Shown here: positions 1-64,000 of the stretch, one piece after another
Layout: the number at the start of each line of letters is the position of its first letter
Numbering within the stretch: position 1 is the first letter of the stretch
Assembly: GCA_035906055.1 (NCBI GenBank)
Contig: JAMIFV010000016.1
Location: forward strand, 2,210-66,209
From: Alphaproteobacteria bacterium
GTDB taxonomy: Bacteria > Pseudomonadota > Alphaproteobacteria > Rickettsiales > JABCZZ01
Length of the DNA stretch: 64,000 nt
Reading direction: 5' to 3'
Translations under genes and position numbers: made by a program
The notes under the pieces: generated by a model
What the model saw: the letters and a program-made list of their open reading frames with translations, nothing else
Told to the model about the DNA's origin: nothing
The model's database searches: none

Positions 1-66
1 CAGTCCGAGACTTACTGGCTTGCCCTGTTCCCGCATGTACTGGATGCGGCTCTTTCCTCGTCGCTT

Positions 67-1011
67 ATGAGTCTTGGGCTTCAGGTGATCGAAGGCGGTT
101 TTGCGCTGCGCTTAAGCAGGCCTTGGGCGGAAGGCTGGAAGAACGTGCGTGCCGCTATTGCGCAGCATGAATCCGCAGACACATGCGAGGTGGCGCTCAT
201 TCCTTCCGACGCTCCGCCGGGCCTGCAGGACTACCATATGGGCAAGACCACCGTGGCCGCGATCGACGCGCTGGCAGAGAGTTTATGGCTGGGTAATGCA
301 ATGCTTGAAGACCGCGTGGTCAGTTACATGCAGCCCATGCTGGATAAGCGCGGCAAAGTGTTCGGCTATGAAGCCTTCGCGCGTGTGGAAACAAAGGATG
401 GCCCGCCCATCGGCGGCGGCAAGATCATCGAGGCGAGCAAAGGCCTCAACGCGCAATACATACTCGACCGCCATCTGCATGTGAAAGCGGTGACGTCTTT
501 TATTTCCAGCGACCTTGAAGGATTCCTGTTTATCAATTTTGTGCCGGGTTTCATCCACCGCCCGGAAAAATACCTTGAAGGGCTTACCGACGCCGCCAAG
601 TTCAACGGCATGCCTGCCAAGCAGATCGTGCTGGATTTTACACGCTGCGAATCACCCAACGACCTGCACCAGATGAAGGCTATTTTTGATTATTGCCGCG
701 CCAAAGGCTATTCGCTGTCACTCGATGATATTTCATCCACGGCGCTTGCCAAGAAGATCCTTGATGCAATACGCCCCGACTTCATCAAGCTCGACATCGC
801 GCTGGTGCGTGGTGCGCTGGGCGGCGAGCAACAGAAAACCATTGCCGAACTGGTGAGGCTGGCCCATGGCGTGGGCGTTACGGTGGCTGCCGAAGGGGTG
901 GAATCCAAGGAGATACATAACGAGCTTATGAAAGCGGGCGTGGATCTCTTTCAGGGGTATTTGTTTTCTCCGCCCGTTGCCGTCTCAACCTTGAAAAAAG
1001 CAGTCGGCTAG
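67..1011 (+). CDS. EAL-domain protein (putative c-di-GMP phosphodiesterase)
   Basis: 314-aa ORF. EAL-family motifs are present: YEAF (EAL position), INF, LDDISS (DDFG position), IKLD, AAEGVESKE and QGYLFSPP. Confidence 0.85.
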   Translation: MSLGLQVIEGGFALRLSRPWAEGWKNVRAAIAQHESADTCEVALIPSDAPPGLQDYHMGKTTVAAIDALAESLWLGNAMLEDRVVSYMQPMLDKRGKVFGYEAFARVETKDGPPIGGGKIIEASKGLNAQYILDRHLHVKAVTSFISSDLEGFLFINFVPGFIHRPEKYLEGLTDAAKFNGMPAKQIVLDFTRCESPNDLHQMKAIFDYCRAKGYSLSLDDISSTALAKKILDAIRPDFIKLDIALVRGALGGEQQKTIAELVRLAHGVGVTVAAEGVESKEIHNELMKAGVDLFQGYLFSPPVAVSTLKKAVG

Positions 1012-1016
1012 GCTCC

Positions 1017-1075
1017 GGACTCATACATTTTCCTCTCCCTCTAAAGAGGAGGGGAAATGGTAGCATGAGTCCTGA
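1017..1075. repeat. Type B palindromic element (GGACTCAT ... ATGAGTCC ends, CCTCTCCC/GGGGA hairpin core)
   Basis: Reads ggactcatacattttcctctccctctaaagaggaggggaaatggtagcatgagtcctga. The inverted ends and hairpin core are shared with copies near 9003, 54155 and 63403. Confidence 0.75.
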
Positions 1076-1362
1076 CCCAGAGAGCTTTCCACATCCTCTT
1101 TATTCTTGCGCAGCGTCAGGCGCAGAACATCGGTTGCTAAAAAGCGCAGCAGCGTTTTTCCAAAACATCCCTGTACTCGAAGTTTTAAAAAATGCGTGGC
1201 ATGCATTCATATAATTTTAAATTCTCATGCATTTTAATATGCTTTTTATTAAAATTTGTTAAGCAAGCTGTTGATATTAAAACTTTTCTTTCCCATTTAA
1301 CCTGTGGTATATTTGGCACGTTCTTGATTTAACCTGAAGAGTAATGCGCTCGCATATTTAAT

Positions 1363-1377
1363 TTAACGTTATTTTAA
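1363..1377. promoter_or_regulatory. Candidate CtrA box (TTAA-N7-TTAA) upstream of cpaB
   Basis: ttaacgttattttaa is an exact match to the TTAA-N7-TTAA half-site pattern, about 60-75 bp upstream of the cpaB ATG. The intergenic region is AT-rich, so a chance match is possible. Confidence 0.25.
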
Positions 1378-1436
1378 GCCCGAAATGTTTACGTTGAAAT
1401 GTTGTTAACGCGGATCATTAAAAAAATTTTCTCTTT

Positions 1437-2309
1437 ATGAACGGACGCACCCTGGTTTTATTCGTTGTTGCGATCATGATTGCAGTCTCTGCGATCATCA
1501 TCGTGAAGAATCGCACGGGCAGCACGGCAGGCGCTAAAGTGCTGGTTGCCAAGGGCAACATAGATATGGGCGCGTTCGTCCGCGCTGACAAACAGCTCGG
1601 CTGGGTGGAATGGCAGGGCGAGATAGCTCCCTCGTTCATCACGTCCGAAAAATTCAGGATCGAAGATTTCAACGGCGCTGTCGCGCGCCGCCCCATCCTC
1701 TCTGGCGAGCCGGTGACGGCCATCTCCGTAGTGCGCGTGAATGAAGGCGGCTTCATGTCTGCCGTGCTCACGCCCGGCAAGCGTGCCGTTTCCATCGCGG
1801 TAAGCCCCACTTCCGGCAATGCGGGCTTCGTGTTTCCCGGTGACCATATTGACCTTATCCTCACGCACCGCATTCCCGTGCAGGAAGGCAACCGCGATGT
1901 GCTGGCAAGCGAGACATTCATCCGTGATGCGCGTATCCTCGCCGTGGACCAGATGCTTTCCAATCCTGAGAACGTAGCCGTGGTCGCCAAGACCCTCACG
2001 CTCGAAGTGACTCCCAAGCAGGCTGAAATGGTGAATGTTGCCATCAATCTTGGTTCCATATCCGTGAGCCTGCGCAGCCTCGCCGCCAAAACGGATGCTG
2101 CCGGTGCCGAAGAACCCAGAGGCGAAGGCACGCTGACATCCGCGCAGCCGCATCCGGTTCAGGCTAACGACAATCAGCCAAGCGATTTCTCTACTAATAA
2201 TGACGTCAGCAAGCTGATGGGTGAAAAAAGCGCCGTGCGTACGAAGGTGAACGTCATACGTGGCAGTACGGCAGAGGCCATAGACTTCAGCAAGGAAACC
2301 ACAGAATGA
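1437..2309 (+). CDS. cpaB: Flp pilus assembly protein CpaB
   Basis: 290 aa with an N-terminal TM segment (LVLFVVAIMIAVSAIIIV). Position directly before the secretin gene in cpa order; overall CpaB/RcpC-like layout. Confidence 0.8.
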   Translation: MNGRTLVLFVVAIMIAVSAIIIVKNRTGSTAGAKVLVAKGNIDMGAFVRADKQLGWVEWQGEIAPSFITSEKFRIEDFNGAVARRPILSGEPVTAISVVRVNEGGFMSAVLTPGKRAVSIAVSPTSGNAGFVFPGDHIDLILTHRIPVQEGNRDVLASETFIRDARILAVDQMLSNPENVAVVAKTLTLEVTPKQAEMVNVAINLGSISVSLRSLAAKTDAAGAEEPRGEGTLTSAQPHPVQANDNQPSDFSTNNDVSKLMGEKSAVRTKVNVIRGSTAEAIDFSKETTE

Positions 2310-2464
2310 GAGAATGTTCCGTAAGTCTACCATGCCTTGCTGCAAACCGCGTTTTCCTGCGCGTTGCTGCTCACGTACTGGCGTGTACGCTGCGCTGCAA
2401 TGCTCGCAAAACGCAGTTTTCGCTTTCGGCATGGCGGCTTCTGAAACAGTCTCTAAGACTCACT

Positions 2465-3853
2465 ATGGCGTTGAGCGTGATGTTTGCCGCTCCCGCGCTT
2501 GCGCAGGAAGAGATCGGGGCTGAGCGGAATTACAACATCGAAGTGAGCAAGGGTAAGCTTATCAAGCTCAGTTCGCCAGCTTCTGCGGTTATCGCAGCCG
2601 ACCCTACCATTGCCGACGTGCAGGTGATCTCGCCCACGATGGTCTATGTCAATGGCAGGGCCGTGGGTGAAACCACCGTATTCGCGGTGGATTCCGGCGA
2701 TAAGGAGATACTGCGCGCCGTGGTAAACGTTACCAATAACCTCAGCAAGCTGAACAGGGCTGTGAAAGCCCTCGTTCCCGATGCCAACGTAACCTTCCAG
2801 TCGATCGACGGTGCGCTGGTGATGAACGGCGAAGTGGACTCCCCCCTGCAGGCAGAAGACGTAAGGCGCCTCGCATCCTCATTCACCCGGCCCAACCAGC
2901 AACTGGTGAACATGATCCGTCCGCTGGGCTCCAACCAGGTGATGCTCAAGGTGCGTATCGCGGAAGTGAACCGCACCGAGCTGAAGCGCTTCGGCATCAG
3001 CCTGCAGAACCTTTCCAGCATGTCGAACTTCGCTTTCGGCCTGCTGCGCGGCAGGCAGATACTGGATGCGGATACCGGCGTGTTTACCCGCAACGGCACC
3101 GACAACAGCGTGTTCGGCCAGTTCAATGACGGCCAGACCAATATCAACGGCGTTATCGACGCGCTGGAAGACAACAACCTCGTTTCCACCCTTGCGGAAC
3201 CCACGCTCACCACGCAGTCCGGCCAGCCCGCCAGCTTTCTCGCCGGTGGCCAGTTCCCCGTTCCGCTCGTGACGGGCAGCGGAAGCAATGCGCAGGTATC
3301 CATCAGCTATCAGCCCTTCGGTGTGAGCCTTGCATTCACGCCGGTAGTGCTCTCCAAAGACCGCATCAGCCTGGTGGTGTCGCCTGAAGTCAGCTCGCTC
3401 TCGCAGACGGGCGCCGTGACCAATGCGGGCTTCAACATTCCTGCGCTGCAGACCCGCAGGGCTTCCACCACGGTGGAACTGGGCAGCGGCCAGAGCTTTG
3501 CCATCGCCGGTCTGTTGCAGAACGACCGCAGCAACGACATCAACAAATTTCCGTTCCTTGGCGACATGCCGGTGCTGGGCGCGCTGTTCCGCTCACGCCA
3601 GTTCCAGCATAACCAGTCGGAACTGGTGATCATCGTAACGCCCTACATCGTGGACGGCGTAAGCGACCCCAACAAGCTGAGCGATCCCACGCAGGGCCTT
3701 GTGCTGGCCAGCGAAGCGGAAAGCCTGCTGATGGGCAAGCTTTATAAAGACAAGCCTGTGCGTGAGAAGAACAACATGCCTGTTGCCAGTGACGAGCCGG
3801 TTTCCGCCGAAAGGCCGAGGCTCTATGGCAAGGCAGGGCATATTCTGAAATAG
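2465..3853 (+). CDS. cpaC: Tad/Flp pilus secretin CpaC (RcpA family)
   Basis: Secretin core LAEPTLTTQSGQPASFLAGGQFPVP, ALQTRRASTTVELGSGQSFAIAGL and LGDMPVLGALFRS. The track ORF opens at 2306. First ATG with a signal-like MALSVMFAAPALAQE is at 2465, so the start is uncertain. Confidence 0.88.
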   Translation: MALSVMFAAPALAQEEIGAERNYNIEVSKGKLIKLSSPASAVIAADPTIADVQVISPTMVYVNGRAVGETTVFAVDSGDKEILRAVVNVTNNLSKLNRAVKALVPDANVTFQSIDGALVMNGEVDSPLQAEDVRRLASSFTRPNQQLVNMIRPLGSNQVMLKVRIAEVNRTELKRFGISLQNLSSMSNFAFGLLRGRQILDADTGVFTRNGTDNSVFGQFNDGQTNINGVIDALEDNNLVSTLAEPTLTTQSGQPASFLAGGQFPVPLVTGSGSNAQVSISYQPFGVSLAFTPVVLSKDRISLVVSPEVSSLSQTGAVTNAGFNIPALQTRRASTTVELGSGQSFAIAGLLQNDRSNDINKFPFLGDMPVLGALFRSRQFQHNQSELVIIVTPYIVDGVSDPNKLSDPTQGLVLASEAESLLMGKLYKDKPVREKNNMPVASDEPVSAERPRLYGKAGHILK

Positions 3854-3872
3854 CCGGAACCGGGGTAAAGGT

Positions 3873-4235
3873 ATGAACAAGTATGTGATGATGGTGGCAG
3901 GTGCTCTGGCGGTGGTATTGGCAGGGTGCCACACTTCCCAGTCGCAGGGGATAACGAGCAAGACCGCGATCTCGCCCGAGGTCAGGCAATGCCCGGACTG
4001 GAGCTCCGACCCGGTATCCAATTACAGCAATGAGGATTTCAGCAATCTGGGCTGCGCGACATCCAATAACCTTTACGTGCAGTTGAAGGACAAAAAAGAC
4101 TATAAACATGGACGCAGTAAGTCAGGGATCACCGCAAGCAGGGACAGTGCCATCATGCAGAATTACATGAACGGCGCGGGCTCGGGTGCGGCGTCTTCCT
4201 CATCTGATGCGTCCGCAGCATCGACGAGTAGATAA
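3873..4235 (+). CDS. CpaD-like pilus lipoprotein
   Basis: 120 aa with a lipobox-type signal (VVLAGC). Sits in the cpaD slot between cpaC and cpaE. Confidence 0.55.
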   Translation: MNKYVMMVAGALAVVLAGCHTSQSQGITSKTAISPEVRQCPDWSSDPVSNYSNEDFSNLGCATSNNLYVQLKDKKDYKHGRSKSGITASRDSAIMQNYMNGAGSGAASSSSDASAASTSR

Positions 4236-4240
4236 AAGCC

Positions 4241-5494
4241 ATGAGCAATACGGCTGGCAGCGCCGCAGGCGGCGGACAGGGGACTGGTAAGAAACATCCG
4301 TTCATAGCATTTGTGTCCGATGCGGAGAGCGTCGCCCAATTGCAGCAATTCTGCGCAGCCAGAGGCTGGAACAACGCGGTCGTGCATCAGGGCGATACGG
4401 ACGCGGCCGTCACTTACCTCAAGAATTCCCCTTCGCCCGATGTGCTGCTGATTGATGTGGCTTCGGCGGAAAGCGCGCCCGCCGCATTCGACCGCCTCGC
4501 CGACGTGTGCGAGCCGGGCGTAAAGGTCATCGTCACCGGCAAGGTCAATGAATACAGTTTCTATTGCTGGCTGGTGGATATGGGCATTTCCAGCTACCTG
4601 CTGAAGCCCCTCACGGCGGCGGCGCTGGACGGCGCATACAAAAAAGCCACCGATATCCTCCCTGCCGCTCCCGTGGCCGCAGCCGCGCAGGCCGCGCGGG
4701 CGCCGAGCAAAGTGATTTCCATCATCGGCGCGCGGGGCGGTTCTGGCGCGACGACGGTTGCCACCAACCTTGCGTGGCTGCTGTCGCACCAGCTCAGCCA
4801 GAAAACCGCGCTGCTGGACTTTGACCCCCAGCTTGGCACCGTGGCTTTGTCGCTTGATCTCGAACCGGGAAGGGGCCTGCGTGAAGCGCTGGAGAAACCT
4901 GAGCGTATCGACGCGCTGTTCCTTGACAGGGTAATGGTGAAAGTAGACGACAACCTCTCCATCCTCAGCACCGAGGAGGGCATGGAGGAGCAGATAACCC
5001 CGAACGAAGCCGCCGCCGAGGCGCTCTTCAGGCAAACCCGCGCCAAATACACGCATATCGTGGTGGACGTTCCGCGCATGCTTTCGCCGTTCACGCGCTT
5101 TGCGCTTAAGGCTTCCGACCATGTGATCTGCGTGACCGAACTGAGCCTTATGGGGCTGCGTGAGTCGTTGCGTTATCTTGAATATTGCCGCGATGTGCTC
5201 AAGATCGCGCCGCCGGTTTTTGTAGCCAACCGCGTAGGCGTGGCAGGTAAACACCAGATGCCGCAATCGGAGTTTGAAAAAGGGCTTGGCGCCAAGGTGG
5301 AATACACCATTCCTCTGGTGCTTGACGCCCATGCCGCTGCGACCGAAGGCAAGGTGCTGGCGGAAAAAACCAAGAACTCTCCTGCGGTCAAGGCGTTCCA
5401 TATGCTGGCCCAGCGCTTTGTGGAAGCCGCCGACGGCGCAACGTCGAGGAAGCCGGAAAAAGGCGGGATATTATCTTTCATGAAAAAAGGATAA
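4241..5494 (+). CDS. cpaE: Pilus assembly protein CpaE (receiver-like domain plus MinD/ParA-type ATPase)
   Basis: 417 aa. Deviant Walker A region IISIIGARGGSGATTVATNLAW and an N-terminal REC-like fold. Located in the cpa gene order. Confidence 0.85.
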   Translation: MSNTAGSAAGGGQGTGKKHPFIAFVSDAESVAQLQQFCAARGWNNAVVHQGDTDAAVTYLKNSPSPDVLLIDVASAESAPAAFDRLADVCEPGVKVIVTGKVNEYSFYCWLVDMGISSYLLKPLTAAALDGAYKKATDILPAAPVAAAAQAARAPSKVISIIGARGGSGATTVATNLAWLLSHQLSQKTALLDFDPQLGTVALSLDLEPGRGLREALEKPERIDALFLDRVMVKVDDNLSILSTEEGMEEQITPNEAAAEALFRQTRAKYTHIVVDVPRMLSPFTRFALKASDHVICVTELSLMGLRESLRYLEYCRDVLKIAPPVFVANRVGVAGKHQMPQSEFEKGLGAKVEYTIPLVLDAHAAATEGKVLAEKTKNSPAVKAFHMLAQRFVEAADGATSRKPEKGGILSFMKKG

Positions 5495-5498
5495 GCAG

Positions 5499-6950
5499 AT
5501 GGCAGCATTCGGCCGGCGCAGTTCGGTGGATAATGCGTCTGCCCCGGCGGGGGCTGGGCCTGTCATACCCGCTGCAAACATGTCGTCTTCCCCGGCTGCT
5601 GCATCCGAGGCGGTGAAGCCGGCGGAAGAGCGCCTGAAGCCGCAGGTGCATGTTGAGGATTCCCCGGCGGATAATGAAAAGCTCAAGGCGCTTACGCAAG
5701 CCAGCGCCACCAAGGATAAGATTTACTCGCTGCTGATGGAGCAGATCGACCTTTCCAGCGCGTCGCGCCTTCCGCGCCCGGACCTGAAGCGCCAGATCAT
5801 CGACCTGATCGGTGAGATCGTGATGGAGCAGAAACTGCTCATCAACCAGACCGAGCAGCAGATGCTGGCCAACCAGATCGTGGACGACATGCTCGGCCTC
5901 GGCCCCCTTGAGCCGTTGCTGCAGGACGAGACCATTACGGATATCATGGTCAACGGCCCCAATCAGGTTTATGTGGAGCAGAAAGGCAAGCTGCGCCTGA
6001 CGGACGTGAAATTCCGCGATAACGGCCATGTAATGGCCATCGCCCAGCGCATCGTGACGGCGATCGGCAGGCGCGTGGACGAATCCAGCCCCATATGCGA
6101 CGCGCGCCTTATGGACGGCAGCCGCGTGAACGTGATAGCGCCGCCCCTTGCCATTCGCGGCTGCAGCGTCTCCATACGTAAATTCTCCAAGAAGAAGATC
6201 ACGCTGGATATCATGGCGTCGCAGAAGAATATCTCCGACAATCTCTGCAAGGTGCTGAAAATAGCCGGGGCGATACGCCTGAATATCATCATCTCCGGCG
6301 GTACGGGTTCGGGTAAAACTACCCTGCTTAACGCGCTCTCGCAGATGATCGACCACGGTGAGCGTATCGTGACCATTGAGGACGCCGCCGAGTTGCAGTT
6401 GCAGCAGCCCCACGTGGTGCCGCTGGAAACAAGGCCCGCCAACCTCGAAGGCGAGGGCGAAATCACCATGCGCGATCTTGTGAAGAACGCGCTGCGTATG
6501 CGGCCTGACCGTATTATCCTTGGCGAGGTGCGCGGCGCGGAATGTATTGATCTTCTGCAGGCCATGAACACGGGCCATGACGGTTCTTTCGGCACGCTGC
6601 ACGCCAACAGCCCGCGAGAAGCGCTCACGCGTATGGAAAACATGGTGGGCATGGCGGGCATCAACCTGCCCAGCAAGGCCGTGCGCACGCAGATAGCCAG
6701 CGCCGTGAACCTTATCGTGCAGATCAGCCGCATGCGCGACGGCATCCGCCGCATTACCCACGTTACCGAGCTGGTGGGCATGGAAGGCGACGTGATCGTG
6801 ACGCAGGATCTATTCCATTTTGAATTTCAGGGCGAAGATGAAAAAGGCAAGCTGGTGGGCGAGTTCAAATCCACCGGCCTGCGCCCCAACTGCATTGCGC
6901 AGGCAGCCTATTACGGCCTCGATAAAGCGTTGCTGGAGGCCATGGGATGA
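5499..6950 (+). CDS. cpaF: Tad secretion ATPase CpaF/TadA
   Basis: 483 aa. Walker A ISGGTGSGKTTLLNAL, RIILGEVRG, and His box GHDGSFGTLHANS. Confidence 0.95.
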   Translation: MAAFGRRSSVDNASAPAGAGPVIPAANMSSSPAAASEAVKPAEERLKPQVHVEDSPADNEKLKALTQASATKDKIYSLLMEQIDLSSASRLPRPDLKRQIIDLIGEIVMEQKLLINQTEQQMLANQIVDDMLGLGPLEPLLQDETITDIMVNGPNQVYVEQKGKLRLTDVKFRDNGHVMAIAQRIVTAIGRRVDESSPICDARLMDGSRVNVIAPPLAIRGCSVSIRKFSKKKITLDIMASQKNISDNLCKVLKIAGAIRLNIIISGGTGSGKTTLLNALSQMIDHGERIVTIEDAAELQLQQPHVVPLETRPANLEGEGEITMRDLVKNALRMRPDRIILGEVRGAECIDLLQAMNTGHDGSFGTLHANSPREALTRMENMVGMAGINLPSKAVRTQIASAVNLIVQISRMRDGIRRITHVTELVGMEGDVIVTQDLFHFEFQGEDEKGKLVGEFKSTGLRPNCIAQAAYYGLDKALLEAMG

Positions 6951-7858
6951 TATCCGCCATCCTGGGCAGCAAAGTAAGCGCAAAACGCATGGCAAGGGTG
7001 ACCCGCCGCCGGTCAACTGCCGTTGAGCGTTCATTCGACGCGCTCAGCTTGCGCCGCAAGGCGAAGGGCAGCTCCATCCCCGGACTCAACAAGCTGTTCA
7101 GCGGCTTTGAGCTTACGGCATCCCTGCGTGCCAAACTGGAGCGCGCGGGCATGAGTATCGGCGCGGAAATGTTTATCACGCTGTGCGTGTCTATTATCGT
7201 TGCGTTCGTGCTGCTGTTCGTGCTGCTCAAGAAAAAGATTATTATCGGCGTGGCGCTGGGCCTGTTCTTCGGGTTCCTGGTGCCGAGGTTTATCGTGAAC
7301 TTCCGCGCCAACAAGCGCATCAAGAAGTTCCTCATATTGTTCCCCGACGCGATCGATTTTATCGTGCGCGGCCTGCGCTCCGGCCTTCCGGTATCGGAAT
7401 CCATGAACATGGTAGGCAAGGAAATGGAACAGCCCATCGCGGGCATATTCGCCGATATAGGTGAATCGGTGAAACTGGGCGTCTCGCTGGAAAAAGCGCT
7501 GCAGGACACGGCAAAAAGGCTGAAATCCACGGAGTTCAACTTCTTCACCACCACCATCATCCTGCAGAGGGAAACAGGCGGCAATCTTTCGGAGATCCTC
7601 AACAACCTCGCCGATGTGCTGCGCAAGCGCTACATGATGCGCATGAAGATCAAGGCGATGTCTTCCGAAGCCAAGGCTTCGGCGATGATCGTGGGCTCGT
7701 TGCCGTTCATCGTTATCGCCGCGCTTACGTTCGTGGCGCCCGACTACCTGACGCCGCTGATAGAAACTTCCAGCGGCAATATCGCCGCCGGGTGCGCAGC
7801 GCTCAGCCTTACGCTTGGTATCACGATCATGATCAAAATGTCGCAGTTCGAGATATAG
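6947..7858 (+). CDS. tadB: Tad inner-membrane platform protein TadB (T2SS F family)
   Basis: 303-aa polytopic protein. ATGA overlap with the cpaF stop; T2SSF-like layout. Confidence 0.8.
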   Translation: MISAILGSKVSAKRMARVTRRRSTAVERSFDALSLRRKAKGSSIPGLNKLFSGFELTASLRAKLERAGMSIGAEMFITLCVSIIVAFVLLFVLLKKKIIIGVALGLFFGFLVPRFIVNFRANKRIKKFLILFPDAIDFIVRGLRSGLPVSESMNMVGKEMEQPIAGIFADIGESVKLGVSLEKALQDTAKRLKSTEFNFFTTTIILQRETGGNLSEILNNLADVLRKRYMMRMKIKAMSSEAKASAMIVGSLPFIVIAALTFVAPDYLTPLIETSSGNIAAGCAALSLTLGITIMIKMSQFEI

Positions 7859-7872
7859 GGGGCACCTTCCAG

Positions 7873-8841
7873 ATGTTTTCAAACCTGCTCGTAGGATTGC
7901 CAGTAGACTCCGCCATGTTCCTGTTCGTGGCGGTTATCACGATCATCGTGGTGTGGTTCTTCATCAAAAACGTGCTGCACCATAACAAGTTTGCCACCCG
8001 CGTGAAAGCACTGCAGGAACGCCGCACACAGTTGCGTGCCGAACTGGTCAACACCCGCAAGCGCACGCGCAGGCAACAGGCCCCGGTGGGCATGGGCATG
8101 ATGCGCGCCGTGGTGAACAAGTTCAACCTTCTGCAGAAATCGCAGGTCGGCAAGATCAATCATATGCTCATCAACGCGGGCTACCGTTCCAAGGACGCCA
8201 TCTTCATCTATGCGTTCTTCCAGCTTGTGCTGCCCATCTTCTTCCTTGTGATCGCCATTATCATCTCCAAGATTGATTTCTCCCAGCCGTTTGCTGTGAA
8301 GTGGAGGCCCCTGTTTGTGCTAGGCTCGGCCTATCTCGGCCTGAAGCTGCCCAGCATCCTTGTGCTCAACGCGCGCAACAAGCGCTATTATGAAGTTCAG
8401 AAGTCGCTTTCCGATACGCTTGACCTGCTCATGATCTGCGCGGAAGCGGGCTTAAGCCTTGCCGCCGCGCTGGACAGGGTATCGCGCGAATTGATGCTGG
8501 CCTATCCCGAAATGGCCGAGGAACTCATGCTCACCTCTATCGAGATAGGCTTCCTGCCGGACAGGAAGAAGGCGCTGCAAAACCTTGCGGAGCGTGTGGA
8601 TATGCCGGAAATACGAAACATTGTGGGCGTGCTTATCCAGACGGAGAAATACGGCACGCCGATCGCTCAGGCGCTGCGCGTGCTGGCCGCCGAATTCCGC
8701 ACTGCGCGCATGCTGCGCGCCGAACAGAAAGCGGCAAGGCTGCCTGCCATCATGACCGTGCCGATGATCATATTCATCCTGCCGACACTCTTTATAGTGG
8801 TGCTGTCACCCGCGCTTATACGCGTCTCGCATAATATGTGA
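7873..8841 (+). CDS. tadC: Tad inner-membrane platform protein TadC
   Basis: The track ORF opens at 7792. The ATG at 7873 (MFSNLLVGLP) follows the tadB stop. Polytopic, T2SSF-like (CAEAGLSLAAALDRV). Confidence 0.8.
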   Translation: MFSNLLVGLPVDSAMFLFVAVITIIVVWFFIKNVLHHNKFATRVKALQERRTQLRAELVNTRKRTRRQQAPVGMGMMRAVVNKFNLLQKSQVGKINHMLINAGYRSKDAIFIYAFFQLVLPIFFLVIAIIISKIDFSQPFAVKWRPLFVLGSAYLGLKLPSILVLNARNKRYYEVQKSLSDTLDLLMICAEAGLSLAAALDRVSRELMLAYPEMAEELMLTSIEIGFLPDRKKALQNLAERVDMPEIRNIVGVLIQTEKYGTPIAQALRVLAAEFRTARMLRAEQKAARLPAIMTVPMIIFILPTLFIVVLSPALIRVSHNM

Positions 8842-8969
8842 TAGCGCACTTTCCATTTAATCGTTCGCGTTGTTATCCATCGGTCTCGGTGTGCTCATGT
8901 ACTGCGCGTACACTGCGCGCACCTCGCCTCGGCTGCCTAGCGAACAATTAAAGCGAAAACGCTCTATAG
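8842..8969. mobile_element. MITE-like element, family A copy 1 (128 bp, about 30-bp imperfect terminal inverted repeats)
   Basis: Near-identical to 52411-52538: about ten substitutions and no indels by manual alignment. Left end is tagcgcactttccatttaatcgttcgc. Reverse complement of the right end is tagagcgttttcgctttaattgttcgc. Internal hairpin ggtgtgctcatgtac..gtacactgcgcgcacc. Confidence 0.85.
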
Positions 8970-9002
8970 TCATTTCCTGAATTGGCGCAGTGAATTGCGG
9001 GC

Positions 9003-9072
9003 TCAGCACTCAATAAACTGATGCTTTCTTTTCCTCTTCCGCTTTGCAGGAGGGGGAATGTATAAAATCAGA
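9003..9072. repeat. Degenerate type B palindromic element
   Basis: gcactcaataaactgatgctttcttttcctcttccgctttgcaggaggggga closely parallels the left half of the copies at 54155 and 63403. The ends are decayed. Confidence 0.6.
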
Positions 9073-9102
9073 GCAATCACGCGAAGCGAAAGCGTTCGAG
9101 AG

Positions 9103-10629
9103 TCACCAGTTGTCCGATTGCGCCGGTGCGGGTACGAGGGGTTTATCCTCATCCGCGAGCTTTGCCGCTTCCCTGCTGTTGAGCACATCGCTGGGCGACA
9201 TTCTGGCTTCCCTGGCGGATAAGGCCTTCTGCGAAACCTTAACCACTCTTGCCCTATTCTGTTCACCGGCGGCTGGCTGGAGGATGTGCACGTCTTCTGC
9301 TGGCATGGATTCCAGCAGCTTCGCCGCTTCCCTGCTGTTGAGTATGTCGCTGGGGGATGGTTTCACTACCACAGGCTTTTTATTGCCTCCGGCGGAAGGC
9401 TGCAGGTTCAGAACGTCTTCGTTCTTCAGGCCGTCTTCCTGAGCTTTGGGCAATTCGCTTTCAGGCACTGCCCCGGTTTCTTTCGGCGCAGGCATCGTGG
9501 TCAGCATTTTATGCTGTACGGCAGGTGCGGCAGGCTCCTCTGGCGGCAGCATGCGTATCGGCTCGATGGGTTTGGGCGAAGGCGTGTACTGGTCCACGTA
9601 GTTGGGATTGGCAATCTTAACGGGGATGCTTGCGGCAACCGGGGCGGTTTTTTCAGGAGGCGGGGACGGCGACTGTGCGACAGGGGCCTGCATTACCGGT
9701 GCTGCAACTGGCTGCACGGCGGCGGGGTATTGCGTCAGGTTCTTCATGGGGGGCGGCGGCGGTGGCGGAAGTTCGCCTTCTTCACCCGCGACCGACACAG
9801 TCACTGGCTTGCTGGCGATGCTGGCGGGCGGCATCGCGGGCATGTTCTTTTTCAGGGAGCTCATGCCTTTGGTTTCGGAGAAATGCTGATAGAAACGGAT
9901 ATTCTCTTTCATCTGTTTGAGCGAGATATCCTTGCTGCCGATACGCATGGCGGTTTCCATATCACCCAGAAGGCCGTAGGCGAGCGCAAGGTTCTGGCGC
10001 GACTGCGGGGTGGAACCCTTTGTCTTCATCATCGGTTCCAGTGTCTCAATGGCGGTATGGTATTCACCCGATAATATATAGGACATGGAGAGGTTGGTTT
10101 TGAAATCCGCTTCTTCCGAAGGGCTGAGCGATAATGCTTTCCTGTAGGATTGCTGCGCCTGCTTGTATTGCCCCAGCGTATCCAGCGCCACGCCCTGGCT
10201 GTTATAGACATAGGCGTTGCTGTTGCCGCTGGCGATAGCGCCGTCCAGAAGCTCCAGCGCGCTCGGCGCCTTGCCAGCGCTGATAAGGCTGTTGGCATAA
10301 GCGCGCATCAGGTCCGCATTGCCCGGATTGGCGCTGTAGGCTTTGTCAAGAATGGCAACCGCGCTTTCCGCCTTGTTATTGCGCGTATAGAAAGAGGCAA
10401 GCTCAATGGAGGATTGCGCGGAGCCGCTTTCAGCGAGCCTGGTAAACATGCGCTCGGCGGCGGCAAGGTCGCCACCGGCTTCAGACGCCATGGCAAGCTT
10501 TCGCTGCAAATCAGCGTTGTCGGAGACGATCGCTTCCTTGTTGTTTTTCTCTCCGGCATCGAATCCGGGCGAACATGCCGTGAGCATCGTGCTGCTGAGG
10601 GCAATGATCCAGAATGATGATGCGCGCAT
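9103..10629 (-). CDS. TadD-like TPR lipoprotein with long Pro-rich, repeat-containing C-terminal extension
   Basis: The ATG at 10629 gives MRASSFWIIALSSTMLTAC (lipobox), followed by TPR-like repeats (ALSLSPSEEADFKTNL, NLALAYGLLGDMETA). Convergent with tadC. The C-terminus has a PPPPPPP run and a duplicated SPSD(I/V)LNSREAAKL module. Confidence 0.55.
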   Translation of the reverse strand: MRASSFWIIALSSTMLTACSPGFDAGEKNNKEAIVSDNADLQRKLAMASEAGGDLAAAERMFTRLAESGSAQSSIELASFYTRNNKAESAVAILDKAYSANPGNADLMRAYANSLISAGKAPSALELLDGAIASGNSNAYVYNSQGVALDTLGQYKQAQQSYRKALSLSPSEEADFKTNLSMSYILSGEYHTAIETLEPMMKTKGSTPQSRQNLALAYGLLGDMETAMRIGSKDISLKQMKENIRFYQHFSETKGMSSLKKNMPAMPPASIASKPVTVSVAGEEGELPPPPPPPMKNLTQYPAAVQPVAAPVMQAPVAQSPSPPPEKTAPVAASIPVKIANPNYVDQYTPSPKPIEPIRMLPPEEPAAPAVQHKMLTTMPAPKETGAVPESELPKAQEDGLKNEDVLNLQPSAGGNKKPVVVKPSPSDILNSREAAKLLESMPAEDVHILQPAAGEQNRARVVKVSQKALSAREARMSPSDVLNSREAAKLADEDKPLVPAPAQSDNW

Positions 10630-10678
10630 AAAATCCCCTATAAGCAAAAACGCTTTAACTCGTGGGATAGTAACGTCT

Positions 10679-12697
10679 TTAGTTGTTTGCCGCAAGCGGC
10701 GCGCTGGAATGTTTCTTATCAATCTGCTGCACCGCGAAAGCAAACACATCGTCCGCATCCATGTACGACGTATCGATCTGTATCGCGTCGTCGGAAGGAA
10801 CCAGCGGCGCTGCCGCGCGCGTGGAATCGCGCTGGTCGCGTTCGCGCAGGTCTTCGAGCACGGAGCTGTATACTACTTCTATGCCCTCGCCCTGCAATTC
10901 GCGGTGGCGGCGGTCGGCGCGTGTTTCAAGGCTGGCGGTGATGAAGAACTTCACGTCGGCATCCGGGCAGACCACGGTGCCGATATCCCTGCCGTCCAGC
11001 ACGGCGCCTTTGCCGCTGGCGGCGAAGTTGCGCTGGAAGTCGAGCAATACGGCGCGCACTTCTGGTATGGCGGAAATGACTGAAGCCGCGTTACCCACGC
11101 GCTCCTGCCGCAGGCGCGGGTTGGTGAGGTCATTTTCGGTCAGGTCGCGCGCGGCGTCGATGGCAGCCTGTTTGTCGTAAGGGTCTTTCTCGGAATAGAC
11201 CAGCTTCAACCCCACCGCGCGGTAAAGGCTGCCTGTGTCGAGGTAGGGGATATCGTAATGCTCGCTGATGCGGCGTGCGAGCGTACCTTTGCCGGAAGCG
11301 GCGGGGCCGTCCACCGCAACGACAAAACTTTTTTTCGCCGTGTTCACTACGGCTGAATGCACAAGGCTTATCCTGGCACCTGCATTGTTGAACAGTTCCG
11401 CAAAGCTGGGGAAGCTGGTGGCGATGGCGGTGGTGTCGTCCACTTCCACGGGGTTTTCACTGGCCATGCCCATCACGAGGAAACTCATGGCGATGCGGTG
11501 GTCGAAATGGGTTTTAATAATTCCGCCGCCCACCGGGTGCCGGTTGCCGTGAACAATCAGCGTATCACCCTGAATCTCGGAGCTTACGCCGCAGGCCAGC
11601 AGCCCGTCATGCACCGACTGCAGGCGATTGCTTTCTTTGACCTTCAGTTCCGCAAGGCCGTGCATGGTGGTAGTGCCGCTGGCAAAGCTCGCCGCCACGG
11701 CGAGTATGGGGTATTCGTCGATCATGGAAGGCGCTACATGCGCGGGCACGTCCACACCGCGCAATGTGCTGTGACGCACCTGCAGGTCGGCAACTTCTTC
11801 ACCTGCGCTGATGCGCTTATTAAGGTAGGTTATGGATGCACCCATCTGCTGCAGCACGGTGAACAGGCCGGTACGCAGCGGGTTGATGCATATGTTGGGG
11901 ATGGTGATGTCAGAGCCCGCAACGATAAGCGCGGCAACGACCGGGAAGGCGGCGGAAGAGGGGTCAGACGGTACGAGCAGGTGCCGTTCCGCGCGCTCAA
12001 TCTTCTGATGGCCGTTGACGGAAATGACGGTGCCTCTGGCTTTGTCGTGTTCCACCGATACTTGCCAGCCGAAATGGCGCAGCATGCGTTCGGTATGGTC
12101 GCGCGTGGCTTCGGGCTCGATAACGGTGGTGGTGCCTGCGGTGTTGAGGCCCGCAAGCAGAATGGCGGACTTTACCTGCGCCGAAGCGACGGGCAGGGTG
12201 TAGCTGATGGGCATGGGACTGGCTGTGCCGGTAACGGCGGCGGGCAGTTTGCTGCCTTCGCGGGTTTCCACATGTGCGCCGATCTGTTCAAGCGGGGTTA
12301 TCACGCGCTTCATCGGGCGGGAGCGCAGGCTGTCATCGCCGGTGAAAAACACGCGGAACGGATAAGTGGAAACCAGCCCCATCAGCAGCCTTGTGCTGGT
12401 GCCGGAATTGCCCATGTCTAAAATATTGGCAGGTTCGCAAAGCCCGCCAGCCCCCACTCCATGGATGCACCAGCGGCCTGAGAGGTCTCGGGTCACGGTA
12501 ACGCCCATCTGGCGCAATGCCTCGGCGGTGCGCAGCACGTCTTCCCCTTCGAGCAGTCCTTCTATTGTGGTTCTGCCTAATGCCTGTGAGGAAAGGATGA
12601 GGGCGCGGTGCGAGATGGATTTATCGCCAGGCACGGCGATTTTTCCGCGGAAACTGGTGGCTTTGAGCGATCGTGCCGGTAGGGGGGGATGGTACAT
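10679..12697 (-). CDS. aroA: Bifunctional EPSP synthase / cytidylate kinase (AroA-Cmk fusion)
   Basis: The N-terminal part carries PGDKSISHRALILSSQA and LGNSGTSTRLL (AroA). The C-terminal part carries VAVDGPAASGKGTLARRI and DGRDIGTVV (Cmk). One uninterrupted ORF. The start at 12697 (MYHPPLPARSLK) is preferred over the track start at 12763. Confidence 0.9.
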   Translation of the reverse strand: MYHPPLPARSLKATSFRGKIAVPGDKSISHRALILSSQALGRTTIEGLLEGEDVLRTAEALRQMGVTVTRDLSGRWCIHGVGAGGLCEPANILDMGNSGTSTRLLMGLVSTYPFRVFFTGDDSLRSRPMKRVITPLEQIGAHVETREGSKLPAAVTGTASPMPISYTLPVASAQVKSAILLAGLNTAGTTTVIEPEATRDHTERMLRHFGWQVSVEHDKARGTVISVNGHQKIERAERHLLVPSDPSSAAFPVVAALIVAGSDITIPNICINPLRTGLFTVLQQMGASITYLNKRISAGEEVADLQVRHSTLRGVDVPAHVAPSMIDEYPILAVAASFASGTTTMHGLAELKVKESNRLQSVHDGLLACGVSSEIQGDTLIVHGNRHPVGGGIIKTHFDHRIAMSFLVMGMASENPVEVDDTTAIATSFPSFAELFNNAGARISLVHSAVVNTAKKSFVVAVDGPAASGKGTLARRISEHYDIPYLDTGSLYRAVGLKLVYSEKDPYDKQAAIDAARDLTENDLTNPRLRQERVGNAASVISAIPEVRAVLLDFQRNFAASGKGAVLDGRDIGTVVCPDADVKFFITASLETRADRRHRELQGEGIEVVYSSVLEDLRERDQRDSTRAAAPLVPSDDAIQIDTSYMDADDVFAFAVQQIDKKHSSAPLAANN

Positions 12698-12853
12698 TGC
12701 AAGAAAAGGTTGACTAAAAATTAATAAATTATAACGTGTTAATGCAGTATATTGGTAGTGCAAATGATACGGAAATTGAATAATATAAAAACTCGATTAT
12801 ACCTATACTGACGGAAAAACAATAATAATAGTCTATTACAGGGAGCCTCTATT

Positions 12854-13348
12854 GTGACTAATCCAGCCTTGGGTACCAAACGATCCTGTCCGCAATGCAA
12901 AGCAAACTACTATGACTTGAACAAGTCACCAGCCATCTGTCCCAAATGCACGCACCAGTTCGATCCCGCGTCGCTGGTGCGCAGTAAAAAGAAGGCAGTG
13001 CGCCGTTCGGCGGAAGATGAGGCTGCGATCAGGAAAGCGGCTGCCAAAAAAGACGAATTACAGAAAAAGAAGAAATCGTCCGATGATGGTGACGTGGATG
13101 GGCACGATATTGAGGAAATGGAGGACATGGACAGCATGGACGACGTGGACGAACTCAATAAACTTGAGGAAGACGAGGACGAACAGCTTGCCGAGGACGA
13201 TGCGGACGAAGAAGCCATCATCGAAGAGCTTGATACGGGCGGCAAGACCCTTGTCGATAATATCGAGGAAGAAGAAGCGCAGGCGCTTGTTGACGAGATA
13301 GAGGACGAGCGCAACGAATCCAGAAAACCGGCAAAACCTAAGAAGTAA
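12854..13348 (+). CDS. FYDLN-acid family zinc-ribbon protein
   Basis: N-terminus GTKRSCPQCKANYYDLNKSPAICPKC followed by a long acidic tail. GTG start. Confidence 0.8.
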   Translation: MTNPALGTKRSCPQCKANYYDLNKSPAICPKCTHQFDPASLVRSKKKAVRRSAEDEAAIRKAAAKKDELQKKKKSSDDGDVDGHDIEEMEDMDSMDDVDELNKLEEDEDEQLAEDDADEEAIIEELDTGGKTLVDNIEEEEAQALVDEIEDERNESRKPAKPKK

Positions 13349-13358
13349 TCACAGGCAG

Positions 13359-16268
13359 TTGACTATGACAGAAAAAGAACGCTTTGCACTTACCAGGCAG
13401 GATAAAAAGCTCATGGTCGGGGGGCTGGGACTGGTGCTGCTGGCGCTGACCCTCTTTCTGACATTACCGGCGCTTGTGGACACTAACGCGATCCAGAACC
13501 AGATCAAAACTTCTTTTAAAGCGTCCACCGGCCTTGACCTTGAGATACAGGACGGAGTGGAAGTCAGCATTTTTCCGTCGCCGCATGTGGTACTCAAAAA
13601 CCTCTATGTCGCCAACATTCCCGGCGCTTCATCCTCATTCCTCCTGTCCATCCGCACGATGGACATGAAATTGCAGACCACGTCGCTGTTCAGTGCCAAT
13701 CCTGCAGCGGACAGCATAACGCTTGACGGGGTCGTCATACAGATAGAACGCATGAAAAGCGGGCGGTTCAACTGGCAGGAGATCAGGCAATATATAGCCA
13801 ATAATGCGGTGAAAGACGCGGGAGAATCTCCCAAGATGGAGATCATCAGCAATGACGACGTGGGCCAGTTGGCGCTTGCCCGCCAGTTTGTGGATTTAGA
13901 CAGCCTTGTGCAGGGGCTTATCAAAGTATCCAACATCAGGGTGCAGGACGCGGAGTTGCATTATACGGACGGCCCGGCAGGCATCATAACGCATTACAAC
14001 GACATCGGGTTTGATTTCTTCAATAACCGCAGCGCCAAAACCGCCACGCTGACGGGAGGCCTTTATTACGGCGACTTTCCGGCAAGCATCAATGTTGAAC
14101 TTAACGATATCGAAGCATCGTATAAGCTCAAGACCACCACCGTTAAATTTCGTCTGGAGTCGGAACAGACCGCCTTTGAATATGAGGGCGATATCGGTTT
14201 CTCCGACACGCTGAGCATGAGGGGTAAAACAGTATTCCACTCCCCCAACCTTGCGCAGTGGGTCAAGCTTCTGAATGAAAAAGCCGGCGTAACAGTGAAG
14301 CTGCCAGCGAATGCCAGGCCCATCCCGGTTAAACTAAGCAGCAATGTGACGACTGAAGGCAAGAACATCCAGTTGCCTGAGATACTCGTGGAAGGTGGCA
14401 TTTTTAGCGGCAAGCTGGCTGCTATCATCAAGCCGCCTGCGAATATTGAGATCAAGGGTACGCTTGACAGTGTGGATATGGACAGCATCGTGGAGAGCGG
14501 GCTTTTCGCATCCGGGCAAGCTGTAAAGCAGGATAAGAAGTCCAGCAAAGATGACAGCAGCTCGGTTGCGCTCAACATGCTCGCGCAGAAGTCTTTCTGG
14601 AGTTATATCACCATCGGTGTCAGCGTGAAAGTAGCCGATGTAAGCTATAACAAGCAGAGGATCAAAAAAGGCCTTATCGAGTTTGACATGGCCGACGGCG
14701 ACATGGCGATCTCGCAGATATCCGGTTCATTCCCCGGCGAATCCAAGCTGCTCTTCACGGGGCTGGGCAAGGAAAGCTATCAGGGCTTCATGGTCGACGG
14801 CCAGCTTGACGGTTCCGGCGAGAATTTCGTGGATCTTATTTCGTTCTTCCGTACCGGTGGCACGACGTCATTGCCCAAGGATTTTAAACGTTTCCGTTTT
14901 AAGACCAATATGGTGCTCTCCAGCAAGGAGCTGCGCCTGACGGAACTATCCTCCCGCGTGGAAAACATGGCGTTTGTGGGAGGCGTTATCACCACGTTCG
15001 AGGATATCACAAAGGTGCAGGCCGCTATACGCATGGGGGGCGTGGATGTCGACCGCCTGATGCAGTCATGGGGCGTCAACAAGTTCATCGACAGCCTTTA
15101 TAACGAGGATATGAATACCGTAAAGGCAGATGATGAACTTTCGCGGTGGCTCAGGACTGCCGACTACGAGCTGGATGTACGAGTCTCCGCCGAGCAGTTC
15201 ACGCTGCATGGCAAGCAACAGGAAAAAGGCAAGATCCGTGTGGCCGTCACCAAGAACAGGCTGATGCTTACCGAACTTGAAGTGCTGTACGACGGCACAC
15301 AGTTCGGCGGTAAGGCCTCGCTGGATGTGGTAGGCAAGCTGCCCTATGTCGACATGGATATTTCCATGGATACGTTAGACCTGACCTCGAAAGCCGGGCA
15401 GAGGAACTGGGTATTCGATACAAAATCCGGCGGAGCGTCGGAAAAAGGCAAACGCATCTGGTCGCGCGAAGGCATCAGCTTCAGCTGGATGGATTTTCTT
15501 AATGCTACCCTGCATTTCAGGATTGGGCATATCAAGAACGGTGATTTTGAAGTCTCGTCACTGGATATTAAAGCGGCCATTGAAGACAGGACGCTGAACG
15601 TACCTACTCTTTCCGGTAACCTGATGGGCGCGCAGTTCACGGGCAAGGGCTTTATCAAGAACGGGCAAATTCCCACGCTTTCGCTCACGGGCGATCTTGT
15701 GGGCCTGGATGTCAACTACCTGACCGGCTTCATGCCAGCTCTTGCCGGGCTTTCGGGCAGGGTAAACTCGCAGCTTCGCGTCCATACCAGCGGTATCGAC
15801 GTCTATACGTGGCTCTACAACGCGCAGGGTACCGTCTTGTTATCGTCAAGGGATGCCACAATCGACGGCTTTAACCTTCCGGGCATTGTGAATGCGGTAG
15901 GCTATGTGCGCACGGTGGCGGACATTCTGGACGCGGTGAAAAGGGCATTCCCCGGCGGCAGCACGGTGTTCGACTCGATGGACGGAGAAATGACGCTGAG
16001 CAACGGCGTGATGAGAGTGCCGACCAGCGTCCTGAGGAACGACTTTGCCGAAGGCGAGTTCACCGGCCAGATCGACCTTATAAATTGGAAGATGGTGGGC
16101 AATCTCATGCTTGCCATCACCTACCTCGACAGGGTAACGCCGCCGAAAATGGCTATCAGCTATCGCGGCAATCTTGACGAGATAGAGAAAGAGCTGGATA
16201 CGAGCCTTCTTGAGCAGTACGTGGCGAACAAGACCTCGGAAAAACTGTTACAGTCCAACGAACAGTAA
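13359..16268 (+). CDS. AsmA-family envelope protein
   Basis: 969 aa with a single N-terminal TM (LGLVLLALTLFLTLPALV). Long beta-rich body, with C-terminal segments typical of AsmA-like proteins. Confidence 0.6.
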   Translation: MTMTEKERFALTRQDKKLMVGGLGLVLLALTLFLTLPALVDTNAIQNQIKTSFKASTGLDLEIQDGVEVSIFPSPHVVLKNLYVANIPGASSSFLLSIRTMDMKLQTTSLFSANPAADSITLDGVVIQIERMKSGRFNWQEIRQYIANNAVKDAGESPKMEIISNDDVGQLALARQFVDLDSLVQGLIKVSNIRVQDAELHYTDGPAGIITHYNDIGFDFFNNRSAKTATLTGGLYYGDFPASINVELNDIEASYKLKTTTVKFRLESEQTAFEYEGDIGFSDTLSMRGKTVFHSPNLAQWVKLLNEKAGVTVKLPANARPIPVKLSSNVTTEGKNIQLPEILVEGGIFSGKLAAIIKPPANIEIKGTLDSVDMDSIVESGLFASGQAVKQDKKSSKDDSSSVALNMLAQKSFWSYITIGVSVKVADVSYNKQRIKKGLIEFDMADGDMAISQISGSFPGESKLLFTGLGKESYQGFMVDGQLDGSGENFVDLISFFRTGGTTSLPKDFKRFRFKTNMVLSSKELRLTELSSRVENMAFVGGVITTFEDITKVQAAIRMGGVDVDRLMQSWGVNKFIDSLYNEDMNTVKADDELSRWLRTADYELDVRVSAEQFTLHGKQQEKGKIRVAVTKNRLMLTELEVLYDGTQFGGKASLDVVGKLPYVDMDISMDTLDLTSKAGQRNWVFDTKSGGASEKGKRIWSREGISFSWMDFLNATLHFRIGHIKNGDFEVSSLDIKAAIEDRTLNVPTLSGNLMGAQFTGKGFIKNGQIPTLSLTGDLVGLDVNYLTGFMPALAGLSGRVNSQLRVHTSGIDVYTWLYNAQGTVLLSSRDATIDGFNLPGIVNAVGYVRTVADILDAVKRAFPGGSTVFDSMDGEMTLSNGVMRVPTSVLRNDFAEGEFTGQIDLINWKMVGNLMLAITYLDRVTPPKMAISYRGNLDEIEKELDTSLLEQYVANKTSEKLLQSNEQ

Positions 16269-16421
16269 AAAAAGTCTGCTGTGCCCGGCTGCAAATCACA
16301 TTTTCTTGCGCTGCGCTGCGTATGCACCCCTTAAGCCATTGAACATTGGGGGCAGAACTGGTATGGCTCAAAAGCCTGCCTGTCGGGCTGTCCGTAATGT
16401 ATTCTACCTTTAGGCCCGCCT

Positions 16422-17687
16422 ATGCTGACCCACACGCGCGATGCAGAAACCAAGCTGGTTGACACCATGAACGGGCTTGCCGACGAGGCTCCCAGCTGGC
16501 GCGGTGTGTATTTCCGTTTTGAGCAACTGCTGGAGCAATACCGCAGCGACTACCAGATACAGATAGCGGTCAACCTGCTCAACGACCTGCTTACCACCAA
16601 TCAGGGCGGGGTGTTCGTCTGCTATGACCGCAGCATTATTCTGCTGTGCCGCAATGTGACGCGCAACAAATTGGAAAAGGCCATATTCCAGTTGCGCTAC
16701 CTGTTCATGGACGATCCGCTGGCTTATGACGCATCCGGCGATGAGAATCCAAATTTCTGCCGCGTGTATGATCTCGGCGTGGAATTCGCCGAGCTTTTCC
16801 AGTTATGCCGCAAGAAACATTCCCAGAGTGCGCAGGGCGACCACGCGAAAGAAAGCGCCGTGGCGTCCGTGCAGCCGCAGGGCAGGGAAGAGCCCGTGCA
16901 CAGCGCGGCAGCGGGGACGAAGCCGCCATCGGGCAAGCTGACGCTTACTCCCACGAAGCTCGCCCATATTGAACATGATCTTTACAAGGCCGACCTTAGC
17001 CGCGTATTCAGGCGCCAGCCTGTATGTGCTGTTACCATGGACATGAATACGCGCATGGTGTTCGACGAGTATTACATCCATATAGCGCATCTGCGACAGA
17101 TGTTGCATACCGACACGGACCTGCTGGGCAATCGCTGGCTGTTCAAATACCTGACCCAGTTGCTCGACGAACGCATGCTCGACATGCTGATGCTCACGCC
17201 GATGCGTTATTTCGATAAGCCGCTGAGCCTTAATTTCAATATTGAAACGCTGCTGTCGAAAAAATTCATCGAGTTCGACTCCACCATCAAGCTTATCATC
17301 AAGGTGCCGGTGGTCATTGAGATACAGGTGGGCGATGCTTTCTCCGACCTTGCAGGCTTCATGGCCGCGCGCAATATTCTTGAGCGCCTTGGCTACAAGA
17401 CCTGCCTCGACGGCGTAACCGGCTTCAGCATGATGCAGATAGACCGCGAAAAACTGGGGGTAGACCTTATCAAACTGCAATGGAATGCAGATCTGGAAGG
17501 GGATGCGAATAAAGTGGAGAACCGCCCCCTGAAGCGCGCCGTGGAGATTGCCGGAAGCGGGCGTGTTATACTCTGCCGCTGCGACACGAGGCAGGCAGTC
17601 AGCTATGGACAGGCCATGGGAATAAATTTATTTCAGGGCAGGTACATAGACCGGTTGGTTAATCCGAATCAGAAAGTAGAAAATTGA
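16422..17687 (+). CDS. Degenerate EAL-like protein (possible degenerate GGDEF-like N-terminal half)
   Basis: The C-terminal half follows EAL topology, but key motifs are altered: EYY for EAL, LDGVTG for DDFGTG, KLQ for KID, CRCDT for EGVE, QGRYI for QGY.F. The N-terminal half has a GGDEF-like beta-alpha-beta pattern with YDRS at the GGDEF position. Confidence 0.45.
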   Translation: MLTHTRDAETKLVDTMNGLADEAPSWRGVYFRFEQLLEQYRSDYQIQIAVNLLNDLLTTNQGGVFVCYDRSIILLCRNVTRNKLEKAIFQLRYLFMDDPLAYDASGDENPNFCRVYDLGVEFAELFQLCRKKHSQSAQGDHAKESAVASVQPQGREEPVHSAAAGTKPPSGKLTLTPTKLAHIEHDLYKADLSRVFRRQPVCAVTMDMNTRMVFDEYYIHIAHLRQMLHTDTDLLGNRWLFKYLTQLLDERMLDMLMLTPMRYFDKPLSLNFNIETLLSKKFIEFDSTIKLIIKVPVVIEIQVGDAFSDLAGFMAARNILERLGYKTCLDGVTGFSMMQIDREKLGVDLIKLQWNADLEGDANKVENRPLKRAVEIAGSGRVILCRCDTRQAVSYGQAMGINLFQGRYIDRLVNPNQKVEN

Positions 17688-18400
17688 TGGAATGGGCGAG
17701 TACGTTACAGGGGATCATCATTTCCGGCTTCATGGGGCTTGTTGCGGGCAACTTTGCCACCAGCCCCATTTTCCGCCTGCCGCGCAAAGAGTCGTTGTTT
17801 GGCCGCGACCCCTATTGCGGCGATTGCAACGCCATGCTGCAGCCCAGGGATCTTTTCCCGGTGCTGTCATGGCTTTCCACCAAAGGTAAATGCCGCTATT
17901 GCGGCGCGCCGGTGCCGGGCGCTTATACCTTCGCGGAGGCAGTAATCGCGGTATTGTTCGTGGTGTTCTTCCTGCAGCATGGTTTTTCGGAAACCTTCAT
18001 GCTGCTTTCCTTCAGCAGCGCCACGCTGATAGCGCTGGCGATGATGCTCTATATTGATAACTATTTTTCTGACCGGACGTTCGGCCTTGTGCTGGCGCTG
18101 GGGGCGGTATACCGGACGCTGACGGAGGCCACCATCTATGGCTTTGCCGGGGGCGTGTTCGCAGGCCTCATGCTGGGTGGGGCCATATGGAAACTCTCCA
18201 AAAAACCCATGGCGCGCGACTTCGGCGCTTTCCCGCCTTATATTAAGCTGCTGATAGCGTGCGCAGGGCTGCTGACCTTTCCGAAGTTCCTGGCCATCAT
18301 GCCGATATGCGCCTTTGCGGCGCTGGTAAGGGATCAGAAAAAATGGCTGCCGGAATATGCCATTATCGGCAGCACCATTGCCGTGCTGCTTGCAGCTTAA
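17687..18400 (+). CDS. PilD-type prepilin peptidase-like membrane protein
   Basis: N-terminal CGDC...CRYC Zn-finger segment with PVLSWLSTKGKCRYCGAPV, as in the DiS-P-DiS domain. Polytopic, with an IDNYFSD first-Asp region. Its ATG overlaps the upstream TGA (TGATG). Confidence 0.7.
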   Translation: MEWASTLQGIIISGFMGLVAGNFATSPIFRLPRKESLFGRDPYCGDCNAMLQPRDLFPVLSWLSTKGKCRYCGAPVPGAYTFAEAVIAVLFVVFFLQHGFSETFMLLSFSSATLIALAMMLYIDNYFSDRTFGLVLALGAVYRTLTEATIYGFAGGVFAGLMLGGAIWKLSKKPMARDFGAFPPYIKLLIACAGLLTFPKFLAIMPICAFAALVRDQKKWLPEYAIIGSTIAVLLAA

Positions 18401-18433
18401 ATAGTTCAGGGAAAATGCTTTCTCCGTGAAGAG

Positions 18434-19183
18434 TCATTCACACGTCACGACAAGCGTATAGTTGTCTTCCGCGTTGCCCAGCGTCACCGTGTTATGGCCA
18501 ATTGCCAGTGGCGCGATGTAAAGCCCATAACCACGCCCGATGATCGTATCGTTTACCTTGGTGCCGAAGCGGCTGCCGAGGTCCACTATTACCAGTGCGC
18601 CGTCTTCTATCGCTATCTCGCAGTGCTGACGTGATACCCTTAAGGGAGAGGGCTGCGCTGCGATGGACAGATGCACCATGTCGCGTTTGTTAGCTTCGCC
18701 GCCCTCCGGGTAACCGCCAATGCGGTAAGGCAGGTTGGCAAGGGGCACGCTCACCGGCTTGAATATGTCTTTTATGCGGTCGCCATGCGGGGCGATCCTG
18801 ATGGATTTAATGCTGGTGTTGATAGCCATTTCCGCCTTGGGTTTGGACTTCACCTTACCCAGTTTCATGCGTTCACCCATCATGGTGAACAAAGCCTGCA
18901 TGGACTGCGGCGCCTTATCGATAACGGCTTTGAATTCTTCCGGCGTAATGGCAACGATCGTGCAGGCTTCCAGCGCCCTGGCGGAATAAGGGCGAAGCGC
19001 AAGCGCATCAAAGATTGCCAGTTCACCGAATACTTCGTTCTCATTTACGGTGCGGATGGTGCTGGTCTGCCCACGGTCAGTCTGGTAAAGCTGCACTTTA
19101 CCCGCAATAAGGCAGTAAGCGGTATCAGGAGTATCGCCTTCCTGAAAAATCACAGCGTCTTTCTCAACGGTCTTCTGTGTCAT
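18434..19183 (-). CDS. Cyclic-nucleotide-binding domain plus FHA domain protein
   Basis: cNMP-binding features: VIFQEGDTPDTAYCLIAGKV and FGELAIF...RPYSARA. C-terminal FHA features: VSRQHCEIAIEDGALVIVDLGSRFGTKVND. Confidence 0.75.
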   Translation of the reverse strand: MTQKTVEKDAVIFQEGDTPDTAYCLIAGKVQLYQTDRGQTSTIRTVNENEVFGELAIFDALALRPYSARALEACTIVAITPEEFKAVIDKAPQSMQALFTMMGERMKLGKVKSKPKAEMAINTSIKSIRIAPHGDRIKDIFKPVSVPLANLPYRIGGYPEGGEANKRDMVHLSIAAQPSPLRVSRQHCEIAIEDGALVIVDLGSRFGTKVNDTIIGRGYGLYIAPLAIGHNTVTLGNAEDNYTLVVTCE

Positions 19184-19192
19184 GTGAAATGC

Positions 19193-21022
19193 TTATTCTA
19201 CTGTGACTGATTTTGCAAGATTTCTTGGCTGGTCGACGTCCGTTCCCTTGAGCACTGCCACCTGATACGCGATGAGCTGGATGGGCAGCGCATAGAGCAG
19301 CGGTGAGGAAAAGCTGTCGGTCGCAGGCATCTCAATGGAACAGGCGGTACTGGTGCCAAACTCGCGGCATCCCGCGGCGTCGCTGATGAGGATGATTTTG
19401 GCGCTGCGCGCGATCGCTTCCTGGATGTTGGAGGCGGTTTTCTCGAACTGCGTGCGGTCGCTGGTGGGGGCGATGGCAACCACGGGCACGTTTTCGTCCA
19501 GCAGCGCGATAGGGCCGTGTTTCAGTTCGCCTGCCGCATAGCCTTCGGCGTGGATATAGGATATCTCTTTTAGCTTCAGGGCGCCTTCCATGGCGATGAT
19601 GTTGCTGGTGCCACGACCAATATAAAGTATGTCGCGCGCTTCGAACAGTATCGCGGAGGCGGCAGTTGCCAGTTCAGGGTTGTGCAGTATCTCCACCATG
19701 CGCGAGGGCACTTCGGCAAGAGCCTGCTGCAATGAGCGGCATTGGTCAGCCGAACGCGTGCCTTTGGCTCTGGCAAGACCGATGGCAAGGCAGGCAAGCG
19801 TGGCAAGCTGCGTGGTGAAGCCCTTGGTGGACGCAACGCCTATCTCAGGGCCTGCGTGGGTCTGCATCACCACGTCCGCTTCGTTTGCCATGGTGCTTTC
19901 CGGTACGTTCACCACCGCGAGGCAGGTGTGTCCCGCCTGCCTCATGGTACGCATGGCGGCCAGCGTGTCCGCTGTTTCACCAGACTGCGAGATGAAGATG
20001 GCAAGCGTGTTCTTTGGCAGCGGGGTAGGGTGGTAGCGGTTTTCCGACGCGATATCCACATAAACCGGTACGTTCACCAGCTCCTGCATCCAGTAGCGCG
20101 CCACCTGCGCGGAGTAGTAGGACGTGCCGCAGGCGACAATGGAGATGGCCTGAATGTCATTAAGTCTGATGGGGAATGCGGGCAGCCTCACGTCGCCTTC
20201 GGCAATGTTGCACAGGCTTTGCACGATCTGGCCTATGACGGTGGGCTGCTCATGAATTTCTTTCAGCATGTAGTGGCGGAAGCCTTCCTTGCCGATGGCT
20301 TCGTTGGTGAGTGACGATATTTTTACTGCGCGCTCCACGCTCTGGCCGTTCTGGTCAAGGAAGCGGATGGTGCCCGGCGTAAGCACGGCGATATCGCCGT
20401 CTTCAAGGTAGCTGATGCGCGAGGTATAGGTGGAAAGGGCGATGGCGTCGGAACCGATATAGCATTCATCCTTGCCATAGCCCACTGCCAGCGGCGAACC
20501 TTTGCGCGCCGCAATGAGCAGTTCAGGGTGCTGGGCGAACACGATGCCGATCGCGAATGCGCCGTGCAGTTCCTTCACGGTCTTGATGACGGCCTGCTCT
20601 GGTGTGTCGCCGCTGGCCAGCGCCTGGTCGATAAGATGTACGATCACTTCCGTGTCGGTTTCGGACGTGAAAGTTACGCCCTTGCCGGTCAGCGCGGATT
20701 TGATCTCGCGGTAATTCTCGATAATGCCGTTATGCACCACGGCCACGCGTTGGGTGGCGTGGGGATGGGCATTTACTTCCGACGGTTTTCCATGGGTGGC
20801 CCAGCGCGTATGGCCGATGCCGGTGTGACCCTGCAGCGGATTTTTGGCGTGCAGTTGCTCTAATGCACCAAGCTTGCCTTCAGCGCGCAGGCGCGAGATG
20901 GCGCTGTCTTCGATAACAGCAATGCCAGCCGAGTCATAGCCACGATATTCCAGACGCTTAAGTCCGTCAATTAAACGCGCGGCTACACTGCTCTTGCCAA
21001 GGATGCCAACAATTCCACACAT
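19193..21022 (-). CDS. glmS: Glutamine--fructose-6-phosphate aminotransferase
   Basis: 609 aa with an MCGIVG N-terminal nucleophile, two SIS domains and a C-terminal KSVTVE. Confidence 0.95.
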   Translation of the reverse strand: MCGIVGILGKSSVAARLIDGLKRLEYRGYDSAGIAVIEDSAISRLRAEGKLGALEQLHAKNPLQGHTGIGHTRWATHGKPSEVNAHPHATQRVAVVHNGIIENYREIKSALTGKGVTFTSETDTEVIVHLIDQALASGDTPEQAVIKTVKELHGAFAIGIVFAQHPELLIAARKGSPLAVGYGKDECYIGSDAIALSTYTSRISYLEDGDIAVLTPGTIRFLDQNGQSVERAVKISSLTNEAIGKEGFRHYMLKEIHEQPTVIGQIVQSLCNIAEGDVRLPAFPIRLNDIQAISIVACGTSYYSAQVARYWMQELVNVPVYVDIASENRYHPTPLPKNTLAIFISQSGETADTLAAMRTMRQAGHTCLAVVNVPESTMANEADVVMQTHAGPEIGVASTKGFTTQLATLACLAIGLARAKGTRSADQCRSLQQALAEVPSRMVEILHNPELATAASAILFEARDILYIGRGTSNIIAMEGALKLKEISYIHAEGYAAGELKHGPIALLDENVPVVAIAPTSDRTQFEKTASNIQEAIARSAKIILISDAAGCREFGTSTACSIEMPATDSFSSPLLYALPIQLIAYQVAVLKGTDVDQPRNLAKSVTVE

Positions 21023-21168
21023 GAAGAACGCTCACTGAAAGGGGTGTAAAGGGGACAACACGTAACAGAAAATAGCGCAGGGTATAAGGTTTTACTTGAA
21101 ATAATTCCAGTCAATATTTAAACTGTGGATAGAAGTTGCAACATATTGAATTATAAAAATAAAAAATA

Positions 21169-21198
21169 TTACGTTTTCGGAATCATCCGTAAACGTAA
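21169..21198 (-). terminator. Orphan intrinsic-terminator-like hairpin (minus-strand orientation)
   Basis: ttacgttttcgga/atca/tccgtaaacgtaa pairs at 12 of 13 positions. On the minus strand it is followed by tattttttatttttataa. No minus-strand gene ends here. Confidence 0.4.
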
Positions 21199-21263
21199 CG
21201 AAAATAAGAAATCTGCGGTTGAAAAACCAGCAGCAAACAAACAAGGCTACGGGATGGGTATTT

Positions 21264-22031
21264 ATGTTGGACTTAAGCGAAACGGTGCCATCTACGGTGG
21301 TGCCACAGCACATACTTGTTAAAGCAATCAGGGAAGTCCCTACTTCCGTTTTCGATGCACAGAACGAAGAAGAAGTCCTCGCACTAAGGCACAGGCACAA
21401 GCGCCAGAACCGGCAGGCGCTCACCTTTGAATTTTCGCGTGACCCCGCGCTTCTGCATCAGTATTTTCGCCTGTATGAGTCGGAATGCCGCGTGGTGGAT
21501 GTGCCCCAGTTCTGCAATGCGGAAGAAGAATATAACCGCAAAGGGCATATCATTGTTGTGCGCAAGGGCAATCAGTGTATTGGCGGCGCACGAATCTCAG
21601 TGCGTTCCCCGCGCAATCCCGCGCCACTACCTCTGGAAATCGGCAATTTCAGGCTTGATAGCTTGTTTCCTGAACTCTGCGCAAAAGAGATGCATTATGC
21701 CGAGCTTTCCAGGCTGGTGCTGCTTCCGGAATTCCGCACCGGCGACATAACCCGTGAACTGTTCTATCACTTTTACCGCAAATCGCTGGCGATCGGCATT
21801 CATATGATGTTTGCCGCCGCCCCGCTTTCCAACGCGCGCATGTATCGTGTTAACTGCAAAGCGGTAGGGCTGCGGCAAACCACTATACATACCGAAATTG
21901 ACCTGCCGCCTTATCCGGGCTTTGAAGATGTGAAGGATTATCTGATCAGTGCGGTCATTGAGCAGAATGCAGTTGGGGACAATTTTGGATACTCGCCTGC
22001 GTTTGATGCTCTGGAGAGTATGGAAGCCTGA
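21264..22031 (+). CDS. OlsB-like / N-acyl amino acid synthase-like GNAT acyltransferase
   Basis: The pattern IGGARISV...AELSRLVLLPEFR...MMFAAAPL parallels the OlsB in this window (VGTYRLL...LELGRSCVDPNYR...LMFGCASF). First ATG is at 21264; the track ORF opens with TTG at 21219. Confidence 0.55.
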   Translation: MLDLSETVPSTVVPQHILVKAIREVPTSVFDAQNEEEVLALRHRHKRQNRQALTFEFSRDPALLHQYFRLYESECRVVDVPQFCNAEEEYNRKGHIIVVRKGNQCIGGARISVRSPRNPAPLPLEIGNFRLDSLFPELCAKEMHYAELSRLVLLPEFRTGDITRELFYHFYRKSLAIGIHMMFAAAPLSNARMYRVNCKAVGLRQTTIHTEIDLPPYPGFEDVKDYLISAVIEQNAVGDNFGYSPAFDALESMEA

Positions 22032-22070
22032 TTTCTGGTTGGCATCTCAACATGTGATACAGAGGCCGTT

Positions 22071-23075
22071 TTGAACACTTCAGTCGCTAAAGCCCCTCAA
22101 ACAACCGGTAACGGCAGCACAGATGCTCCAATAGGAAAATGTGAAGCCGATATCGCCTCCAAATTACTTTCAAAGGAAGAGATAAAATATTTTTCTCAGC
22201 TCAATGGCTGGAGATTTGCAGGCGCAGTGGCGCTTGAAGCAGTAACGCTTGCGCTTACAGTCTGGGTCTGCGAGGCTTACTGGAGCTTTCCGCTGTATGT
22301 CCTCGCGGTTATCATTATCGGTTCACGCCTGCATGCGTTGGCTATCCTCATGCATGACGCTGCGCATTTCCGTGCTTGCAGGAACCGCAAGGTGAATGAC
22401 ATTGTAGGAGAACTGCTTGCCTGGCCGGTTACCATGACGATGCAGGGATACCGCAACAGCCACTATTCGCATCACCGCGAACTCAACACCGAGAAGGATC
22501 TCGAATGGCTGAGGAAGATGGGGCAGGATGAGTTTAAATTTCCCAAGACCGGACTTGAGATTATCTGTGTGCTGGTTCAGTTCGCCACCGGCATCAAGGC
22601 CTATCAGGAATTGCGCGATGTACGAAAAGTGGAGGGGGCTGTTTATGTTTCCCCACGCCTGAAAAGAGTGCGCATGGCATGTTTTGCCGCATTGGTGGCG
22701 GCATCCGTCTATTTCACGTTCTGGAAAGGGCTGCTGCTCTATTGGGTGGTTCCGTTGTTCACCTCGTTGCTTTTTTTCGCTTATGTGCGCAGCGTCGCGG
22801 ATCATTTCTGCATCGAATATTCCCACCCCCTCAACCAGACGCGCACAGTGGTAGGGCCGTTCTGGGAAATGCACCTCTTCGCGCCGCATGGCATCAATTA
22901 TCATATTGAGCATCATATTTTCCCCGGTGTTCCCTGCCACCGTCTTGCAGAACTGCACCGCCACCTTATGACCAAGGAGACTTATGTACGTCATGCCCAT
23001 GTGACAAGGGGGTACGGTAAGTTACTGAAAGAATGTATGATTTCATCTTTGAGGGGTAATGCTCAGGCACTGTAG
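22071..23075 (+). CDS. Membrane fatty acid desaturase family protein
   Basis: Three histidine boxes, HDAAH, HYSHH and HIEHH, with TM segments. Apparent TTG start. Confidence 0.85.
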   Translation: MNTSVAKAPQTTGNGSTDAPIGKCEADIASKLLSKEEIKYFSQLNGWRFAGAVALEAVTLALTVWVCEAYWSFPLYVLAVIIIGSRLHALAILMHDAAHFRACRNRKVNDIVGELLAWPVTMTMQGYRNSHYSHHRELNTEKDLEWLRKMGQDEFKFPKTGLEIICVLVQFATGIKAYQELRDVRKVEGAVYVSPRLKRVRMACFAALVAASVYFTFWKGLLLYWVVPLFTSLLFFAYVRSVADHFCIEYSHPLNQTRTVVGPFWEMHLFAPHGINYHIEHHIFPGVPCHRLAELHRHLMTKETYVRHAHVTRGYGKLLKECMISSLRGNAQAL

Positions 23076-23137
23076 TATTTTTGCCTCAATCCCGTTTTGA
23101 TATAGCCTGAAACGTAGTCAAGCTCCTATTGAAACCA

Positions 23138-23172
23138 TTCCTTAGGTATTAATTAAGTCTTCCTTAGATATT
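23138..23172. promoter_or_regulatory. Direct repeat pair ttccttagRtatt spaced 22 bp, upstream of the TonB-dependent receptor gene
   Basis: ttccttaggtatt (23138-23150) and ttccttagatatt (23160-23172) differ at one position. The spacing is two helical turns, 35-70 bp before the ATG. Confidence 0.3.
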
Positions 23173-23207
23173 TAGGACTACTCGTTAACCATCGTGCAAA
23201 ACATACG

Positions 23208-25256
23208 ATGGAGACAGTTATGCATAAGCATCTATTTGCATTGCTCGTAATGACGACGGCGCTAACGGCAGTTCCCGTGCAAGGGCGTGCTGCTGATGAA
23301 ACGCCTTCGCAGGATACGGATATGCTTAACCTGTCCCTGCAGCAATTGTCTGATATCGAAGTGACCTCCGTATCCAAACGTTCGGAAAAAGCTTCGCAGG
23401 CCGCTGCGGCTATTTATGTTATCACGCAGGAAGACATCAGGCGTTCGGGATTGGAAAATGTGCCAGAACTGCTACGCATGGTGCCCGGTCTTCAGGTGGC
23501 TAAATCCGGCTCACAGAACTGGGTGGTGACCTCGCGCGGCTTCGCCAGCCAGTTCGCCAATAAGCTGTTGGTGCTGATAGACGGCAGGACGGTATACACC
23601 CCGGTATTCTCAGGCGTGTTTTGGGATTCCCACAACCTGATGCTTGAGGACATCGAGCGCATTGAGGTGATTCGTGGCCCGGGCGCCACTTTGTGGGGGG
23701 CAAATGCCGTAAACGGTGTGATCAACATTATTACCAAGAACGCAAAAGACACGCAGGGCAGTCTGGTTTCGGCAGGTGCGGGCAATCAGCAGCGTGCCAA
23801 GGCAGCTGGCCGTTATGGCGGCCAGCAGGGCGAGATGTCATACCGTGCCTATGCACAATACGTTAACCATGGCGAAGAAAAGCTGCTTTCAGGCGCTGAG
23901 GCCAATGATGATTGGTATAACATGCAGGGCGGCTTCCGCTTTGACTGGAATACTTCTGAAAAAGAACAGAAGACCCTTCAGGGCGATGTGTATAAAGCAC
24001 GCGAAGGCGCCAAGCGCTATCTACCGGTGACGTCTGCCGTTTCCTCCAGTTTCGGTCGTGAGGTAGACGATCGTGACAGCGCCAGCGGCGCTAACATCCT
24101 CGGGCGTTGGAAACATGAATTGAACAAGGGGTCTGATATCTCGCTACAGGCGTATTATGACGATGTGCGCAGGGATTTCGGTGAAGTGGGCGCAAGCATG
24201 CACACGCAAACCGTTGACATGGATTTCCAGCATAATTTAAAGTTGAGCCAGCGCCACGATATTACCTGGGGTATTGGCTACCGTTTTATTCGCAGCGGCT
24301 ATACGAACAGCTTTTACATTGGCTACGTGCCGGAAGACTTCAATTCCAATCTCTTCAGCAGTTTTATCCAGGATAAAGTAACACTAATTCCTGACGAGCT
24401 TTATTTTACATTCGGTACCAAGCTTGAGCATAACGGCTTCAGCGGGCTGGAATATGAACCCAGCGCACGTATGGCGTGGACGCCTACCGGCAACCAGACC
24501 ATATGGGCTTCCGTGTCGCGTTCCATTCGTGCGAAAACCCAGTCCGATGAGAATCTGCGGCTGGTGGCGGCGGGCTTTGCCACGCCCTCGCCGTATAACG
24601 TGATTGCCGACAGCACGTTGCTGGTGCAGGAGGGCGATTATGGCACCGAATCGGAAGAGGTGATAGCCTATGAGCTGGGTTACCGTATTCAGCCGGTTCC
24701 AAACGTATCGGTGGATATGACCGCCTTCGTGAATGAATACAAACGTCTTGCGTCATTCTCCTATGGCGACGCCACGCTGAAGAATGATCCTTTCCTTGGC
24801 GATTATCTGTATCAGCCGCTCATCAGTGAGAATAACAGCCACGGCGAAACGCACGGCTTTGAAGCCGCCGCCACGTGGGAGGTCACTCCCAGTGTAAAGC
24901 TGAGCGGCGGGTATACGCTGTTCTATTCAAACCTGAAGATCACGGGCGCAAGCCTCGTGACGGCAGAAGGCACAAGCCCTACCCAGCAGATTAATTTCAG
25001 GTCGTATATGGACCTGCCCTACGACTTCCAGTGGGATAACATGCTCTATATCGTCGATCCGGTTCCGGGTAAGGGCGTCAAGTCCTATACCCGTTATGAT
25101 ACACGCATCGGCTGGGTGCCCATACAGGGGCTGGACTTGAGCATAGTAGGCCAGAATCTTCTGGAAACCGATCATCAGGAATATAGCGGATTTCTCTACC
25201 AGGACGCTGAAAAGATCGGTAGAAGCGTGTTCGCCAAAGTCACAGCCAGGTTCTAG
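23208..25256 (+). CDS. TonB-dependent outer-membrane receptor
   Basis: Signal peptide and plug motifs (IEVTSVSKRSEK, AAAIYVITQEDIRRSG, IERIEVIRGPGATLWGANAVNGVINIITK). C-terminal aromatic residue (ARF). Confidence 0.9.
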   Translation: METVMHKHLFALLVMTTALTAVPVQGRAADETPSQDTDMLNLSLQQLSDIEVTSVSKRSEKASQAAAAIYVITQEDIRRSGLENVPELLRMVPGLQVAKSGSQNWVVTSRGFASQFANKLLVLIDGRTVYTPVFSGVFWDSHNLMLEDIERIEVIRGPGATLWGANAVNGVINIITKNAKDTQGSLVSAGAGNQQRAKAAGRYGGQQGEMSYRAYAQYVNHGEEKLLSGAEANDDWYNMQGGFRFDWNTSEKEQKTLQGDVYKAREGAKRYLPVTSAVSSSFGREVDDRDSASGANILGRWKHELNKGSDISLQAYYDDVRRDFGEVGASMHTQTVDMDFQHNLKLSQRHDITWGIGYRFIRSGYTNSFYIGYVPEDFNSNLFSSFIQDKVTLIPDELYFTFGTKLEHNGFSGLEYEPSARMAWTPTGNQTIWASVSRSIRAKTQSDENLRLVAAGFATPSPYNVIADSTLLVQEGDYGTESEEVIAYELGYRIQPVPNVSVDMTAFVNEYKRLASFSYGDATLKNDPFLGDYLYQPLISENNSHGETHGFEAAATWEVTPSVKLSGGYTLFYSNLKITGASLVTAEGTSPTQQINFRSYMDLPYDFQWDNMLYIVDPVPGKGVKSYTRYDTRIGWVPIQGLDLSIVGQNLLETDHQEYSGFLYQDAEKIGRSVFAKVTARF

Positions 25257-25270
25257 GGAAAGTCAGCATC

Positions 25271-25885
25271 GTGTCATACGCACATAAACATGGCTGGTCT
25301 GCATGTCTGCGCGAAACGGTTTCACGCGCGGGCCGGATGCTGTGCGCCATGTCGCTGCTCGTGCTGGTGTCGTTTTCCAGCACCGATGCGCAGGACGCCA
25401 GCGCCCTCAAGGTTGCCAAGGTAAAAGCGGCATTCCTCTATAACTTCATCAAGTTCGTGGAATGGCCGCAGCGCTCTCCTGCCGACACCCAGAAAGCTAC
25501 CATCTGCATCGCAGGCAGCCATCCGTTCGAGAATGCGCTGGATACGCTTAAATCGCAGCTTGCAGGCAAAATAGAACTTACCATAGCCATGAATGCGGAT
25601 GCCTCTGCACTTGGAAACTGCAATATCCTGTTCATCGGCACGGGCGCGCCCGACAGCATCGCCGAATTCATATCGCAGGCGAAGAAGCAGAATGTGCTCA
25701 CCGTAAGCGAAAGCAATGACTTTGCTGACAAGGGCGGCGTAATAGAAATGAAGACGGTGGAAAAGGCGATCGGCCTGTTCTCCTCGAACAAGATCAACCT
25801 CAGGGTCAACCTGAAGGCGGCGGAGGCTTCGTCACTGCGCATCAACGCGCAGCTGCTTGAGATCGCCGCGGAGGTAATCAAATGA
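25271..25885 (+). CDS. YfiR/DUF4154-like periplasmic protein
   Basis: VKAAFLYNFIKFVEWP motif plus a signal-like N-terminus. Start uncertain (GTG at 25271 or a later ATG). Confidence 0.7.
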   Translation: MSYAHKHGWSACLRETVSRAGRMLCAMSLLVLVSFSSTDAQDASALKVAKVKAAFLYNFIKFVEWPQRSPADTQKATICIAGSHPFENALDTLKSQLAGKIELTIAMNADASALGNCNILFIGTGAPDSIAEFISQAKKQNVLTVSESNDFADKGGVIEMKTVEKAIGLFSSNKINLRVNLKAAEASSLRINAQLLEIAAEVIK

Positions 25886-25903
25886 CGAAGGGAGGCGCAG
25901 GCA

Positions 25904-27415
25904 GTGTTTTCTAGCGGTTCGATAAAGCAGCGCCTTACCCTGCTTATTACCGCCGTCAGCGCCATTGCGGTGCTGCTGACCACGCTCGCGCTGACATTCA
26001 TCGACGTTTACAACCTCAAGGGCAACCTTGTGTCGGAGCTTGAGGTTACTGCCAAGGTGGTCGGCGAGCGCAACAAGGCGTTTATCAGCTTCGGTGAAGT
26101 GGAGCTGGCGCATGACAACCTGAAGATATTCACCAGCAAGCCCTCGATTGTGCTGGCATGCCTTTATAACGATCAGGGAAAGGTGTTTGCCGGTTACGCA
26201 CCTGACAATCACGATGAAACCTATGCATTCTGCCCGTCGGTGACGGATGCTCCTTCCACCGTAAAAAAAGGCAATGTGCGTTACGTCCATCAGCTCGATA
26301 GCGGCAACCTGCCGGTGGGGTATATCCTCATGGAATCCGACCTGAAGGAAATACCCGACTATATCAGCAGGCAGGTGGTGATAGCGTTACTGGTGGTCGT
26401 CGTGTTCAGCGGTGTGGCTTATGGCTTCGCATTGGCCGTGCAGCGCAGCATCTCCGGTCCGATTCTCGGTCTTGCCGATACGGCACGCAGGGTATCCAAC
26501 CAGAAAGACTACGCGTTACGCGCCGAGCAGGGGGGGGCTGAGAGTTCGGACGAAATGCGCACGCTTGTGGCTGCGTTCAATTCCATGCTTGATGAGATAC
26601 AGACGCGTGACCACCAGCTCCAGCGCAAGAATGAGGAACTGGGCAAAGCCAAGGAATTCGCGGAAGGCGCCAACCGCGCCAAATCGCATTTCCTTGCTAA
26701 TATCAGCCATGAACTGCGCACGCCCCTGAATGCTATTATCGGATTCTCGTCCATTCTCATCAATCAGCTTTTCGGCCCGCTGGGGCATGCCAAATATGGC
26801 GAGTATTCCAAGGACATCAACGAAGCGGGTGTGCACCTGCTCGATATCATCAACGATATTCTCGACCTTTCCAAGGCCGAAGCGGGCAGGTTGCAGATGG
26901 TGTTTGAGGACGTGTTCATCGAGCGCGCCATTAATAAGTGCATCTCTATTACCTCGGAACGCTCTTCGGAAGCAGGCGTTACTATCAGTACGGATATTCC
27001 CCGGGGGCTGCCACCTATCATGGCTGACCGCCTGCGCTTTATCCAGATCATGCTCAACGTGCTTTCCAACGCGGTTAAATTTACGCCCAGAGGCGGAAGC
27101 GTGCATATTACGGTCAATACGCAGTCACGCGGCAGCCACGTGACGGACTTCGTCATCAGCGTGCGTGATACCGGCATCGGCATGTCGCAGGAGCATATTG
27201 AGAAGGCGTTCCAGAGTTTCGGCCAGATCGATAGCGACCTCAACCGCAAATACGAAGGCACCGGCCTCGGCCTGCCGCTCACCAAGAAGCTGGTGGACCT
27301 GCATCATGGCAGCATACGCATCCAGAGTGAGCTCAATGTCGGCACGATGGTGGAATTGCATTTTCTTGCCAATCCCGTGCCCGTGAACGACCTGATCGAC
27401 CGCGGCCCGATTTGA
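25904..27415 (+). CDS. Sensor histidine kinase (two TM segments, HAMP, HisKA, HATPase)
   Basis: H-box SHELRTPLNAIIGFS and G-boxes DTGIGM and GTGLGLPLTKKLV. No response regulator gene is adjacent. Confidence 0.85.
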   Translation: MFSSGSIKQRLTLLITAVSAIAVLLTTLALTFIDVYNLKGNLVSELEVTAKVVGERNKAFISFGEVELAHDNLKIFTSKPSIVLACLYNDQGKVFAGYAPDNHDETYAFCPSVTDAPSTVKKGNVRYVHQLDSGNLPVGYILMESDLKEIPDYISRQVVIALLVVVVFSGVAYGFALAVQRSISGPILGLADTARRVSNQKDYALRAEQGGAESSDEMRTLVAAFNSMLDEIQTRDHQLQRKNEELGKAKEFAEGANRAKSHFLANISHELRTPLNAIIGFSSILINQLFGPLGHAKYGEYSKDINEAGVHLLDIINDILDLSKAEAGRLQMVFEDVFIERAINKCISITSERSSEAGVTISTDIPRGLPPIMADRLRFIQIMLNVLSNAVKFTPRGGSVHITVNTQSRGSHVTDFVISVRDTGIGMSQEHIEKAFQSFGQIDSDLNRKYEGTGLGLPLTKKLVDLHHGSIRIQSELNVGTMVELHFLANPVPVNDLIDRGPI

Positions 27416-27416
27416 C

Positions 27417-27968
27417 CTACATCATGCCGAATCCGGCCTCCTTGTCGCTGACAAGCGGGTAACTGCGTGAATTAAACAGCTGGTAGTGCCACCATTCATT
27501 GCGATAGAAATCCCATCCTGCGGCGCTCATGATGCCAAGCAGCACCAGCCTGTTGCGTTGGGCTTGCGGTGAAATATCTGTGCGGGCGTGGTGGGAAAGC
27601 GGTGTGAAAGCGTCGAACGGGGTTCCCATATCCACATCTTTTCCGTCCGGGCCGGTAAGGGTGAGGTCAATGGCCACGCCGCGCGAATGCGGGGAGCCTT
27701 TGGCGGGGTCGGTGAGGAAGTCGGGATCCGGCGAATGTTCCCATAATTTCCACTGCGCTTCGGTGGGGCGGTACGCATCGAATATGCGGAAGCTGTAGCC
27801 GAGCGGACGTGCTATATCACATGCTTTGCGCAACGCTTCCGCGGCGTCCTTATGCAGATAGCACAGGCCTTTTTTATAGACCGGCTTGCCGGTAAAATTG
27901 TCGGAAGTGGCGTAACGGATATCAATTTTAACGCCAAAATCAGCTTCGTTTATTAGCAATAGATCCAT
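27417..27968 (-). CDS. ddpX: D-alanyl-D-alanine dipeptidase (VanX/DdpX family, M15)
   Basis: IRYATSDNFTG, SPHSRGVAIDLTL and EWWHY. Confidence 0.85.
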   Translation of the reverse strand: MDLLLINEADFGVKIDIRYATSDNFTGKPVYKKGLCYLHKDAAEALRKACDIARPLGYSFRIFDAYRPTEAQWKLWEHSPDPDFLTDPAKGSPHSRGVAIDLTLTGPDGKDVDMGTPFDAFTPLSHHARTDISPQAQRNRLVLLGIMSAAGWDFYRNEWWHYQLFNSRSYPLVSDKEAGFGMM

Positions 27969-28030
27969 AATATATTGATATTTATAATTATAATTTTGTA
28001 AATATAGGTAACTATTTGTTAACCACTATA

Positions 28031-28130
28031 TGGTTAAATGATCTTGTGAGTGCTTCCTAGGAAGTACGACCTGATTACCCTCCATTGTTTGGTTTTTTGG
28101 CCCCCGTACGAAAGTCCGGGGGCTTTTTTT
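28031..28130 (+). ncRNA. Candidate small RNA (5' end unknown) ending at an orphan terminator
   Basis: Hairpin gtgcttcctaggaagtac (28050-28067), a single-stranded stretch containing ccctcc (28078-28083), then a strong plus-strand terminator. Both flanking genes are on the minus strand. Confidence 0.4.
28099..28130 (+). terminator. Rho-independent terminator
   Basis: gcccccg-tac-gaaa-gtc-cgggggc stem with a GAAA tetraloop, followed by seven T residues. Confidence 0.8.
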
Positions 28131-28244
28131 AAGTGGTATGCATTTTTTCTACCATGCCTGCAAAACGCTTTGCTTTATCCTCACAGCAGTTTCCCTTAAT
28201 CATAAGTGGCTATAGTGAAATTATATCAGGCGGTGCGGGGTTGT

Positions 28245-29021
28245 CTATGCCGTGCGATAGAGATTCGGCAGCATCTCAACGAACGGCTTTTCTATCTGCT
28301 GGCGGCAATACTGCGCCAGTTCTTTGCGCGACGCGAACCGGCTGCCGGTAACCGCTTCGTGGAATACCAGCGTCACATGCGCGCTTTTATGCTTCAGGAA
28401 CGCGGCGATATGTGGGAAAAAGAACGCGTCGCCATACCAGCCCACAACAGGCAACGCCGCTTCATCGAGCGGCTTGCCATTGAAATGCGTATAGACGACG
28501 GAAAGCGGTTGTACGGCTACATCGCCGGAGTCGGCCAGGCTGAAGAACGAGGACTTGAACGGCAGCATGCTTCTGCCTTCATTGGTGGTGCCTTCGGGAA
28601 ACAGGCTGATGACCTCGCCGCCTATGCGCGCTTCTTCCAGCAGCTTTTTATTTTCCAGCGTTTTGCTCGGGCGGCGGTCGATGAACACGCAGCCAGCCAT
28701 TGCGCATAACGTCCCGATCACCGGCCAGCCCGCGATCTCGCTTTTAGGAGTGAAGGCGGCGGGCACGATCTTGCCGATGGCGAACAGGTCAAGGTAAGAG
28801 AAGTGGTTGGAAACCAGCAGCAGCGGGCGCTCTGCCGATAATGCGCCCTTTACGCTCACACGCAGGCCCACGATTACGCAGCCCGTGGCAAACGACAGGC
28901 ACATGATGCGGCGATTGAGGCGCCGCAGCCCTAGCAGGCTGCAGATGCCCATCGCGCACAGCGTCATGAGCACGCACAGTATGACCAGTGGCGCTTTGAG
29001 GATGAAGCGGATGTACTGCAT
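28245..29021 (-). CDS. olsA: Lyso-ornithine lipid O-acyltransferase / 1-acyl-glycerol-3-phosphate acyltransferase family
   Basis: LLVSNHFSYLDL (HX4D-type box) and FPEGTTNEGRS. The ATG at 29021 overlaps the olsB stop (TAATG). The track ORF extends to 29117. Confidence 0.8.
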   Translation of the reverse strand: MQYIRFILKAPLVILCVLMTLCAMGICSLLGLRRLNRRIMCLSFATGCVIVGLRVSVKGALSAERPLLLVSNHFSYLDLFAIGKIVPAAFTPKSEIAGWPVIGTLCAMAGCVFIDRRPSKTLENKKLLEEARIGGEVISLFPEGTTNEGRSMLPFKSSFFSLADSGDVAVQPLSVVYTHFNGKPLDEAALPVVGWYGDAFFFPHIAAFLKHKSAHVTLVFHEAVTGSRFASRKELAQYCRQQIEKPFVEMLPNLYRTA

Positions 29022-29842
29022 TATTCGTCGGTGGTGGCGCGCGCCGTGTAGCGCTGGGAATAGCGGTCGGTGAGCAGGTCGGTCTTCACGATAATGCCCA
29101 CGTCTATGGTCTTGCAATGCGGGTCGATCACCGCGCCATGGCCGATATAGCCGCCCACACGCAGGTAACCTTTGATAAGCGCGGGTAACGAGGCAAACGC
29201 ACGCTTTTCGTTGATGTCTTCCTTGGGCACCAGGTTCATTTCGATATACTGGCCGGGCAGGGCCTTGCTGCGCATTTCCTCTGGTGCAAGATGGTAATGG
29301 TGCAGGTAGGAAAGCGGCATTTTATGCGCCTGCGGGTCGATGCCGAAAAAGCTGGCGCAACCGAACATGAGCTGTACGTTATACTGGGTTACATAGGCGC
29401 CGATGCCGCGCCACAGCAATGTCATCACAGCGCGGTTGCGGTAATTGGGGTCCACGCAGGAACGGCCAAGCTCCAGAAGTTCGCCCTTCATGCGCTTGAT
29501 GGCGGAAATATCGAATTCACTTTCACTGTAGAACGACGGAAGGTCCCGCAGCGCGCTGCGGCGCAGCAGGCGGTACGTGCCTACTACCTGTCCCGATTCC
29601 GCAGGAAGATCATAATCGCGCACCAGCAGGTGGTCGCAATAATCGTCGAACTGGTCGGAGTCGCGCCCGGTGCGTTTGGCTTCCTCAGAGGGAATGCCGC
29701 CCATCTCGTCAAAAAAGATGCGGTAACGCAGTTCCTGCGACCAGCGGATCTCTTCCGGCTTAGTGGCGATATGCACAGCGAGGTTGCCTGCGCGAATTTC
29801 GCCCCATCCTTCGATATTCTTCTTTTTAGCCAGGTTGTTCAT
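29021..29842 (-). CDS. olsB: Ornithine lipid N-acyltransferase (hemolysin-like GNAT)
   Basis: 273 aa. TYRLLRRS...FYSESEFDI...LELGRSCVDPNYRNR...LMFGCASF. Confidence 0.8.
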   Translation of the reverse strand: MNNLAKKKNIEGWGEIRAGNLAVHIATKPEEIRWSQELRYRIFFDEMGGIPSEEAKRTGRDSDQFDDYCDHLLVRDYDLPAESGQVVGTYRLLRRSALRDLPSFYSESEFDISAIKRMKGELLELGRSCVDPNYRNRAVMTLLWRGIGAYVTQYNVQLMFGCASFFGIDPQAHKMPLSYLHHYHLAPEEMRSKALPGQYIEMNLVPKEDINEKRAFASLPALIKGYLRVGGYIGHGAVIDPHCKTIDVGIIVKTDLLTDRYSQRYTARATTDE

Positions 29843-29845
29843 GCA

Positions 29846-30262
29846 TCAACGTTTGTTTTTAAGCGGCACACAGTATAGTTCCAGCCTGTGGTCCACCAGT
29901 TCATAGCCCAGCGATTCGGCGATTTCTTTTTGCAGGCGTTCGATCTCGTCGTTGCTGAACTCGATTACCTTGCCATTTTTTACATCGATCAGGTGGTCAT
30001 GGTGCACGTCACCGGATTCTTCATAGCGCGCACGCCCGTCCCCGAAATCATGCTTCTCGATGATGCCGGATTCCTCAAAAAGGCGCACCGTGCGGTAGAC
30101 CGTGGCAATGCTGATCTTGGGGTCAAGCTTGTGTGCCCGGCTGTGAAGCATTTCCACATCAGGATGGTCGTCAGACTCCGAGAGCACGCGGGCGATGATC
30201 CGGCGCTGCCCGGTGATCTTAAGGCCGGTTTCGGCACATTTCAGTTCAATACGTGATGGCAT
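29846..30262 (-). CDS. irr: Fur-family regulator, Irr-like
   Basis: ISIATVYRTVRLFEESGII, HHDHLIDVKNGKVIEF and DHRLELYCVPL. Its stop lies 3 nt before the olsB ATG. Confidence 0.8.
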   Translation of the reverse strand: MPSRIELKCAETGLKITGQRRIIARVLSESDDHPDVEMLHSRAHKLDPKISIATVYRTVRLFEESGIIEKHDFGDGRARYEESGDVHHDHLIDVKNGKVIEFSNDEIERLQKEIAESLGYELVDHRLELYCVPLKNKR

Positions 30263-30359
30263 CCAGTGGAATTTACACTTAATATGCCGTTAGGCAAGCG
30301 CTAAAGGCAAAATGCGGGAAATTATAGAAAAAGCATTTTTGTGCAGCGCGGGCAGAGTC

Positions 30360-31766
30360 TTACTGGCCGGTCATGATGCGATTGACTAATTCGCCGACCG
30401 TGGGTACGAAACCGTCTTTGTAGAAGGGATCGCTGGCGAATTTATATGCATTATGGCCGGAGAACATAAGCTGGTTCTCCACGTCCGAACTGTGGATAAC
30501 GGTCTGCAGGGTTTTCTGGATACAGAAGCTGCGCGGATCAGCTTTTTTTCCGGTGGTGAAATCGTCCTTGTCCTTCCAGTTGCTGAAGCGGCAATGGCTG
30601 AGGCAGCCCATGCAGTCCACCTGGTCGATGTGGATCTCCTGCGCTTTTTCCGGCGTCACGAACACCAGCGTATTGTCGGGAGTCTTGAGCGCATCGGTGT
30701 AACCTTCAGCGATGTAACCCTGCGCGCGGCTGAGGCAGTCGGGGCGCACATAAACCGGGCGGCCACGGGGACCGATGCGCAGTTCGGCGGTGAATTCGCC
30801 TTCGGCCATCGTATGGTATTCCACCTGACGTTCATTGCGCATCGTCAGTTCAACGATAAAGTCATTGCGCACCGCAGAAGAATAGAAGCCGGTGGGGCTA
30901 AAGCGGTTGAGGTAGACGTCGCCTTCCTTCAGCGTCATCAGTTTCTTTTTCCACTCGTCGGATACGGGGCTTTCTTTAGTGAGCAGCGGACGCGTGCCGA
31001 ACTGGAACGCGACAGGGCCGATCTCGGGGTTGTCCAGCCAGTGCTCCCAGTCCTTCAGGTGCCATGCGCCGCCCGCCATGATGATGGGGGTGTTCTGCAA
31101 GCCCACGATGTTCATGTATTTGCGGATCTCGGCCACACGAGGGTAGGGGTCCTGCGGTTTGAAGGGGTCTTCGTTGTTGGAGAGGCCGTTATGCCCTCCT
31201 GCCAGCCACGGGTCTTCATACACCACGCTGCCCAGGAGGTGCGGGATCTTGCCGTAAGAGCGCACCCACAGCGCGCGGAACGCACGCATGGAGGACACGA
31301 TGGGGTGATAATAGACGTTATACTCGGCGGCGATTTCCGCCAGCTTGTAAGGCATGCCCGCGCCGCAGGTTACGCCGTGAACGAGGCCTTTGGCGCCTTC
31401 AAGCACGCCGCGCATTACGCGTTCGGCGCCACCCATTTCCCACAATATGTTCATGTGGATGCGGCCATTGCCGTTAGATACTTCATGCGCAATTCTGGCT
31501 TGCGTGATACCGCCCTGAATGCCGTATTCCACCAGTTCCTCATGGCGGTCACGGCGGGTTTTGCTTTTGTAAATCTGCGGGATGGGATTGCCCTGCGCGT
31601 CGTAGCTGTCCGGATTAACGCCGGAGAAGGTGCCCACGGCTCCAGCGGCCGCAAAAGCGCCGCTGGTGACGCCGCTGCTGGCGGCAATACCCTTGCCGCC
31701 TTCAACGATGGGCAGCACTTCTTTGCCCGAAAGCACAACCGGCTTTAATTTATCAATAAATGCCAT
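30360..31766 (-). CDS. Nitronate monooxygenase / FabK-PfaD-like flavin oxidoreductase family protein
   Basis: 468 aa with a TIM-barrel-like NMO pattern (IVEGGKGIAAS, PIIMAGGAW). This is a family-level call only. Confidence 0.6.
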   Translation of the reverse strand: MAFIDKLKPVVLSGKEVLPIVEGGKGIAASSGVTSGAFAAAGAVGTFSGVNPDSYDAQGNPIPQIYKSKTRRDRHEELVEYGIQGGITQARIAHEVSNGNGRIHMNILWEMGGAERVMRGVLEGAKGLVHGVTCGAGMPYKLAEIAAEYNVYYHPIVSSMRAFRALWVRSYGKIPHLLGSVVYEDPWLAGGHNGLSNNEDPFKPQDPYPRVAEIRKYMNIVGLQNTPIIMAGGAWHLKDWEHWLDNPEIGPVAFQFGTRPLLTKESPVSDEWKKKLMTLKEGDVYLNRFSPTGFYSSAVRNDFIVELTMRNERQVEYHTMAEGEFTAELRIGPRGRPVYVRPDCLSRAQGYIAEGYTDALKTPDNTLVFVTPEKAQEIHIDQVDCMGCLSHCRFSNWKDKDDFTTGKKADPRSFCIQKTLQTVIHSSDVENQLMFSGHNAYKFASDPFYKDGFVPTVGELVNRIMTGQ

Positions 31767-31835
31767 AAAACCCTAGCTAAGAGAGCGCACTATAAGGGCA
31801 TTCTGAAACATTGCAACTTTTTATGTGCCTGTACC

Positions 31836-34709
31836 TTAATGCGCGTCGCCCCAGTTGGTGGCGAAGCTGGCTTCCACCGTAAGCGGCACGCTCAGATGCG
31901 CGGCGCTTTCCATGATTTTCCTTACATTCGCGGCGACGCTTTCTGCCTGCGCTTCCGGCGCTTCGATAATAAGTTCGTCATGCACCTGCAGCAACATGCG
32001 CGGACCCTCTCCCCCCGCCCTCTCCCTGAAGGGAGAGGGAGTTCCCTCCACCTTTAGGGGGAGGGGTAGGGAGAGGGTCAACTCATGTTCCACTGCTATC
32101 ATCGCGCGTTTGATAATGTCAGCGGCAGTGCCCTGCAACGGCGCATTGATGGCGGCGCGTTCGGAGAAGTTACGCATATTGGGGTTTTTATCGTTGATGC
32201 CCGGCACATGGCAGCGTCGGCCAAATAGCGTTTCCACATAGCCGTGTTCATGTGCGAATTTCTTGGTGCGCTCCATGTAAGCCTGAATGCCGGGATACTG
32301 GGCAAAATACTTTTCAATATACGCCCCCGCCTCGCTGCGCGAGATGCCAAGGCGTGCGGCGAGCCCATGCGCGCTGATGCCGTAGATGATGCCGAAATTG
32401 ATGGTCTTGGCTTTGCGGCGCAGGTCGCCGCTCACCTCCTGCACAGGCACGCCGAACATCTGGCTGGCCGTTATGGCGTGGATGTCGTCGCCGTTCTTAA
32501 ACGCCTCTTTCAGCACGGGAATATCGGCGATATGCGCAAGCAGGCGCAACTCGATCTGTGAATAGTCGGCTGAAATAAGCAGGTTGCCTTGCTCCGCAAC
32601 AAAAGCGTGGCGGATCTTGCGGCCCTCTTCGGTGCGGATGGGGATATTCTGCAGGTTCGGCGAGTTGGAGGAAAGCCTGCCGGTGGAGGTGAGCGCGAGG
32701 GAATAGGACGTATGCACGCGGCGGGTTTGGGGATTGATTTCCTCCGCCAGCGTATCCGTATAGGTGCTTTTGAGTTTGGCAAGCTGGCGCCAGTCGAGAA
32801 TTTTCTGAGCGATAGTATGGCCGCTATCCGCCAGCTCTTCCAGCACTTCGGCACCCGTGCCATAAGCGCCGGTCTTGCCTTTTTTGCCGCCGGGAATGCT
32901 CATTTCGTCGAACAGCACTTCGCCAAGTTGTTTGGGCGAGGCGATGTTGAACGGATGCCCGGCCAGCGCGTGCACTTCCTTTTCCAGTTTCTCCATGCGC
33001 GTGGCAAAGTCGCCAGAGAGTTCAGCGAGTGCCGACTGGTTCACCTTGATGCCGCGCTCTTCCATCGCCACCACCACCGGCACCAGCGGGCGCTCGATGG
33101 TTTCATACAAGGTGAGCATCATCGCATCGGCCACTTGCGGCTTGAGAACCTGCCAGAGGCGGAACGTGACGTCGGCGTCCTCCGCCGCGTAGGCCAGCGC
33201 TTTGTCCAGCGCCACTTCAGCGAACGGAATTCGCGCTTTGCCGGTTCCGGTCACTTGGTCATAGCTGATGGTCTTAAGGCCCAGATAGCGCTCTGCCAGT
33301 TCGTCCATATTATGGTTATGGCTGCCAGCGGCGAGTATGTAGGACAACAGCATCGTGTCTTCCAGCGGGGTAACGCCGATGCCGTATTTCTTCAGTACCA
33401 GCATATCATATTTGATGTTCTGGCCGATCTTGAGCACGGATGCGTCTTCGAGCAGCGGCTTGAGCAGGGAAATAGCGCGTTCAAGCGGCAGCTGTCCCGG
33501 CAGGAGGGGATTGGGCTTTGGGGATTGGACTTTGGGGGAGAACAGGTCCCCGCTGTCCGGGATAGACCCTAATACCTGTTCCCCAATGCCTGAGGCCTTA
33601 TGTGCCACGGGCACATAGCACGCCTTGCCTGCGGTGCTGCATAGCGAGAAGCCCACTAACTCAGCTTGCATGGCATTGAGTGAAGTCGTTTCCGTATCGA
33701 ACGCCACAACGCCTTTTGCGCGGGCGTCATCTATCCAGCGCGCAAGCGCCGCTTCATCCTGCACCAGCTCATAATTTTTAGTCGTGTCATCCCGGCGCAG
33801 GCCTGTATCTCCGGGTGAGGCACCGGCCTTCGCCGGGGTAACGGTGTTTACAAGCCCGAACTTCTCGCTGAATTTGGCGATGAGGGACTTAAAACCCATC
33901 GCGGTGAGGAACGGCATGAGTTTTTCGCTCTCAGGATCGCAGCATGCGAAGGATGTAATCGGCACGGGCAGGGGAATATCGCTCTTCAAACCCACCAGTT
34001 CATAAGACAGCCGCGCTTTGTCGCTGTTCTGTTCGATCGTTTCACGGCGCTTGTTCTGTTTAATGTTGGCAGCATTGGCCAGCACGCCTTCCAGTGTGCC
34101 GAAATTGCCGATGAGCTCCGCCGCTGTCTTAGGGCCGATGCCGGGCACGCCCGGGATATTATCCGACGAATCGCCCATAAGCGATAATACATCGCGCACT
34201 TTTTCCGGCGGCACGCCGAATTTTTCCATCACCTGCTCAGGGCCGATGCTCTTCTGCTTCATGCCGTCATACATGCTGATGCCGGGGCCGATAAGCTGCA
34301 TGAGGTCTTTGTCGGAAGATACGATCACCACTTCCATGCCTTCGGCGCGAGCCGCAGTGGCGTAGGTGGCGATGAGGTCGTCCGCCTCGAATCCGGGCAT
34401 CTCGATGGCGGGCAGGTTAAGCGCCTGCGTGGCCTCGCGCACCAGCGGGAACTGGGGGATAAGGTCTTCCGGCGGCGGCGGGCGGTGGGCTTTGTATTCG
34501 GGATAAATATCGTTGCGGAAGGTCTTGCGGCCCGCGTCGAATATCACGGCGATATGGTCGGCCTTCGCGCCTTCCATAAGCTTGAGCATCATATTGATAA
34601 AGCCATAAACCGCGCCCACGGGAGTGCCTGCCGGGTTGGTGAGCGGCGGCAGGGAATGGTAGGCCCGGAAAATGAAGCCGGAACCGTCGATAAGATAGAG
34701 TTTTTTCAT
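31836..34709 (-). CDS. polA: DNA polymerase I
   Basis: 957 aa. 5'-nuclease N-terminus (LIDGSGFIFRAYH), 3'-5' exonuclease (FDTETTSL), polymerase motifs (DYSQIELRLLAH, RRKAKTINFGIIYG, QVHDELIIE). Contains two palindromic-repeat insertions. Confidence 0.95.
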   Translation of the reverse strand: MKKLYLIDGSGFIFRAYHSLPPLTNPAGTPVGAVYGFINMMLKLMEGAKADHIAVIFDAGRKTFRNDIYPEYKAHRPPPPEDLIPQFPLVREATQALNLPAIEMPGFEADDLIATYATAARAEGMEVVIVSSDKDLMQLIGPGISMYDGMKQKSIGPEQVMEKFGVPPEKVRDVLSLMGDSSDNIPGVPGIGPKTAAELIGNFGTLEGVLANAANIKQNKRRETIEQNSDKARLSYELVGLKSDIPLPVPITSFACCDPESEKLMPFLTAMGFKSLIAKFSEKFGLVNTVTPAKAGASPGDTGLRRDDTTKNYELVQDEAALARWIDDARAKGVVAFDTETTSLNAMQAELVGFSLCSTAGKACYVPVAHKASGIGEQVLGSIPDSGDLFSPKVQSPKPNPLLPGQLPLERAISLLKPLLEDASVLKIGQNIKYDMLVLKKYGIGVTPLEDTMLLSYILAAGSHNHNMDELAERYLGLKTISYDQVTGTGKARIPFAEVALDKALAYAAEDADVTFRLWQVLKPQVADAMMLTLYETIERPLVPVVVAMEERGIKVNQSALAELSGDFATRMEKLEKEVHALAGHPFNIASPKQLGEVLFDEMSIPGGKKGKTGAYGTGAEVLEELADSGHTIAQKILDWRQLAKLKSTYTDTLAEEINPQTRRVHTSYSLALTSTGRLSSNSPNLQNIPIRTEEGRKIRHAFVAEQGNLLISADYSQIELRLLAHIADIPVLKEAFKNGDDIHAITASQMFGVPVQEVSGDLRRKAKTINFGIIYGISAHGLAARLGISRSEAGAYIEKYFAQYPGIQAYMERTKKFAHEHGYVETLFGRRCHVPGINDKNPNMRNFSERAAINAPLQGTAADIIKRAMIAVEHELTLSLPLPLKVEGTPSPFRERAGGEGPRMLLQVHDELIIEAPEAQAESVAANVRKIMESAAHLSVPLTVEASFATNWGDAH
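32003..32079. repeat. Nested palindromic element inserted in frame in the polA polymerase domain
   Basis: gaccctctcccc / ccctctccctgaagggagaggg / ccctccacctttagggggagggg / gggagagggtc. Encodes about TLSLPLPLKVEGTPSPFRERAGGEGP. Boundaries are accurate to a few nt. Confidence 0.8.
33786..33846. repeat. TGTCATCC-type palindromic element in frame in the polA inter-domain linker
   Basis: tgtcatcccggcgcaggcc ... ggccttcgccggggtaac. Encodes VTPAKAGASPGDTGLRRDD on the polA strand. Confidence 0.75.
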
Positions 34710-34715
34710 GATATG

Positions 34716-34750
34716 TCACTCGTCGTCCTGCGGCTCGACCGCAGGATATC
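34716..34750. repeat. Palindromic-repeat arm flanking the GIY-YIG remnant (polA-proximal)
   Basis: tgtcactcgtcgtcctgcggctcgaccgcaggatatc contains the hairpin tcctgcgg/ccgcagga. Confidence 0.65.
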
Positions 34751-34766
34751 AGGTAACAGGAAAATA

Positions 34767-34901
34767 CTATGCAACAATGGCTTCATATAAATCATTCCAT
34801 TCCGGATTCATCGTATCTATCAACTCCAGCTTCCATTGTCGCTTCCAAAATTTTAAGCGCTTCTCACGCCGGATAGCGGATTCTGCCGTGCATAAGGCAT
34901 G
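34767..34901 (-). pseudogene. Truncated GIY-YIG nuclease family gene (C-terminal about 45 codons only)
   Basis: HALCTAESAIRREKRLKFWKRQWKLELIDTMNPEWNDLYE matches the C-terminal REK..K.W.R.WK..LIE..NP.W.DLY region of small GIY-YIG (COG2827-type) proteins. The GIY and YIG motifs are absent. The ORF N-terminus (SAVILRESAGS) is repeat-derived. Confidence 0.7.
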
Positions 34902-34931
34902 AGATCCTGCGCTTTCGCGCAGGATGACGGC
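34893..34931. repeat. Palindromic-repeat arm flanking the GIY-YIG remnant (distal)
   Basis: gatcctgcgctttcgcgcaggatgacgg. The ...aggatgacgg terminus matches the end of the 63280-63366 element. Confidence 0.65.
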
Positions 34932-34956
34932 TGAAAGAGTTTTAAACACTCAAATA

Positions 34957-34970
34957 CCATTTGCAAATGG
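34957..34970. promoter_or_regulatory. Perfect 14-bp palindrome upstream of the esterase-hemB operon
   Basis: ccatttgcaaatgg is self-complementary and lies 26 bp before the ATG at 34996. Confidence 0.2.
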
Positions 34971-34995
34971 ATAGTGCCCGCCGTAAACCCTGCTT

Positions 34996-36629
<1,634 letters not shown>

Positions 36630-37046
36630 TTACTGGCGCCTCTGCGGTGCTGCCAGCGGGGCGATGGAAGCGCCCCATGTCTGGGCTTCCTGGGGGGAAA
36701 GCTTCTGGTCATCTTCATAAAACTTTTCCAGGTCCTTGATTTTGGCGTCAAGCTCTTCGGCCGGAAGCATGCCGCGATCCACCTTGTGCATTATTATGCC
36801 TACCGAAAAGAACAGGTCATTATAAGGTTTGCGCTCTTTCTCCGGCAGCGTCAGGGAATACTGCGCAATATAAGCGAGATGTTCCTGCGCGCGCGCCTTA
36901 ACCTCTGCCGGGTCAACCTTAGGCGTAGCCGTAGCACTGGCGGCGGTCTGCCCGTTCTGCTGGGCGGGAGCGGCGGCCTGTTGCGCCTGTGCGCTGGCGG
37001 CTAAGCCAATTATCAATATAAGAGAAGCAGCTTTTGACAGTTTCAT
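36630..37046 (-). CDS. Secreted hypothetical protein
   Basis: Signal peptide MKLSKAASLILIIGLAASAQA. No family recognised. Confidence 0.4.
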   Translation of the reverse strand: MKLSKAASLILIIGLAASAQAQQAAAPAQQNGQTAASATATPKVDPAEVKARAQEHLAYIAQYSLTLPEKERKPYNDLFFSVGIIMHKVDRGMLPAEELDAKIKDLEKFYEDDQKLSPQEAQTWGASIAPLAAPQRRQ

Positions 37047-37094
37047 AATTCCCCCTTTGAAAGCATGAGTGCAGTATAGCTTTGGTGACTGGTT

Positions 37095-38027
37095 TTAATC
37101 AATAGGCCTTATGTGGGATATGGCCAGTTCCTGCACAGCCTGCAAAACGCTGGAGACCGGCATTTTGAGCATATAGGAAACATCACGCTTTTCCGGCTCG
37201 CCGGGCATAAAATCATGGGTGGTGAGTATCTTTACATGCGTTGCGCGGGGAGCGTAGGTTTTGTCATTGGAGGGGCCGTAAATGCCCACCGCAGGCCTGC
37301 CCAGTGCCGCGGCCATATGCAGCAGGCCGGAATCATTGCCGATGAACAGTTTCGCCTTTTCCAGCACGGCGATGGCCGTGGGCAGGTCGGTGCTGCCGCA
37401 AAGGTCGATCATGTTCTCCTCAGGCAATGCTTCCACAAGCGGGCGCACGGATTCCCGCTGCTCTTTGGTAGCCAGCACAACGCAGGCGATGTCCGGGTGT
37501 TGCTGATGCAGATGCCGCGCCACTTCGGCAAAGCGCTCTATTGGCCAGTCCTTGGCGGTGGAATTGGTCTTGGGAGCTATTACATGAAACGGGCGGTCAG
37601 GCAGCAACGCATGCGCCCTGGCGCGGCCTTCTTCGCTTACCCATAGCCGTGTCGGCGGGGGAGTGATGCCCATCATGGCTGAGAGCTGCCCGGCCTTGGA
37701 AAGTGATTTATCAGGGCTGGTAAACACATAACGCTTTTTGCAGGGGATAAGATAGCTCAGAAGCGATCCGCGCAGATCCACCACGATGTCCCATTCCGTG
37801 CTGCGGGTCTGTTTCCATAAACTGATCCAGTGCCGGTTCATCGGCAGTTTGGTGATGGGCAGGACGTTTTTGACGCGGGGACAGGGTAAAAATAGTGGCG
37901 AAGATGCAACACCTGCGGCAATTGTGAATTCTGCTTCCGGGTGCTGATCCATCAGCCAACCGAGAATTCCCGTGGATATGACCGCATCTCCGATGCTTCC
38001 GCTGGTAACGAACAGTATGTGTTTCAT
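37095..38027 (-). CDS. Glycosyltransferase family 9 (heptosyltransferase-like)
   Basis: ILFVTSGSIGDAV and GNDSGLLHMAAALGRP. Confidence 0.8.
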   Translation of the reverse strand: MKHILFVTSGSIGDAVISTGILGWLMDQHPEAEFTIAAGVASSPLFLPCPRVKNVLPITKLPMNRHWISLWKQTRSTEWDIVVDLRGSLLSYLIPCKKRYVFTSPDKSLSKAGQLSAMMGITPPPTRLWVSEEGRARAHALLPDRPFHVIAPKTNSTAKDWPIERFAEVARHLHQQHPDIACVVLATKEQRESVRPLVEALPEENMIDLCGSTDLPTAIAVLEKAKLFIGNDSGLLHMAAALGRPAVGIYGPSNDKTYAPRATHVKILTTHDFMPGEPEKRDVSYMLKMPVSSVLQAVQELAISHIRPID

Positions 38028-38105
38028 CGCGCAGCATTATAGCGCGGGCTTGACGTTGCTTCGACAAAAAATTTTAATACTTGCGTTAATTCTCTGGAAG
38101 AAAAT

Positions 38106-38732
38106 ATGAACGCGAATTCTATGGTTGCCACCGATTTTTCCGACCCCCTGTCTGGCAGGCATGCGGGGTTCTGGGTGCGCTGTGTCGCCGCACATATCGA
38201 CATCATGTTAATCCTTCCCGTTTACTGGGGCATCCGCGCTGTTGTGGGGTACGATCAGCTACTGCTGGCGCAATGCTTTTTTGCAGTGATCGCCATATTC
38301 TTCTATGCGTGTTTTTTCTCCAGCAGGTGGCATGCAACGCCGGGTCTTAAGCTGCTGGGTGTGCATGTGGTAGACCGTCAGGGACAGGCCGTTGGCTTTT
38401 CGCAGGCGCTTAAATGGGGCATTGTCACTACGATCTGCGTTGTGATCTGTTGCGGCGGGTTTCTGTATATGCAGTACCGCTTCGACCTTTACGGCGTGCT
38501 CCAGCTCCTGCAAAGCTGTTACGAAGAAAACGTAATGATGGAAGATTGCCTGGCGGAAGTGGATAATATCATTGACGTGCCCTTCGACACTTTCCAGATA
38601 ATGCTGCAGGGATCCTCGCTGCTTACCGCGTTCATGCTGCTCATCTGGACGCTCTCAGTGGCGTTGACGCAGGATAAAAGCGGGTTCCATAATTTGATCA
38701 GCAATACGCGCTTTATAAAAGGCAGGGCCTGA
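38106..38732 (+). CDS. RDD-family membrane protein
   Basis: GFWVRCVAAHIDIMLILP with a later RWHATPG..VVDRQG pattern. Polytopic. Confidence 0.55.
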   Translation: MNANSMVATDFSDPLSGRHAGFWVRCVAAHIDIMLILPVYWGIRAVVGYDQLLLAQCFFAVIAIFFYACFFSSRWHATPGLKLLGVHVVDRQGQAVGFSQALKWGIVTTICVVICCGGFLYMQYRFDLYGVLQLLQSCYEENVMMEDCLAEVDNIIDVPFDTFQIMLQGSSLLTAFMLLIWTLSVALTQDKSGFHNLISNTRFIKGRA

Positions 38733-38863
38733 ATTATTGGGGGGCACGCTGCCCCCTCTCGGCTCCGCCGATTCACCCCTGCGAGGTCGTCGCTACGCTC
38801 CTCCATACCTACGGCTACACACTGGAATAGACACCGTTGCCGTAAGCGCGGAGGGGTCCTAAA

Positions 38864-41800
38864 TCAATTCAAAGATTTTACAGGTTCATCCGGTGCGGTG
38901 AGTGTAGCAGCTTCGGATTTTCCCTTGGCCTCCTTCCTCGCATTATCAATGAAGGATTTCACCGTGCTGATGTCCTTATCGAGGTTGGAGAGGTTATTGT
39001 AGTCGATGCTGCCCGATTCGCTGGTGATGAACAGGAAGCTTTCCTTATTGGGATTATTCTTCAGAAGAGGCGTGAAATAATCCCTCAGATACTGGATCTG
39101 GCCGGAATCCTGTTCATAGACATATGCGGTGGCAAGCTTGAGCAGCACTTCGGACTCCGGCAGCGTCAGCGCGGCGCTGGGGTCGTTGCGGTTGCTGAGG
39201 ATTTCCTCCGCCATGGCCACCACGTTGGGCCAGTCCCAGTTTGTCCAGTAGACTGACAGCCTGAGCAGGTTACCCTCCGCGCTGGCGTCGCTGCTGAGTA
39301 CCTCAATGGCTTTATCAAGCTGCCCTTGCTGCGCCAGCGCCTGCGCGGTGAGGCGGATGCGCGAAAGCTGGATATCCGCACCAAGGTCGCCATAGCCGGA
39401 TATTTTAAGTATCTCCAGCGCCTGTTTGGGCTGGCGGTTCATGAGGTATATCTCGGCCAGCCTTGCGCCGACGCGGCTGCGTTCGGCCCCCTGCAGGCGG
39501 TTTTTTATCTGGTGGCTGAGCAATTGCGACGCGCGTTCGAGCAGATCCATCTTCACCAGTCTTTCGGCAAGGTTGCGGATCATGAGGTCGCCTTCAGTGC
39601 CGGTGGGTACAAGGTCCCTGAATTCATAGAAAAGGGAGAGTCCTGTAAGCGGCGGCATTTCGCTGGCGGCACCTTTATTGAACAGTTTCACGAATACGGA
39701 TTGCATCTTGCGCGCGGTGGTGATGGCTTCAGGCATGTCGGAGTAATAGGCGACGATATCCCTCCATGCGCGCAGCGCCCTCACATAGTCTTTCTGCTCA
39801 AGATAAAGGTTGCCCAGCAGCGTGAGCACGTTGAGTTCCAGCGCGTCGCCGCGCCAGACGATGCGTAGTTTTTCAAGGCGTTTTACCGCTTCGTCATAGG
39901 GAATCTTTTCTTCGCGCAGGTACATGTTGACCAGCGAGAACTCCGCGCGCGCCCTTATCAGCGGGTCGTTCACATCGCCCGCCTGGCGTTCCCATATTTT
40001 GGCGGCTTCTTCTTCATCGCCGGTTTCCGAAAGTATCTTGGCGCGCATGAAGTCGAAATATTTCTTCACCGGCTCGTCCAGCGCGTCCTTCTGCAGTGCA
40101 AGAAACACGGCGCTGGCATGTTCGTAATGTTTACGCTCCACGAGCTTGTCCGTCACCAGAAGCGCCAGTTTCTGGATAAAGGTGGGGGGATAATAGGCGA
40201 TAGTGGTGTTGTAATACTTGCTGAAATCGAACGTATCCCTGCTTTCTCCCGTAGCCATGGCAATAAGGTCCTGCCACATTTTAACCTCAGGCAGGCCTGC
40301 CAGTTCTCCCGCTGTAAAATCGCGCTCCGCTTCGGGGTAACGCTGGCGGAAGAAATTGGCCGCGCCGCGCATGGTGGCGACCTTGTTTTCTTTGTAGAAC
40401 GTATCGCTGCTGCGCAATATGTCGTTGGCCATGCCGTTGGCTTCGGCAAAAAGCCCTTCGGCGAGGAATATCTGCAGCAGGCGCAGGCGCGCTTTATTGG
40501 CAGCGTCCGGCTTGGCCGAATATATGGTTTTGAACAGGTCTTTCTGCGTCTGCACGAACTGTCTGGGATCATCCAGCTTCCACACGGCATAAGGAAACAA
40601 TACCGGGGGGATCTTACGCGAGAGTGAAGCCGATTTGATGTCTTCCAGCTCTTTCTTGAATTCCGCCGAGATGGCGAGCCCATTGCCGGAAGTGATGCTG
40701 ATGGCGTGGTCTTCCTGCGCCACGGCCACATCGTCGGTGATCTTGTGCACCACCACACCCTGCGCGGTTACCGGCAGCGCAAATTCAACGAACCTGCGTT
40801 CGGTATCAATACCGGTGCCAGCGCCTGATACCGGCACCATGTAGAGCGTAGCGCCGGTTTGCGGGTCGGATGCGGAAACGACCTTGCCGGTTTTGGCGGC
40901 TTCAATGCTGATGCTGTTTTTGTTTTCTGCCGTAGTAAGCGAGGGTATCAGCAATTTGCCGGGGGAAGCAGGGCGTTCGGAGAGGATGAGGGCGAGTTTT
41001 CCATCCGCTTGCGCTGTTACATAGGGCTCTACCTGTTTGCCGGGGGCGATCTCAAGGATGCTGCCCTGCTGCGCCTGAATCACCTTTACCGGATAACTGA
41101 GTTGCCTGTTCTCATTCCTGAGCTGGCTTTCCGACAGTTTGAGTGTGTCGTCGGCGACGATCCATATATTCTGTCCCTGCGTGAACACCGCAACCGGGTC
41201 GTCAGCAAGCAGGGGCAGCATTATCTTCTCGCCCGTTATTTCCGCAGCGGGCATGGCCTGTGCTATCTGGGCAGCACTGGCCGCAGGCAGAGGTTCAGCT
41301 TTCACGGCTGCTTCGGACTCCTCAGTATGCCCTGCGGCAGGGCTGAGCCGGGTAAGCGAGATATAGTCATCCACAAGCGCGGGGGAGGCGGCGATTTCGC
41401 TTTCCACTGGCTTGCTGAGCGGTGTGGCTGCCTCAGCAGGCGCAGGCACGGGAGCGGGCGGAATTGCCGTGGGGGAAAGCGAGGGTATGGCGACAGCGGC
41501 CACGGCGCTGGCTACCGGCGCGGCTACAGGCGCAAGGGGGGCGGCCACGGGGGCTAAGGATGTGGCGATCGTCGCTAAAGACGTCGCAGGAGCCGCCGGG
41601 GCGGGTTTGGTGAATGTTGGAGAGGCGGAAGCAACAGGAGGTGTTTTTTCGGCCTTTTTCTTCGGCTCTTTTTTAGCCGGATCCCTGGTCTTTTTTGACT
41701 TTCTGGATTCCGGCGGTGTCATCGTGCTGATGGGGCGCGGTTTTCTTGGTCTGGTTTTGAGGTCAACACCGTTCTTGGCGAAGTCTATGCCGTCACGTTT

Positions 41801-42142
41801 ATACACCAGAAAGCTTTTGGCATCCGCCGGGTTGCTGAGCGTAAGCACCACGGTCCTGCCGCCGTTTTTAGATTCCACTTCCCTGAGCACAGGCGTGAGC
41901 GCGGCGAGGGCACGGTCCCATTTGAGTTTTACCGGGTTTTTGAAATTGAGGATAACCTTGTCGTCACGCGTCTCGGTCTTGAAATCGACTTTGGAGCGTG
42001 AGTCCCAGCTGAATACGAGCTTTGCGCCTTTTTCCGTGATTTCAGAACTGACATAGCCGGTATCTTCAGCAAATGCCGCAGCCGTCATCCCCGACAGGAT
42101 AAACAAAGATAAAGCCACGATTTTTGAAAGCCCTGCGCGCAT
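38864..42142 (-). CDS. Large secreted repeat protein (Pro/Ala-rich linker, helical TPR-like C-terminal half)
   Basis: 1092 aa with signal peptide MRAGLSKIVALSLFILSGMTAAAFA. Low-complexity run LAPVAAPLAPVAAPVASAVAAVA. The C-terminal region is rich in TPR-like helices. No confident family call. Confidence 0.4.
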   Translation of the reverse strand: MRAGLSKIVALSLFILSGMTAAAFAEDTGYVSSEITEKGAKLVFSWDSRSKVDFKTETRDDKVILNFKNPVKLKWDRALAALTPVLREVESKNGGRTVVLTLSNPADAKSFLVYKRDGIDFAKNGVDLKTRPRKPRPISTMTPPESRKSKKTRDPAKKEPKKKAEKTPPVASASPTFTKPAPAAPATSLATIATSLAPVAAPLAPVAAPVASAVAAVAIPSLSPTAIPPAPVPAPAEAATPLSKPVESEIAASPALVDDYISLTRLSPAAGHTEESEAAVKAEPLPAASAAQIAQAMPAAEITGEKIMLPLLADDPVAVFTQGQNIWIVADDTLKLSESQLRNENRQLSYPVKVIQAQQGSILEIAPGKQVEPYVTAQADGKLALILSERPASPGKLLIPSLTTAENKNSISIEAAKTGKVVSASDPQTGATLYMVPVSGAGTGIDTERRFVEFALPVTAQGVVVHKITDDVAVAQEDHAISITSGNGLAISAEFKKELEDIKSASLSRKIPPVLFPYAVWKLDDPRQFVQTQKDLFKTIYSAKPDAANKARLRLLQIFLAEGLFAEANGMANDILRSSDTFYKENKVATMRGAANFFRQRYPEAERDFTAGELAGLPEVKMWQDLIAMATGESRDTFDFSKYYNTTIAYYPPTFIQKLALLVTDKLVERKHYEHASAVFLALQKDALDEPVKKYFDFMRAKILSETGDEEEAAKIWERQAGDVNDPLIRARAEFSLVNMYLREEKIPYDEAVKRLEKLRIVWRGDALELNVLTLLGNLYLEQKDYVRALRAWRDIVAYYSDMPEAITTARKMQSVFVKLFNKGAASEMPPLTGLSLFYEFRDLVPTGTEGDLMIRNLAERLVKMDLLERASQLLSHQIKNRLQGAERSRVGARLAEIYLMNRQPKQALEILKISGYGDLGADIQLSRIRLTAQALAQQGQLDKAIEVLSSDASAEGNLLRLSVYWTNWDWPNVVAMAEEILSNRNDPSAALTLPESEVLLKLATAYVYEQDSGQIQYLRDYFTPLLKNNPNKESFLFITSESGSIDYNNLSNLDKDISTVKSFIDNARKEAKGKSEAATLTAPDEPVKSLN

Positions 42143-42207
42143 ATGCTGCAGAGATTATTCCTCTGCGTGGTAAGCAGCAAGCGATAAATGAAAATTCGTT
42201 TTCCGGC

Positions 42208-42855
42208 TTAGTTACTTAGCTTGCCGAACATGGCGTCGATTTCGGCTTGTGAAGGGGCGTGTCCCGGAAGCTGCGGTCCGTTGAGCAGGCTGTCATCTTC
42301 CTTAGCGGCGGAGGTGATTGCTTCCGGTGCGATAGTGCCGTCGCTGGAGAACAGGCCAATGAGCTTGCGGATCTTTGCCTCGGTAAAATCAAGGGCCGTC
42401 ATCACTTTTTTGATACGCTGGCCGGTCAGGTCCTGGAAGTTGCAGGCCTCATAGATGCGTGCGGTGATATCGGTGATCTGGTTCTTCAGCGCGTCATCCG
42501 CTTTGGAAGCGCCGACCGTATTTTGTATCTCGTCGGCGGCGTCCATGATGGTATGGGCCGCTTCTTCGGTGGCTTTCACCACGGCATCGAGCTGCACGGC
42601 GGCGCCGCCGATGGTATGCGTTTCTTCGGCACCGGGGGAGAGCGCCAGTATCTCGTTCTTGGTGGCCTGGATATGGTTGGCGATCTTGGTGATCTCGTCC
42701 CTGAGGAACACTTCGGTAGCGGAGCTGCCGGGAGTGATGGCGGAAACCAGCTTCTCAAGGATGCCGCTTACGTCTTCAATGGGGACCACGCCTTTTTCAC
42801 CCTTGATGGTGGCGAGTTCCTGGGCGATGGTCGCGCGAAGGTCATTACTGGACAT
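42208..42855 (-). CDS. cheZ: CheZ-like CheY-P phosphatase
   Basis: Active-site region NFQDLTGQRIKKV. Sits next to cheY. Confidence 0.8.
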   Translation of the reverse strand: MSSNDLRATIAQELATIKGEKGVVPIEDVSGILEKLVSAITPGSSATEVFLRDEITKIANHIQATKNEILALSPGAEETHTIGGAAVQLDAVVKATEEAAHTIMDAADEIQNTVGASKADDALKNQITDITARIYEACNFQDLTGQRIKKVMTALDFTEAKIRKLIGLFSSDGTIAPEAITSAAKEDDSLLNGPQLPGHAPSQAEIDAMFGKLSN

Positions 42856-42872
42856 GGGGAGCGTCTCTGTTG

Positions 42873-43259
42873 TTAGAACTGGCCAAGCACTGCGGTAAGC
42901 TTAGACTTAAGCGTTTCCGCGTTGAACGGCTTGACGATATAGTTGCTCACGCCTGCCTTAACGGCGGCGGCCACGTTCTCGGCCTTGCTTTCAGCGGTGA
43001 TGAGGATGAAAGGCACAGCCTTGTATTTTTCGTCGGCGCGCACGTTTTTCAGCAGGTCGAAACCGGTCATCGGCTCCATGTTCCAGTCGGAGATAACGAG
43101 GCCGTAGGTCTTCTCCTTGAGCTTCTCTAACGCCATGGTGCCGTCGGTCGCTTCATCGACGTTTTCAAAGCCGATCTGCTTGAGAAGGTTGCGGATGATA
43201 CGCAGCATGGTCTTGTAATCATCCACAATAAGGATATTCATGTTTTTATCGACAGCCAT
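42873..43259 (-). CDS. cheY: Chemotaxis response regulator CheY
   Basis: 128-aa single receiver domain: ILIVDDYKTM, VISDWNMEPMTG, ITAESK, YIVKPF. Confidence 0.9.
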   Translation of the reverse strand: MAVDKNMNILIVDDYKTMLRIIRNLLKQIGFENVDEATDGTMALEKLKEKTYGLVISDWNMEPMTGFDLLKNVRADEKYKAVPFILITAESKAENVAAAVKAGVSNYIVKPFNAETLKSKLTAVLGQF

Positions 43260-43319
43260 AGTTACTCCAGAAAGACAAAAAATAACGGTTTCAATTGAGG
43301 TTACTTTAGGGAATAATAT

Positions 43320-43334
43320 TTAAGGCTTGGTTAA
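43320..43334. promoter_or_regulatory. Candidate CtrA box (TTAA-N7-TTAA) upstream of cheY
   Basis: ttaaggcttggttaa is an exact pattern match, 61-75 bp upstream of the cheY start codon. Confidence 0.3.
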
Positions 43335-43477
43335 GAACCTGTTCATCATCTCTGCTGTGGCTGGCTGCAACCAGTGATTTTCTGCGATCCGCTACTCATG
43401 TACCGCTATGTACATTGCGTTGCGGTTCTTAAAAATCCCTGTTTTCGCTACGCCCCAGCGAAATCATGAACAGGCTC
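43335..43477. mobile_element. MITE-like element related to family A (about 22-bp terminal inverted repeats)
   Basis: Left end is gaacctgttcatcatctctgctg. Reverse complement of the right end is gagcctgttcatgatttcgctg. The core ctcatgtaccgctatgtacattgcg resembles the family A core. Confidence 0.65.
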
Positions 43478-43528
43478 CGAGTGAATAGTTGTATTTTTGC
43501 ACCAATTTTTAAGGATTGCAGAGGGGTT

Positions 43529-43723
43529 ATGCGGTGGACGGACGTGCGGGAAATAGCGATTGCGCTTGAGGATGCGCACCCGGAAAAGGACAATGTGAAC
43601 CTTCGTTTCACCGACCTGCGCGGCTGGGTTCTGGCGCTGCCGGGTTTTGCCGACAAGCCCGACGGCTGTAATGAAAAGATACTGGAAGCTATCCAGTCCT
43701 GCTGGATTGAAGAACGTGACTGA
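43529..43723 (+). CDS. iscX: IscX-like Fe-S assembly protein
   Basis: MRWTDVREIAIALEDAHPEKDNVNLRFTDLRGWV...NEKILEAIQSCWIEE closely parallels E. coli IscX as I recall it. The ATG at 43529 is preferred over the track start at 43466. Confidence 0.8.
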   Translation: MRWTDVREIAIALEDAHPEKDNVNLRFTDLRGWVLALPGFADKPDGCNEKILEAIQSCWIEERD

Positions 43724-44216
43724 ACTTCAAAAACTGCCCCATATTAAGACAATAGAAGGCCTCACGTTACATGCGTCGGGTGAAATTGCCGCAGCGATAG
43801 CCATGCTTCTGATTGCAGGCGACTTGGTGACGCTGCGCGGCGAGGTGGGGGCAGGCAAAACCAGTTTTGCGCAGAAGCTTATTTACGCGCTGGCCCCGGA
43901 TGCGGGCGATGTGACCAGCCCTACCTTCAACCTCATGCAATCCTATGATGTTACGCTTGCCTCAGGGCAAGGGGATATCCTCTGGCATCTGGACCTTTAC
44001 CGGCTGGAAGAGGCAAGCGAGGCTGCGGCGCTGGGACTCGATGAACTGGAAGCGCATATCATGCTCATCGAATGGCCGGAAATAATCGAGAAGCAGTTAC
44101 CCGGAGCAAGGCTGGATATTTATTTTACGTTTGGCGATGACGCGGAAAAGCGCACGCTGCTATTGCATGGAAACGAGGGCTGGCGAAAACGGCTTGGCGC
44201 ATTACGTGCGGCATGA
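43716..44216 (+). CDS. tsaE: tRNA t6A biosynthesis ATPase TsaE
   Basis: LRGEVGAGKTSFAQ, SPTFNLMQSY and HLDLYRL. Start uncertain: GTG at 43716, or earlier in the track ORF from 43647. Confidence 0.8.
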   Translation: MTELQKLPHIKTIEGLTLHASGEIAAAIAMLLIAGDLVTLRGEVGAGKTSFAQKLIYALAPDAGDVTSPTFNLMQSYDVTLASGQGDILWHLDLYRLEEASEAAALGLDELEAHIMLIEWPEIIEKQLPGARLDIYFTFGDDAEKRTLLLHGNEGWRKRLGALRAA

Positions 44217-44234
44217 CAGAAAGAGAATAGGCTT

Positions 44235-45257
44235 ATGACACGTTCTGAACAGATCAATGCATTTCTTGCCTCTGCCGGATGGGGCAGTGCCTCGCGTGTG
44301 CCGCTCGCGGGCGATGCGTCTTTCCGCCGTTATGAACGGGTGCATATGGACGGCAAACAGGCCGTGCTGATGGATGCGCCGCCGCCGCAAGAGGACGTGC
44401 GGCCATTCATCCGGGCGGGCGAGGCCTTGCAGGCGCTGGCCTTAAGTGCTCCGCGCATATTGCATGCGGATGTGGAGAAGGGGTTTTTGCTGCTGGAAGA
44501 TTTAGGCGACGATCTTTATTCCCGCGTGCTGCGTGAAAACCCGGAACCGGAGCTGGAGCTTTACCGCGAAGCATCGCGCGTGCTGGAGCAATTATATCAT
44601 GAAGAACATAAAGCGGAGCTTTCCGCGTTCCCGGCATATGATGAGGCGTTGCTCCTGCGCGAATGTATGCTGCTGGCCGAGTGGTTCCTGCCTGCCGTGA
44701 TGAAGCAGGAGCAGGCGGCAACGCTTGCCGAAGAATACCGCCAGCTATGGATGAAGCTGCTGAAGGCGTTGCCGCCGCTGAAGCCCGTGCTGGTGATGCG
44801 TGACTATCACGCCGACAACCTGCTGTGGATGCCTGAACGCGAAGGCACGCGAAAAGTCGGCCTGCTGGATTTTCAGGATGCGGTAGCCGGTTCGCCTGCG
44901 TATGATATGGTTTCGTTCCTTGAAGATGCGCGGCGCGATGTGTCCAGTGCCACGGTCGCCGCCATAATCGAACAATATGTGAATTCCACAGGTATAAGGA
45001 AGGATGACTTCATGACGTCGTATGCGCTACTGGGGGCGCAGCGCAACTGCAAGATCATCGGCATCTTCGTGCGTTTGTGCGTGCGTGACGGTAAGCAGAA
45101 TTACCTCTCTTTCCTGCCGCGCGTGTGGGGGCATTTGCAGGCTGACCTGAAGCACCCGCAGATGAAAGAGCTGGCGCAGTGGATGGATAAACATATTAAA
45201 CCGCAATGGCGCGGGGTGATCAGTGCGCAACCTGCAAAGAAACAGGCGAGCGCATGA
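44235..45257 (+). CDS. Phosphotransferase family kinase (AmgK-like)
   Basis: APH-type fold (DASFRRYERV, RDYHADNLLW, LDFQDA). Conserved position between tsaE and a MurU-like gene. Confidence 0.7.
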   Translation: MTRSEQINAFLASAGWGSASRVPLAGDASFRRYERVHMDGKQAVLMDAPPPQEDVRPFIRAGEALQALALSAPRILHADVEKGFLLLEDLGDDLYSRVLRENPEPELELYREASRVLEQLYHEEHKAELSAFPAYDEALLLRECMLLAEWFLPAVMKQEQAATLAEEYRQLWMKLLKALPPLKPVLVMRDYHADNLLWMPEREGTRKVGLLDFQDAVAGSPAYDMVSFLEDARRDVSSATVAAIIEQYVNSTGIRKDDFMTSYALLGAQRNCKIIGIFVRLCVRDGKQNYLSFLPRVWGHLQADLKHPQMKELAQWMDKHIKPQWRGVISAQPAKKQASA

Positions 45258-45964
45258 GCATGGTAGTCACCAAAGGCATGGTGCTGGCGGCGGGCAGGGG
45301 CGAGCGCATGCGCCCGCTGACCGACCATATGCCAAAGCCCATGATAGAAGTGGCGGGGCGCTGTATGGCCGACCGCGCTATCGACCGGCTACTGGAAGCC
45401 CGCGTTACTGATATAGTGGTGAACACATCCTATAAGGCTGAGATGCTCGAAGCGCATCTGGGAAAACGCGGCAATATAACCTTCTCGCGTGAGGAAACGG
45501 CGCTGGAAACCGGCGGCGGCATAGCCAGGGCGCTGCCGCATTTCGGGCAGGAGCCGTTCTTCGTGGTGAATGGCGACATTATCTGGCTGGATACAAAACA
45601 ACCTGCATTGCTGCGTCTGGCGGCGTCATGGGATGATAATGTGGACGCGGTGCTGCTACTGCACCCGACCGGAAAAGCGGTTGGTTATGCCGGTGCAGGT
45701 GACTTTTTTTATGATGATAAAGGTTTTGCGCGCAGAGGAAGCAATGCTTCAGCGCCTTATGTTTTCGCTGGCGTTCAGTTGCTGCATCCAAGATTGTTCA
45801 GGGATGTGCCGCAGGGGGCCTTCTCCATGAACCTGCTATATGACCGGCTTATCAGCGCATCCCCGCAGCGGATTAAAGGGGTGATTCATGACGGAGAGTG
45901 GCTGCATGTGGGAGATGTGGGCGGTAAACAAAAGGCAGAAGCGATTCTCAGTTCTTTGAAATAA
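45254..45964 (+). CDS. Nucleotidyltransferase (MurU-like)
   Basis: GMVLAAGRGERMRPLTDHMPKPM. ATGA overlap with the upstream gene. Confidence 0.75.
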   Translation: MSMVVTKGMVLAAGRGERMRPLTDHMPKPMIEVAGRCMADRAIDRLLEARVTDIVVNTSYKAEMLEAHLGKRGNITFSREETALETGGGIARALPHFGQEPFFVVNGDIIWLDTKQPALLRLAASWDDNVDAVLLLHPTGKAVGYAGAGDFFYDDKGFARRGSNASAPYVFAGVQLLHPRLFRDVPQGAFSMNLLYDRLISASPQRIKGVIHDGEWLHVGDVGGKQKAEAILSSLK

Positions 45965-46170
45965 TTGTCATGCCGTACAAGCGGTCAGTAGACCGCGCGA
46001 TACGGTATCTATATTTCATCCGCAAGGAAGAAACATGACGCGGCAGCAGGCGCGTCGTGTACGATACTTCTCACACAGCAGGTCTGCTGACCTGCTACTA
46101 CACGTTCCAGCATGTGAAAGATGGATTCCAGATAAGCTCGCCTGCTGACTCGCTTTCTGGAATGACAATT
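45963..46170. repeat. 208-bp element with 12-bp terminal inverted repeats filling a convergent intergenic gap
   Basis: Left end aattgtcatgcc; reverse complement of the right end aattgtcattcc. Internal hairpins gcggtc/gaccgc and gcaggt/acctgc. The ends abut both flanking stop codons. Confidence 0.6.
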
Positions 46171-46974
46171 TTAAGGTTGTTTCCTGAACGGATAGGCCAA
46201 CTGCCCGGTGATATGGTCGGGCACGGGATCGCCTTCAATGCCGAACACTTCCGGCTGTTTGCCCTTGGGCATGTAGAATGTGCCGAACATCACATCGAGG
46301 AAGGAGAAGGTCGGCGCGAAGTTCATGTTGCCGCCTTCGCTGGGGTAGGTATGGTGCCAGCGGTGGAACACGGGGCTGGCGAGGAAATATTTGAACGGCC
46401 CGAACGTCCACGGTACGTTGGCATGCACCAGCGGCGAGAAGATGGCGTTGAAAGGTATCAGCAGCAGGAACGCTTCGACGCGGAAGCCCATGCACAATAC
46501 CAGCGCGTTTACCGATGTGGAATAAAGGATGATATTCACCGGATGGAAGCGTGCCGACGAAAGCCAGTCCACATGTTTGGAAGAATGATGGATGGCGTGG
46601 TACTTCCACAACGGGTCGCGGTGGAAAAGACGGTGCAGCCAGTATTGGAAGAAATCGGAAACGAGCAGGATCAGGAAAGCCTGCACGAGTATGGGCAGCG
46701 TGGCGAGGCTGCTCTCACCGGCAAGGTTCATGTAGCGCACGACGGCGACAGTGCCCAGGAACCCGATGAAGAACCGCAGCAGCGGATTGTAGAAGAACGG
46801 GCCGACAAAGAAGTAAAACATGTCAGCCTTCATGTCCTTGCGGAACAAGGGCTGCGTTTTTTTATCGGGCAATGCGTAGGAGAGGGGGATGAAGATGATA
46901 AGCGAAATGAGAAACCACTTCGCTATATCTAGGAACATGTGTACGAGGGGGTGGATCTGTGCCGTTTCTTCCAT
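46171..46974 (-). CDS. Fatty acid hydroxylase / sterol desaturase superfamily membrane protein
   Basis: Histidine motifs HRLFH, HAIHH and HRWHH, with TM segments. Confidence 0.75.
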   Translation of the reverse strand: MEETAQIHPLVHMFLDIAKWFLISLIIFIPLSYALPDKKTQPLFRKDMKADMFYFFVGPFFYNPLLRFFIGFLGTVAVVRYMNLAGESSLATLPILVQAFLILLVSDFFQYWLHRLFHRDPLWKYHAIHHSSKHVDWLSSARFHPVNIILYSTSVNALVLCMGFRVEAFLLLIPFNAIFSPLVHANVPWTFGPFKYFLASPVFHRWHHTYPSEGGNMNFAPTFSFLDVMFGTFYMPKGKQPEVFGIEGDPVPDHITGQLAYPFRKQP

Positions 46975-46987
46975 AATTAGAACGATT

Positions 46988-48175
46988 CTAACCTAAAGCC
47001 TGCTTAATATCAGCAATTAAATCGTCCGGATCTTCAATGCCTGAGGAAATTCTTATAAGTGAGTCACTTACGCCCATTTTGGCGCGTTCCGCAGGCCCGA
47101 TATTAAAGTGTGTGGTGGAAGCCGGATGCGTGGCAAGGCTCTTGGCGTCGCCTAGGTTATTGGAAATGTCGATGATGCCCAGCTTATTCATAAAGCTGAA
47201 TGCCGCCTTCTTTCCGCCCTTCGCCTCGAACGCCACCAGCGGGCCGCCCTTCTTCATCTGCTTTTTGGCCACGCTGTAATGCTGGTGGCTGGCAAGGCCG
47301 GGGTAAATAACGCGTGTAATCCTGGGGTGCTTTTCCAGCCACTTGGCAATGGCCAGCGCATTGCTGCAATGGCGCTCCACACGCAGCTCCAGCGTTTCAA
47401 GCCCTTTGAGTATCACCCATGCATTGAACGGGCTGAGCGACGGGCCGGTATGGCGGTGGAACGGCATCAGCTTTTCTTCGATGAACTGCTTCGTGGAAAG
47501 CACCGCACCGCCAAGGCTGCGGCCTTGCCCGTCAATATGCTTGGTGGTGGAATAGACCACGATATCCGCGCCCAGTTCCAGCGGATGCTGCAGCAGCGGG
47601 GTAGAGAACACGTTGTCGACGATAAGCTTTGCACCGGCTTTTTTGCACAGCTTCGCGACGGCGGCGATGTCCACGATATCGAGCGTGGGATTGGCGGGCG
47701 TTTCGATGAATGCCAGCGCCGTGTTTTTGCGGAAGGCTTGCTTCCACTGGCCGTGGTCGGCACCGTCCACGAGGGTATATTCAATGCCGAAGCGCGGCAA
47801 TATCTGCGTGATGATGTAATGGCATGAACCGAACAGCACGCGGCTTGCCACCACATGGTCGCCTGCCTTGAGCTGGCACATCATGGAAGAGAACACGGCG
47901 GCCATGCCGCTGGCTACCACGCAGGCGCGCTCAGCGCCTTCCATCAACGCGAGGCGGTCTTCCAGCATGGCGCAGGTGGGGTTGGCGTAGCGCGAGTAAA
48001 CAAAGCCCGGTTCCGTGCCGTTAAAGCGGTTTTCTGCTGTTTCGGCAGAATCATAGCAGAAGCCGGAATTCATGAAGATGGCTTCGCTTGTCTCGCCGAA
48101 CTGGCTGCGGCGGGTGCCGCCGCGCACGAGTTTAGTGGCTAATTTCCATGATTTTGGGTCTTGTTTCTTATGCAT
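46988..48175 (-). CDS. metZ: O-succinylhomoserine sulfhydrylase (Cys/Met PLP enzyme)
   Basis: TRRSQFGETSEAIFMNSGF and YSTTKHIDGQGR (PLP lysine). The ATG at 48175 (MHKKQDPKSW) is preferred; the track ORF extends to 48427. Confidence 0.85.
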   Translation of the reverse strand: MHKKQDPKSWKLATKLVRGGTRRSQFGETSEAIFMNSGFCYDSAETAENRFNGTEPGFVYSRYANPTCAMLEDRLALMEGAERACVVASGMAAVFSSMMCQLKAGDHVVASRVLFGSCHYIITQILPRFGIEYTLVDGADHGQWKQAFRKNTALAFIETPANPTLDIVDIAAVAKLCKKAGAKLIVDNVFSTPLLQHPLELGADIVVYSTTKHIDGQGRSLGGAVLSTKQFIEEKLMPFHRHTGPSLSPFNAWVILKGLETLELRVERHCSNALAIAKWLEKHPRITRVIYPGLASHQHYSVAKKQMKKGGPLVAFEAKGGKKAAFSFMNKLGIIDISNNLGDAKSLATHPASTTHFNIGPAERAKMGVSDSLIRISSGIEDPDDLIADIKQALG

Positions 48176-48217
48176 TGCTGAGAGATAAAGCAGCATCAGG
48201 CTATAAGCAACGGATTT

Positions 48218-48874
48218 ATGCACGGAAACAACCCGATACGCCCCCCTGCAAAGGGCGATGGCAGCACGCTGGACGTGCAGGCGATATTCCCCACCTTGCA
48301 GGGCGAAGGCCCCTATGCGGGCTGGCCTGCCGTGTTCGTGCGCCTTGGCGGATGCAATCTGGCCTGTGAATTCTGTGATACGGAATTTGAAAGCTTCAGC
48401 AGTTTTTCCGTGGCGGATATTGTACATGAGGTTAAAGCCAAAGCTGGCAGGGCAATGCTGGTGGTCATCACGGGCGGCGAACCACTGCGCCAGCCCATCG
48501 CGCCGTTATGCACGGCACTGATAGGGGCAGGGTTCAAGATACAGATAGAGACTAACGGCACGTTGTGGCGTGAGCTGCCGCAGGAAGTGGAAATCATCTG
48601 CTCGCCCAAGAACACCGGCAAGGGCTATGCCTCCATCAGGCCGGACGTGCTGGCGCGCACCAGGGCACTCAAGTTTATTATCTCGGAGCAGGCGGAAGGT
48701 TATCGCGATATTGCCGATGTGGGACAGGGTGCGGATATACCAGTCTATGTGCAGCCGATGGACGAATATGACCTTGCAAAGAATGCCGCCAACCTCAAGC
48801 GCGCAACGGAGATAGCGATGCAGAAAGGTTGCCGCCTTTCGCTGCAGCTTCACAAGATAGCGGGGATAGAATAA
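48218..48874 (+). CDS. queE: 7-carboxy-7-deazaguanine synthase (radical SAM)
   Basis: IFPTLQGEGPYAG and GGCNLACEFCDT. Confidence 0.85.
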   Translation: MHGNNPIRPPAKGDGSTLDVQAIFPTLQGEGPYAGWPAVFVRLGGCNLACEFCDTEFESFSSFSVADIVHEVKAKAGRAMLVVITGGEPLRQPIAPLCTALIGAGFKIQIETNGTLWRELPQEVEIICSPKNTGKGYASIRPDVLARTRALKFIISEQAEGYRDIADVGQGADIPVYVQPMDEYDLAKNAANLKRATEIAMQKGCRLSLQLHKIAGIE

Positions 48875-48880
48875 AGCAGC

Positions 48881-49243
48881 CTAGCGTGCGTTGCGGGCAG
48901 CTTGTCCAGCGGATACTTCAAGAAGCTTTGCTTGGTTCTCCAGTTCTGCAGTCAGGATGTTGAATGATTTGCCATGATCCCTGGCCTCTCGTACTGCAAA
49001 GGTAAGAGCCCCGTTGGAAGGGGCTTCACCTTTACCGCTTACCGCATTACGCACGTATACAACATCCTCTAATGCTTTAGAGGCATCAAACTCTTCGCCA
49101 CTGAGCAGCCTGTTAACCTTCTTCAAAGCAATGAGCGGAGTGTTTGTACCGTTCCACTGCGGTGCTGCCAAATCAATATTATCCCTTATGGTAGCCAACT
49201 GTTGCTTGGCTTCATCAGAAAGAATTACAGCATGTTTTGTCAT
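48881..49243 (-). CDS. Hypothetical protein
   Basis: 120-aa ORF, no recognisable motifs. Visibly AT-richer than its neighbours. Confidence 0.35.
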   Translation of the reverse strand: MTKHAVILSDEAKQQLATIRDNIDLAAPQWNGTNTPLIALKKVNRLLSGEEFDASKALEDVVYVRNAVSGKGEAPSNGALTFAVREARDHGKSFNILTAELENQAKLLEVSAGQAARNAR

Positions 49244-49384
49244 CGGGTGAACCTCTTAAGGATGTTTGAGCATAATATGGCATAATATACGATATGTCGG
49301 ATAGCTTTAAAAATTAAGATTTGATGACAGTAGCGGGAGATTTATATTTACTTATGAGTCAATATGTTATAAATCGCACTCATC

Positions 49385-50071
49385 ATGAAAAAAGCGGTGG
49401 TGCTCTTAAGCGGCGGGCTTGATTCCGCAACGGTGCTGGCGATTGCGAGGTCACAGGGCTTTGCGCCCTACGCGCTCTCCTTCCGTTACGGCCAGCGCCA
49501 TAAGGTGGAAATTGAAGCGGCGAAGAAAGTGGCCCAGTCCATCGGCGTGCAGGAACATAAAATCGCCGATATCGATTTGCGTCTGTTCGGCGGCTCCGCA
49601 CTCACGGCGGATATCGCCGTGCCAAAGCATGCGAACGTGGATGAGATAGGGCAGGACATACCCGTTACCTATGTGCCTGCGCGCAACACCATCTTTCTTT
49701 CCTTTGCGCTTGCATGGGCGGAAGTGTTGCAGGCGTATGATATCTTCATCGGCGTGAATGCGCTCGATTACAGCGGATACCCGGATTGCCGCCCGGAGTT
49801 CATCATCTCCTTCGAACAGACCGCCAACCTTGCCACTGCCTACGCGGTGCAGGCAAAAACGCGTGTGAGCATACATGCTCCGCTCATCAGCCTGACCAAG
49901 GCCGATATCATCCGTAAAGGGCGGGAGCTTGGCGTGGATTATGCCAATACCATCAGCTGTTACGATCCCGCGCCCGACGCCGGGGCCTGTGGCCGCTGCG
50001 ACAGCTGCCTGCTGCGTGCCAGGGGGTTTAAGGAAAACGCGATTCCCGATCCCGCCGCGCGATTTGTTTAA
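49385..50071 (+). CDS. queC: 7-cyano-7-deazaguanine synthase
   Basis: [14 protein letters not shown], a C-terminal Cys cluster [17 protein letters not shown]. Confidence 0.9.
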
Positions 50072-50141
50072 AATTAGTAGTGCTTTGCTCCGCAGAAGTG
50101 CTAAAATACTGCCAGCCGTATACATTCAGCAGGAGAAAAAC

Positions 50142-50627
50142 ATGCGCTCTTCACGCCTGCCATTCCTCGCCGCGTTACTCATTCCTTCCATTGGCTTTGC
50201 GTCTGATTCTTTTGTGTCCAGCGGCATTCCGTATGTGTCGCCGACAAATGCGCGGGAGCGCGAAAATCTGGTGGACCTGCAGGAGCAGAAGATTCGCCAG
50301 TATGAGCCCGAACGGCAGGAGTCAGACGTGAACGCACAGGATATGGTGCGTCCTCCTTCTGACCTGCAACAGCATTTGCTGAATCAGCAGGGTACGTATA
50401 ACCCGCAACAGCAGCACTCAACAGAGCAGCAAAGAGCGCTGGCGCAGGGGATGGCAGACTATCACCGGGTGCTGCGTGAGAGAAATATTGACCCCAACGC
50501 GATGCGTGCCGTCATCCCCCCGCCGCAGAGCTCTTACCCTCCCGGCCCCGATTCCGTATATTACGACCCGAATAAGGATTATTCGCCTGAGAGGCATTAT
50601 ATGCCCACTATGCCCAGCCCCAGATAG
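50142..50627 (+). CDS. Secreted Gln/Pro-rich hypothetical protein
   Basis: aggaga RBS. Signal MRSSRLPFLAALLIPSIGFASDSFV. The ATG at 50142 lies within a longer track ORF. Confidence 0.5.
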   Translation: MRSSRLPFLAALLIPSIGFASDSFVSSGIPYVSPTNARERENLVDLQEQKIRQYEPERQESDVNAQDMVRPPSDLQQHLLNQQGTYNPQQQHSTEQQRALAQGMADYHRVLRERNIDPNAMRAVIPPPQSSYPPGPDSVYYDPNKDYSPERHYMPTMPSPR

Positions 50628-50663
50628 CCTGCGCCGCAGCGTCCATTGTTTGCAGGAGAAACT

Positions 50664-51308
50664 ATGCGCTTTTATTGTTTGCCGTTCGTTGTGGCTATGC
50701 TCATTCCCGTCATTGCCGGTGCCGATGACAGTTTCGTATATACCCGCAGGCCCGCACCCGTGGCCGAGCAGCAGGAAACGGCACCCCGGCAGGAAATGCA
50801 GCCGCAGGGCGTTATCAGTAATGGCGGCAATGTCCACGAGGTGCCAGCCACCCCGCCGGGATGGGACTCGCTGACCACCGGCACGGCTAATGGCGGCGGC
50901 GTGCTGGGGAACGGCAATGGCATGAATGGCGGCTATGGCAGCCCGCTTGGTACGCTGAGCGGCAATAATATCATCACTAACGGCAATGCGGCGAACGACC
51001 TGCTGAACAGCATGGCTTCCGGCGGAGCGCGCCAGAGCTTCGGTGATGTAAGCGTCAGCAGCGACGGCGATGTTTCGCCCCAGGAGCGCGCCATGTATGC
51101 GGCATTCCTGGGTTCGTTGCTGCAGACCGTGCGTGCCCAGCCTGATACGGCTCCCGGGACCGCTACCAGCTATAATGGCGGCGGCTGGAAGCCGGTGACA
51201 CCGGCATTCAACACCGGCGTTCCGGCGCATAGCGGCAGCATGGGCGTATCCGCCCCGGCAGTGCCTTGCCCGAACGGTGCGCGCGGCGTTGCAGGCGTAG
51301 GCTGCTGA
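50664..51308 (+). CDS. Secreted Gly/Asn-rich hypothetical protein (signal peptide paralogous to the upstream gene)
   Basis: aggaga RBS. Signal MRFYCLPFVVAMLIPVIAGADDSFVY. Confidence 0.5.
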   Translation: MRFYCLPFVVAMLIPVIAGADDSFVYTRRPAPVAEQQETAPRQEMQPQGVISNGGNVHEVPATPPGWDSLTTGTANGGGVLGNGNGMNGGYGSPLGTLSGNNIITNGNAANDLLNSMASGGARQSFGDVSVSSDGDVSPQERAMYAAFLGSLLQTVRAQPDTAPGTATSYNGGGWKPVTPAFNTGVPAHSGSMGVSAPAVPCPNGARGVAGVGC

Positions 51309-51315
51309 CACATCT

Positions 51316-51768
51316 ATGGGCACGCAGCATATTCACGGCACATGTGTGGCTATCGGGCAGTGCGCAGTGCTGTTGCTGGGAGATTCGGGAAGCGGCAAAT
51401 CCGATCTGGCATTGCGCCTGATAGATCGTGGCGCCGTGCTGGTGGCGGACGACCAGATACAACTGACTGCGGATAACGGCGTATTACACGCCTCCGCTCC
51501 CGCCAGTATCAGGGGGCTGCTGGAGGTACGGGGCATAGGCCTTATCAAAATGCCGTGTAAGGATTCAATACCGGTAGCGCTGGTGGTGCAGTTAGTGCCG
51601 CCTGCTCAGGTGGAAAGATTGCCCCTGCCGCAGTCGCGGGAATTCCTCGGGATCACACTTGCTGTATGTGAATTATCCGCATTTGAAGCTTCCGCCCCCA
51701 TCAAAGTGGAAGGTGCAATTTCCGCTTTTCAGGACAGAAGGTTACAGGTGGGATTTTTAAGGGAATAG
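51316..51768 (+). CDS. hprK: Short HPr kinase/phosphorylase (C-terminal domain type)
   Basis: 150 aa. HGTCVAI....LLLGDSGSGKSDLALRLI and EVRGIG. Confidence 0.8.
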   Translation: MGTQHIHGTCVAIGQCAVLLLGDSGSGKSDLALRLIDRGAVLVADDQIQLTADNGVLHASAPASIRGLLEVRGIGLIKMPCKDSIPVALVVQLVPPAQVERLPLPQSREFLGITLAVCELSAFEASAPIKVEGAISAFQDRRLQVGFLRE

Positions 51769-51887
51769 TCCCTGGCGCTGTGGATAACTCGATGTGGTAA
51801 CAGCATAAATTGTCACAAAATATTCACATTACAAATCCAAAACCTCTGTATGATGTAAGCTGAAACGTATTCAGAAAGTGCGCGCGC

Positions 51888-52163
51888 ATGGGATACTGGC
51901 GGGAAGAATTAAAAGACAATCCTGAACTGTATGTGGCCTACGCCAATCTTCTGGATGCGAGTGAAAATAATATTCCTGCGTTCGAGCGTGAAGTTCGCCG
52001 TCAGGGACTTTGGGATGAATACCAGCACTGGCGTCGCGCCAAGAAAAGTGAAGCTAAAAACGGCATTAATGAGAAAGGGCCCGTGGTCTTTTCAGCAGGA
52101 AAAAAGATTATCAGCGGCGTGGTGGCGTTGCTGACAGGAAAAGAAAAAGAGTATGACGAATGA
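51888..52163 (+). CDS. Hypothetical protein
   Basis: 91-aa ORF in an AT-richer insert between hprK and rapZ. No motif recognised. Confidence 0.35.
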   Translation: MGYWREELKDNPELYVAYANLLDASENNIPAFEREVRRQGLWDEYQHWRRAKKSEAKNGINEKGPVVFSAGKKIISGVVALLTGKEKEYDE

Positions 52164-52353
52164 TGATTTAGATAAATTAGATCCGTTTCTTGCCAAGATG
52201 GCGGCTGTGCAAGCTGCGGATAAAGCTAGAGAACGCATGTTGCAAGTCGCAGGTATCAGCAATGGTTCCTGGGGTGATCATGTCGTGTCCTCCGGCAGCT
52301 ATATCGAATCTGCGCACGCTCCCAAAGCCAAGGGCGGACGCGGCATGGGCTGA
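52153..52353 (+). CDS. Hypothetical protein
   Basis: 66-aa ORF overlapping the previous ORF by 11 nt. No motif recognised. Confidence 0.3.
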   Translation: MTNDDLDKLDPFLAKMAAVQAADKARERMLQVAGISNGSWGDHVVSSGSYIESAHAPKAKGGRGMG

Positions 52354-52410
52354 CCGGCCCTGTACTGCCCAAATCCGTTGCGCTCCCTGTATTTTAAAGT
52401 ACATTGCATT

Positions 52411-52538
52411 TAGAGCATTTCCCATTTAATCGTTCGCGTCGTTATCCTTCGGTCTCGGTGTGCTCATGTACTACGTGTACACTCCGCGCACCTTGCCTCG
52501 GCTGCCTAGCGAACAATTAAAGCGAAAACGCTCTAGAG
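52411..52538. mobile_element. MITE-like element, family A copy 2
   Basis: Same 128-bp element as 8842-8969. It ends 14 nt before the rapZ ATG, just before the aaggag RBS. Confidence 0.85.
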
Positions 52539-52552
52539 TATTAAAGGAGTCT

Positions 52553-53404
52553 ATGCGCGTTCTGCTGATTACAGGGTTGTCAGGTGCCGGTCGCTCCGTG
52601 GCGCTGCGCGCGCTGGAGGATATGGGCTATGAGGCGATAGATAACGCACCGCTTGCGCTTATCCCTTCGCTGCTGGCGTCCGGCAGTGCCGACCCGTTGC
52701 ACCGGCTGGTGATAGGCACCGATGCGCGCAGCCGCGATTTCTCCGTCGCGCATTTTCAGGAGATGCTGCTAACGCTAAAGGGGCAAAGCGCGCATGAGGT
52801 GAAAGTGCTCTTCCTCAATTGCGACAATGAAGTGTTGCAGCGCCGTTTCACCGAGACGCGCCGCAAGCATCCGCTGGCGCTCGACAGGCCCGTGATGGAC
52901 GGCATACGCCACGAACGCAGCCTTACACTGCCGGTACGCGATATGGCGGACATCGTGCTGGACACCACCGAATGGTCAAACGCCCAGCTGCGCGACGTGC
53001 TGCGCGAATACTTCAGCGAAGAGCGCAAAGCGCTTTCCATATTCGTAACGTCGTTTTCCTTCAAGCGCGGTGTGCCGCGCGATGCCGACCTCGTGTTTGA
53101 CGTGCGCTTCCTGCGTAACCCTTTTTATGACGACGCGCTGCGTGAGCTGACCGGGCTGGACCCCAAAGTGGTGGCGCATGTGGAAGCCGACCCCGATTTC
53201 GCCGGTTTCTTTGAACGGCTCACCCAGTTGGTGGCGCCGCTGCTGCCGCGTTACCTGCTGGAAGGCAAAAGCTATCTGACGATCAGTATCGGCTGCACGG
53301 GGGGCTGGCATCGCTCGGTAATGGTGGCTGAAAAGCTTGCTGGCTTTTTGAAAAAGAAAGAGTATAAGGTGGGCGTTCGGCACCGCGAATTAGTGGATAA
53401 ATAG
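52553..53404 (+). CDS. rapZ: RNase adapter / nucleotide-binding protein RapZ (YhbJ family)
   Basis: MRVLLITGLSGAGRSVALRALEDMGY, FSFKRGVP and CTGGWHRSV. The ATG at 52553 has an aaggag RBS. The track ORF from 52460 reads through the repeat. Confidence 0.9.
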   Translation: MRVLLITGLSGAGRSVALRALEDMGYEAIDNAPLALIPSLLASGSADPLHRLVIGTDARSRDFSVAHFQEMLLTLKGQSAHEVKVLFLNCDNEVLQRRFTETRRKHPLALDRPVMDGIRHERSLTLPVRDMADIVLDTTEWSNAQLRDVLREYFSEERKALSIFVTSFSFKRGVPRDADLVFDVRFLRNPFYDDALRELTGLDPKVVAHVEADPDFAGFFERLTQLVAPLLPRYLLEGKSYLTISIGCTGGWHRSVMVAEKLAGFLKKKEYKVGVRHRELVDK

Positions 53405-53435
53405 GCTGTATAACTACGGGAAAGAGTTTTCGGAA

Positions 53436-53846
53436 ATGATTGGTCTGGTAGTGGTTACTCATGGAAAGCTGGCTCTGGAATTCATAGCCGCGACGGAGCA
53501 TGTGGTAGGCAAGCAGAAAGACATCGAAGCGATCTGCATCGAGCCTGAAGACGATATGGAAAAACGCCGTGAAGATATTATGGCTGCGGTGCAGAAAGTG
53601 GATTCCGGCGGCGGCGTCGCCATCCTTACCGACATGTTCGGCGGCACACCCTCCAACCTCGCTATCTCCATCATGGGCAAGGCCCCGGTGGAAGTGGTGG
53701 CGGGCATCAACCTGCCGATGATGGTGAAGCTTGCCAGCATCCGCAATAACATGCCGCTTGCGCAAGCCGTTCTTGCCGCGCAGGAGGCAGGCCGCAAGTA
53801 CATCAACGTCGCCAGCAACCTGCTGACAAAGGACCCTGCGGCGTGA
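53436..53846 (+). CDS. manX: PTS EIIA component, mannose family
   Basis: MIGLVVVTHGKLA (phospho-His context) and DMFGGTPSN. Confidence 0.85.
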   Translation: MIGLVVVTHGKLALEFIAATEHVVGKQKDIEAICIEPEDDMEKRREDIMAAVQKVDSGGGVAILTDMFGGTPSNLAISIMGKAPVEVVAGINLPMMVKLASIRNNMPLAQAVLAAQEAGRKYINVASNLLTKDPAA

Positions 53847-54145
53847 GCGCGGACATTACGGTTCCCGTTACCAATAAAAAAGGGCTGCATGCCCGTGCCG
53901 CCGCTAAGTTTGTTAAAACCGCAAGCCAGTTCGAGGCGGTGGTCAGGGTATCCAAAGTTGCAGGGGCGGGCGTAACCGACGCTTCCGCGCAGGTGGAGGC
54001 ATCTGGCGGCTCCATCCTCGGGCTGATGATGCTGGGGGCGGAATGCGGCTCAACGATACGCATGCGCTCGGAATGCGAGCAGGGCAGCGCCGCTGTTGAC
54101 GCGCTGCGCAAGCTGGTGGAAGAGAAATTTCAGGAAAGCGAATAA
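53843..54145 (+). CDS. HPr-like phosphocarrier protein (NPr/HPr)
   Basis: KKGLHARAAAKFV (His-15 context). The start overlaps the upstream stop. Confidence 0.85.
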   Translation: MSADITVPVTNKKGLHARAAAKFVKTASQFEAVVRVSKVAGAGVTDASAQVEASGGSILGLMMLGAECGSTIRMRSECEQGSAAVDALRKLVEEKFQESE

Positions 54146-54154
54146 AAGCAAGGC

Positions 54155-54225
54155 TCAGGACTGATTAAACTCTTGCTTGCTTTTCCTCTCCCGCTTTGCA
54201 AGAGGAAAAGAGTCATGAGTCCTGA
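54155..54225. repeat. Type B palindromic element
   Basis: tcaggactgattaaactcttgcttgcttttcctctcccgctttgcaagaggaaaagagtcatgagtcctga. Contains the 10-bp stem cttttcctct/agaggaaaag, immediately after the HPr stop. Confidence 0.8.
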
Positions 54226-54400
54226 TCCTAGCGGCTGATCTGGCCTTATTGCGCAATTTTCTGATGATTATCCATACAGAATAATAAGTTAGGTTTATCA
54301 GGCGATAAAGCGGCGATTGGATTGCGGTCAATGGAAGTTGTGAATGGCATGCCGTTGAGTTACAATGGGTTCTTGCTTTTACGGTAGAAGGAGTATGCCC

Positions 54401-56329
54401 ATGTCGGAAGTTGTGATTCCCGTAAATTCCGCATTGAATACAAAGGACAGCATTGATGCCGGGCGTTATCAGCAGCTATACCGGCAGTCTGTTTCCGACC
54501 CCGAAGGCTTCTGGGGCGAGCAGGCCGGACGCCTGCTGTGGCGAAAACGCTGGGTAAAGGTGAAGAATACGCGCTACGCGCCGGATGTTTCCATCAAGTG
54601 GTTCGAGGGCGGCGAGCTCAACATCGCTGAGAACTGCATCGACCGTCACCTCGCTACCAAGGCAGATAAAACCGCTATCATCTGGGAAGGGGACGATCCT
54701 GCGGAATCGCGCCATATCACTTACCGCGAACTGCATGAGCAGGTATGCAGGCTGGCCAACGTGCTTACAAAACATGGCGTGAAAAAAGGCGACCGCGTAA
54801 CGGTCTACATGCCCATGATACCTGAGGCCGCATATGCGATGCTTGCCTGTGCCCGTATCGGTGCGGTGCATTCGGTAGTTTTCGGCGGATTCTCCGCGCA
54901 GTCGCTCAAAGGCCGTATCGAGGATTGCGGCAGCACGTTCGTCATCACCGCCGACGAAGGCGTGCGCGGTGGCAAGAAGATCCCTCTGAAGGCCAATGTG
55001 GATGAAGCGGTGAAGGAGCTTCCCTTCGTCAGCAAGGTGCTGGTGGCGCGCCGCACGGGCGGCAATGTGGCCTGGCAGGCCGGGCGTGACCTGTGGTACC
55101 ATGAAGAAGTGGAAGCCGCTTCACCGCAGCATCAGGCACAGGCGTTCGATGCGGAAACGCCTTTGTACATTCTCTATACCTCCGGCTCCACGGGCAGGCC
55201 CAAGGGCGTGCTGCATACGACTGCGGGTTATCTCCTGTATGTGAACCTGACCTTCGCCACCATATTCGATTATCGCGACGGCGAAGTTTACTGGTGCTCG
55301 GCGGATGTGGGCTGGGTAACCGGGCATAGCTATATTGTGTATGGCCCGCTTTCCAGCGGCGCCACCACGCTCATGTTTGAGGGTGTTCCCAATTATCCGG
55401 ACGCCTCGCGCTTCTGGCAGGTGATCGACAAGCACAAAGTGAACATATTCTACACAGCGCCCACGGCGTTGCGCGCGCTGATGCGTGAAGGCGACGAGCA
55501 TGTGGCGGCATCCTCGCGCGCGTCACTACGCATACTTGCTAGCGTGGGCGAGCCTATCAATCCTGAAGCGTGGCTATGGTATTACAACGTGGTGGGCGAA
55601 AAACGCTGTCCGGTCATGGACACATGGTGGCAGACCGAAACCGGGGGCATACTCATAGCGCCCATACCCGGTGCGACGCCGCTGAAACCCGGTTCGGCCA
55701 CGTGGCCGTTCTTTGGCGCGCAGCCTGTTATCGTGGATGCCGGCGGCAGCCCGCTGGAAGGTGAATGTGAGGGCTTCCTCTGCATGAAAGACTCGTGGCC
55801 GGGGCAGGCGCGCACGCTCTGGGGCGACCATGAGCGTTTTGAACAGACTTATTTTTCCACTTATAAGGGGTATTATTTCAGCGGCGATGGCTGCCGCCGC
55901 GATAAAGACGGTTATTACTGGATAACAGGACGTGTGGACGACGTTATCAACGTTTCCGGCCACCGCCTCGGCACGGCGGAGATAGAAAGCGCGCTGGTGG
56001 GGCATGAAGCCGTGGCGGAGGCGGCGGTAGTGCCCATCCCGCATGATATTAAAGGACAAGGTATTTATGCCTATGTGACCGTGAAGGCAAAAATCCAGCC
56101 TGATGAAACCCTTAACAAGGCGCTCATAGCGTGGGTGCGCAAGGCAATAAGCCCCATTGCCACGCCGGACGTGATCCATTTTACCCCGGCGCTGCCCAAG
56201 ACCCGCTCCGGCAAGATCATGCGCAGGATATTGCGCAAGATCGCGGAGGGTGATACATCCACCCTCGGCGACGTAAGCACCCTGGCCAATCCCGAAGCGG
56301 TGCAGGCGCTGATAGACAGTAAGAAGTGA
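54401..56329 (+). CDS. acs: Acetyl-CoA synthetase
   Basis: [20 protein letters not shown] and [14 protein letters not shown], with a C-terminal [14 protein letters not shown]. The ATG at 54401 is preferred on aaggag spacing. Confidence 0.95.
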
Positions 56330-56337
56330 TGTAGCAC

Positions 56338-56772
56338 ATGCAAAACGAACCCAGGGCTAATGGTGATGCCTCAGTAACCGGCCTGCCAAAAGCGTCAGGC
56401 CATCAGATCGCCGATATGCGCAGCCTTAATGAAGGCATTTTGAAAGTGATAGGATTACTGAACCGGGATGCGCATGCGCCCGGCATCAGTCAGTATGAAA
56501 TGCTGCGCCGCCTTGTGCGTGACGACGGGCGGCTGAAAGAGCTGTATCACGGTGTGGTGAATCCCAGCAAAATCATACATGACGCAGTGCGGGTATTTGC
56601 AATGCAGGCCTCCTCCGGCGCAGAAGCTTCAGGCGGAAAAAGGCTGGATGATGTGTTGAAAGAGACCACGCCGCAAGACGTGTTTGATACGATCGTAAAG
56701 GACATCCTGCCCGCCGTAATCACTAATCATGTGCAGGGCTACATGACTGTTGGACGCGCCGCGCAACGTTAA
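56338..56772 (+). CDS. Hypothetical protein
   Basis: 144-aa ORF, no motif recognised. Confidence 0.35.
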   Translation: MQNEPRANGDASVTGLPKASGHQIADMRSLNEGILKVIGLLNRDAHAPGISQYEMLRRLVRDDGRLKELYHGVVNPSKIIHDAVRVFAMQASSGAEASGGKRLDDVLKETTPQDVFDTIVKDILPAVITNHVQGYMTVGRAAQR

Positions 56773-56773
56773 A

Positions 56774-57964
56774 TCAGCCTGTAAAGGACTGTAGCCCCGT
56801 TATGGCACGACCAAGTATCAGCGCATGGATGTCGTGCGTGCCCTCATAGGTGTTCACGCTTTCAAGGTTCATCACATGGCGGATGATATGGTATTCATCG
56901 GCGATGCCGTTGCCCCCGTGCATGTCACGCGCGATACGGGCGATGTCCAGTGCCTTGCCCGCCGAGTTGCGCTTGATGATGGAGATCATCTCCGGCGCGT
57001 AATTATTCTCGTCGATCAGGCGGCCAACGCGCAGGCAGGCCTGCAGGCCGAGCGTGATATCCACCAGCATATCGGCGAGTTTTTTCTGGATGAGCTGGTT
57101 GGCGGCAAGGGGCCTTCCGAACTGCTTGCGTTCCAGCACATAGGAACGTGCCGCCCCGTAGCAGAATTCCGCAGCGCCCAGCGCGCCCCAGCCAATGCCG
57201 TAACGCGCCTTGTTGAGGCAGGAGAACGGCCCCTTTAGGCCGGAAACGTTGAGCATATTGCCTGCGGGCACGAACACGTCGTCCAGCATGATGCCGCCGG
57301 TGGTGGAAGCGCGCAGCGACATCTTGCCTTCAATATGCGGCGTGGAGATGCCTTTCATGGAGCGCTCAAGGATAAACCCGCGTATCGTGCCGTCGGGAAT
57401 CTCCTTGTCGCCGTAAAGCTTGGCCCATACCACGAAGATGTCGGCGATAGGGGAGTTGGTGATCCACATCTTGCTGCCACTGAGTTTATAGCCGCCGTCC
57501 ACCTTCGCGGCGCGCGTCACCATGCTGCCGGGGTCGGAGCCGTGGTCAGGCTCGGTGAGGCCGAAGCAGCCGATGAGTTCCGCCGTGGCAAGGCGCGGCA
57601 GGTATTGCTGTTTTACCTCTTCGCTGCCGAACGTATGGATCGGGTGCATCACGAGGCTCGATTGCACCGAGAGCGCCGAGCGGTAGCCGCTATCCACCCA
57701 TTCCACTTCACGCGCGATGAGGCCGTAAGCCACATGGCTGGTGCCCGCGCAGCCATAGCCTTCGATAGTGGAGCCGAGCATGCCCATTTTACCCATTTCA
57801 CGCAGTATCTGCGGATCGAACTTCTCATGGCGGTTGGCTTCAATGATGCCGGGGAACAGCACATCACGCGCAAAGCGGCGCGCGGCGTCCTGCACCAGTT
57901 TTTCTTCTTCCGTCAGTTGCTCGTGGAGCAAAAGCGGGTCATCCCACAACAGAGCCTGTTTCAT
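56774..57964 (-). CDS. gcdH: Glutaryl-CoA dehydrogenase-type acyl-CoA dehydrogenase
   Basis: 396 aa. [13 protein letters not shown] and [18 protein letters not shown]. Confidence 0.85.
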
Positions 57965-58215
57965 AATACGATATTCACAATCGAACCACGGTCCCAGTAA
58001 AGACCGCGGGCAAGCGCGGCGAGCGCACGTTCCACCAGCGACTGCATGGCTTCCGGCGTAGGGATGACATTGCGCGCAGGCCTTGGCGGCGGCATCAGTT
58101 CTTCGCGGTCGAATTCCTTGCTGCCGTCTTTGTCGGCGGATTTTCCCGTCACCGGCTTGCGCACGGCAGGCTTTACACTTAAGCCGCCTAGTCCAGTAGA
58201 AATAAACTCAGCCAT
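57961..58215 (-). CDS. Hypothetical small protein translationally coupled to gcdH
   Basis: 84-aa ORF whose TGA overlaps the gcdH ATG (ATGA). No family recognised. Confidence 0.35.
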
Positions 58216-58284
58216 ATATTCCTCGCCGTGATTATATACTTCCTACTTGTGAATGTATTTAAAAATTATTAACGTTAAGGCATC

Positions 58285-59085
58285 ATGAAAACAGGCACTA
58301 TCGTTATTCTCACCGGCGCAGGTATTTCGGCGGAGTCGGGTGTATCGACCTTCCGCGACAATAACGGCCTGTGGTGCAACCACCGCATTGAAGATGTGGC
58401 GACGCCGGAAGGATTCATGCGCAACCCTGCGCTGGTGCAGCAATTCTATAACCAGCGTCGCGCGCAGCTTGCTGAGGTAAAGCCCAACCTTGCGCATGAA
58501 GCACTGGCGGAACTGGCAGAGAAATGGCCGGGCAGGTTTTTGCTCATCACCCAGAATGTAGATGATCTGCATGACCGCGCATTATTAGGGCGCTGCATCA
58601 CCCCCTCACCCCAACCCTCTCCCCGCCGGGGAGAGGGAGGCGAGCAAAGCGAGCGGGCGAGGGGGCATTTCGAGCTTATCCATCTGCATGGTGAACTGGG
58701 CAAGGTGCGCTGCACCGATACAGGCTCCATTTTTGACTGGACGGGTGATGTTAAGGCGGAATCACAATGCGGTTGTTGCAATGAGATAGGCACGCTGCGC
58801 CCGCATATCGTGTGGTTCGGCGAGATGCCGCTGGAAATGCCAAAAATATACAATGCGCTGGCGCAGTGCGACCTGTTTATCTCCATCGGCACGTCGGGTA
58901 ATGTGTACCCGGCAGCAGGCTTCGTGCAGGAAGTGCGCCGCAACGGGCGCAATGCGCGCACGGTGGAGCTAAACCTTGAACCTTCGCAGGGTTATTCGCT
59001 GTTCGAGGAACGCATCTACGGCAAAGCCACCGAGATAGTGCCGGAGTTTGTAAGAGCGGTGCTTGCAAATGTATCACAATTGTGA
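58285..59085 (+). CDS. cobB: NAD-dependent protein deacylase (Sir2/CobB)
   Basis: [28 protein letters not shown], a Cys pair (CGCC) and [14 protein letters not shown]. Carries an in-frame repeat insertion. Confidence 0.9.
58583..58672. repeat. Palindromic element inserted in frame in cobB
   Basis: ccccctcaccccaaccctctccccgccggggagagggaggcgagcaaagcgagcgggcgaggggg. Encodes about [30 protein letters not shown] between [10 protein letters not shown] and ELIHLHGEL. Boundaries are approximate. Confidence 0.75.
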
Positions 59086-59097
59086 TACGTTAAGTTT

Positions 59098-59358
59098 ATG
59101 GAAAAAACACAAGTTATTCATGCGCGCATCGATCCTTCCCTCAAGCTTGCCTCGGAAGAGGTGTTTGCCGCGCTTGGCTTGACAATGGCGGACGCTATCC
59201 GCCTTTTCCTTAAGCAGGTGCAATTGCATGAGGGGCTGCCGTTTGACGTTAAAATTCCCAATGCGGCCAGCCGCAAGGCGCTAAAAGAGGCGCGAAGCAG
59301 AAAAACTGTTAACCGTTATAATGATTTTGCAGCATTGCGTAAGAAACTAAAGGTTTGA
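59098..59358 (+). CDS. RelB/DinJ-family antitoxin
   Basis: 86 aa. IHARIDPSLKLASEEVFAALGLTMADAIRLFLKQV...LPFDVKIPN. Confidence 0.8.
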   Translation: MEKTQVIHARIDPSLKLASEEVFAALGLTMADAIRLFLKQVQLHEGLPFDVKIPNAASRKALKEARSRKTVNRYNDFAALRKKLKV

Positions 59359-59627
59359 GTATGCAGGTGCGTTCAACGAAGCAGTTTGAACGTGACCTGA
59401 AGCGTGTATCGAAACGCCATAAAAATATAGATAAGCTGCATGTAGTGGTGGATATGCTGCAATCTGGCAGAATGCTGCCAGCACGCTACAGGCTGCATGC
59501 CTTGAAAGGTGAATGGGTGCCTGCGCTTGAATGCCATATCGAGCCTGATTGGTTGCTGGTATTTGAAGCGTACGATGAATACATCATGCTCCTGCGCACT
59601 GGCACGCATTCGGACTTATTCGGATAA
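59355..59627 (+). CDS. YafQ/RelE-family mRNA interferase toxin
   Basis: 90 aa. FERDLKR...HALKGEW...ECHIEPDWLLVF...LLRTGTHSDLF. The start overlaps the antitoxin stop. Confidence 0.8.
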   Translation: MSMQVRSTKQFERDLKRVSKRHKNIDKLHVVVDMLQSGRMLPARYRLHALKGEWVPALECHIEPDWLLVFEAYDEYIMLLRTGTHSDLFG

Positions 59628-59756
59628 TTTTATGAGCAGCAATATTCGTGTGCGGTCAGCCAGCTTTGACGATATGCCTCAATGTTAAAGATCGTGCGCA
59701 AAAATGGGCAGCACCACCCTAAACCAGCGAAGGCCGATCTGTGCGCGAGGTAGCGC

Positions 59757-60254
59757 TTACTTAAGCGCCTTAGCCGCTTCCAGCACTTCGGCGGCGTGGC
59801 CTTCCACTTTTACTTTCGGCCATGTCCTTGCAATTTTGCCGTCCTTGCCGATAAGGAAGGTTACACGGTCGATGCCCATGTATTTCTTGCCGTACATGCT
59901 CTTTTCCACCCATGTGCCATAAGCTTCGCACACGGCACCGTCCGTGTCAGATGCCAGCGTGAAGGGAAGGCAGAATTTTTCCACGAATTTGTCGTGGCTT
60001 TTCACATCGTCCTTGGAGAGGCCGATGATAACGGTATTGGCGTTTTTGAAATCGCCCATCAGGTCGCGGAAGTCCTTGGCTTCAATAGTGCAGCCGGGCG
60101 TGTCGTCCTTGGGATAAAAATACAGTACCACATTCTGGCCTTTGAGGGCGGAAAGGGTGACGCTGCCATTGCCCTGCGTGGGCAGGGTGAAATCCGGCGC
60201 GGTGGAACCTTCTGCGGGATGATTGGGCGTTTTAGCGGCTGGTGCGGTGCTCAT
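59757..60254 (-). CDS. bcp: Thiol peroxidase Bcp (peroxiredoxin)
   Basis: VVLYFYPKDDTPGCT. Confidence 0.9.
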   Translation of the reverse strand: MSTAPAAKTPNHPAEGSTAPDFTLPTQGNGSVTLSALKGQNVVLYFYPKDDTPGCTIEAKDFRDLMGDFKNANTVIIGLSKDDVKSHDKFVEKFCLPFTLASDTDGAVCEAYGTWVEKSMYGKKYMGIDRVTFLIGKDGKIARTWPKVKVEGHAAEVLEAAKALK

Positions 60255-60276
60255 GTGATTCTCCTTATGTATAAAC

Positions 60277-60336
60277 TGTCATTCCCCGAATTTTGTATAG
60301 CTAAATTATAGGGGAATCCACCTTGCTGCAAGGTGG
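60277..60336. repeat. TGTCATTCC-type palindromic repeat upstream of bcp
   Basis: tgtcattcccc...ggggaatcc followed by the ccacctt/gctgc/aaggtgg hairpin. Confidence 0.55.
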
Positions 60337-60398
60337 TTCGCCCTAGAATTGCTGGCGCAATTCAGGCGATGACGAAAGCATGCAAGACGATAACATGG

Positions 60399-61319
60399 TT
60401 AAATGCGCTTGCCAATCCATTCGATGACGGTCTTGGGCTTCAGGTCGGCAAGGCGCGTTTCCCGCAGTATGGTGACGTCCCTGCCGCGAGGCGCGCACAG
60501 TGCGGGATTGGAAAATTCTGAGAATAATATCAGTGAAGGGCAGCCAGCCGTGGCTATCAGATGCATGGGGCCGGTGTCGTTGCCGATGGCAAACGCGGCG
60601 CTGCGTGCCAGCGTCGTGATCTCGGCAAAGCCCGTTTTTCCCAGCAGGTTAATGGCGCCGGGACAGAGCGATTCAATGGTGGAAAGCACCGAGGCTTCCG
60701 CGTGCGTGCCCAGCAGCACGGGGGTATACCCTTTTTCACTTGCCCATTTGCACGCTTCGCCAAAATGGATGGCGGGCCAGCGCTTGCCGCAGCGATGCGC
60801 GGAACCGCCCGCCGCCACGAGGAAATAGTGTTCCGGCAGGTTGAAGGAAGAGATATCCGCCGTGAGCCAGTCTAGGCTTGGGGCAGGGGAGGTGGGGATG
60901 CCTGCGATCTCCAGCTGCTGCCGTTCACGATCCACCGTGTGCAGCGACGTGCGTTCCGGCGTGTTGTGACGGTGCGAACTGCCCGGCGCGATGCCCGACC
61001 ATTGCGGCGCTTTGTTACCCAGCAGGCGGAAATACCACGATGTGCGCTCCGAGGTCTGCAGGTCATAGATGCGCGAGAACCCGCCATTGCGGATGCGCGC
61101 CACAACGCCCAGGAAGGCGGGTATGTTGAACAGCTTCGGGCGGTTGTCGATCCAGACTTCGTTGAAATATACGCTGGAACCCAGCAGCCCGGCATAAGGT
61201 TTGGTTGTCATCAGCACGATATGGTCGTCAGGGTGATGTTTCCTGATCGCGGCAAATGACGCCGTCGCCTGTACGATGTCGCCGAGCGCGCCGTGCTTGA
61301 TAACGAGGATTCTATTCAT
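60399..61319 (-). CDS. Glycosyltransferase family 9 (heptosyltransferase-like)
   Basis: ILVIKHGALGDIV and GNDTGPMHLIATAGCP. Confidence 0.8.
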   Translation of the reverse strand: MNRILVIKHGALGDIVQATASFAAIRKHHPDDHIVLMTTKPYAGLLGSSVYFNEVWIDNRPKLFNIPAFLGVVARIRNGGFSRIYDLQTSERTSWYFRLLGNKAPQWSGIAPGSSHRHNTPERTSLHTVDRERQQLEIAGIPTSPAPSLDWLTADISSFNLPEHYFLVAAGGSAHRCGKRWPAIHFGEACKWASEKGYTPVLLGTHAEASVLSTIESLCPGAINLLGKTGFAEITTLARSAAFAIGNDTGPMHLIATAGCPSLILFSEFSNPALCAPRGRDVTILRETRLADLKPKTVIEWIGKRI

Positions 61320-62454
61320 ACTTGCTGTGTATCAGTTCCCAGTAGGTTTCCATGGTCTTGGCGCACATCACCTCTGCTGAGAAATGGCTGCGCACATGCT
61401 GCATCGCCTGAATGCCGATGCGGTTCTTTTCCAGGTTGCTGAGCGAAAGCGCATGGGTGATTATTTTGCTCAGTTCATCGCAATCACCGGGGCTGGCGAG
61501 CCAGCCCGTTTCACCGTCTATCACCGTTTCGCAGGCCCCGCCATGGCTGGTGGCTATGGCCAGCTTGCCCATGGCCTGCGCTTCCACCGGCACGCGGCCA
61601 AAGGCCTCGGGTTCGATGGAGGGGGAGACTACTATTTCCGCCAGCATATAGGCTTCCGGCATATGCACGGTGGGTGCCACCATGCGGATATTCTCGCCAA
61701 GCCCGCGGCGCATGATGTCCTGCTCCAGTTCGCGGTGATAGTCCTTGTGGCCCACATTGTCGCCAAGCATCAGGCAGAAGAAATTGCGATGCGGCACCTT
61801 GTCCAGCGCGTCGACCACCACATGGTGCCCTTTCCAGCGCGTGATGCGCCCGGGCATGAGGATAACGGGCAGATCGTCCGGCAAACGCCATTTGGTGGCC
61901 AGTTCCACCATGCGCTGCGGCAGCACGCGCACGGGGTCGAACACGTTGAGGTCAACACCGCGATGGATGGTGCGGATAATCGAGCTATCAAGCCTGTAAT
62001 TGGCAGTGATATGGTCGGCCACGAAGTTGGAAACGGCGATCACGCGCTCGCCTTTGGTCATCACCTCGTTATAACGCTTCTTCCAGTCATGTTTAAAATT
62101 ATAGACGCCGTGGAAGGTGGTGACGAAATGCGCGCCGGTATTCTTGGCGGCATAAAACGCGCTCCATGCCGGGGCGCGCGAGCGCGCATGGACGATATCC
62201 ACCTTGCGTTCACGGATAATTTTTTCCAATGCTTTGGAATTGCGCCACATGATCAGCGGGTTTTTAGTGGCCAGCGGCAGGTTGATATGTTCGCCGCCGA
62301 CGAAAGTAACGTTGGAGACCAGCGCGCCGCCTTCGGAGGCTACCAGCGGTTTCCAGCGGCTGCGTGCCAGCGCGCCGGTGACCTCCACCGTGCCGCGCTC
62401 AACGCCGCCGGAGCGCAGTGCGGGCAAAACCTGTAATACAACGGGCTGTTTCAT
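61312..62454 (-). CDS. Glycosyltransferase family 4 (group 1)
   Basis: EPEAFGRVPVEAQAMGKLAIATSHGGACETVIDGETGWL. Overlaps the downstream GT9 gene by 8 nt. Confidence 0.8.
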   Translation of the reverse strand: MKQPVVLQVLPALRSGGVERGTVEVTGALARSRWKPLVASEGGALVSNVTFVGGEHINLPLATKNPLIMWRNSKALEKIIRERKVDIVHARSRAPAWSAFYAAKNTGAHFVTTFHGVYNFKHDWKKRYNEVMTKGERVIAVSNFVADHITANYRLDSSIIRTIHRGVDLNVFDPVRVLPQRMVELATKWRLPDDLPVILMPGRITRWKGHHVVVDALDKVPHRNFFCLMLGDNVGHKDYHRELEQDIMRRGLGENIRMVAPTVHMPEAYMLAEIVVSPSIEPEAFGRVPVEAQAMGKLAIATSHGGACETVIDGETGWLASPGDCDELSKIITHALSLSNLEKNRIGIQAMQHVRSHFSAEVMCAKTMETYWELIHSKYE

Positions 62455-62528
62455 GTTCGTTATTGCTACGGAATCAGTTCGAGTGTTATGACAGTTTATA
62501 TCTGTAATCCAATCTTTTTTTGCGACCT

Positions 62529-63290
62529 ATGGAAAAGCCTTCGATTCTTAAGACCGCCGATGGCGGCAGCATCGCCTACCACCGGCTTGCCGGGGTATCT
62601 CCGGGGATAATTTTTCTCGGTGGCTTCCGTTCCGACATGACCGGGGTAAAGGCGACCGCGCTTGAAGGATTCTGCAAGGAGCGGGGGCAGGCGTTCATCC
62701 GGTTCGATTATCGCGGGCATGGCCAGTCCTCCGGTAAATTCGGGGATTGCACGCTCAGCACGTGGCTGGAAGACGCTTTGCTGGTGCTCACCAAGCTCGC
62801 CAAAGGGCCGCAGATAATAGTTGGCTCGTCCATGGGCGGGTGGCTTTCATTGTTGCTGGCGATACAGAAACCGCGCCGTATCGAAGGCATTATCGGCATA
62901 GCGGCAGCACCCGACTTCACCGAGCACCTCATCTGGGATAAGCTCACCGATAAGCAGAAGACGCAGTTAAAAGAGGATGGCAAGATTCTGGTGCCGTCCG
63001 ATTATGGTGATCCTTACCCCATTACCGCTGACCTGATATTGGATGGTCGCAATCATCTGATATTACATAGGGATATTCCCGTATATTGCCCCATACGTCT
63101 GCTGCACGGCATGAAAGACGACGACGTGCCGTGGGAGGTTTCGATGGCCGTAAACGAGAAGGTGGGCAGCAGCGACGTGAAAACCATCCTCATCGAAAAC
63201 GGCAATCACCGCCTGAGCGAGCCGGACGACATTAAAAAACTGCTGAGTGTTACGGCCAAGCTGCTGGGTTCTATTGAGCCGTCATCCTGA
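62529..63290 (+). CDS. Alpha/beta hydrolase
   Basis: FLGGFRSDM, GSSMGGW nucleophile elbow and LLHGMKDDDVPW. The ATG at 62529 lies within a track ORF that opens with TTG at 62520. The last codons and the stop come from a palindromic repeat. Confidence 0.75.
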   Translation: MEKPSILKTADGGSIAYHRLAGVSPGIIFLGGFRSDMTGVKATALEGFCKERGQAFIRFDYRGHGQSSGKFGDCTLSTWLEDALLVLTKLAKGPQIIVGSSMGGWLSLLLAIQKPRRIEGIIGIAAAPDFTEHLIWDKLTDKQKTQLKEDGKILVPSDYGDPYPITADLILDGRNHLILHRDIPVYCPIRLLHGMKDDDVPWEVSMAVNEKVGSSDVKTILIENGNHRLSEPDDIKKLLSVTAKLLGSIEPSS

Positions 63291-63366
63291 GCGCAACGAA
63301 GGATCCTCTTGCTTTGGTATAGATAGCAAGTAGATCCTTCGTCGCTATGCTCCTCAGGATGACGGT
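63280..63366. repeat. CCGTCATCCTGAGCG-type long palindromic element
   Basis: ccgtcatcctgagcgcaacgaaggatc ... gatccttcgtcgctatgctcctcaggatgacgg, a near-perfect long hairpin. Confidence 0.85.
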
Positions 63367-63402
63367 TCTGCCAAAAACGACCCCGTGACAAGTCTAGGCT
63401 AA

Positions 63403-63608
63403 GGACTCATTAAATTATTGCTTTCTTTTCCTCTCCCTTTGAGGGAGAGGACGCGTTTGCCTTGGGTTTAGCTTTAGCTAAGCCCTTAGGCAAACCGAGG
63501 TGAGGGGGCATTTACATTCACCCTCACCCAGCTTCGGCTAAGCTGCTGCGCTGCAAAGCCTGCGCAACCCTCTCCCGCTTTGCAGGAGAGGGGATTTATG
63601 AGTCCTGA
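63403..63608. repeat. Composite type B element: four consecutive hairpins bracketed by GGACTCAT/ATGAGTCC
   Basis: The four hairpins are cctctccctttgagggagagg, gtttgccttgg..cccttaggcaaac, ggtgagggggcatttacattcaccctcacc and ccctctcccgctttgcaggagagggg. Confidence 0.8.
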
Positions 63609-63857
63609 CCCTAGGGCTGACAAGAGAAGTTTATTTCTTCTACCCATCAACTGATTTTTCGGCAGCGGGCGTTGGTTGCAAGTCGTTATGGGATTTTACA
63701 TCGTTGCCGCCGGTGACAGGTTCCGCAAGCGCTTTGAAGTCTCTGACATAGAAATTTTTAATACCGCTCGCCGCTTAAGGTTTTGTGACGACGTTGTTCC
63801 TTGACTTATAGCTGAAATAGCTGTAACATATGTTATGTAATTAAATTAAGGAATAAC

Positions 63858-64000
63858 ATGCAGATAATGACATCTCTTGAAGCCCAGAATCATTTTGGCG
63901 AGATGATTGACTCTTCCCAGCGCGAACCTGTGCTCATTACGCGCAGGGGGCGGCCTGTATCCATAGTAATTTCTCCCTGCGGGGATGTAACCAAGGCGAT
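63858..64000 (+). CDS. Phd/YefM-family antitoxin (partial, runs off the window)
   Basis: Manual translation: MQIMTSLEAQNHFGEMIDSSQREPVLITRRGRPVSIVISP... Confidence 0.7.
   Translation, partial: MQIMTSLEAQNHFGEMIDSSQREPVLITRRGRPVSIVISPCGDVTKA

Follow-up and report, generated by a model that had tools for sequence, protein, structure and literature searches.

Between polA and an Abhydrolase_2 esterase gene, which are divergent, there is a spacer of 286 nt, and in this spacer sits a cassette made up of a gene remnant and two hairpin arms (Table 1). The window referred to throughout is the whole stretch of DNA that was analysed, which is 64 kb long.

Table 1. Positions of the genes, cassette parts and tagged elements in the window.
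Feature	Position	Strand	Basis or remark
polA	31836-34709	-	start codon 34707-34709 (CAT on the plus strand)
Tagged dimer	~33785-33843		in-frame within polA
Insert, DNA missing from the 63-nt spacer of relatives	~34710-34952	.	alignment, spacer listing, outgroup L176; junctions approximate
11-nt GATATGTCACT	34710-34720	+	between the polA start codon and the proximal tag
Proximal (3') arm, inverted	34721-34748	+	fold; comparison with the L001 and L177 arms
ssn pseudogene (single-domain GIY-YIG)	34767-34892	-	homology, residues 57-97 of P0001 plus stop codon TAG
15-nt tail TCATGCCTTATGCAC	34888-34902	-	3' of the distal hairpin; compared with L007
Distal (5') arm, SRM / CGTC-tagged REP hairpin	34904-34930	-	fold, covariance model, stem comparison
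Abhydrolase_2 esterase	34996-35640	+	divergent from polA
Tagged monomer	46119-46168		
Long-loop tagged dimer	60274-60375		
Long-loop hairpin dimer, outward CGTC tags	63280-63366	.	shared CCGTCATCCTG and AGGATC; 12.0 bits by the covariance model

The gene remnant and its hairpin arms

The minus-strand ORF at 34949-34767 (60 aa) terminates in ...AESAIRREKRLKFWKRQWKLELIDTMNPEWNDLYEAIVA*, which is also given as ...TAESAIRREKRLKFWKRQWKLELIDTMNPEWNDLYEAIVA, and its stop codon TAG is at 34769-34767. Only the last ~41 residues of a GIY-YIG protein of 94-104 aa are encoded here, at 34892-34770 on the minus strand. When 28 homologues were used in tblastn this segment was the sole significant match in the 64-kb window, corresponding to residues 57-97 of P0001 with 80% identity (E 4e-19), and residues 1-56 of ssn left no trace anywhere in the 64 kb. 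By ssn we mean the gene of SsnA of Neisseria meningitidis and of its homologues, the Ssn proteins, for which the layout NTS/SRM-ssnA-NTS/SRM has been described (Chenal et al., Nat Commun 2025, PMC11893778). The 28 proteins were recovered by a database search and match just the last ~40 residues of the ORF, the identity of the remnant to intact homologues being up to 80% with a database-wide E of 1e-13. Their lengths are 88-104 aa (most are 94-104 aa) besides two partial proteins of 49 and 72 aa; the intact ones score 47-55 bits on PF01541 (GIY-YIG) with one domain each, and the solved structures nearest to them are the single-domain UPF0213 proteins 1zg2 and 1ywl. In the 60-aa ORF itself no GIY-YIG domain was detected by Pfam, and Pfam and NCBIfam together gave nothing useful; Pfam is blind to the remnant for want of the GIY, YIG, Arg and His motifs. 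Of the catalytic core, the GIY/YIG tyrosines, the Arg and the His are lost and the C-terminal Glu (REK) is kept. Having lost its first 56 codons, and these motifs with them, the window copy is a pseudogene of the family and not a working member, and we infer that no nuclease is made from it. An assembly artefact was ruled out because the cassette has an identical structure in an independent assembly (L008).

On the 5' side of the remnant, the distal arm reads on the minus strand from 34929 to 34904 as CGTC-ATCCTGCGC-GAAA-GCGCAGGAT-C, that is, a perfect 9-bp stem (34925-34917 paired with 34912-34904) with a 4-nt loop. Its tag is the complement of 34926-34929 with a C before it at 34930, the C after the palindrome is kept at 34903, and the arm folds as ssDNA with a dG of -11.2 kcal/mol (z -3.7 against shuffles). 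The tail that follows the distal hairpin, TCATGCCTTATGCAC, resembles at 13 of 16 positions the sequence TCATGCTAATATGCAC, which in L007 comes after the outer hairpin of the dimer upstream of P0002, and from this likeness the two are probably homologous. The breakpoint of the deletion lies at the 3' end of this tail, at ~34886-34892. On the other side, 19 nt separate the stop codon of the remnant from the proximal hairpin, which on the plus strand from 34721 to 34747 is CGTC-GTCCTGCGG-CTCGA-CCGCAGGAT-A (tag at 34721-34724, 8 bp) and which on the minus strand from 34747 to 34721 is ATCCTGCGG-TCGAG-CCGCAGGAC followed by GACG. It folds as ssDNA with a dG of -10.1 kcal/mol (z -3.7). Compared to intact arms the proximal arm has two changes, A to G in the first stem base (34725), so that it has CGTCGT where the intact arm has CGTCAT, and C to A after the palindrome (34748), and the changed positions are critical in the NTS of N. 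meningitidis (PMC11893778).

Relative to one another the arms are inverted copies, with the CGTC tags on the outside. The initial annotation had described a truncated GIY-YIG gene of which only the C-terminal region survives, sandwiched between the two arms of a palindromic repeat. The truncation is borne out, as residues 57-97 of P0001 are represented at 80% identity and the N-terminal 56 are absent; both bracketing arms are likewise present, but they are not the halves of one palindrome, each being a self-complementary hairpin that is inverted with respect to the other. A Rho-independent terminator was considered and rejected. Scanning 34600-35100 for promoters and terminators found nothing above chance, neither arm has a T-run, and Rfam gave no match.

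How the arms are to be classed was examined with published definitions. The published SRM pattern, HGTCWYN(0-2)YYVSBRHN(0-5)WNVSBRGN(0-2)RNCYNB, gave 0 matches in the window (shuffle mean 0.35). The distal arm, whose stem is 9 bp and whose loop is 4 nt, for this reason misses it at a single stem position, and the proximal arm misses it twice, at the W after the tag and at the C after the stem. This miss weakens the claim to Ssn but does not exclude it, since the pattern is a hand-made search string. The strict pattern was replaced by a structural scan and a covariance model made from 135 hairpins beside the homologues (80 loci); the pairing statistics of this model are circular, as the hairpins were chosen for pairing, and they were excluded as evidence of structure. 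By the model the distal arm scored 12.6 bits, the third-best in the window, but with an E of 0.6 for the whole 64 kb this arm alone is not significant and would not be called. Both arms have the parts of a CGTC-tagged REP, namely CGTC, ATCCTGCGC (9 bp) and GAAA in the distal arm and CGTC, (G)TCCTGCGG (8 bp plus a G.T pair) and CTCGA in the proximal arm. The CCA tail of that class is missing, the tail being CTCA in the distal arm and ATCA in the proximal arm, and in the L001 arms and the 135 homologue-flanking hairpins the tail is CCAG. The arrangement of the Ssn family, an inverted hairpin on both sides of the gene with the tags outward, is found at the window locus. The assignment to Ssn is based on the size and the domain of the protein, on the NTS-like flanking repeats and on the description in PMC11893778.

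The arms had also been likened to the CCGTCATCCTG... palindromes at 63280-63366. This holds at the level of a tagged superfamily, but the element at 63280-63366 is of a different, long-loop subfamily. It matches the cassette arms just in its head, (C)CGTCATCCTG, and in the AGGATC with which it closes. The window has three exact copies of the 10-mer CGTCATCCTG, at 34920-34929 (-), 63280 (+) and 63355 (-), compared to 0.09 expected, and at least three occurrences were found in 0 of 100 shuffles. The arms of 63280-63366 taken alone have dG values of -1.6 and -2.7 and are unfolded, whereas the whole 93-nt unit has a dG of -31.7 kcal/mol (z -9.7). As it folds just as a whole unit and shares no more than these two pieces with the cassette arms, we consider it to be a different repeat from a related long-loop subfamily.

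Tagged hairpins beside homologues of the nuclease gene

The closest intact homologue, P0001, is encoded in L001 by a 294-bp gene that lies between two 33-nt arms with the same stem, ATCCTGCGG, and the same geometry as in the window. The upstream arm in L001, CCGTCATCCTGCGGCTTGACCGCAGGATCCAGC, ends 2 nt before the ATG and the downstream arm, GCTGGATCCTGCGGTCAAGCAGCAGGATGACGG, begins right after the stop codon TAG, and both arms fit the published SRM pattern. The same arm-gene-arm layout is present in L177, and in L007 three tagged hairpins are found around the gene for P0002. A scan of homologues with one genome per species gave 80 loci from very diverse phyla. A CGTC- or TGTC-tagged hairpin was present within 150 nt of the gene at 68 of the 80 loci and on both sides at 41, and the density of tagged hairpins was 5.9/kb near the gene compared to 0.46/kb in the farther flanks of the same loci, which is a 13-fold enrichment. 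The strict SRM pattern was matched by hairpins at 50 of the 80 loci. The tags faced outward rather than inward in 47 versus 18 upstream hairpins and in 54 versus 22 downstream hairpins. The consensus of the 135 hairpins from these loci, CGTCATTCCCGCGnAnGCGGGAATCCAG / nnnCGTCATTCCCGCGnAnGCGGGAATCCAG, is the Neisseria NTS, and CGTCATTCCCGCGAAGGCGGGAATCCAG from L060 fits the NTS definition exactly. In the 181 fetched loci the stem ATCCTGCGS was confined to the neighbourhood of P0001-type genes and to the window strain, and therefore the arm sequence follows the protein subfamily. Homologues from phyla that are very distant have 60-70% identity.

It has been published that in many bacteria ssnA, a GIY-YIG gene of 94 aa, lies next to the NTS, CGTCATTCCCGCGMAVGCGGGAATCYRG, or its SRM relatives, with an SRM near 71% of the homologues and on both sides in 42% (PMC11893778). 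The check that the initial annotation had proposed was to look in the complete genome and in relatives for an association of GIY-YIG genes with this repeat family and for intact copies with both arms and target-site duplications. In other genomes the association is seen from the 68 flanked loci and the two densities; intact copies with both arms exist in L001 and L177, but a target-site duplication is not visible. The proposal that this junction ties a nuclease family to the CCGTCATCCTG... repeats is upheld by the arms of P0001, which have the same stem, and by the tagged hairpins at the homologue loci. A physical link of the small GIY-YIG nuclease family to tagged hairpins is thus strongly supported.

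Occupied and empty sites

Close relatives of the window strain were found by an exact-cluster look-up of the esterase. In five contigs that represent three lineages, L169/L170, L171 and L172/L173, polA and the esterase gene are separated by a 63-nt spacer, CATGGGGGCATAGTAAGAGTCTAAATACCATTTGCAAATGG..., and the flanking genes have 81-87% nt identity to those of the window. This spacer is nearly invariant among the relatives and can be aligned with the sequence on either side of the insert in the window. The outgroup L176, in which synteny is kept, has a 110-nt spacer that starts with CATGGGCGCAGTGTAGG as in the empty sites and has no hairpin. No GIY-YIG gene was found at the polA-esterase site in the three related lineages and in L176. 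As the 63-nt spacers and the L176 spacer are free of the cassette, the empty state is ancestral and the window cassette is a derived insertion. In the window, ~7 nt of the ancestral spacer have been replaced. The 11-nt sequence GATATGTCACT next to polA has the same form as TGTTTGCCACT in L174 and takes the place of GGGGGCA in the empty sites, and for these reasons it probably came with the insertion. A metagenome scan with the esterase gave only relatives of at most 61% identity, with polA adjacent in none of them.

L174 is a sister of the empty L171 (92% nt identity) and its polA-esterase spacer is 216 nt long. In this spacer there is a truncated proximal arm, CACTCGTCGTCATGCGGCTTGACCGC, next to polA, then unrelated sequence, and then a long-loop tagged dimer of the same type as 63280-63366; a search of the L174 spacer for an ssn remnant found none. 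The window and L174 may record one insertion that spread via recombination or two insertions at one site.

The P0001 cassette is at another junction, being located between pyrG and kdsA in L001 and L177, whose kdsA products have 92% protein identity. In L178/L179 (83%) and in the outgroup L180/L181 (78%) pyrG and kdsA overlap (TAATG or ATGA), and thus the intact P0001 cassette is likewise a derived insertion, into an overlapping gene junction. Where the cassette is present, the stop codon of pyrG falls in the loop of the upstream hairpin. The ORFs of L001 and L177 have 78.6% nt identity, and of their codon differences 37 are synonymous and 16 non-synonymous, whereas in the two 33-nt arms a single position of the 66 is changed. 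This pattern of divergence shows vertical inheritance after the insertion, with constraint on the protein and, more strongly, on the arms. At neither of the two documented insertions is a target-site duplication visible, the divergence of the flanks limiting what can be seen.

The cassette as a probable decayed Ssn unit and its relation to known systems

Since the consensus of the homologue-flanking hairpins is the NTS and the L001 arms fit the SRM pattern, we conclude, with a probability of roughly nine in ten, that what is left at ~34710-34950 is a decayed Ssn cassette. Such a cassette is ~365 bp long, with ssn placed between two inverted cognate CGTC-tagged hairpins (SRM/NTS, or 'CGTC REP') whose tags face outward. 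It entered the otherwise conserved 63-nt polA-esterase spacer in the lineage of the window and lost ~170-210 bp later on, including the first 56 codons and with them all catalytic motifs save the C-terminal Glu. Because the window tail TCATGCCTTATGCAC matches TCATGCTAATATGCAC of L007, the ancestor may have had an L007-like arrangement, that is, outer hairpin, tail, inner hairpin and gene, and the 5' truncation would most simply be one deletion of ~200 bp. It has been shown that SsnA and three homologues bind the hairpin solely as ssDNA and cleave a few nt 5' of it, and that binding depends above all on the C that follows the stem and cleavage on the three bases that precede it, the biochemistry covering homologues from N. 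meningitidis, N. elongata, N. wadsworthii and Wolbachia (PMC11893778). The suggestion in the initial annotation that the repeats are targets of the nuclease finds its support in this work on ssDNA cutting beside a CGTC-tagged hairpin. By analogy with these homologues an intact ~95-aa monomer here would bind its hairpin only in ssDNA, would read the stem, the 5' CGTC tag and the 3' C, and would cut a few nt 5' of the tag. The distal arm would then still be a perfect substrate-like hairpin the proximal arm has lost two of the positions that are critical in Neisseria, and the arms of the window would matter only if there is a functional ssn elsewhere in the genome.

A selfish or mobile element had been proposed as well, and the two comparisons of occupied with empty sites, both with outgroups, support the view that the cassette may be mobile as a unit. 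Another explanation is that the cassette is passive cargo, in which the hairpins are REPs that serve the host as transcript stabilisers, terminators or recombination sites, the ssn is domesticated to regulate transformation, and the presence or absence at a site comes from illegitimate or homologous recombination after DNA uptake and not from self-mobility. It is consistent with this that the function shown in Neisseria is modulation of natural transformation through restriction of transforming ssDNA (PMC11893778), that the L001/L177 cassette is inherited vertically under purifying selection like domesticated RAYT/REPIN, that no target-site duplication is seen, and that the occupied allele of L174 beside its empty sister L171 could be the result of allele exchange. 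However, there are two independent derived insertions of the full three-part unit at sites without spare intergenic DNA, and the homologues keep their 60-70% identity over very distant phyla, both of which are easier to explain by a unit that moves as such. We regard the passive-cargo explanation as rather unlikely; it concerns what moves the cassette and not what it is, and it is compatible with the identification as an Ssn cassette.

Far less probable is that a palindromic repeat decapitated a resident host GIY-YIG gene, as the initial annotation had offered in the alternative, with arms that are unrelated to the biology of the gene. The 15-nt tail of the distal hairpin does resemble the one that a hairpin dimer without a gene has in L007, so that a dimer-type repeat may have shared in the 5' truncation, and tagged dimers do insert into genes here, as the in-frame dimer in polA demonstrates. 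The relatives and the outgroup, however, have a conserved spacer of 63-110 nt at this site with no GIY-YIG gene, so the gene was never resident and gene and arms arrived together; the intact homologues bear the same arms in the same outward geometry, which shows that the arms belong to the gene; and an inserted dimer would have left a second hairpin between the tail and the remnant, which is absent, so that a deletion is required on the decapitation view too. That the remnant comes from a free-standing GIY-YIG homing endonuclease of the I-TevI/Seg kind, with the repeats as a duplicated or disrupted recognition site, is most improbable, although the fold is GIY-YIG, the protein is small, the location is intergenic and the distribution is patchy, because the full-length homologues are 94-104 aa with a single PF01541 and no DNA-binding domain, their nearest structures are single-domain UPF0213 proteins, the flanks are hairpins that recur genome-wide and not one unique target, and the family is an ssDNA-specific nuclease that is inactive on dsDNA (PMC11893778).

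A wider reading can tentatively be put forward, which we hold at less than even odds. The SRM-ssn-SRM units of ~365 bp may be autonomous mobile elements, among the smallest known, that go in whole even where two genes overlap, and the gene-less dimers may be MITE-like derivatives that are moved in trans by the nuclease; the non-autonomous derivatives would then include 63280-63366, 60274-60375, the in-frame dimer in polA and the dimer of L174. If this is true, the GIY-YIG nuclease is the 'missing transposase' of the CGTC REPs, which has been an open question since 2013, and the window copy, in which the gene is truncated and both ends are kept, is an intermediate between the autonomous unit and the hairpin dimer. 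The unit is a derived insertion in two unrelated contexts, the arms are far more conserved than the synonymous sites of ssn and the stem follows the subfamily, and this is the pattern expected of a self-contained mobile or domesticated-mobile unit. It bears on how CGTC-tagged REPs come to be dispersed in alpha-proteobacteria, Rickettsia, Wolbachia and Neisseria. In addition, the ATCCTGCGG-type hairpin and the P0001-type protein may represent a new candidate specificity pair for ssDNA-cutting tools.

The pairing of nuclease and hairpin itself was already published in 2025, and as the relic of a known system this locus teaches little on function. The novelty is confined to a decayed example from this host, the specificity pair and the comparative evidence for insertion of the unit. 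A literature search found no description beyond PMC3733652 and PMC11893778, setting aside a bioRxiv preprint that mentions SsnA (10.64898/2026.09.22.753630). In the published work NTS-ssnA-NTS was likened to an insertion sequence and domestication was offered as a hypothesis (PMC11893778). The window locus has in common with Ssn/NTS a single-domain GIY-YIG protein of ~94-100 aa and inverted hairpins of 28-33 nt with a 5' CGTC, a loop of 4-5 nt and a stem that begins with AT and is followed by a C. It is different in that the window copy is a pseudogene without residues 1-56, the stem is ATCCTGCGS and not ATTCCCGC, the tails are CTCA and ATCA and not CCAG, and the host is an uncultured alphaproteobacterium. 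Whereas IS-like mobility was only hypothesised in that paper, two derived insertions of the unit, in unrelated and conserved contexts, are documented here.

CGTC-tagged REPs have been described as having an unpaired CGTC or TGTC tag, stems of 8-9 bp that start from AT, loops of 4-5 nt and a CCA tail, and as being found mostly in alpha-proteobacteria, often as dimers and sometimes in replication or repair genes; they 'apparently lack a dedicated transposase' (Di Nocera, De Gregorio & Rocco, BMC Genomics 2013, PMC3733652). The host of the window belongs to the alpha-proteobacteria, where these REPs are commonest, and its hemB has ~70% identity to the best named relatives. The tag, the stem and the loop of the window elements are the same as in this class, there are inverted dimers, and one lies inside a replication/repair gene, which is polA in this case. 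The difference is that the arms in the window flank a dedicated nuclease gene, as in PMC11893778, and that their tail is not the usual CCA.

With IS and MITE elements the cassettes share terminal inverted repeats around one small ORF, gene-less end dimers such as 63280-63366 and 60274-60375, and the existence of occupied and empty sites; they differ from them in that there is no recognised transposase domain, that no target-site duplication is visible in the diverged flanks and that the total length is only ~365 bp. A REPtron is the gene for a RAYT, which is an IS200/IS605-type Y1 HUH transposase, flanked by GTAG-tagged REP/REPIN. Identity with REPtron/RAYT was rejected because the protein is GIY-YIG and the tag is CGTC, a hydrolytic nuclease as opposed to an HUH tyrosine transposase and CGTC as opposed to GTAG, so that the relation is an analogy of layout and not membership. 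In both systems, nonetheless, a single-copy gene lies between inverted copies of a dispersed hairpin, the protein recognises that hairpin in ssDNA, and the whole is inherited vertically with constraint on the gene and on the repeats.

The polA-esterase spacer

The spacer between polA and the esterase gene, which in the window holds the decayed ssn cassette, differs among the relatives. In L174, one of the relatives' contigs with this locus, the spacer (186-404) holds the proximal cassette arm known from the window, in truncated form, together with a 63280-type long-loop dimer. No ssn was found in it, and in the sister lineage L171 the site is empty. Therefore, this site was hit or remodelled more than once. 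The palindrome and following motif listed for this spacer in the table are almost invariant across lineages; the adjacent coding DNA is 15-19% different. This pair looks like a putative conserved operator or promoter element of the divergent polA and esterase genes.

Repeat and spacer features in the window
Feature	Position	Strand	Location
Tagged element (TGTC/CGTC), canonical head and tail, loops 23-25 nt	60274-60375		
Tagged element (TGTC/CGTC), canonical head and tail, loops 23-25 nt	46119-46168		
Degenerate tagged-hairpin dimer, in-frame, tags outward	33785-33843	minus	inside polA
21-residue in-frame insertion TLSLPLPLKVEGTPSPFRERAGGEGP	about 31990-32090	minus	polA polymerase domain
Perfect 14-nt palindrome CCATTTGCAAATGG, then GATAGTGCCCGCCGTAAACC	34958-34990		also every relative's polA-esterase spacer
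Second repeat family, unrelated to tagged hairpins	1032-1062, 8842-9063, 52411-52539, 54151-54215, 63396-63614		

Other repeats in the window

The two further tagged elements run TGTCATTCCCC...GGGGAATCCACC and TGTCATTCCAG...CTGGAATCCATC, respectively, from head to tail. The first is an intergenic dimer, with its tags outward, that lies between two flanking genes, and it was the top match of the covariance model across the window (21.4 bits). The second repeat family (D1-D3) has a core of CCTCTCCCGCTTTGCAGGAGAGG hairpins and a leader (AGGCTCAGGACTNATTAAA...), which is about 25 nt long and conserved, and one pair of 129 nt shares 92% identity. One copy of this family happens to bear a CGTC tag (63427-63453, minus strand).

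Intact cassettes and Ssn homologues

In L001 and L177, where the cassette with the closest intact Ssn homologue (P0001) lies between pyrG and kdsA, the host pyrG frame enters the upstream cassette hairpin (2968-2998 and 2135-2165, respectively) and ends at the TGA of its loop (CTTGA). The final residues and the stop codon of pyrG, which is an essential gene, are therefore supplied by the cassette. The Ssn homologues at loci L009-L088 are 57-71% identical to P0001 and come from Deltaproteobacteria, Parcubacteria, Saccharibacteria, Bipolaricaulota, Melainabacteria, Chlorobi, Planctomycetes, Dehalococcoidia, Nitrospirae, and Acidobacteria; the small size of the protein and the breadth of this distribution together suggest that horizontal transfer has been frequent.

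Repeat insertions inside polA

The 21-residue insertion, which was not found in the polA of the relative L169 when compared with that of the window, derives from a separate palindromic repeat, CCCTCTCC...GGGAGAGGG (inverted repeat I4), that is different from the tagged hairpins. With a repeat lodged inside the coding sequence of an essential gene, the insertion resembles those of RPEs. The first hairpin of the in-frame dimer reads CCGTT-ACCCCGGC-GAAG-GCCGGTGC-CTCA and that on the other strand TGTC-ATCCCGGC-GCAG-GCCTGTAT. The peptide that the dimer encodes, ...TPAKAGASPGDTGLRRDD..., lies in the linker joining the 5'-3' and 3'-5' exonuclease domains. The linker at this position in L169 and L171 is of comparable length, rich in Ala, Ser and Pro, and unrelated in sequence. 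That this dimer lies within polA fits the remark of Di Nocera (PMC3733652) that REPs are found within replication and repair genes.

Follow-up and report, generated by a model that had tools for sequence, protein, structure and literature searches.

The cobB gene described here carries an in-frame insertion of the BoxC / PIT / TM_ECO repeat, probably a tolerated passenger in a permissive surface loop of an otherwise normal CobB. The gene lies in a 64-kb stretch of alphaproteobacterial DNA, which we refer to as the window. An initial annotation had pointed to a palindromic repeat inserted in frame after the QNVDxLH motif and ahead of the catalytic HG motif of the encoded sirtuin, and this was borne out, in that the open reading frame is intact and the nested inverted repeats can be seen in the sequence. 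The features of the gene and of the element are collected in Table 1.

Table 1. Features of the window cobB gene, its inserted repeat and the related insertion in polA (positions in the window).
Feature	Position	Strand	Basis or remark
cobB ORF, NAD-dependent protein deacylase (sirtuin), 266 aa, intact	58285..59085	+	translation, profile hits, fold
QNVDDLH motif, residues 90-96	58552..58572	+	helical at residues 95-100 in model
27 residues (100-126) without E. coli CobB counterpart; net gain over nearest orthologs 20 aa / 60 nt	58582..58662	+	
Inserted repeat element, 65 nt with the outer arms counted in; 61-nt core at 58603-58663	58601..58665		
Canonical TM_ECO/BoxC motif: CCCTCTCCC CGGCG GGGAGAGGG TTG GGGTGAGGG, then G	58603..58637	-	regex match to consensus
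Inner hairpin: perfect 11-bp stem, 1-nt loop (58615-58625 / 58627-58637, 11/11 complementary)	58615..58637		
TM variant with long second loop, same hairpin: CCCTCTCCC CGCCG GGGAGAGGG [AGGCGAGCAAAGCGAGC] GGGCGAGGG	58615..58663	+	
GCGAGC-AAA-GCGAGC direct-repeat module (long loop 2)	58638..58654	+	
Catalytic His135 codon (HG motif), directly after strand 128-133	58687..58689	+	sequence, alignment, model
polA insertion: 75-nt palindrome, two inverted TM-like motifs, just before QVHDE motif	32004..32078		

Translation of cobB proceeds without a break and reproduces the peptide quoted in the initial annotation; the frameshift that it had named as a possible objection was looked for in the ORF and none was found. 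The product matches the Pfam SIR2 profile (3e-42) and exceeds the cut-off of the NCBIfam Sir2 deacetylase equivalog NF001755 (342 bits against 318), both matches being split in two by the insert. It has the SIR2 domain, the QNxD and HG motifs, the zinc cysteines and the CobB-like fold by which a sirtuin of this type is recognised, and it keeps every column that is invariant across a 120-sequence CobB alignment in which it is itself included. Two independent Logan assemblies, SRR18360465 and SRR18360466, contain cobB together with its insert in a form that is nucleotide-identical to the window, and the insert is therefore not an assembly artefact. The protein is the sole member of its 90% cluster, and its best named relatives, at 60-66% identity, come from MAGs labelled Rickettsiales, Alphaproteobacteria or Pseudomonadota.

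The size of the insertion depends on the protein with which it is compared. When aligned with E. coli CobB (1s5p), residues 1-99 of the query correspond to residues 4-99 of the chain and residues 127-261 to residues 100-232, with 27 residues left over. The nearest orthologs, P0002 and P0003, are in synteny with the window gene: an 84-aa gene precedes each of them, as it does here, and the AhpC-type and glycosyltransferase genes that follow are also the same. Their identity to the window protein outside the loop is 0.91 and 0.90, and both have the modal loop without the insert. However, this CobB clade already carries a nine-residue loop, HAGRNNQKG, at the insertion position, so that the net gain is 20 amino acids and not about 30. 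The roughly 30 extra residues originally reported compare with 27 relative to E. coli CobB and 20 relative to true orthologs. The accompanying statement that in CobB proteins the strand follows the helix almost at once does not hold for this clade, with its nine-residue loop, although it is correct that the closest orthologs lack the insert. The ortholog alignment that had been suggested as a check came out in favour of an insertion, since P0002 and P0003 are without it and no conserved equivalent loop exists in the relatives.

On the left flank of the element (58582-58600) the window protein reads LLGRCIT where the orthologs read HAGRNN. These differences exceed simple point changes, and consequently the boundaries of the insertion are uncertain by a few codons. 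The dN/dS of the window cobB against the orthologs, an average over the whole branch, is 0.086-0.090, compared with 0.058 for the P0002-P0003 pair; values this low speak for purifying selection. Since dS to the nearest relatives is about 0.95, the time of insertion is poorly bounded. The absence of the insert from the orthologs indicates a lineage-specific gain, later than the divergence from the nearest relatives sampled.

The element has a nested architecture. An outer inverted pair of 11 bp (58601-58611 and 58655-58665; 10/11 complementary by sequence reading) encloses the perfect inner hairpin, and the right half reads GGGAGAGGG AG GCGAGC AAA GCGAGC GGGCGAGGG. The element is a discrete unit of about 62 nt, as copies with unrelated flanks show (see below), and its single hairpin is used twice: the minus strand reads as a canonical TM, the plus strand as a TM with a long loop. 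Its core patterns were absent from all of 100 dinucleotide-preserving shuffles of the window, and a relaxed TM pattern found no match in 30 shuffles. The folding energy of the insert was weak by comparison with shuffled sequence (z of -1.6 to -2.05 as DNA and -2.9 as RNA), because runs of C and runs of G pair well even when shuffled; the evidence against chance therefore comes from the specific motif and not from the folding energy. The element is free of stop codons in five of its six reading frames, and so insertions by a multiple of three are likely to be read through. The template (minus) strand contains the run GGGG-AGA-GGG-TT-GGGG-TGA-GGGGG, a canonical G4/triplex-prone sequence. An Rfam search of 58300-58900 by E-value returned merely weak eukaryotic miRNA/snoRNA noise, the search of the whole window at the gathering threshold gave zero matches, and neither an intrinsic terminator nor a promoter was found at the insert.

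BoxC of E. coli, the PIT element and the TM_ECO intrastrand triplex motif are one and the same (Holder et al. 2015, NAR 43:10126, PMC4666352); earlier work on it, by Bergler, by Bachellier and by Hoyne & Maher, is cited there. The published TM_ECO consensus is 5'-CCCTCNCCC N3-6 GGGNGAGGG N3 GGGNGAGGG[G/T/C/-]-3' (PMC4666352), and a regular expression built on it matches the minus strand of the cobB insert exactly, from 58637 to 58603. Judged by its sequence, then, the insert belongs to the BoxC / PIT / TM_ECO family of intrastrand-triplex repeats. The family had gone unrecognised in the initial annotation.

The published census of the motif comprises 3,610 copies in 262 proteobacterial genomes (PMC4666352). 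Each of the 23 copies in MG1655 is intergenic, and inverted pairs are present at five sites; the E. coli motif has neither promoter nor terminator activity and gives no triplex footprint in vivo, whereas triplexes of high stability are obtained in vitro with TM oligonucleotides (PMC4666352). The same study reports no transposon link and an association with local genomic instability (PMC4666352). When the 71-nt cobB region was compared by blastn with complete E. coli genomes, matches were obtained in every one of them (5,426/5,426), the median number of places in a genome being 17, and the best places had 80-90% identity in 5,388 records. No annotated feature lay beneath any of the 10 matches listed. 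This result fits the 23 intergenic copies of MG1655. We know of no transposase for the BoxC/PIT/TM family.

The motif is also widespread beyond E. coli. When a genome collection was scanned for the left-hand part (CCTC N0-1 CCCC N2-3 CCCTCTCCCYG), at least 120 loci in many phyla were found, a count that, like that of the right-half scan, is a lower bound from a taxonomically arbitrary sample. The matches listed came from Alpha-, Beta-, Gamma- and Deltaproteobacteria, Verrucomicrobiota, Planctomycetota, Chloroflexota, Acidobacteriota and others; among these 129, the second hairpin arm, which the pattern does not demand, was present in 112, and the strict published pattern was satisfied by 53. 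A metagenome scan for the right half (GGGAGAGGG N1-3 GCGAGC N2-4 GCGAGC) brought out a common variant of the TM motif, in which a GCGAGC-NNN-GCGAGC module stands in place of the 3-nt second loop. Placed between GGGAGAGGG and GGGTGAGGG, this module gave at least 142 metagenome matches. Full composites with the architecture of the cobB insert were found in unrelated metagenome contigs (L151, L195, L219, L221, L235 and L242), with about 92% identity over 61-63 nt and with flanks unrelated to those of the window. Another candidate, L171, was discarded as a chance match within a real gene, without a TM.

The polA gene of the window (31836-34709, minus strand; Pfam DNA_pol_A) carries a sister insertion. 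The claim that the two inserts are of the same family was confirmed, since they have 40 nt in common at 80% identity and show the same pattern of motifs. The polA palindrome has a folding z of -5.2 as DNA. In the closest polA ortholog (P0123, 85% identical) the palindrome is absent, and the comparison shows 12 nt replaced, for a net gain of 63 nt or 21 aa; given the 60 nt gained by cobB, the two copies have no unit size in common. Across the window there are three TM-type motifs at these two loci, all of them inside a gene and in frame, compared with none in 30 shuffles, and the intergenic regions contain only plain CCTCTCCC hairpins. A hairpin at 18637-18652 (CCCTTAAGGGAGAGGG), within the ORF at 18434-19183, was considered as a further insertion and rejected as too short and not obviously inserted.

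An AlphaFold model of the window CobB, based on the 120-sequence alignment, has a mean pLDDT of 90.7 and superposes on E. coli CobB (6rxj/1s5p) with a TM score of 0.90. In this model a helix at residues 95-100 is followed by coil at 101-127 and by a strand at 128-133, after which comes His135. In this structural model, which had been proposed as a second check, the sirtuin core is confident and the insert region is a low-confidence coil devoid of secondary structure (pLDDT block means of 79, 56 and 65). Rossmann folds bind cofactor and substrate where their strands end, on the C-terminal side. Because the insert feeds the N-terminal end of its strand, it would lie on the opposite face of the sheet, far from the active site. 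The earlier description of the insert as close to the active-site histidine is therefore true of the sequence, but in the model the coil enters the strand at its far end. The encoded loop, which is rich in Pro/Ser and then in Gly/Glu/Arg, is probably a disordered segment of 20-27 residues. We infer from sequence and model that the deacylase would stay active despite the insert, and that the insert would be neutral or nearly so.

Other CobB proteins have acquired extra residues at the same place. Of the 120 best-matching CobB homologs, 90 show the modal loop, which in 10 (about 8%) is exceeded by 9 aa or more; the aligned loop region ranges from 2 to 33 residues. For five of the other expanded loops the DNA was checked (P0120, P0108, P0026, P0072 and P0083), and all contained strong hairpins, with z of -3.2 to -8.6, whereas the two uninserted orthologs had no hairpin at the loop. 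The palindromes of these five are different repeats, unrelated in sequence, and this points to a permissive site and away from a change of function. One of the proteins, P0083, is present on at least 8 contigs, and inserts in other lineages reach about 23 aa.

The polA site behaves similarly: it spans 22-44 residues in 28 of 120 homologs (mode 13-15), and the distant homologs P0164 and P0240 have inverted TM-like pairs there, with z of -6.8 and -9.0. In other genomes the TM motif was found in frame in genes for IleRS, RecN, Mfd and an Eco57I-type methylase. It also lies between the DEYQD and VGDDDQ motifs of UvrD in two proteins, which are close relatives, so that their independence is doubtful. 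In CobB, PolA and UvrD alike, the occupied position is a helix-to-strand loop ahead of a strand with catalytic residues. Many of the ORFs around repeat copies in GC-rich genomes are Arg/Ala/Gly/Pro-rich artefacts, and only those supported by Pfam were kept. A search of the literature for in-frame BoxC/PIT copies, with most subscription journals outside its reach, returned nothing past PMC4666352.

How do these elements compare with known repeats? They resemble BoxC/PIT/TM_ECO in matching the consensus, in their 80-90% identity to the E. coli copies and in occurring both singly and as inverted pairs (in polA, and at five sites in MG1655). They differ in location, all of the MG1655 copies (23/23) being intergenic and the three TM-type motifs of the window lying in genes and in frame. 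However, an intergenic location describes what is seen in E. coli and does not define BoxC/TM as a sequence. The cobB copy is further distinguished by its composite form, with a hairpin common to the canonical minus-strand TM and the long-loop plus-strand variant. Finally, the published count was confined to 262 proteobacterial genomes (PMC4666352), whereas here the motif was found in other phyla as well.

The Rickettsia palindromic elements (RPE; Ogata et al. 2000, Science 290:347; Ogata et al. 2002, as related in PMC10969869 and PMC3184786) offer the closest parallel in behaviour. They, too, are non-coding palindromic repeats found in frame in conserved housekeeping genes and read through where the fold tolerates them, lineage-specific with respect to orthologs and hosted by alphaproteobacteria. 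However, RPE measure about 105-150 nt (PMC10969869, PMC3184786), whereas the cobB and polA elements are of 61-75 nt, very GC-rich, and spread across phyla instead of being restricted to one genus. Size, GC-richness and the match to BoxC/TM all speak against membership of the RPE family, from which the elements are set apart by description.

REP/BIME sequences are tagged with GTAG/CGTC and mobilised by RAYT transposases (PMC3733652). As with the cobB element, they are short GC-rich hairpin repeats with many dispersed copies in proteobacterial genomes, but the cobB element has in addition a third-strand segment joined to its hairpin. An identity with REP/RAYT was rejected: the head sequences GTAG and CGTC and their complements are absent from 58590-58675. 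Several bacterial MITEs are also known to occur in frame, including ERIC, Correia, the Coxiella QMITE and the pneumococcal BOX, RUP and SPRITE elements (PMC10969869, PMC5896051, PMC3184786). Common ground with these is that they are small, non-autonomous repeats able to fuse in frame with host ORFs, but the cobB element is much shorter than typical MITEs. We know of no parent insertion sequence for the cobB/polA element. Of the features of a MITE, the outer arms are present, but the flanks of cobB and polA have no duplication in common; there is no consistent target-site duplication at either locus, and 12 nt are replaced by the polA copy, which does not favour a MITE.

These results suggest a model whereby, in this lineage, cobB received a copy of a dispersed, non-coding, GC-rich BoxC / PIT / TM_ECO repeat. 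The incoming copy would have consisted of one hairpin with a third-strand segment on either side, together with the GCGAGC-NNN-GCGAGC module. Such a repeat may be selfish or neutral and filtered by selection, in which case the in-frame copies in permissive loops would be the ones to survive. The cobB copy would have persisted because the 60 nt gained are a multiple of three, because the element is open in all but one of its frames, and because the loop that leads from the helix into the N-terminal end of a Rossmann strand was already variable in length among sirtuins. Reading through the insert would then add a disordered loop of 20-27 residues to a working deacylase. The insertion may have gone together with repair or with the loss of a few nucleotides, as hinted at by the 12 nt replaced in polA and by the changed flanks of the cobB copy, and this would fit the instability reported around TM sites (PMC4666352). 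The TM half of the cobB insert is perfectly preserved, which is consistent with a recent insertion and with selection on its structure alike.

The preservation of the TM half (its stem pairs at 11/11 positions and it departs nowhere from the consensus) is also what might be expected if the insert had a function, whether as a DNA or RNA structure (hairpin, purine-motif triplex or template-strand G-quadruplex) that tunes the transcription, translation or mRNA stability of cobB, or as a loop that gives CobB a new interaction or mode of regulation. The G4/triplex-prone template strand, the very stable triplexes formed by TM oligonucleotides in vitro (PMC4666352) and the repeated hits on the same loops of CobB, PolA and UvrD point in the same direction. 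We nevertheless regard a function as improbable. The E. coli motif showed no promoter or terminator activity and left no triplex footprint in vivo (PMC4666352), no terminator-like site or Rfam family was matched at the insert, and the closest orthologs manage without it; moreover, the inserts of other lineages at the same CobB loop are unrelated to it, which fits a permissive site better. It is slightly less probable still that the insertion has crippled the enzyme and that cobB is an early pseudogene that has so far escaped stop codons. The insert does separate two catalytic motifs in the sequence, and the dN/dS of the window gene is slightly above that of the ortholog pair. However, a value of about 0.09 remains low, the ORF is intact, the invariant columns of the CobB alignment are all present, the confident core of the AlphaFold model superposes on E. 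coli CobB, and the same loop accepts inserts of up to about 23 aa in other lineages, including that of P0083 with its multiple contigs.

A further alternative is that no repeat was inserted at all, and that the extra residues represent a native loop expanded locally, an ancestral loop lost from the relatives or an assembly chimera. In its favour, the aligned loop region varies from 2 to 33 residues within the family, and palindromes are prone to precise deletion. Against this, copies that stand between unrelated flanks in other contigs share about 92% identity with the 61-nt core and the E. coli BoxC copies 80-90%, the insert agrees exactly with the consensus of a published repeat, and three independent assemblies agree base for base. 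The consensus match, the assemblies, the composites and the E. coli copies effectively refute this alternative, to which we attach very little probability.

If the insert is a tolerated repeat, as we favour, then this instance is in itself ordinary, one more repeat accommodated in a protein loop. It is modestly new that BoxC/TM can sit in frame in essential genes (cobB and polA here, with IleRS, RecN, Mfd, UvrD and a methylase elsewhere). Equally modest novelties are the composite form with its common hairpin, the extension of the motif well beyond the Proteobacteria, and the repeated colonisation of the same loops by unrelated palindromes in an uncultured alphaproteobacterial group. A broader reading, which we put forward tentatively and consider doubtful, is that the helix-to-strand loops before the catalytic strands of CobB, PolA and UvrD are preferred landing or retention sites for structured repeats, and that this uncultured group is a GC-rich counterpart of Rickettsia. 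BoxC/TM and unrelated palindromes would there repeatedly write peptide loops into housekeeping enzymes, perhaps by insertion directed by structure or repair, or perhaps with some benefit at the regulatory or protein level. The loops that unrelated palindromes hit repeatedly mark out, as a natural experiment, where sirtuins and family-A polymerases tolerate insertions, and the filled and empty orthologous sites offer a route to the copying mechanism of a cross-phylum element.

Copies of the BoxC/TM motif, the GC-rich hairpin repeat that also forms the insert in the window's cobB, lie in frame in protein-coding genes of other bacteria (see table). A Pfam domain spans the insert, or is split by it, in IleRS, RecN, the Eco57I-type methylase and UvrD, and in Mfd the insert is positioned between two domains. 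Among the matches listed (loci L012-L131 from genomes and L135-L254 from metagenomes), the 40-62-nt motif is near-identical at the base level and occurs in many phyla, beyond the Proteobacteria. These matches include a variant in which the second loop holds a GCGAGC-NNN-GCGAGC module, of which we found no description in the literature searched. Twelve copies of this long-loop variant form an array on metagenomic contig L166 (ERZ1026800 NODE-1377; about 6124-9659 and beyond), with a regular spacing of 185-226 nt.

The palindrome within the window's polA consists of two inverted TM/BoxC-like motifs, and the encoded protein has a net gain of 21 amino acids over its closest ortholog. A longer loop at this position was present in 28 of the 120 polA homologs, some of them with TM-type pairs. 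The uninserted sites in cobB (locus L003, around 2700-2745; CCGCGCTCACGCTGG) and in the polA loop (locus L132; TGCGCGATTCACAGG) both contain GCGC..TCAC, which could reflect either chance or a target preference. In five other lineages, strong palindromes of unrelated repeat families occupy the same CobB loop (for example GTCATTGCGAG..., GTCATCCTGAGCG..., CCCGCGAAAGCGGG... and GAGTGCTGAGTGCTGAG...).

Coordinates of the repeats and of the genes flanking cobB
Feature	Sequence	Position	Remarks
In-frame BoxC/TM motif	L094, L104, L113, L013, L183, L240		IleRS, RecN, Eco57I-type methylase, Mfd, two UvrD helicases
polA palindrome, 75 nt	window	32004-32078	gene 31836-34709, minus strand; in frame, directly ahead of QVHDE motif
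CobB-loop palindrome	L007	1209-1304	
CobB-loop palindrome	L008	537-638	
CobB-loop palindrome	L009	1095-1199	
CobB-loop palindrome	L010	561-644	
CobB-loop palindrome	L011	10295-10366	
84-aa ORF	window	57961-58215	minus strand; immediately upstream of cobB
RelB antitoxin / YafQ toxin	window	59098-59358 / 59355-59627	between cobB and AhpC-type peroxiredoxin gene
Second repeat family	window	8842-9063, 52411-52539, 54151-54215, 63396-63451, 63569-63599, 1032-1062	

At L003 and L005, orthologous loci in synteny with the window, cobB directly adjoins AhpC with no RelB/YafQ pair between them, so the pair is a lineage-specific gain (or has been lost from the relatives). The 84-aa ORF gave no Pfam match; its position upstream of cobB is kept in all fetched syntenic loci (L001-L006).

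The window also carries a second, mostly intergenic repeat family, which matched no Rfam family. Its 129-nt unit, with copies at 8842 and 52411 that are 92% identical, is accompanied by units of 31-56 nt whose termini are CCTCTCCC-GCTTTGCA-GGAGAGG hairpins. Finally, an intergenic group of TM-like pieces occupies 63490-63593, where GCAAACCGAGGTGAGGGGGCATTT weakly resembles (E 0.26) the cobB insert at its right end, a similarity that takes in the subsequent CATTT, and is followed by a GGTGAGGG/CCCTCACC hairpin and a CCCTCTCCC hairpin.
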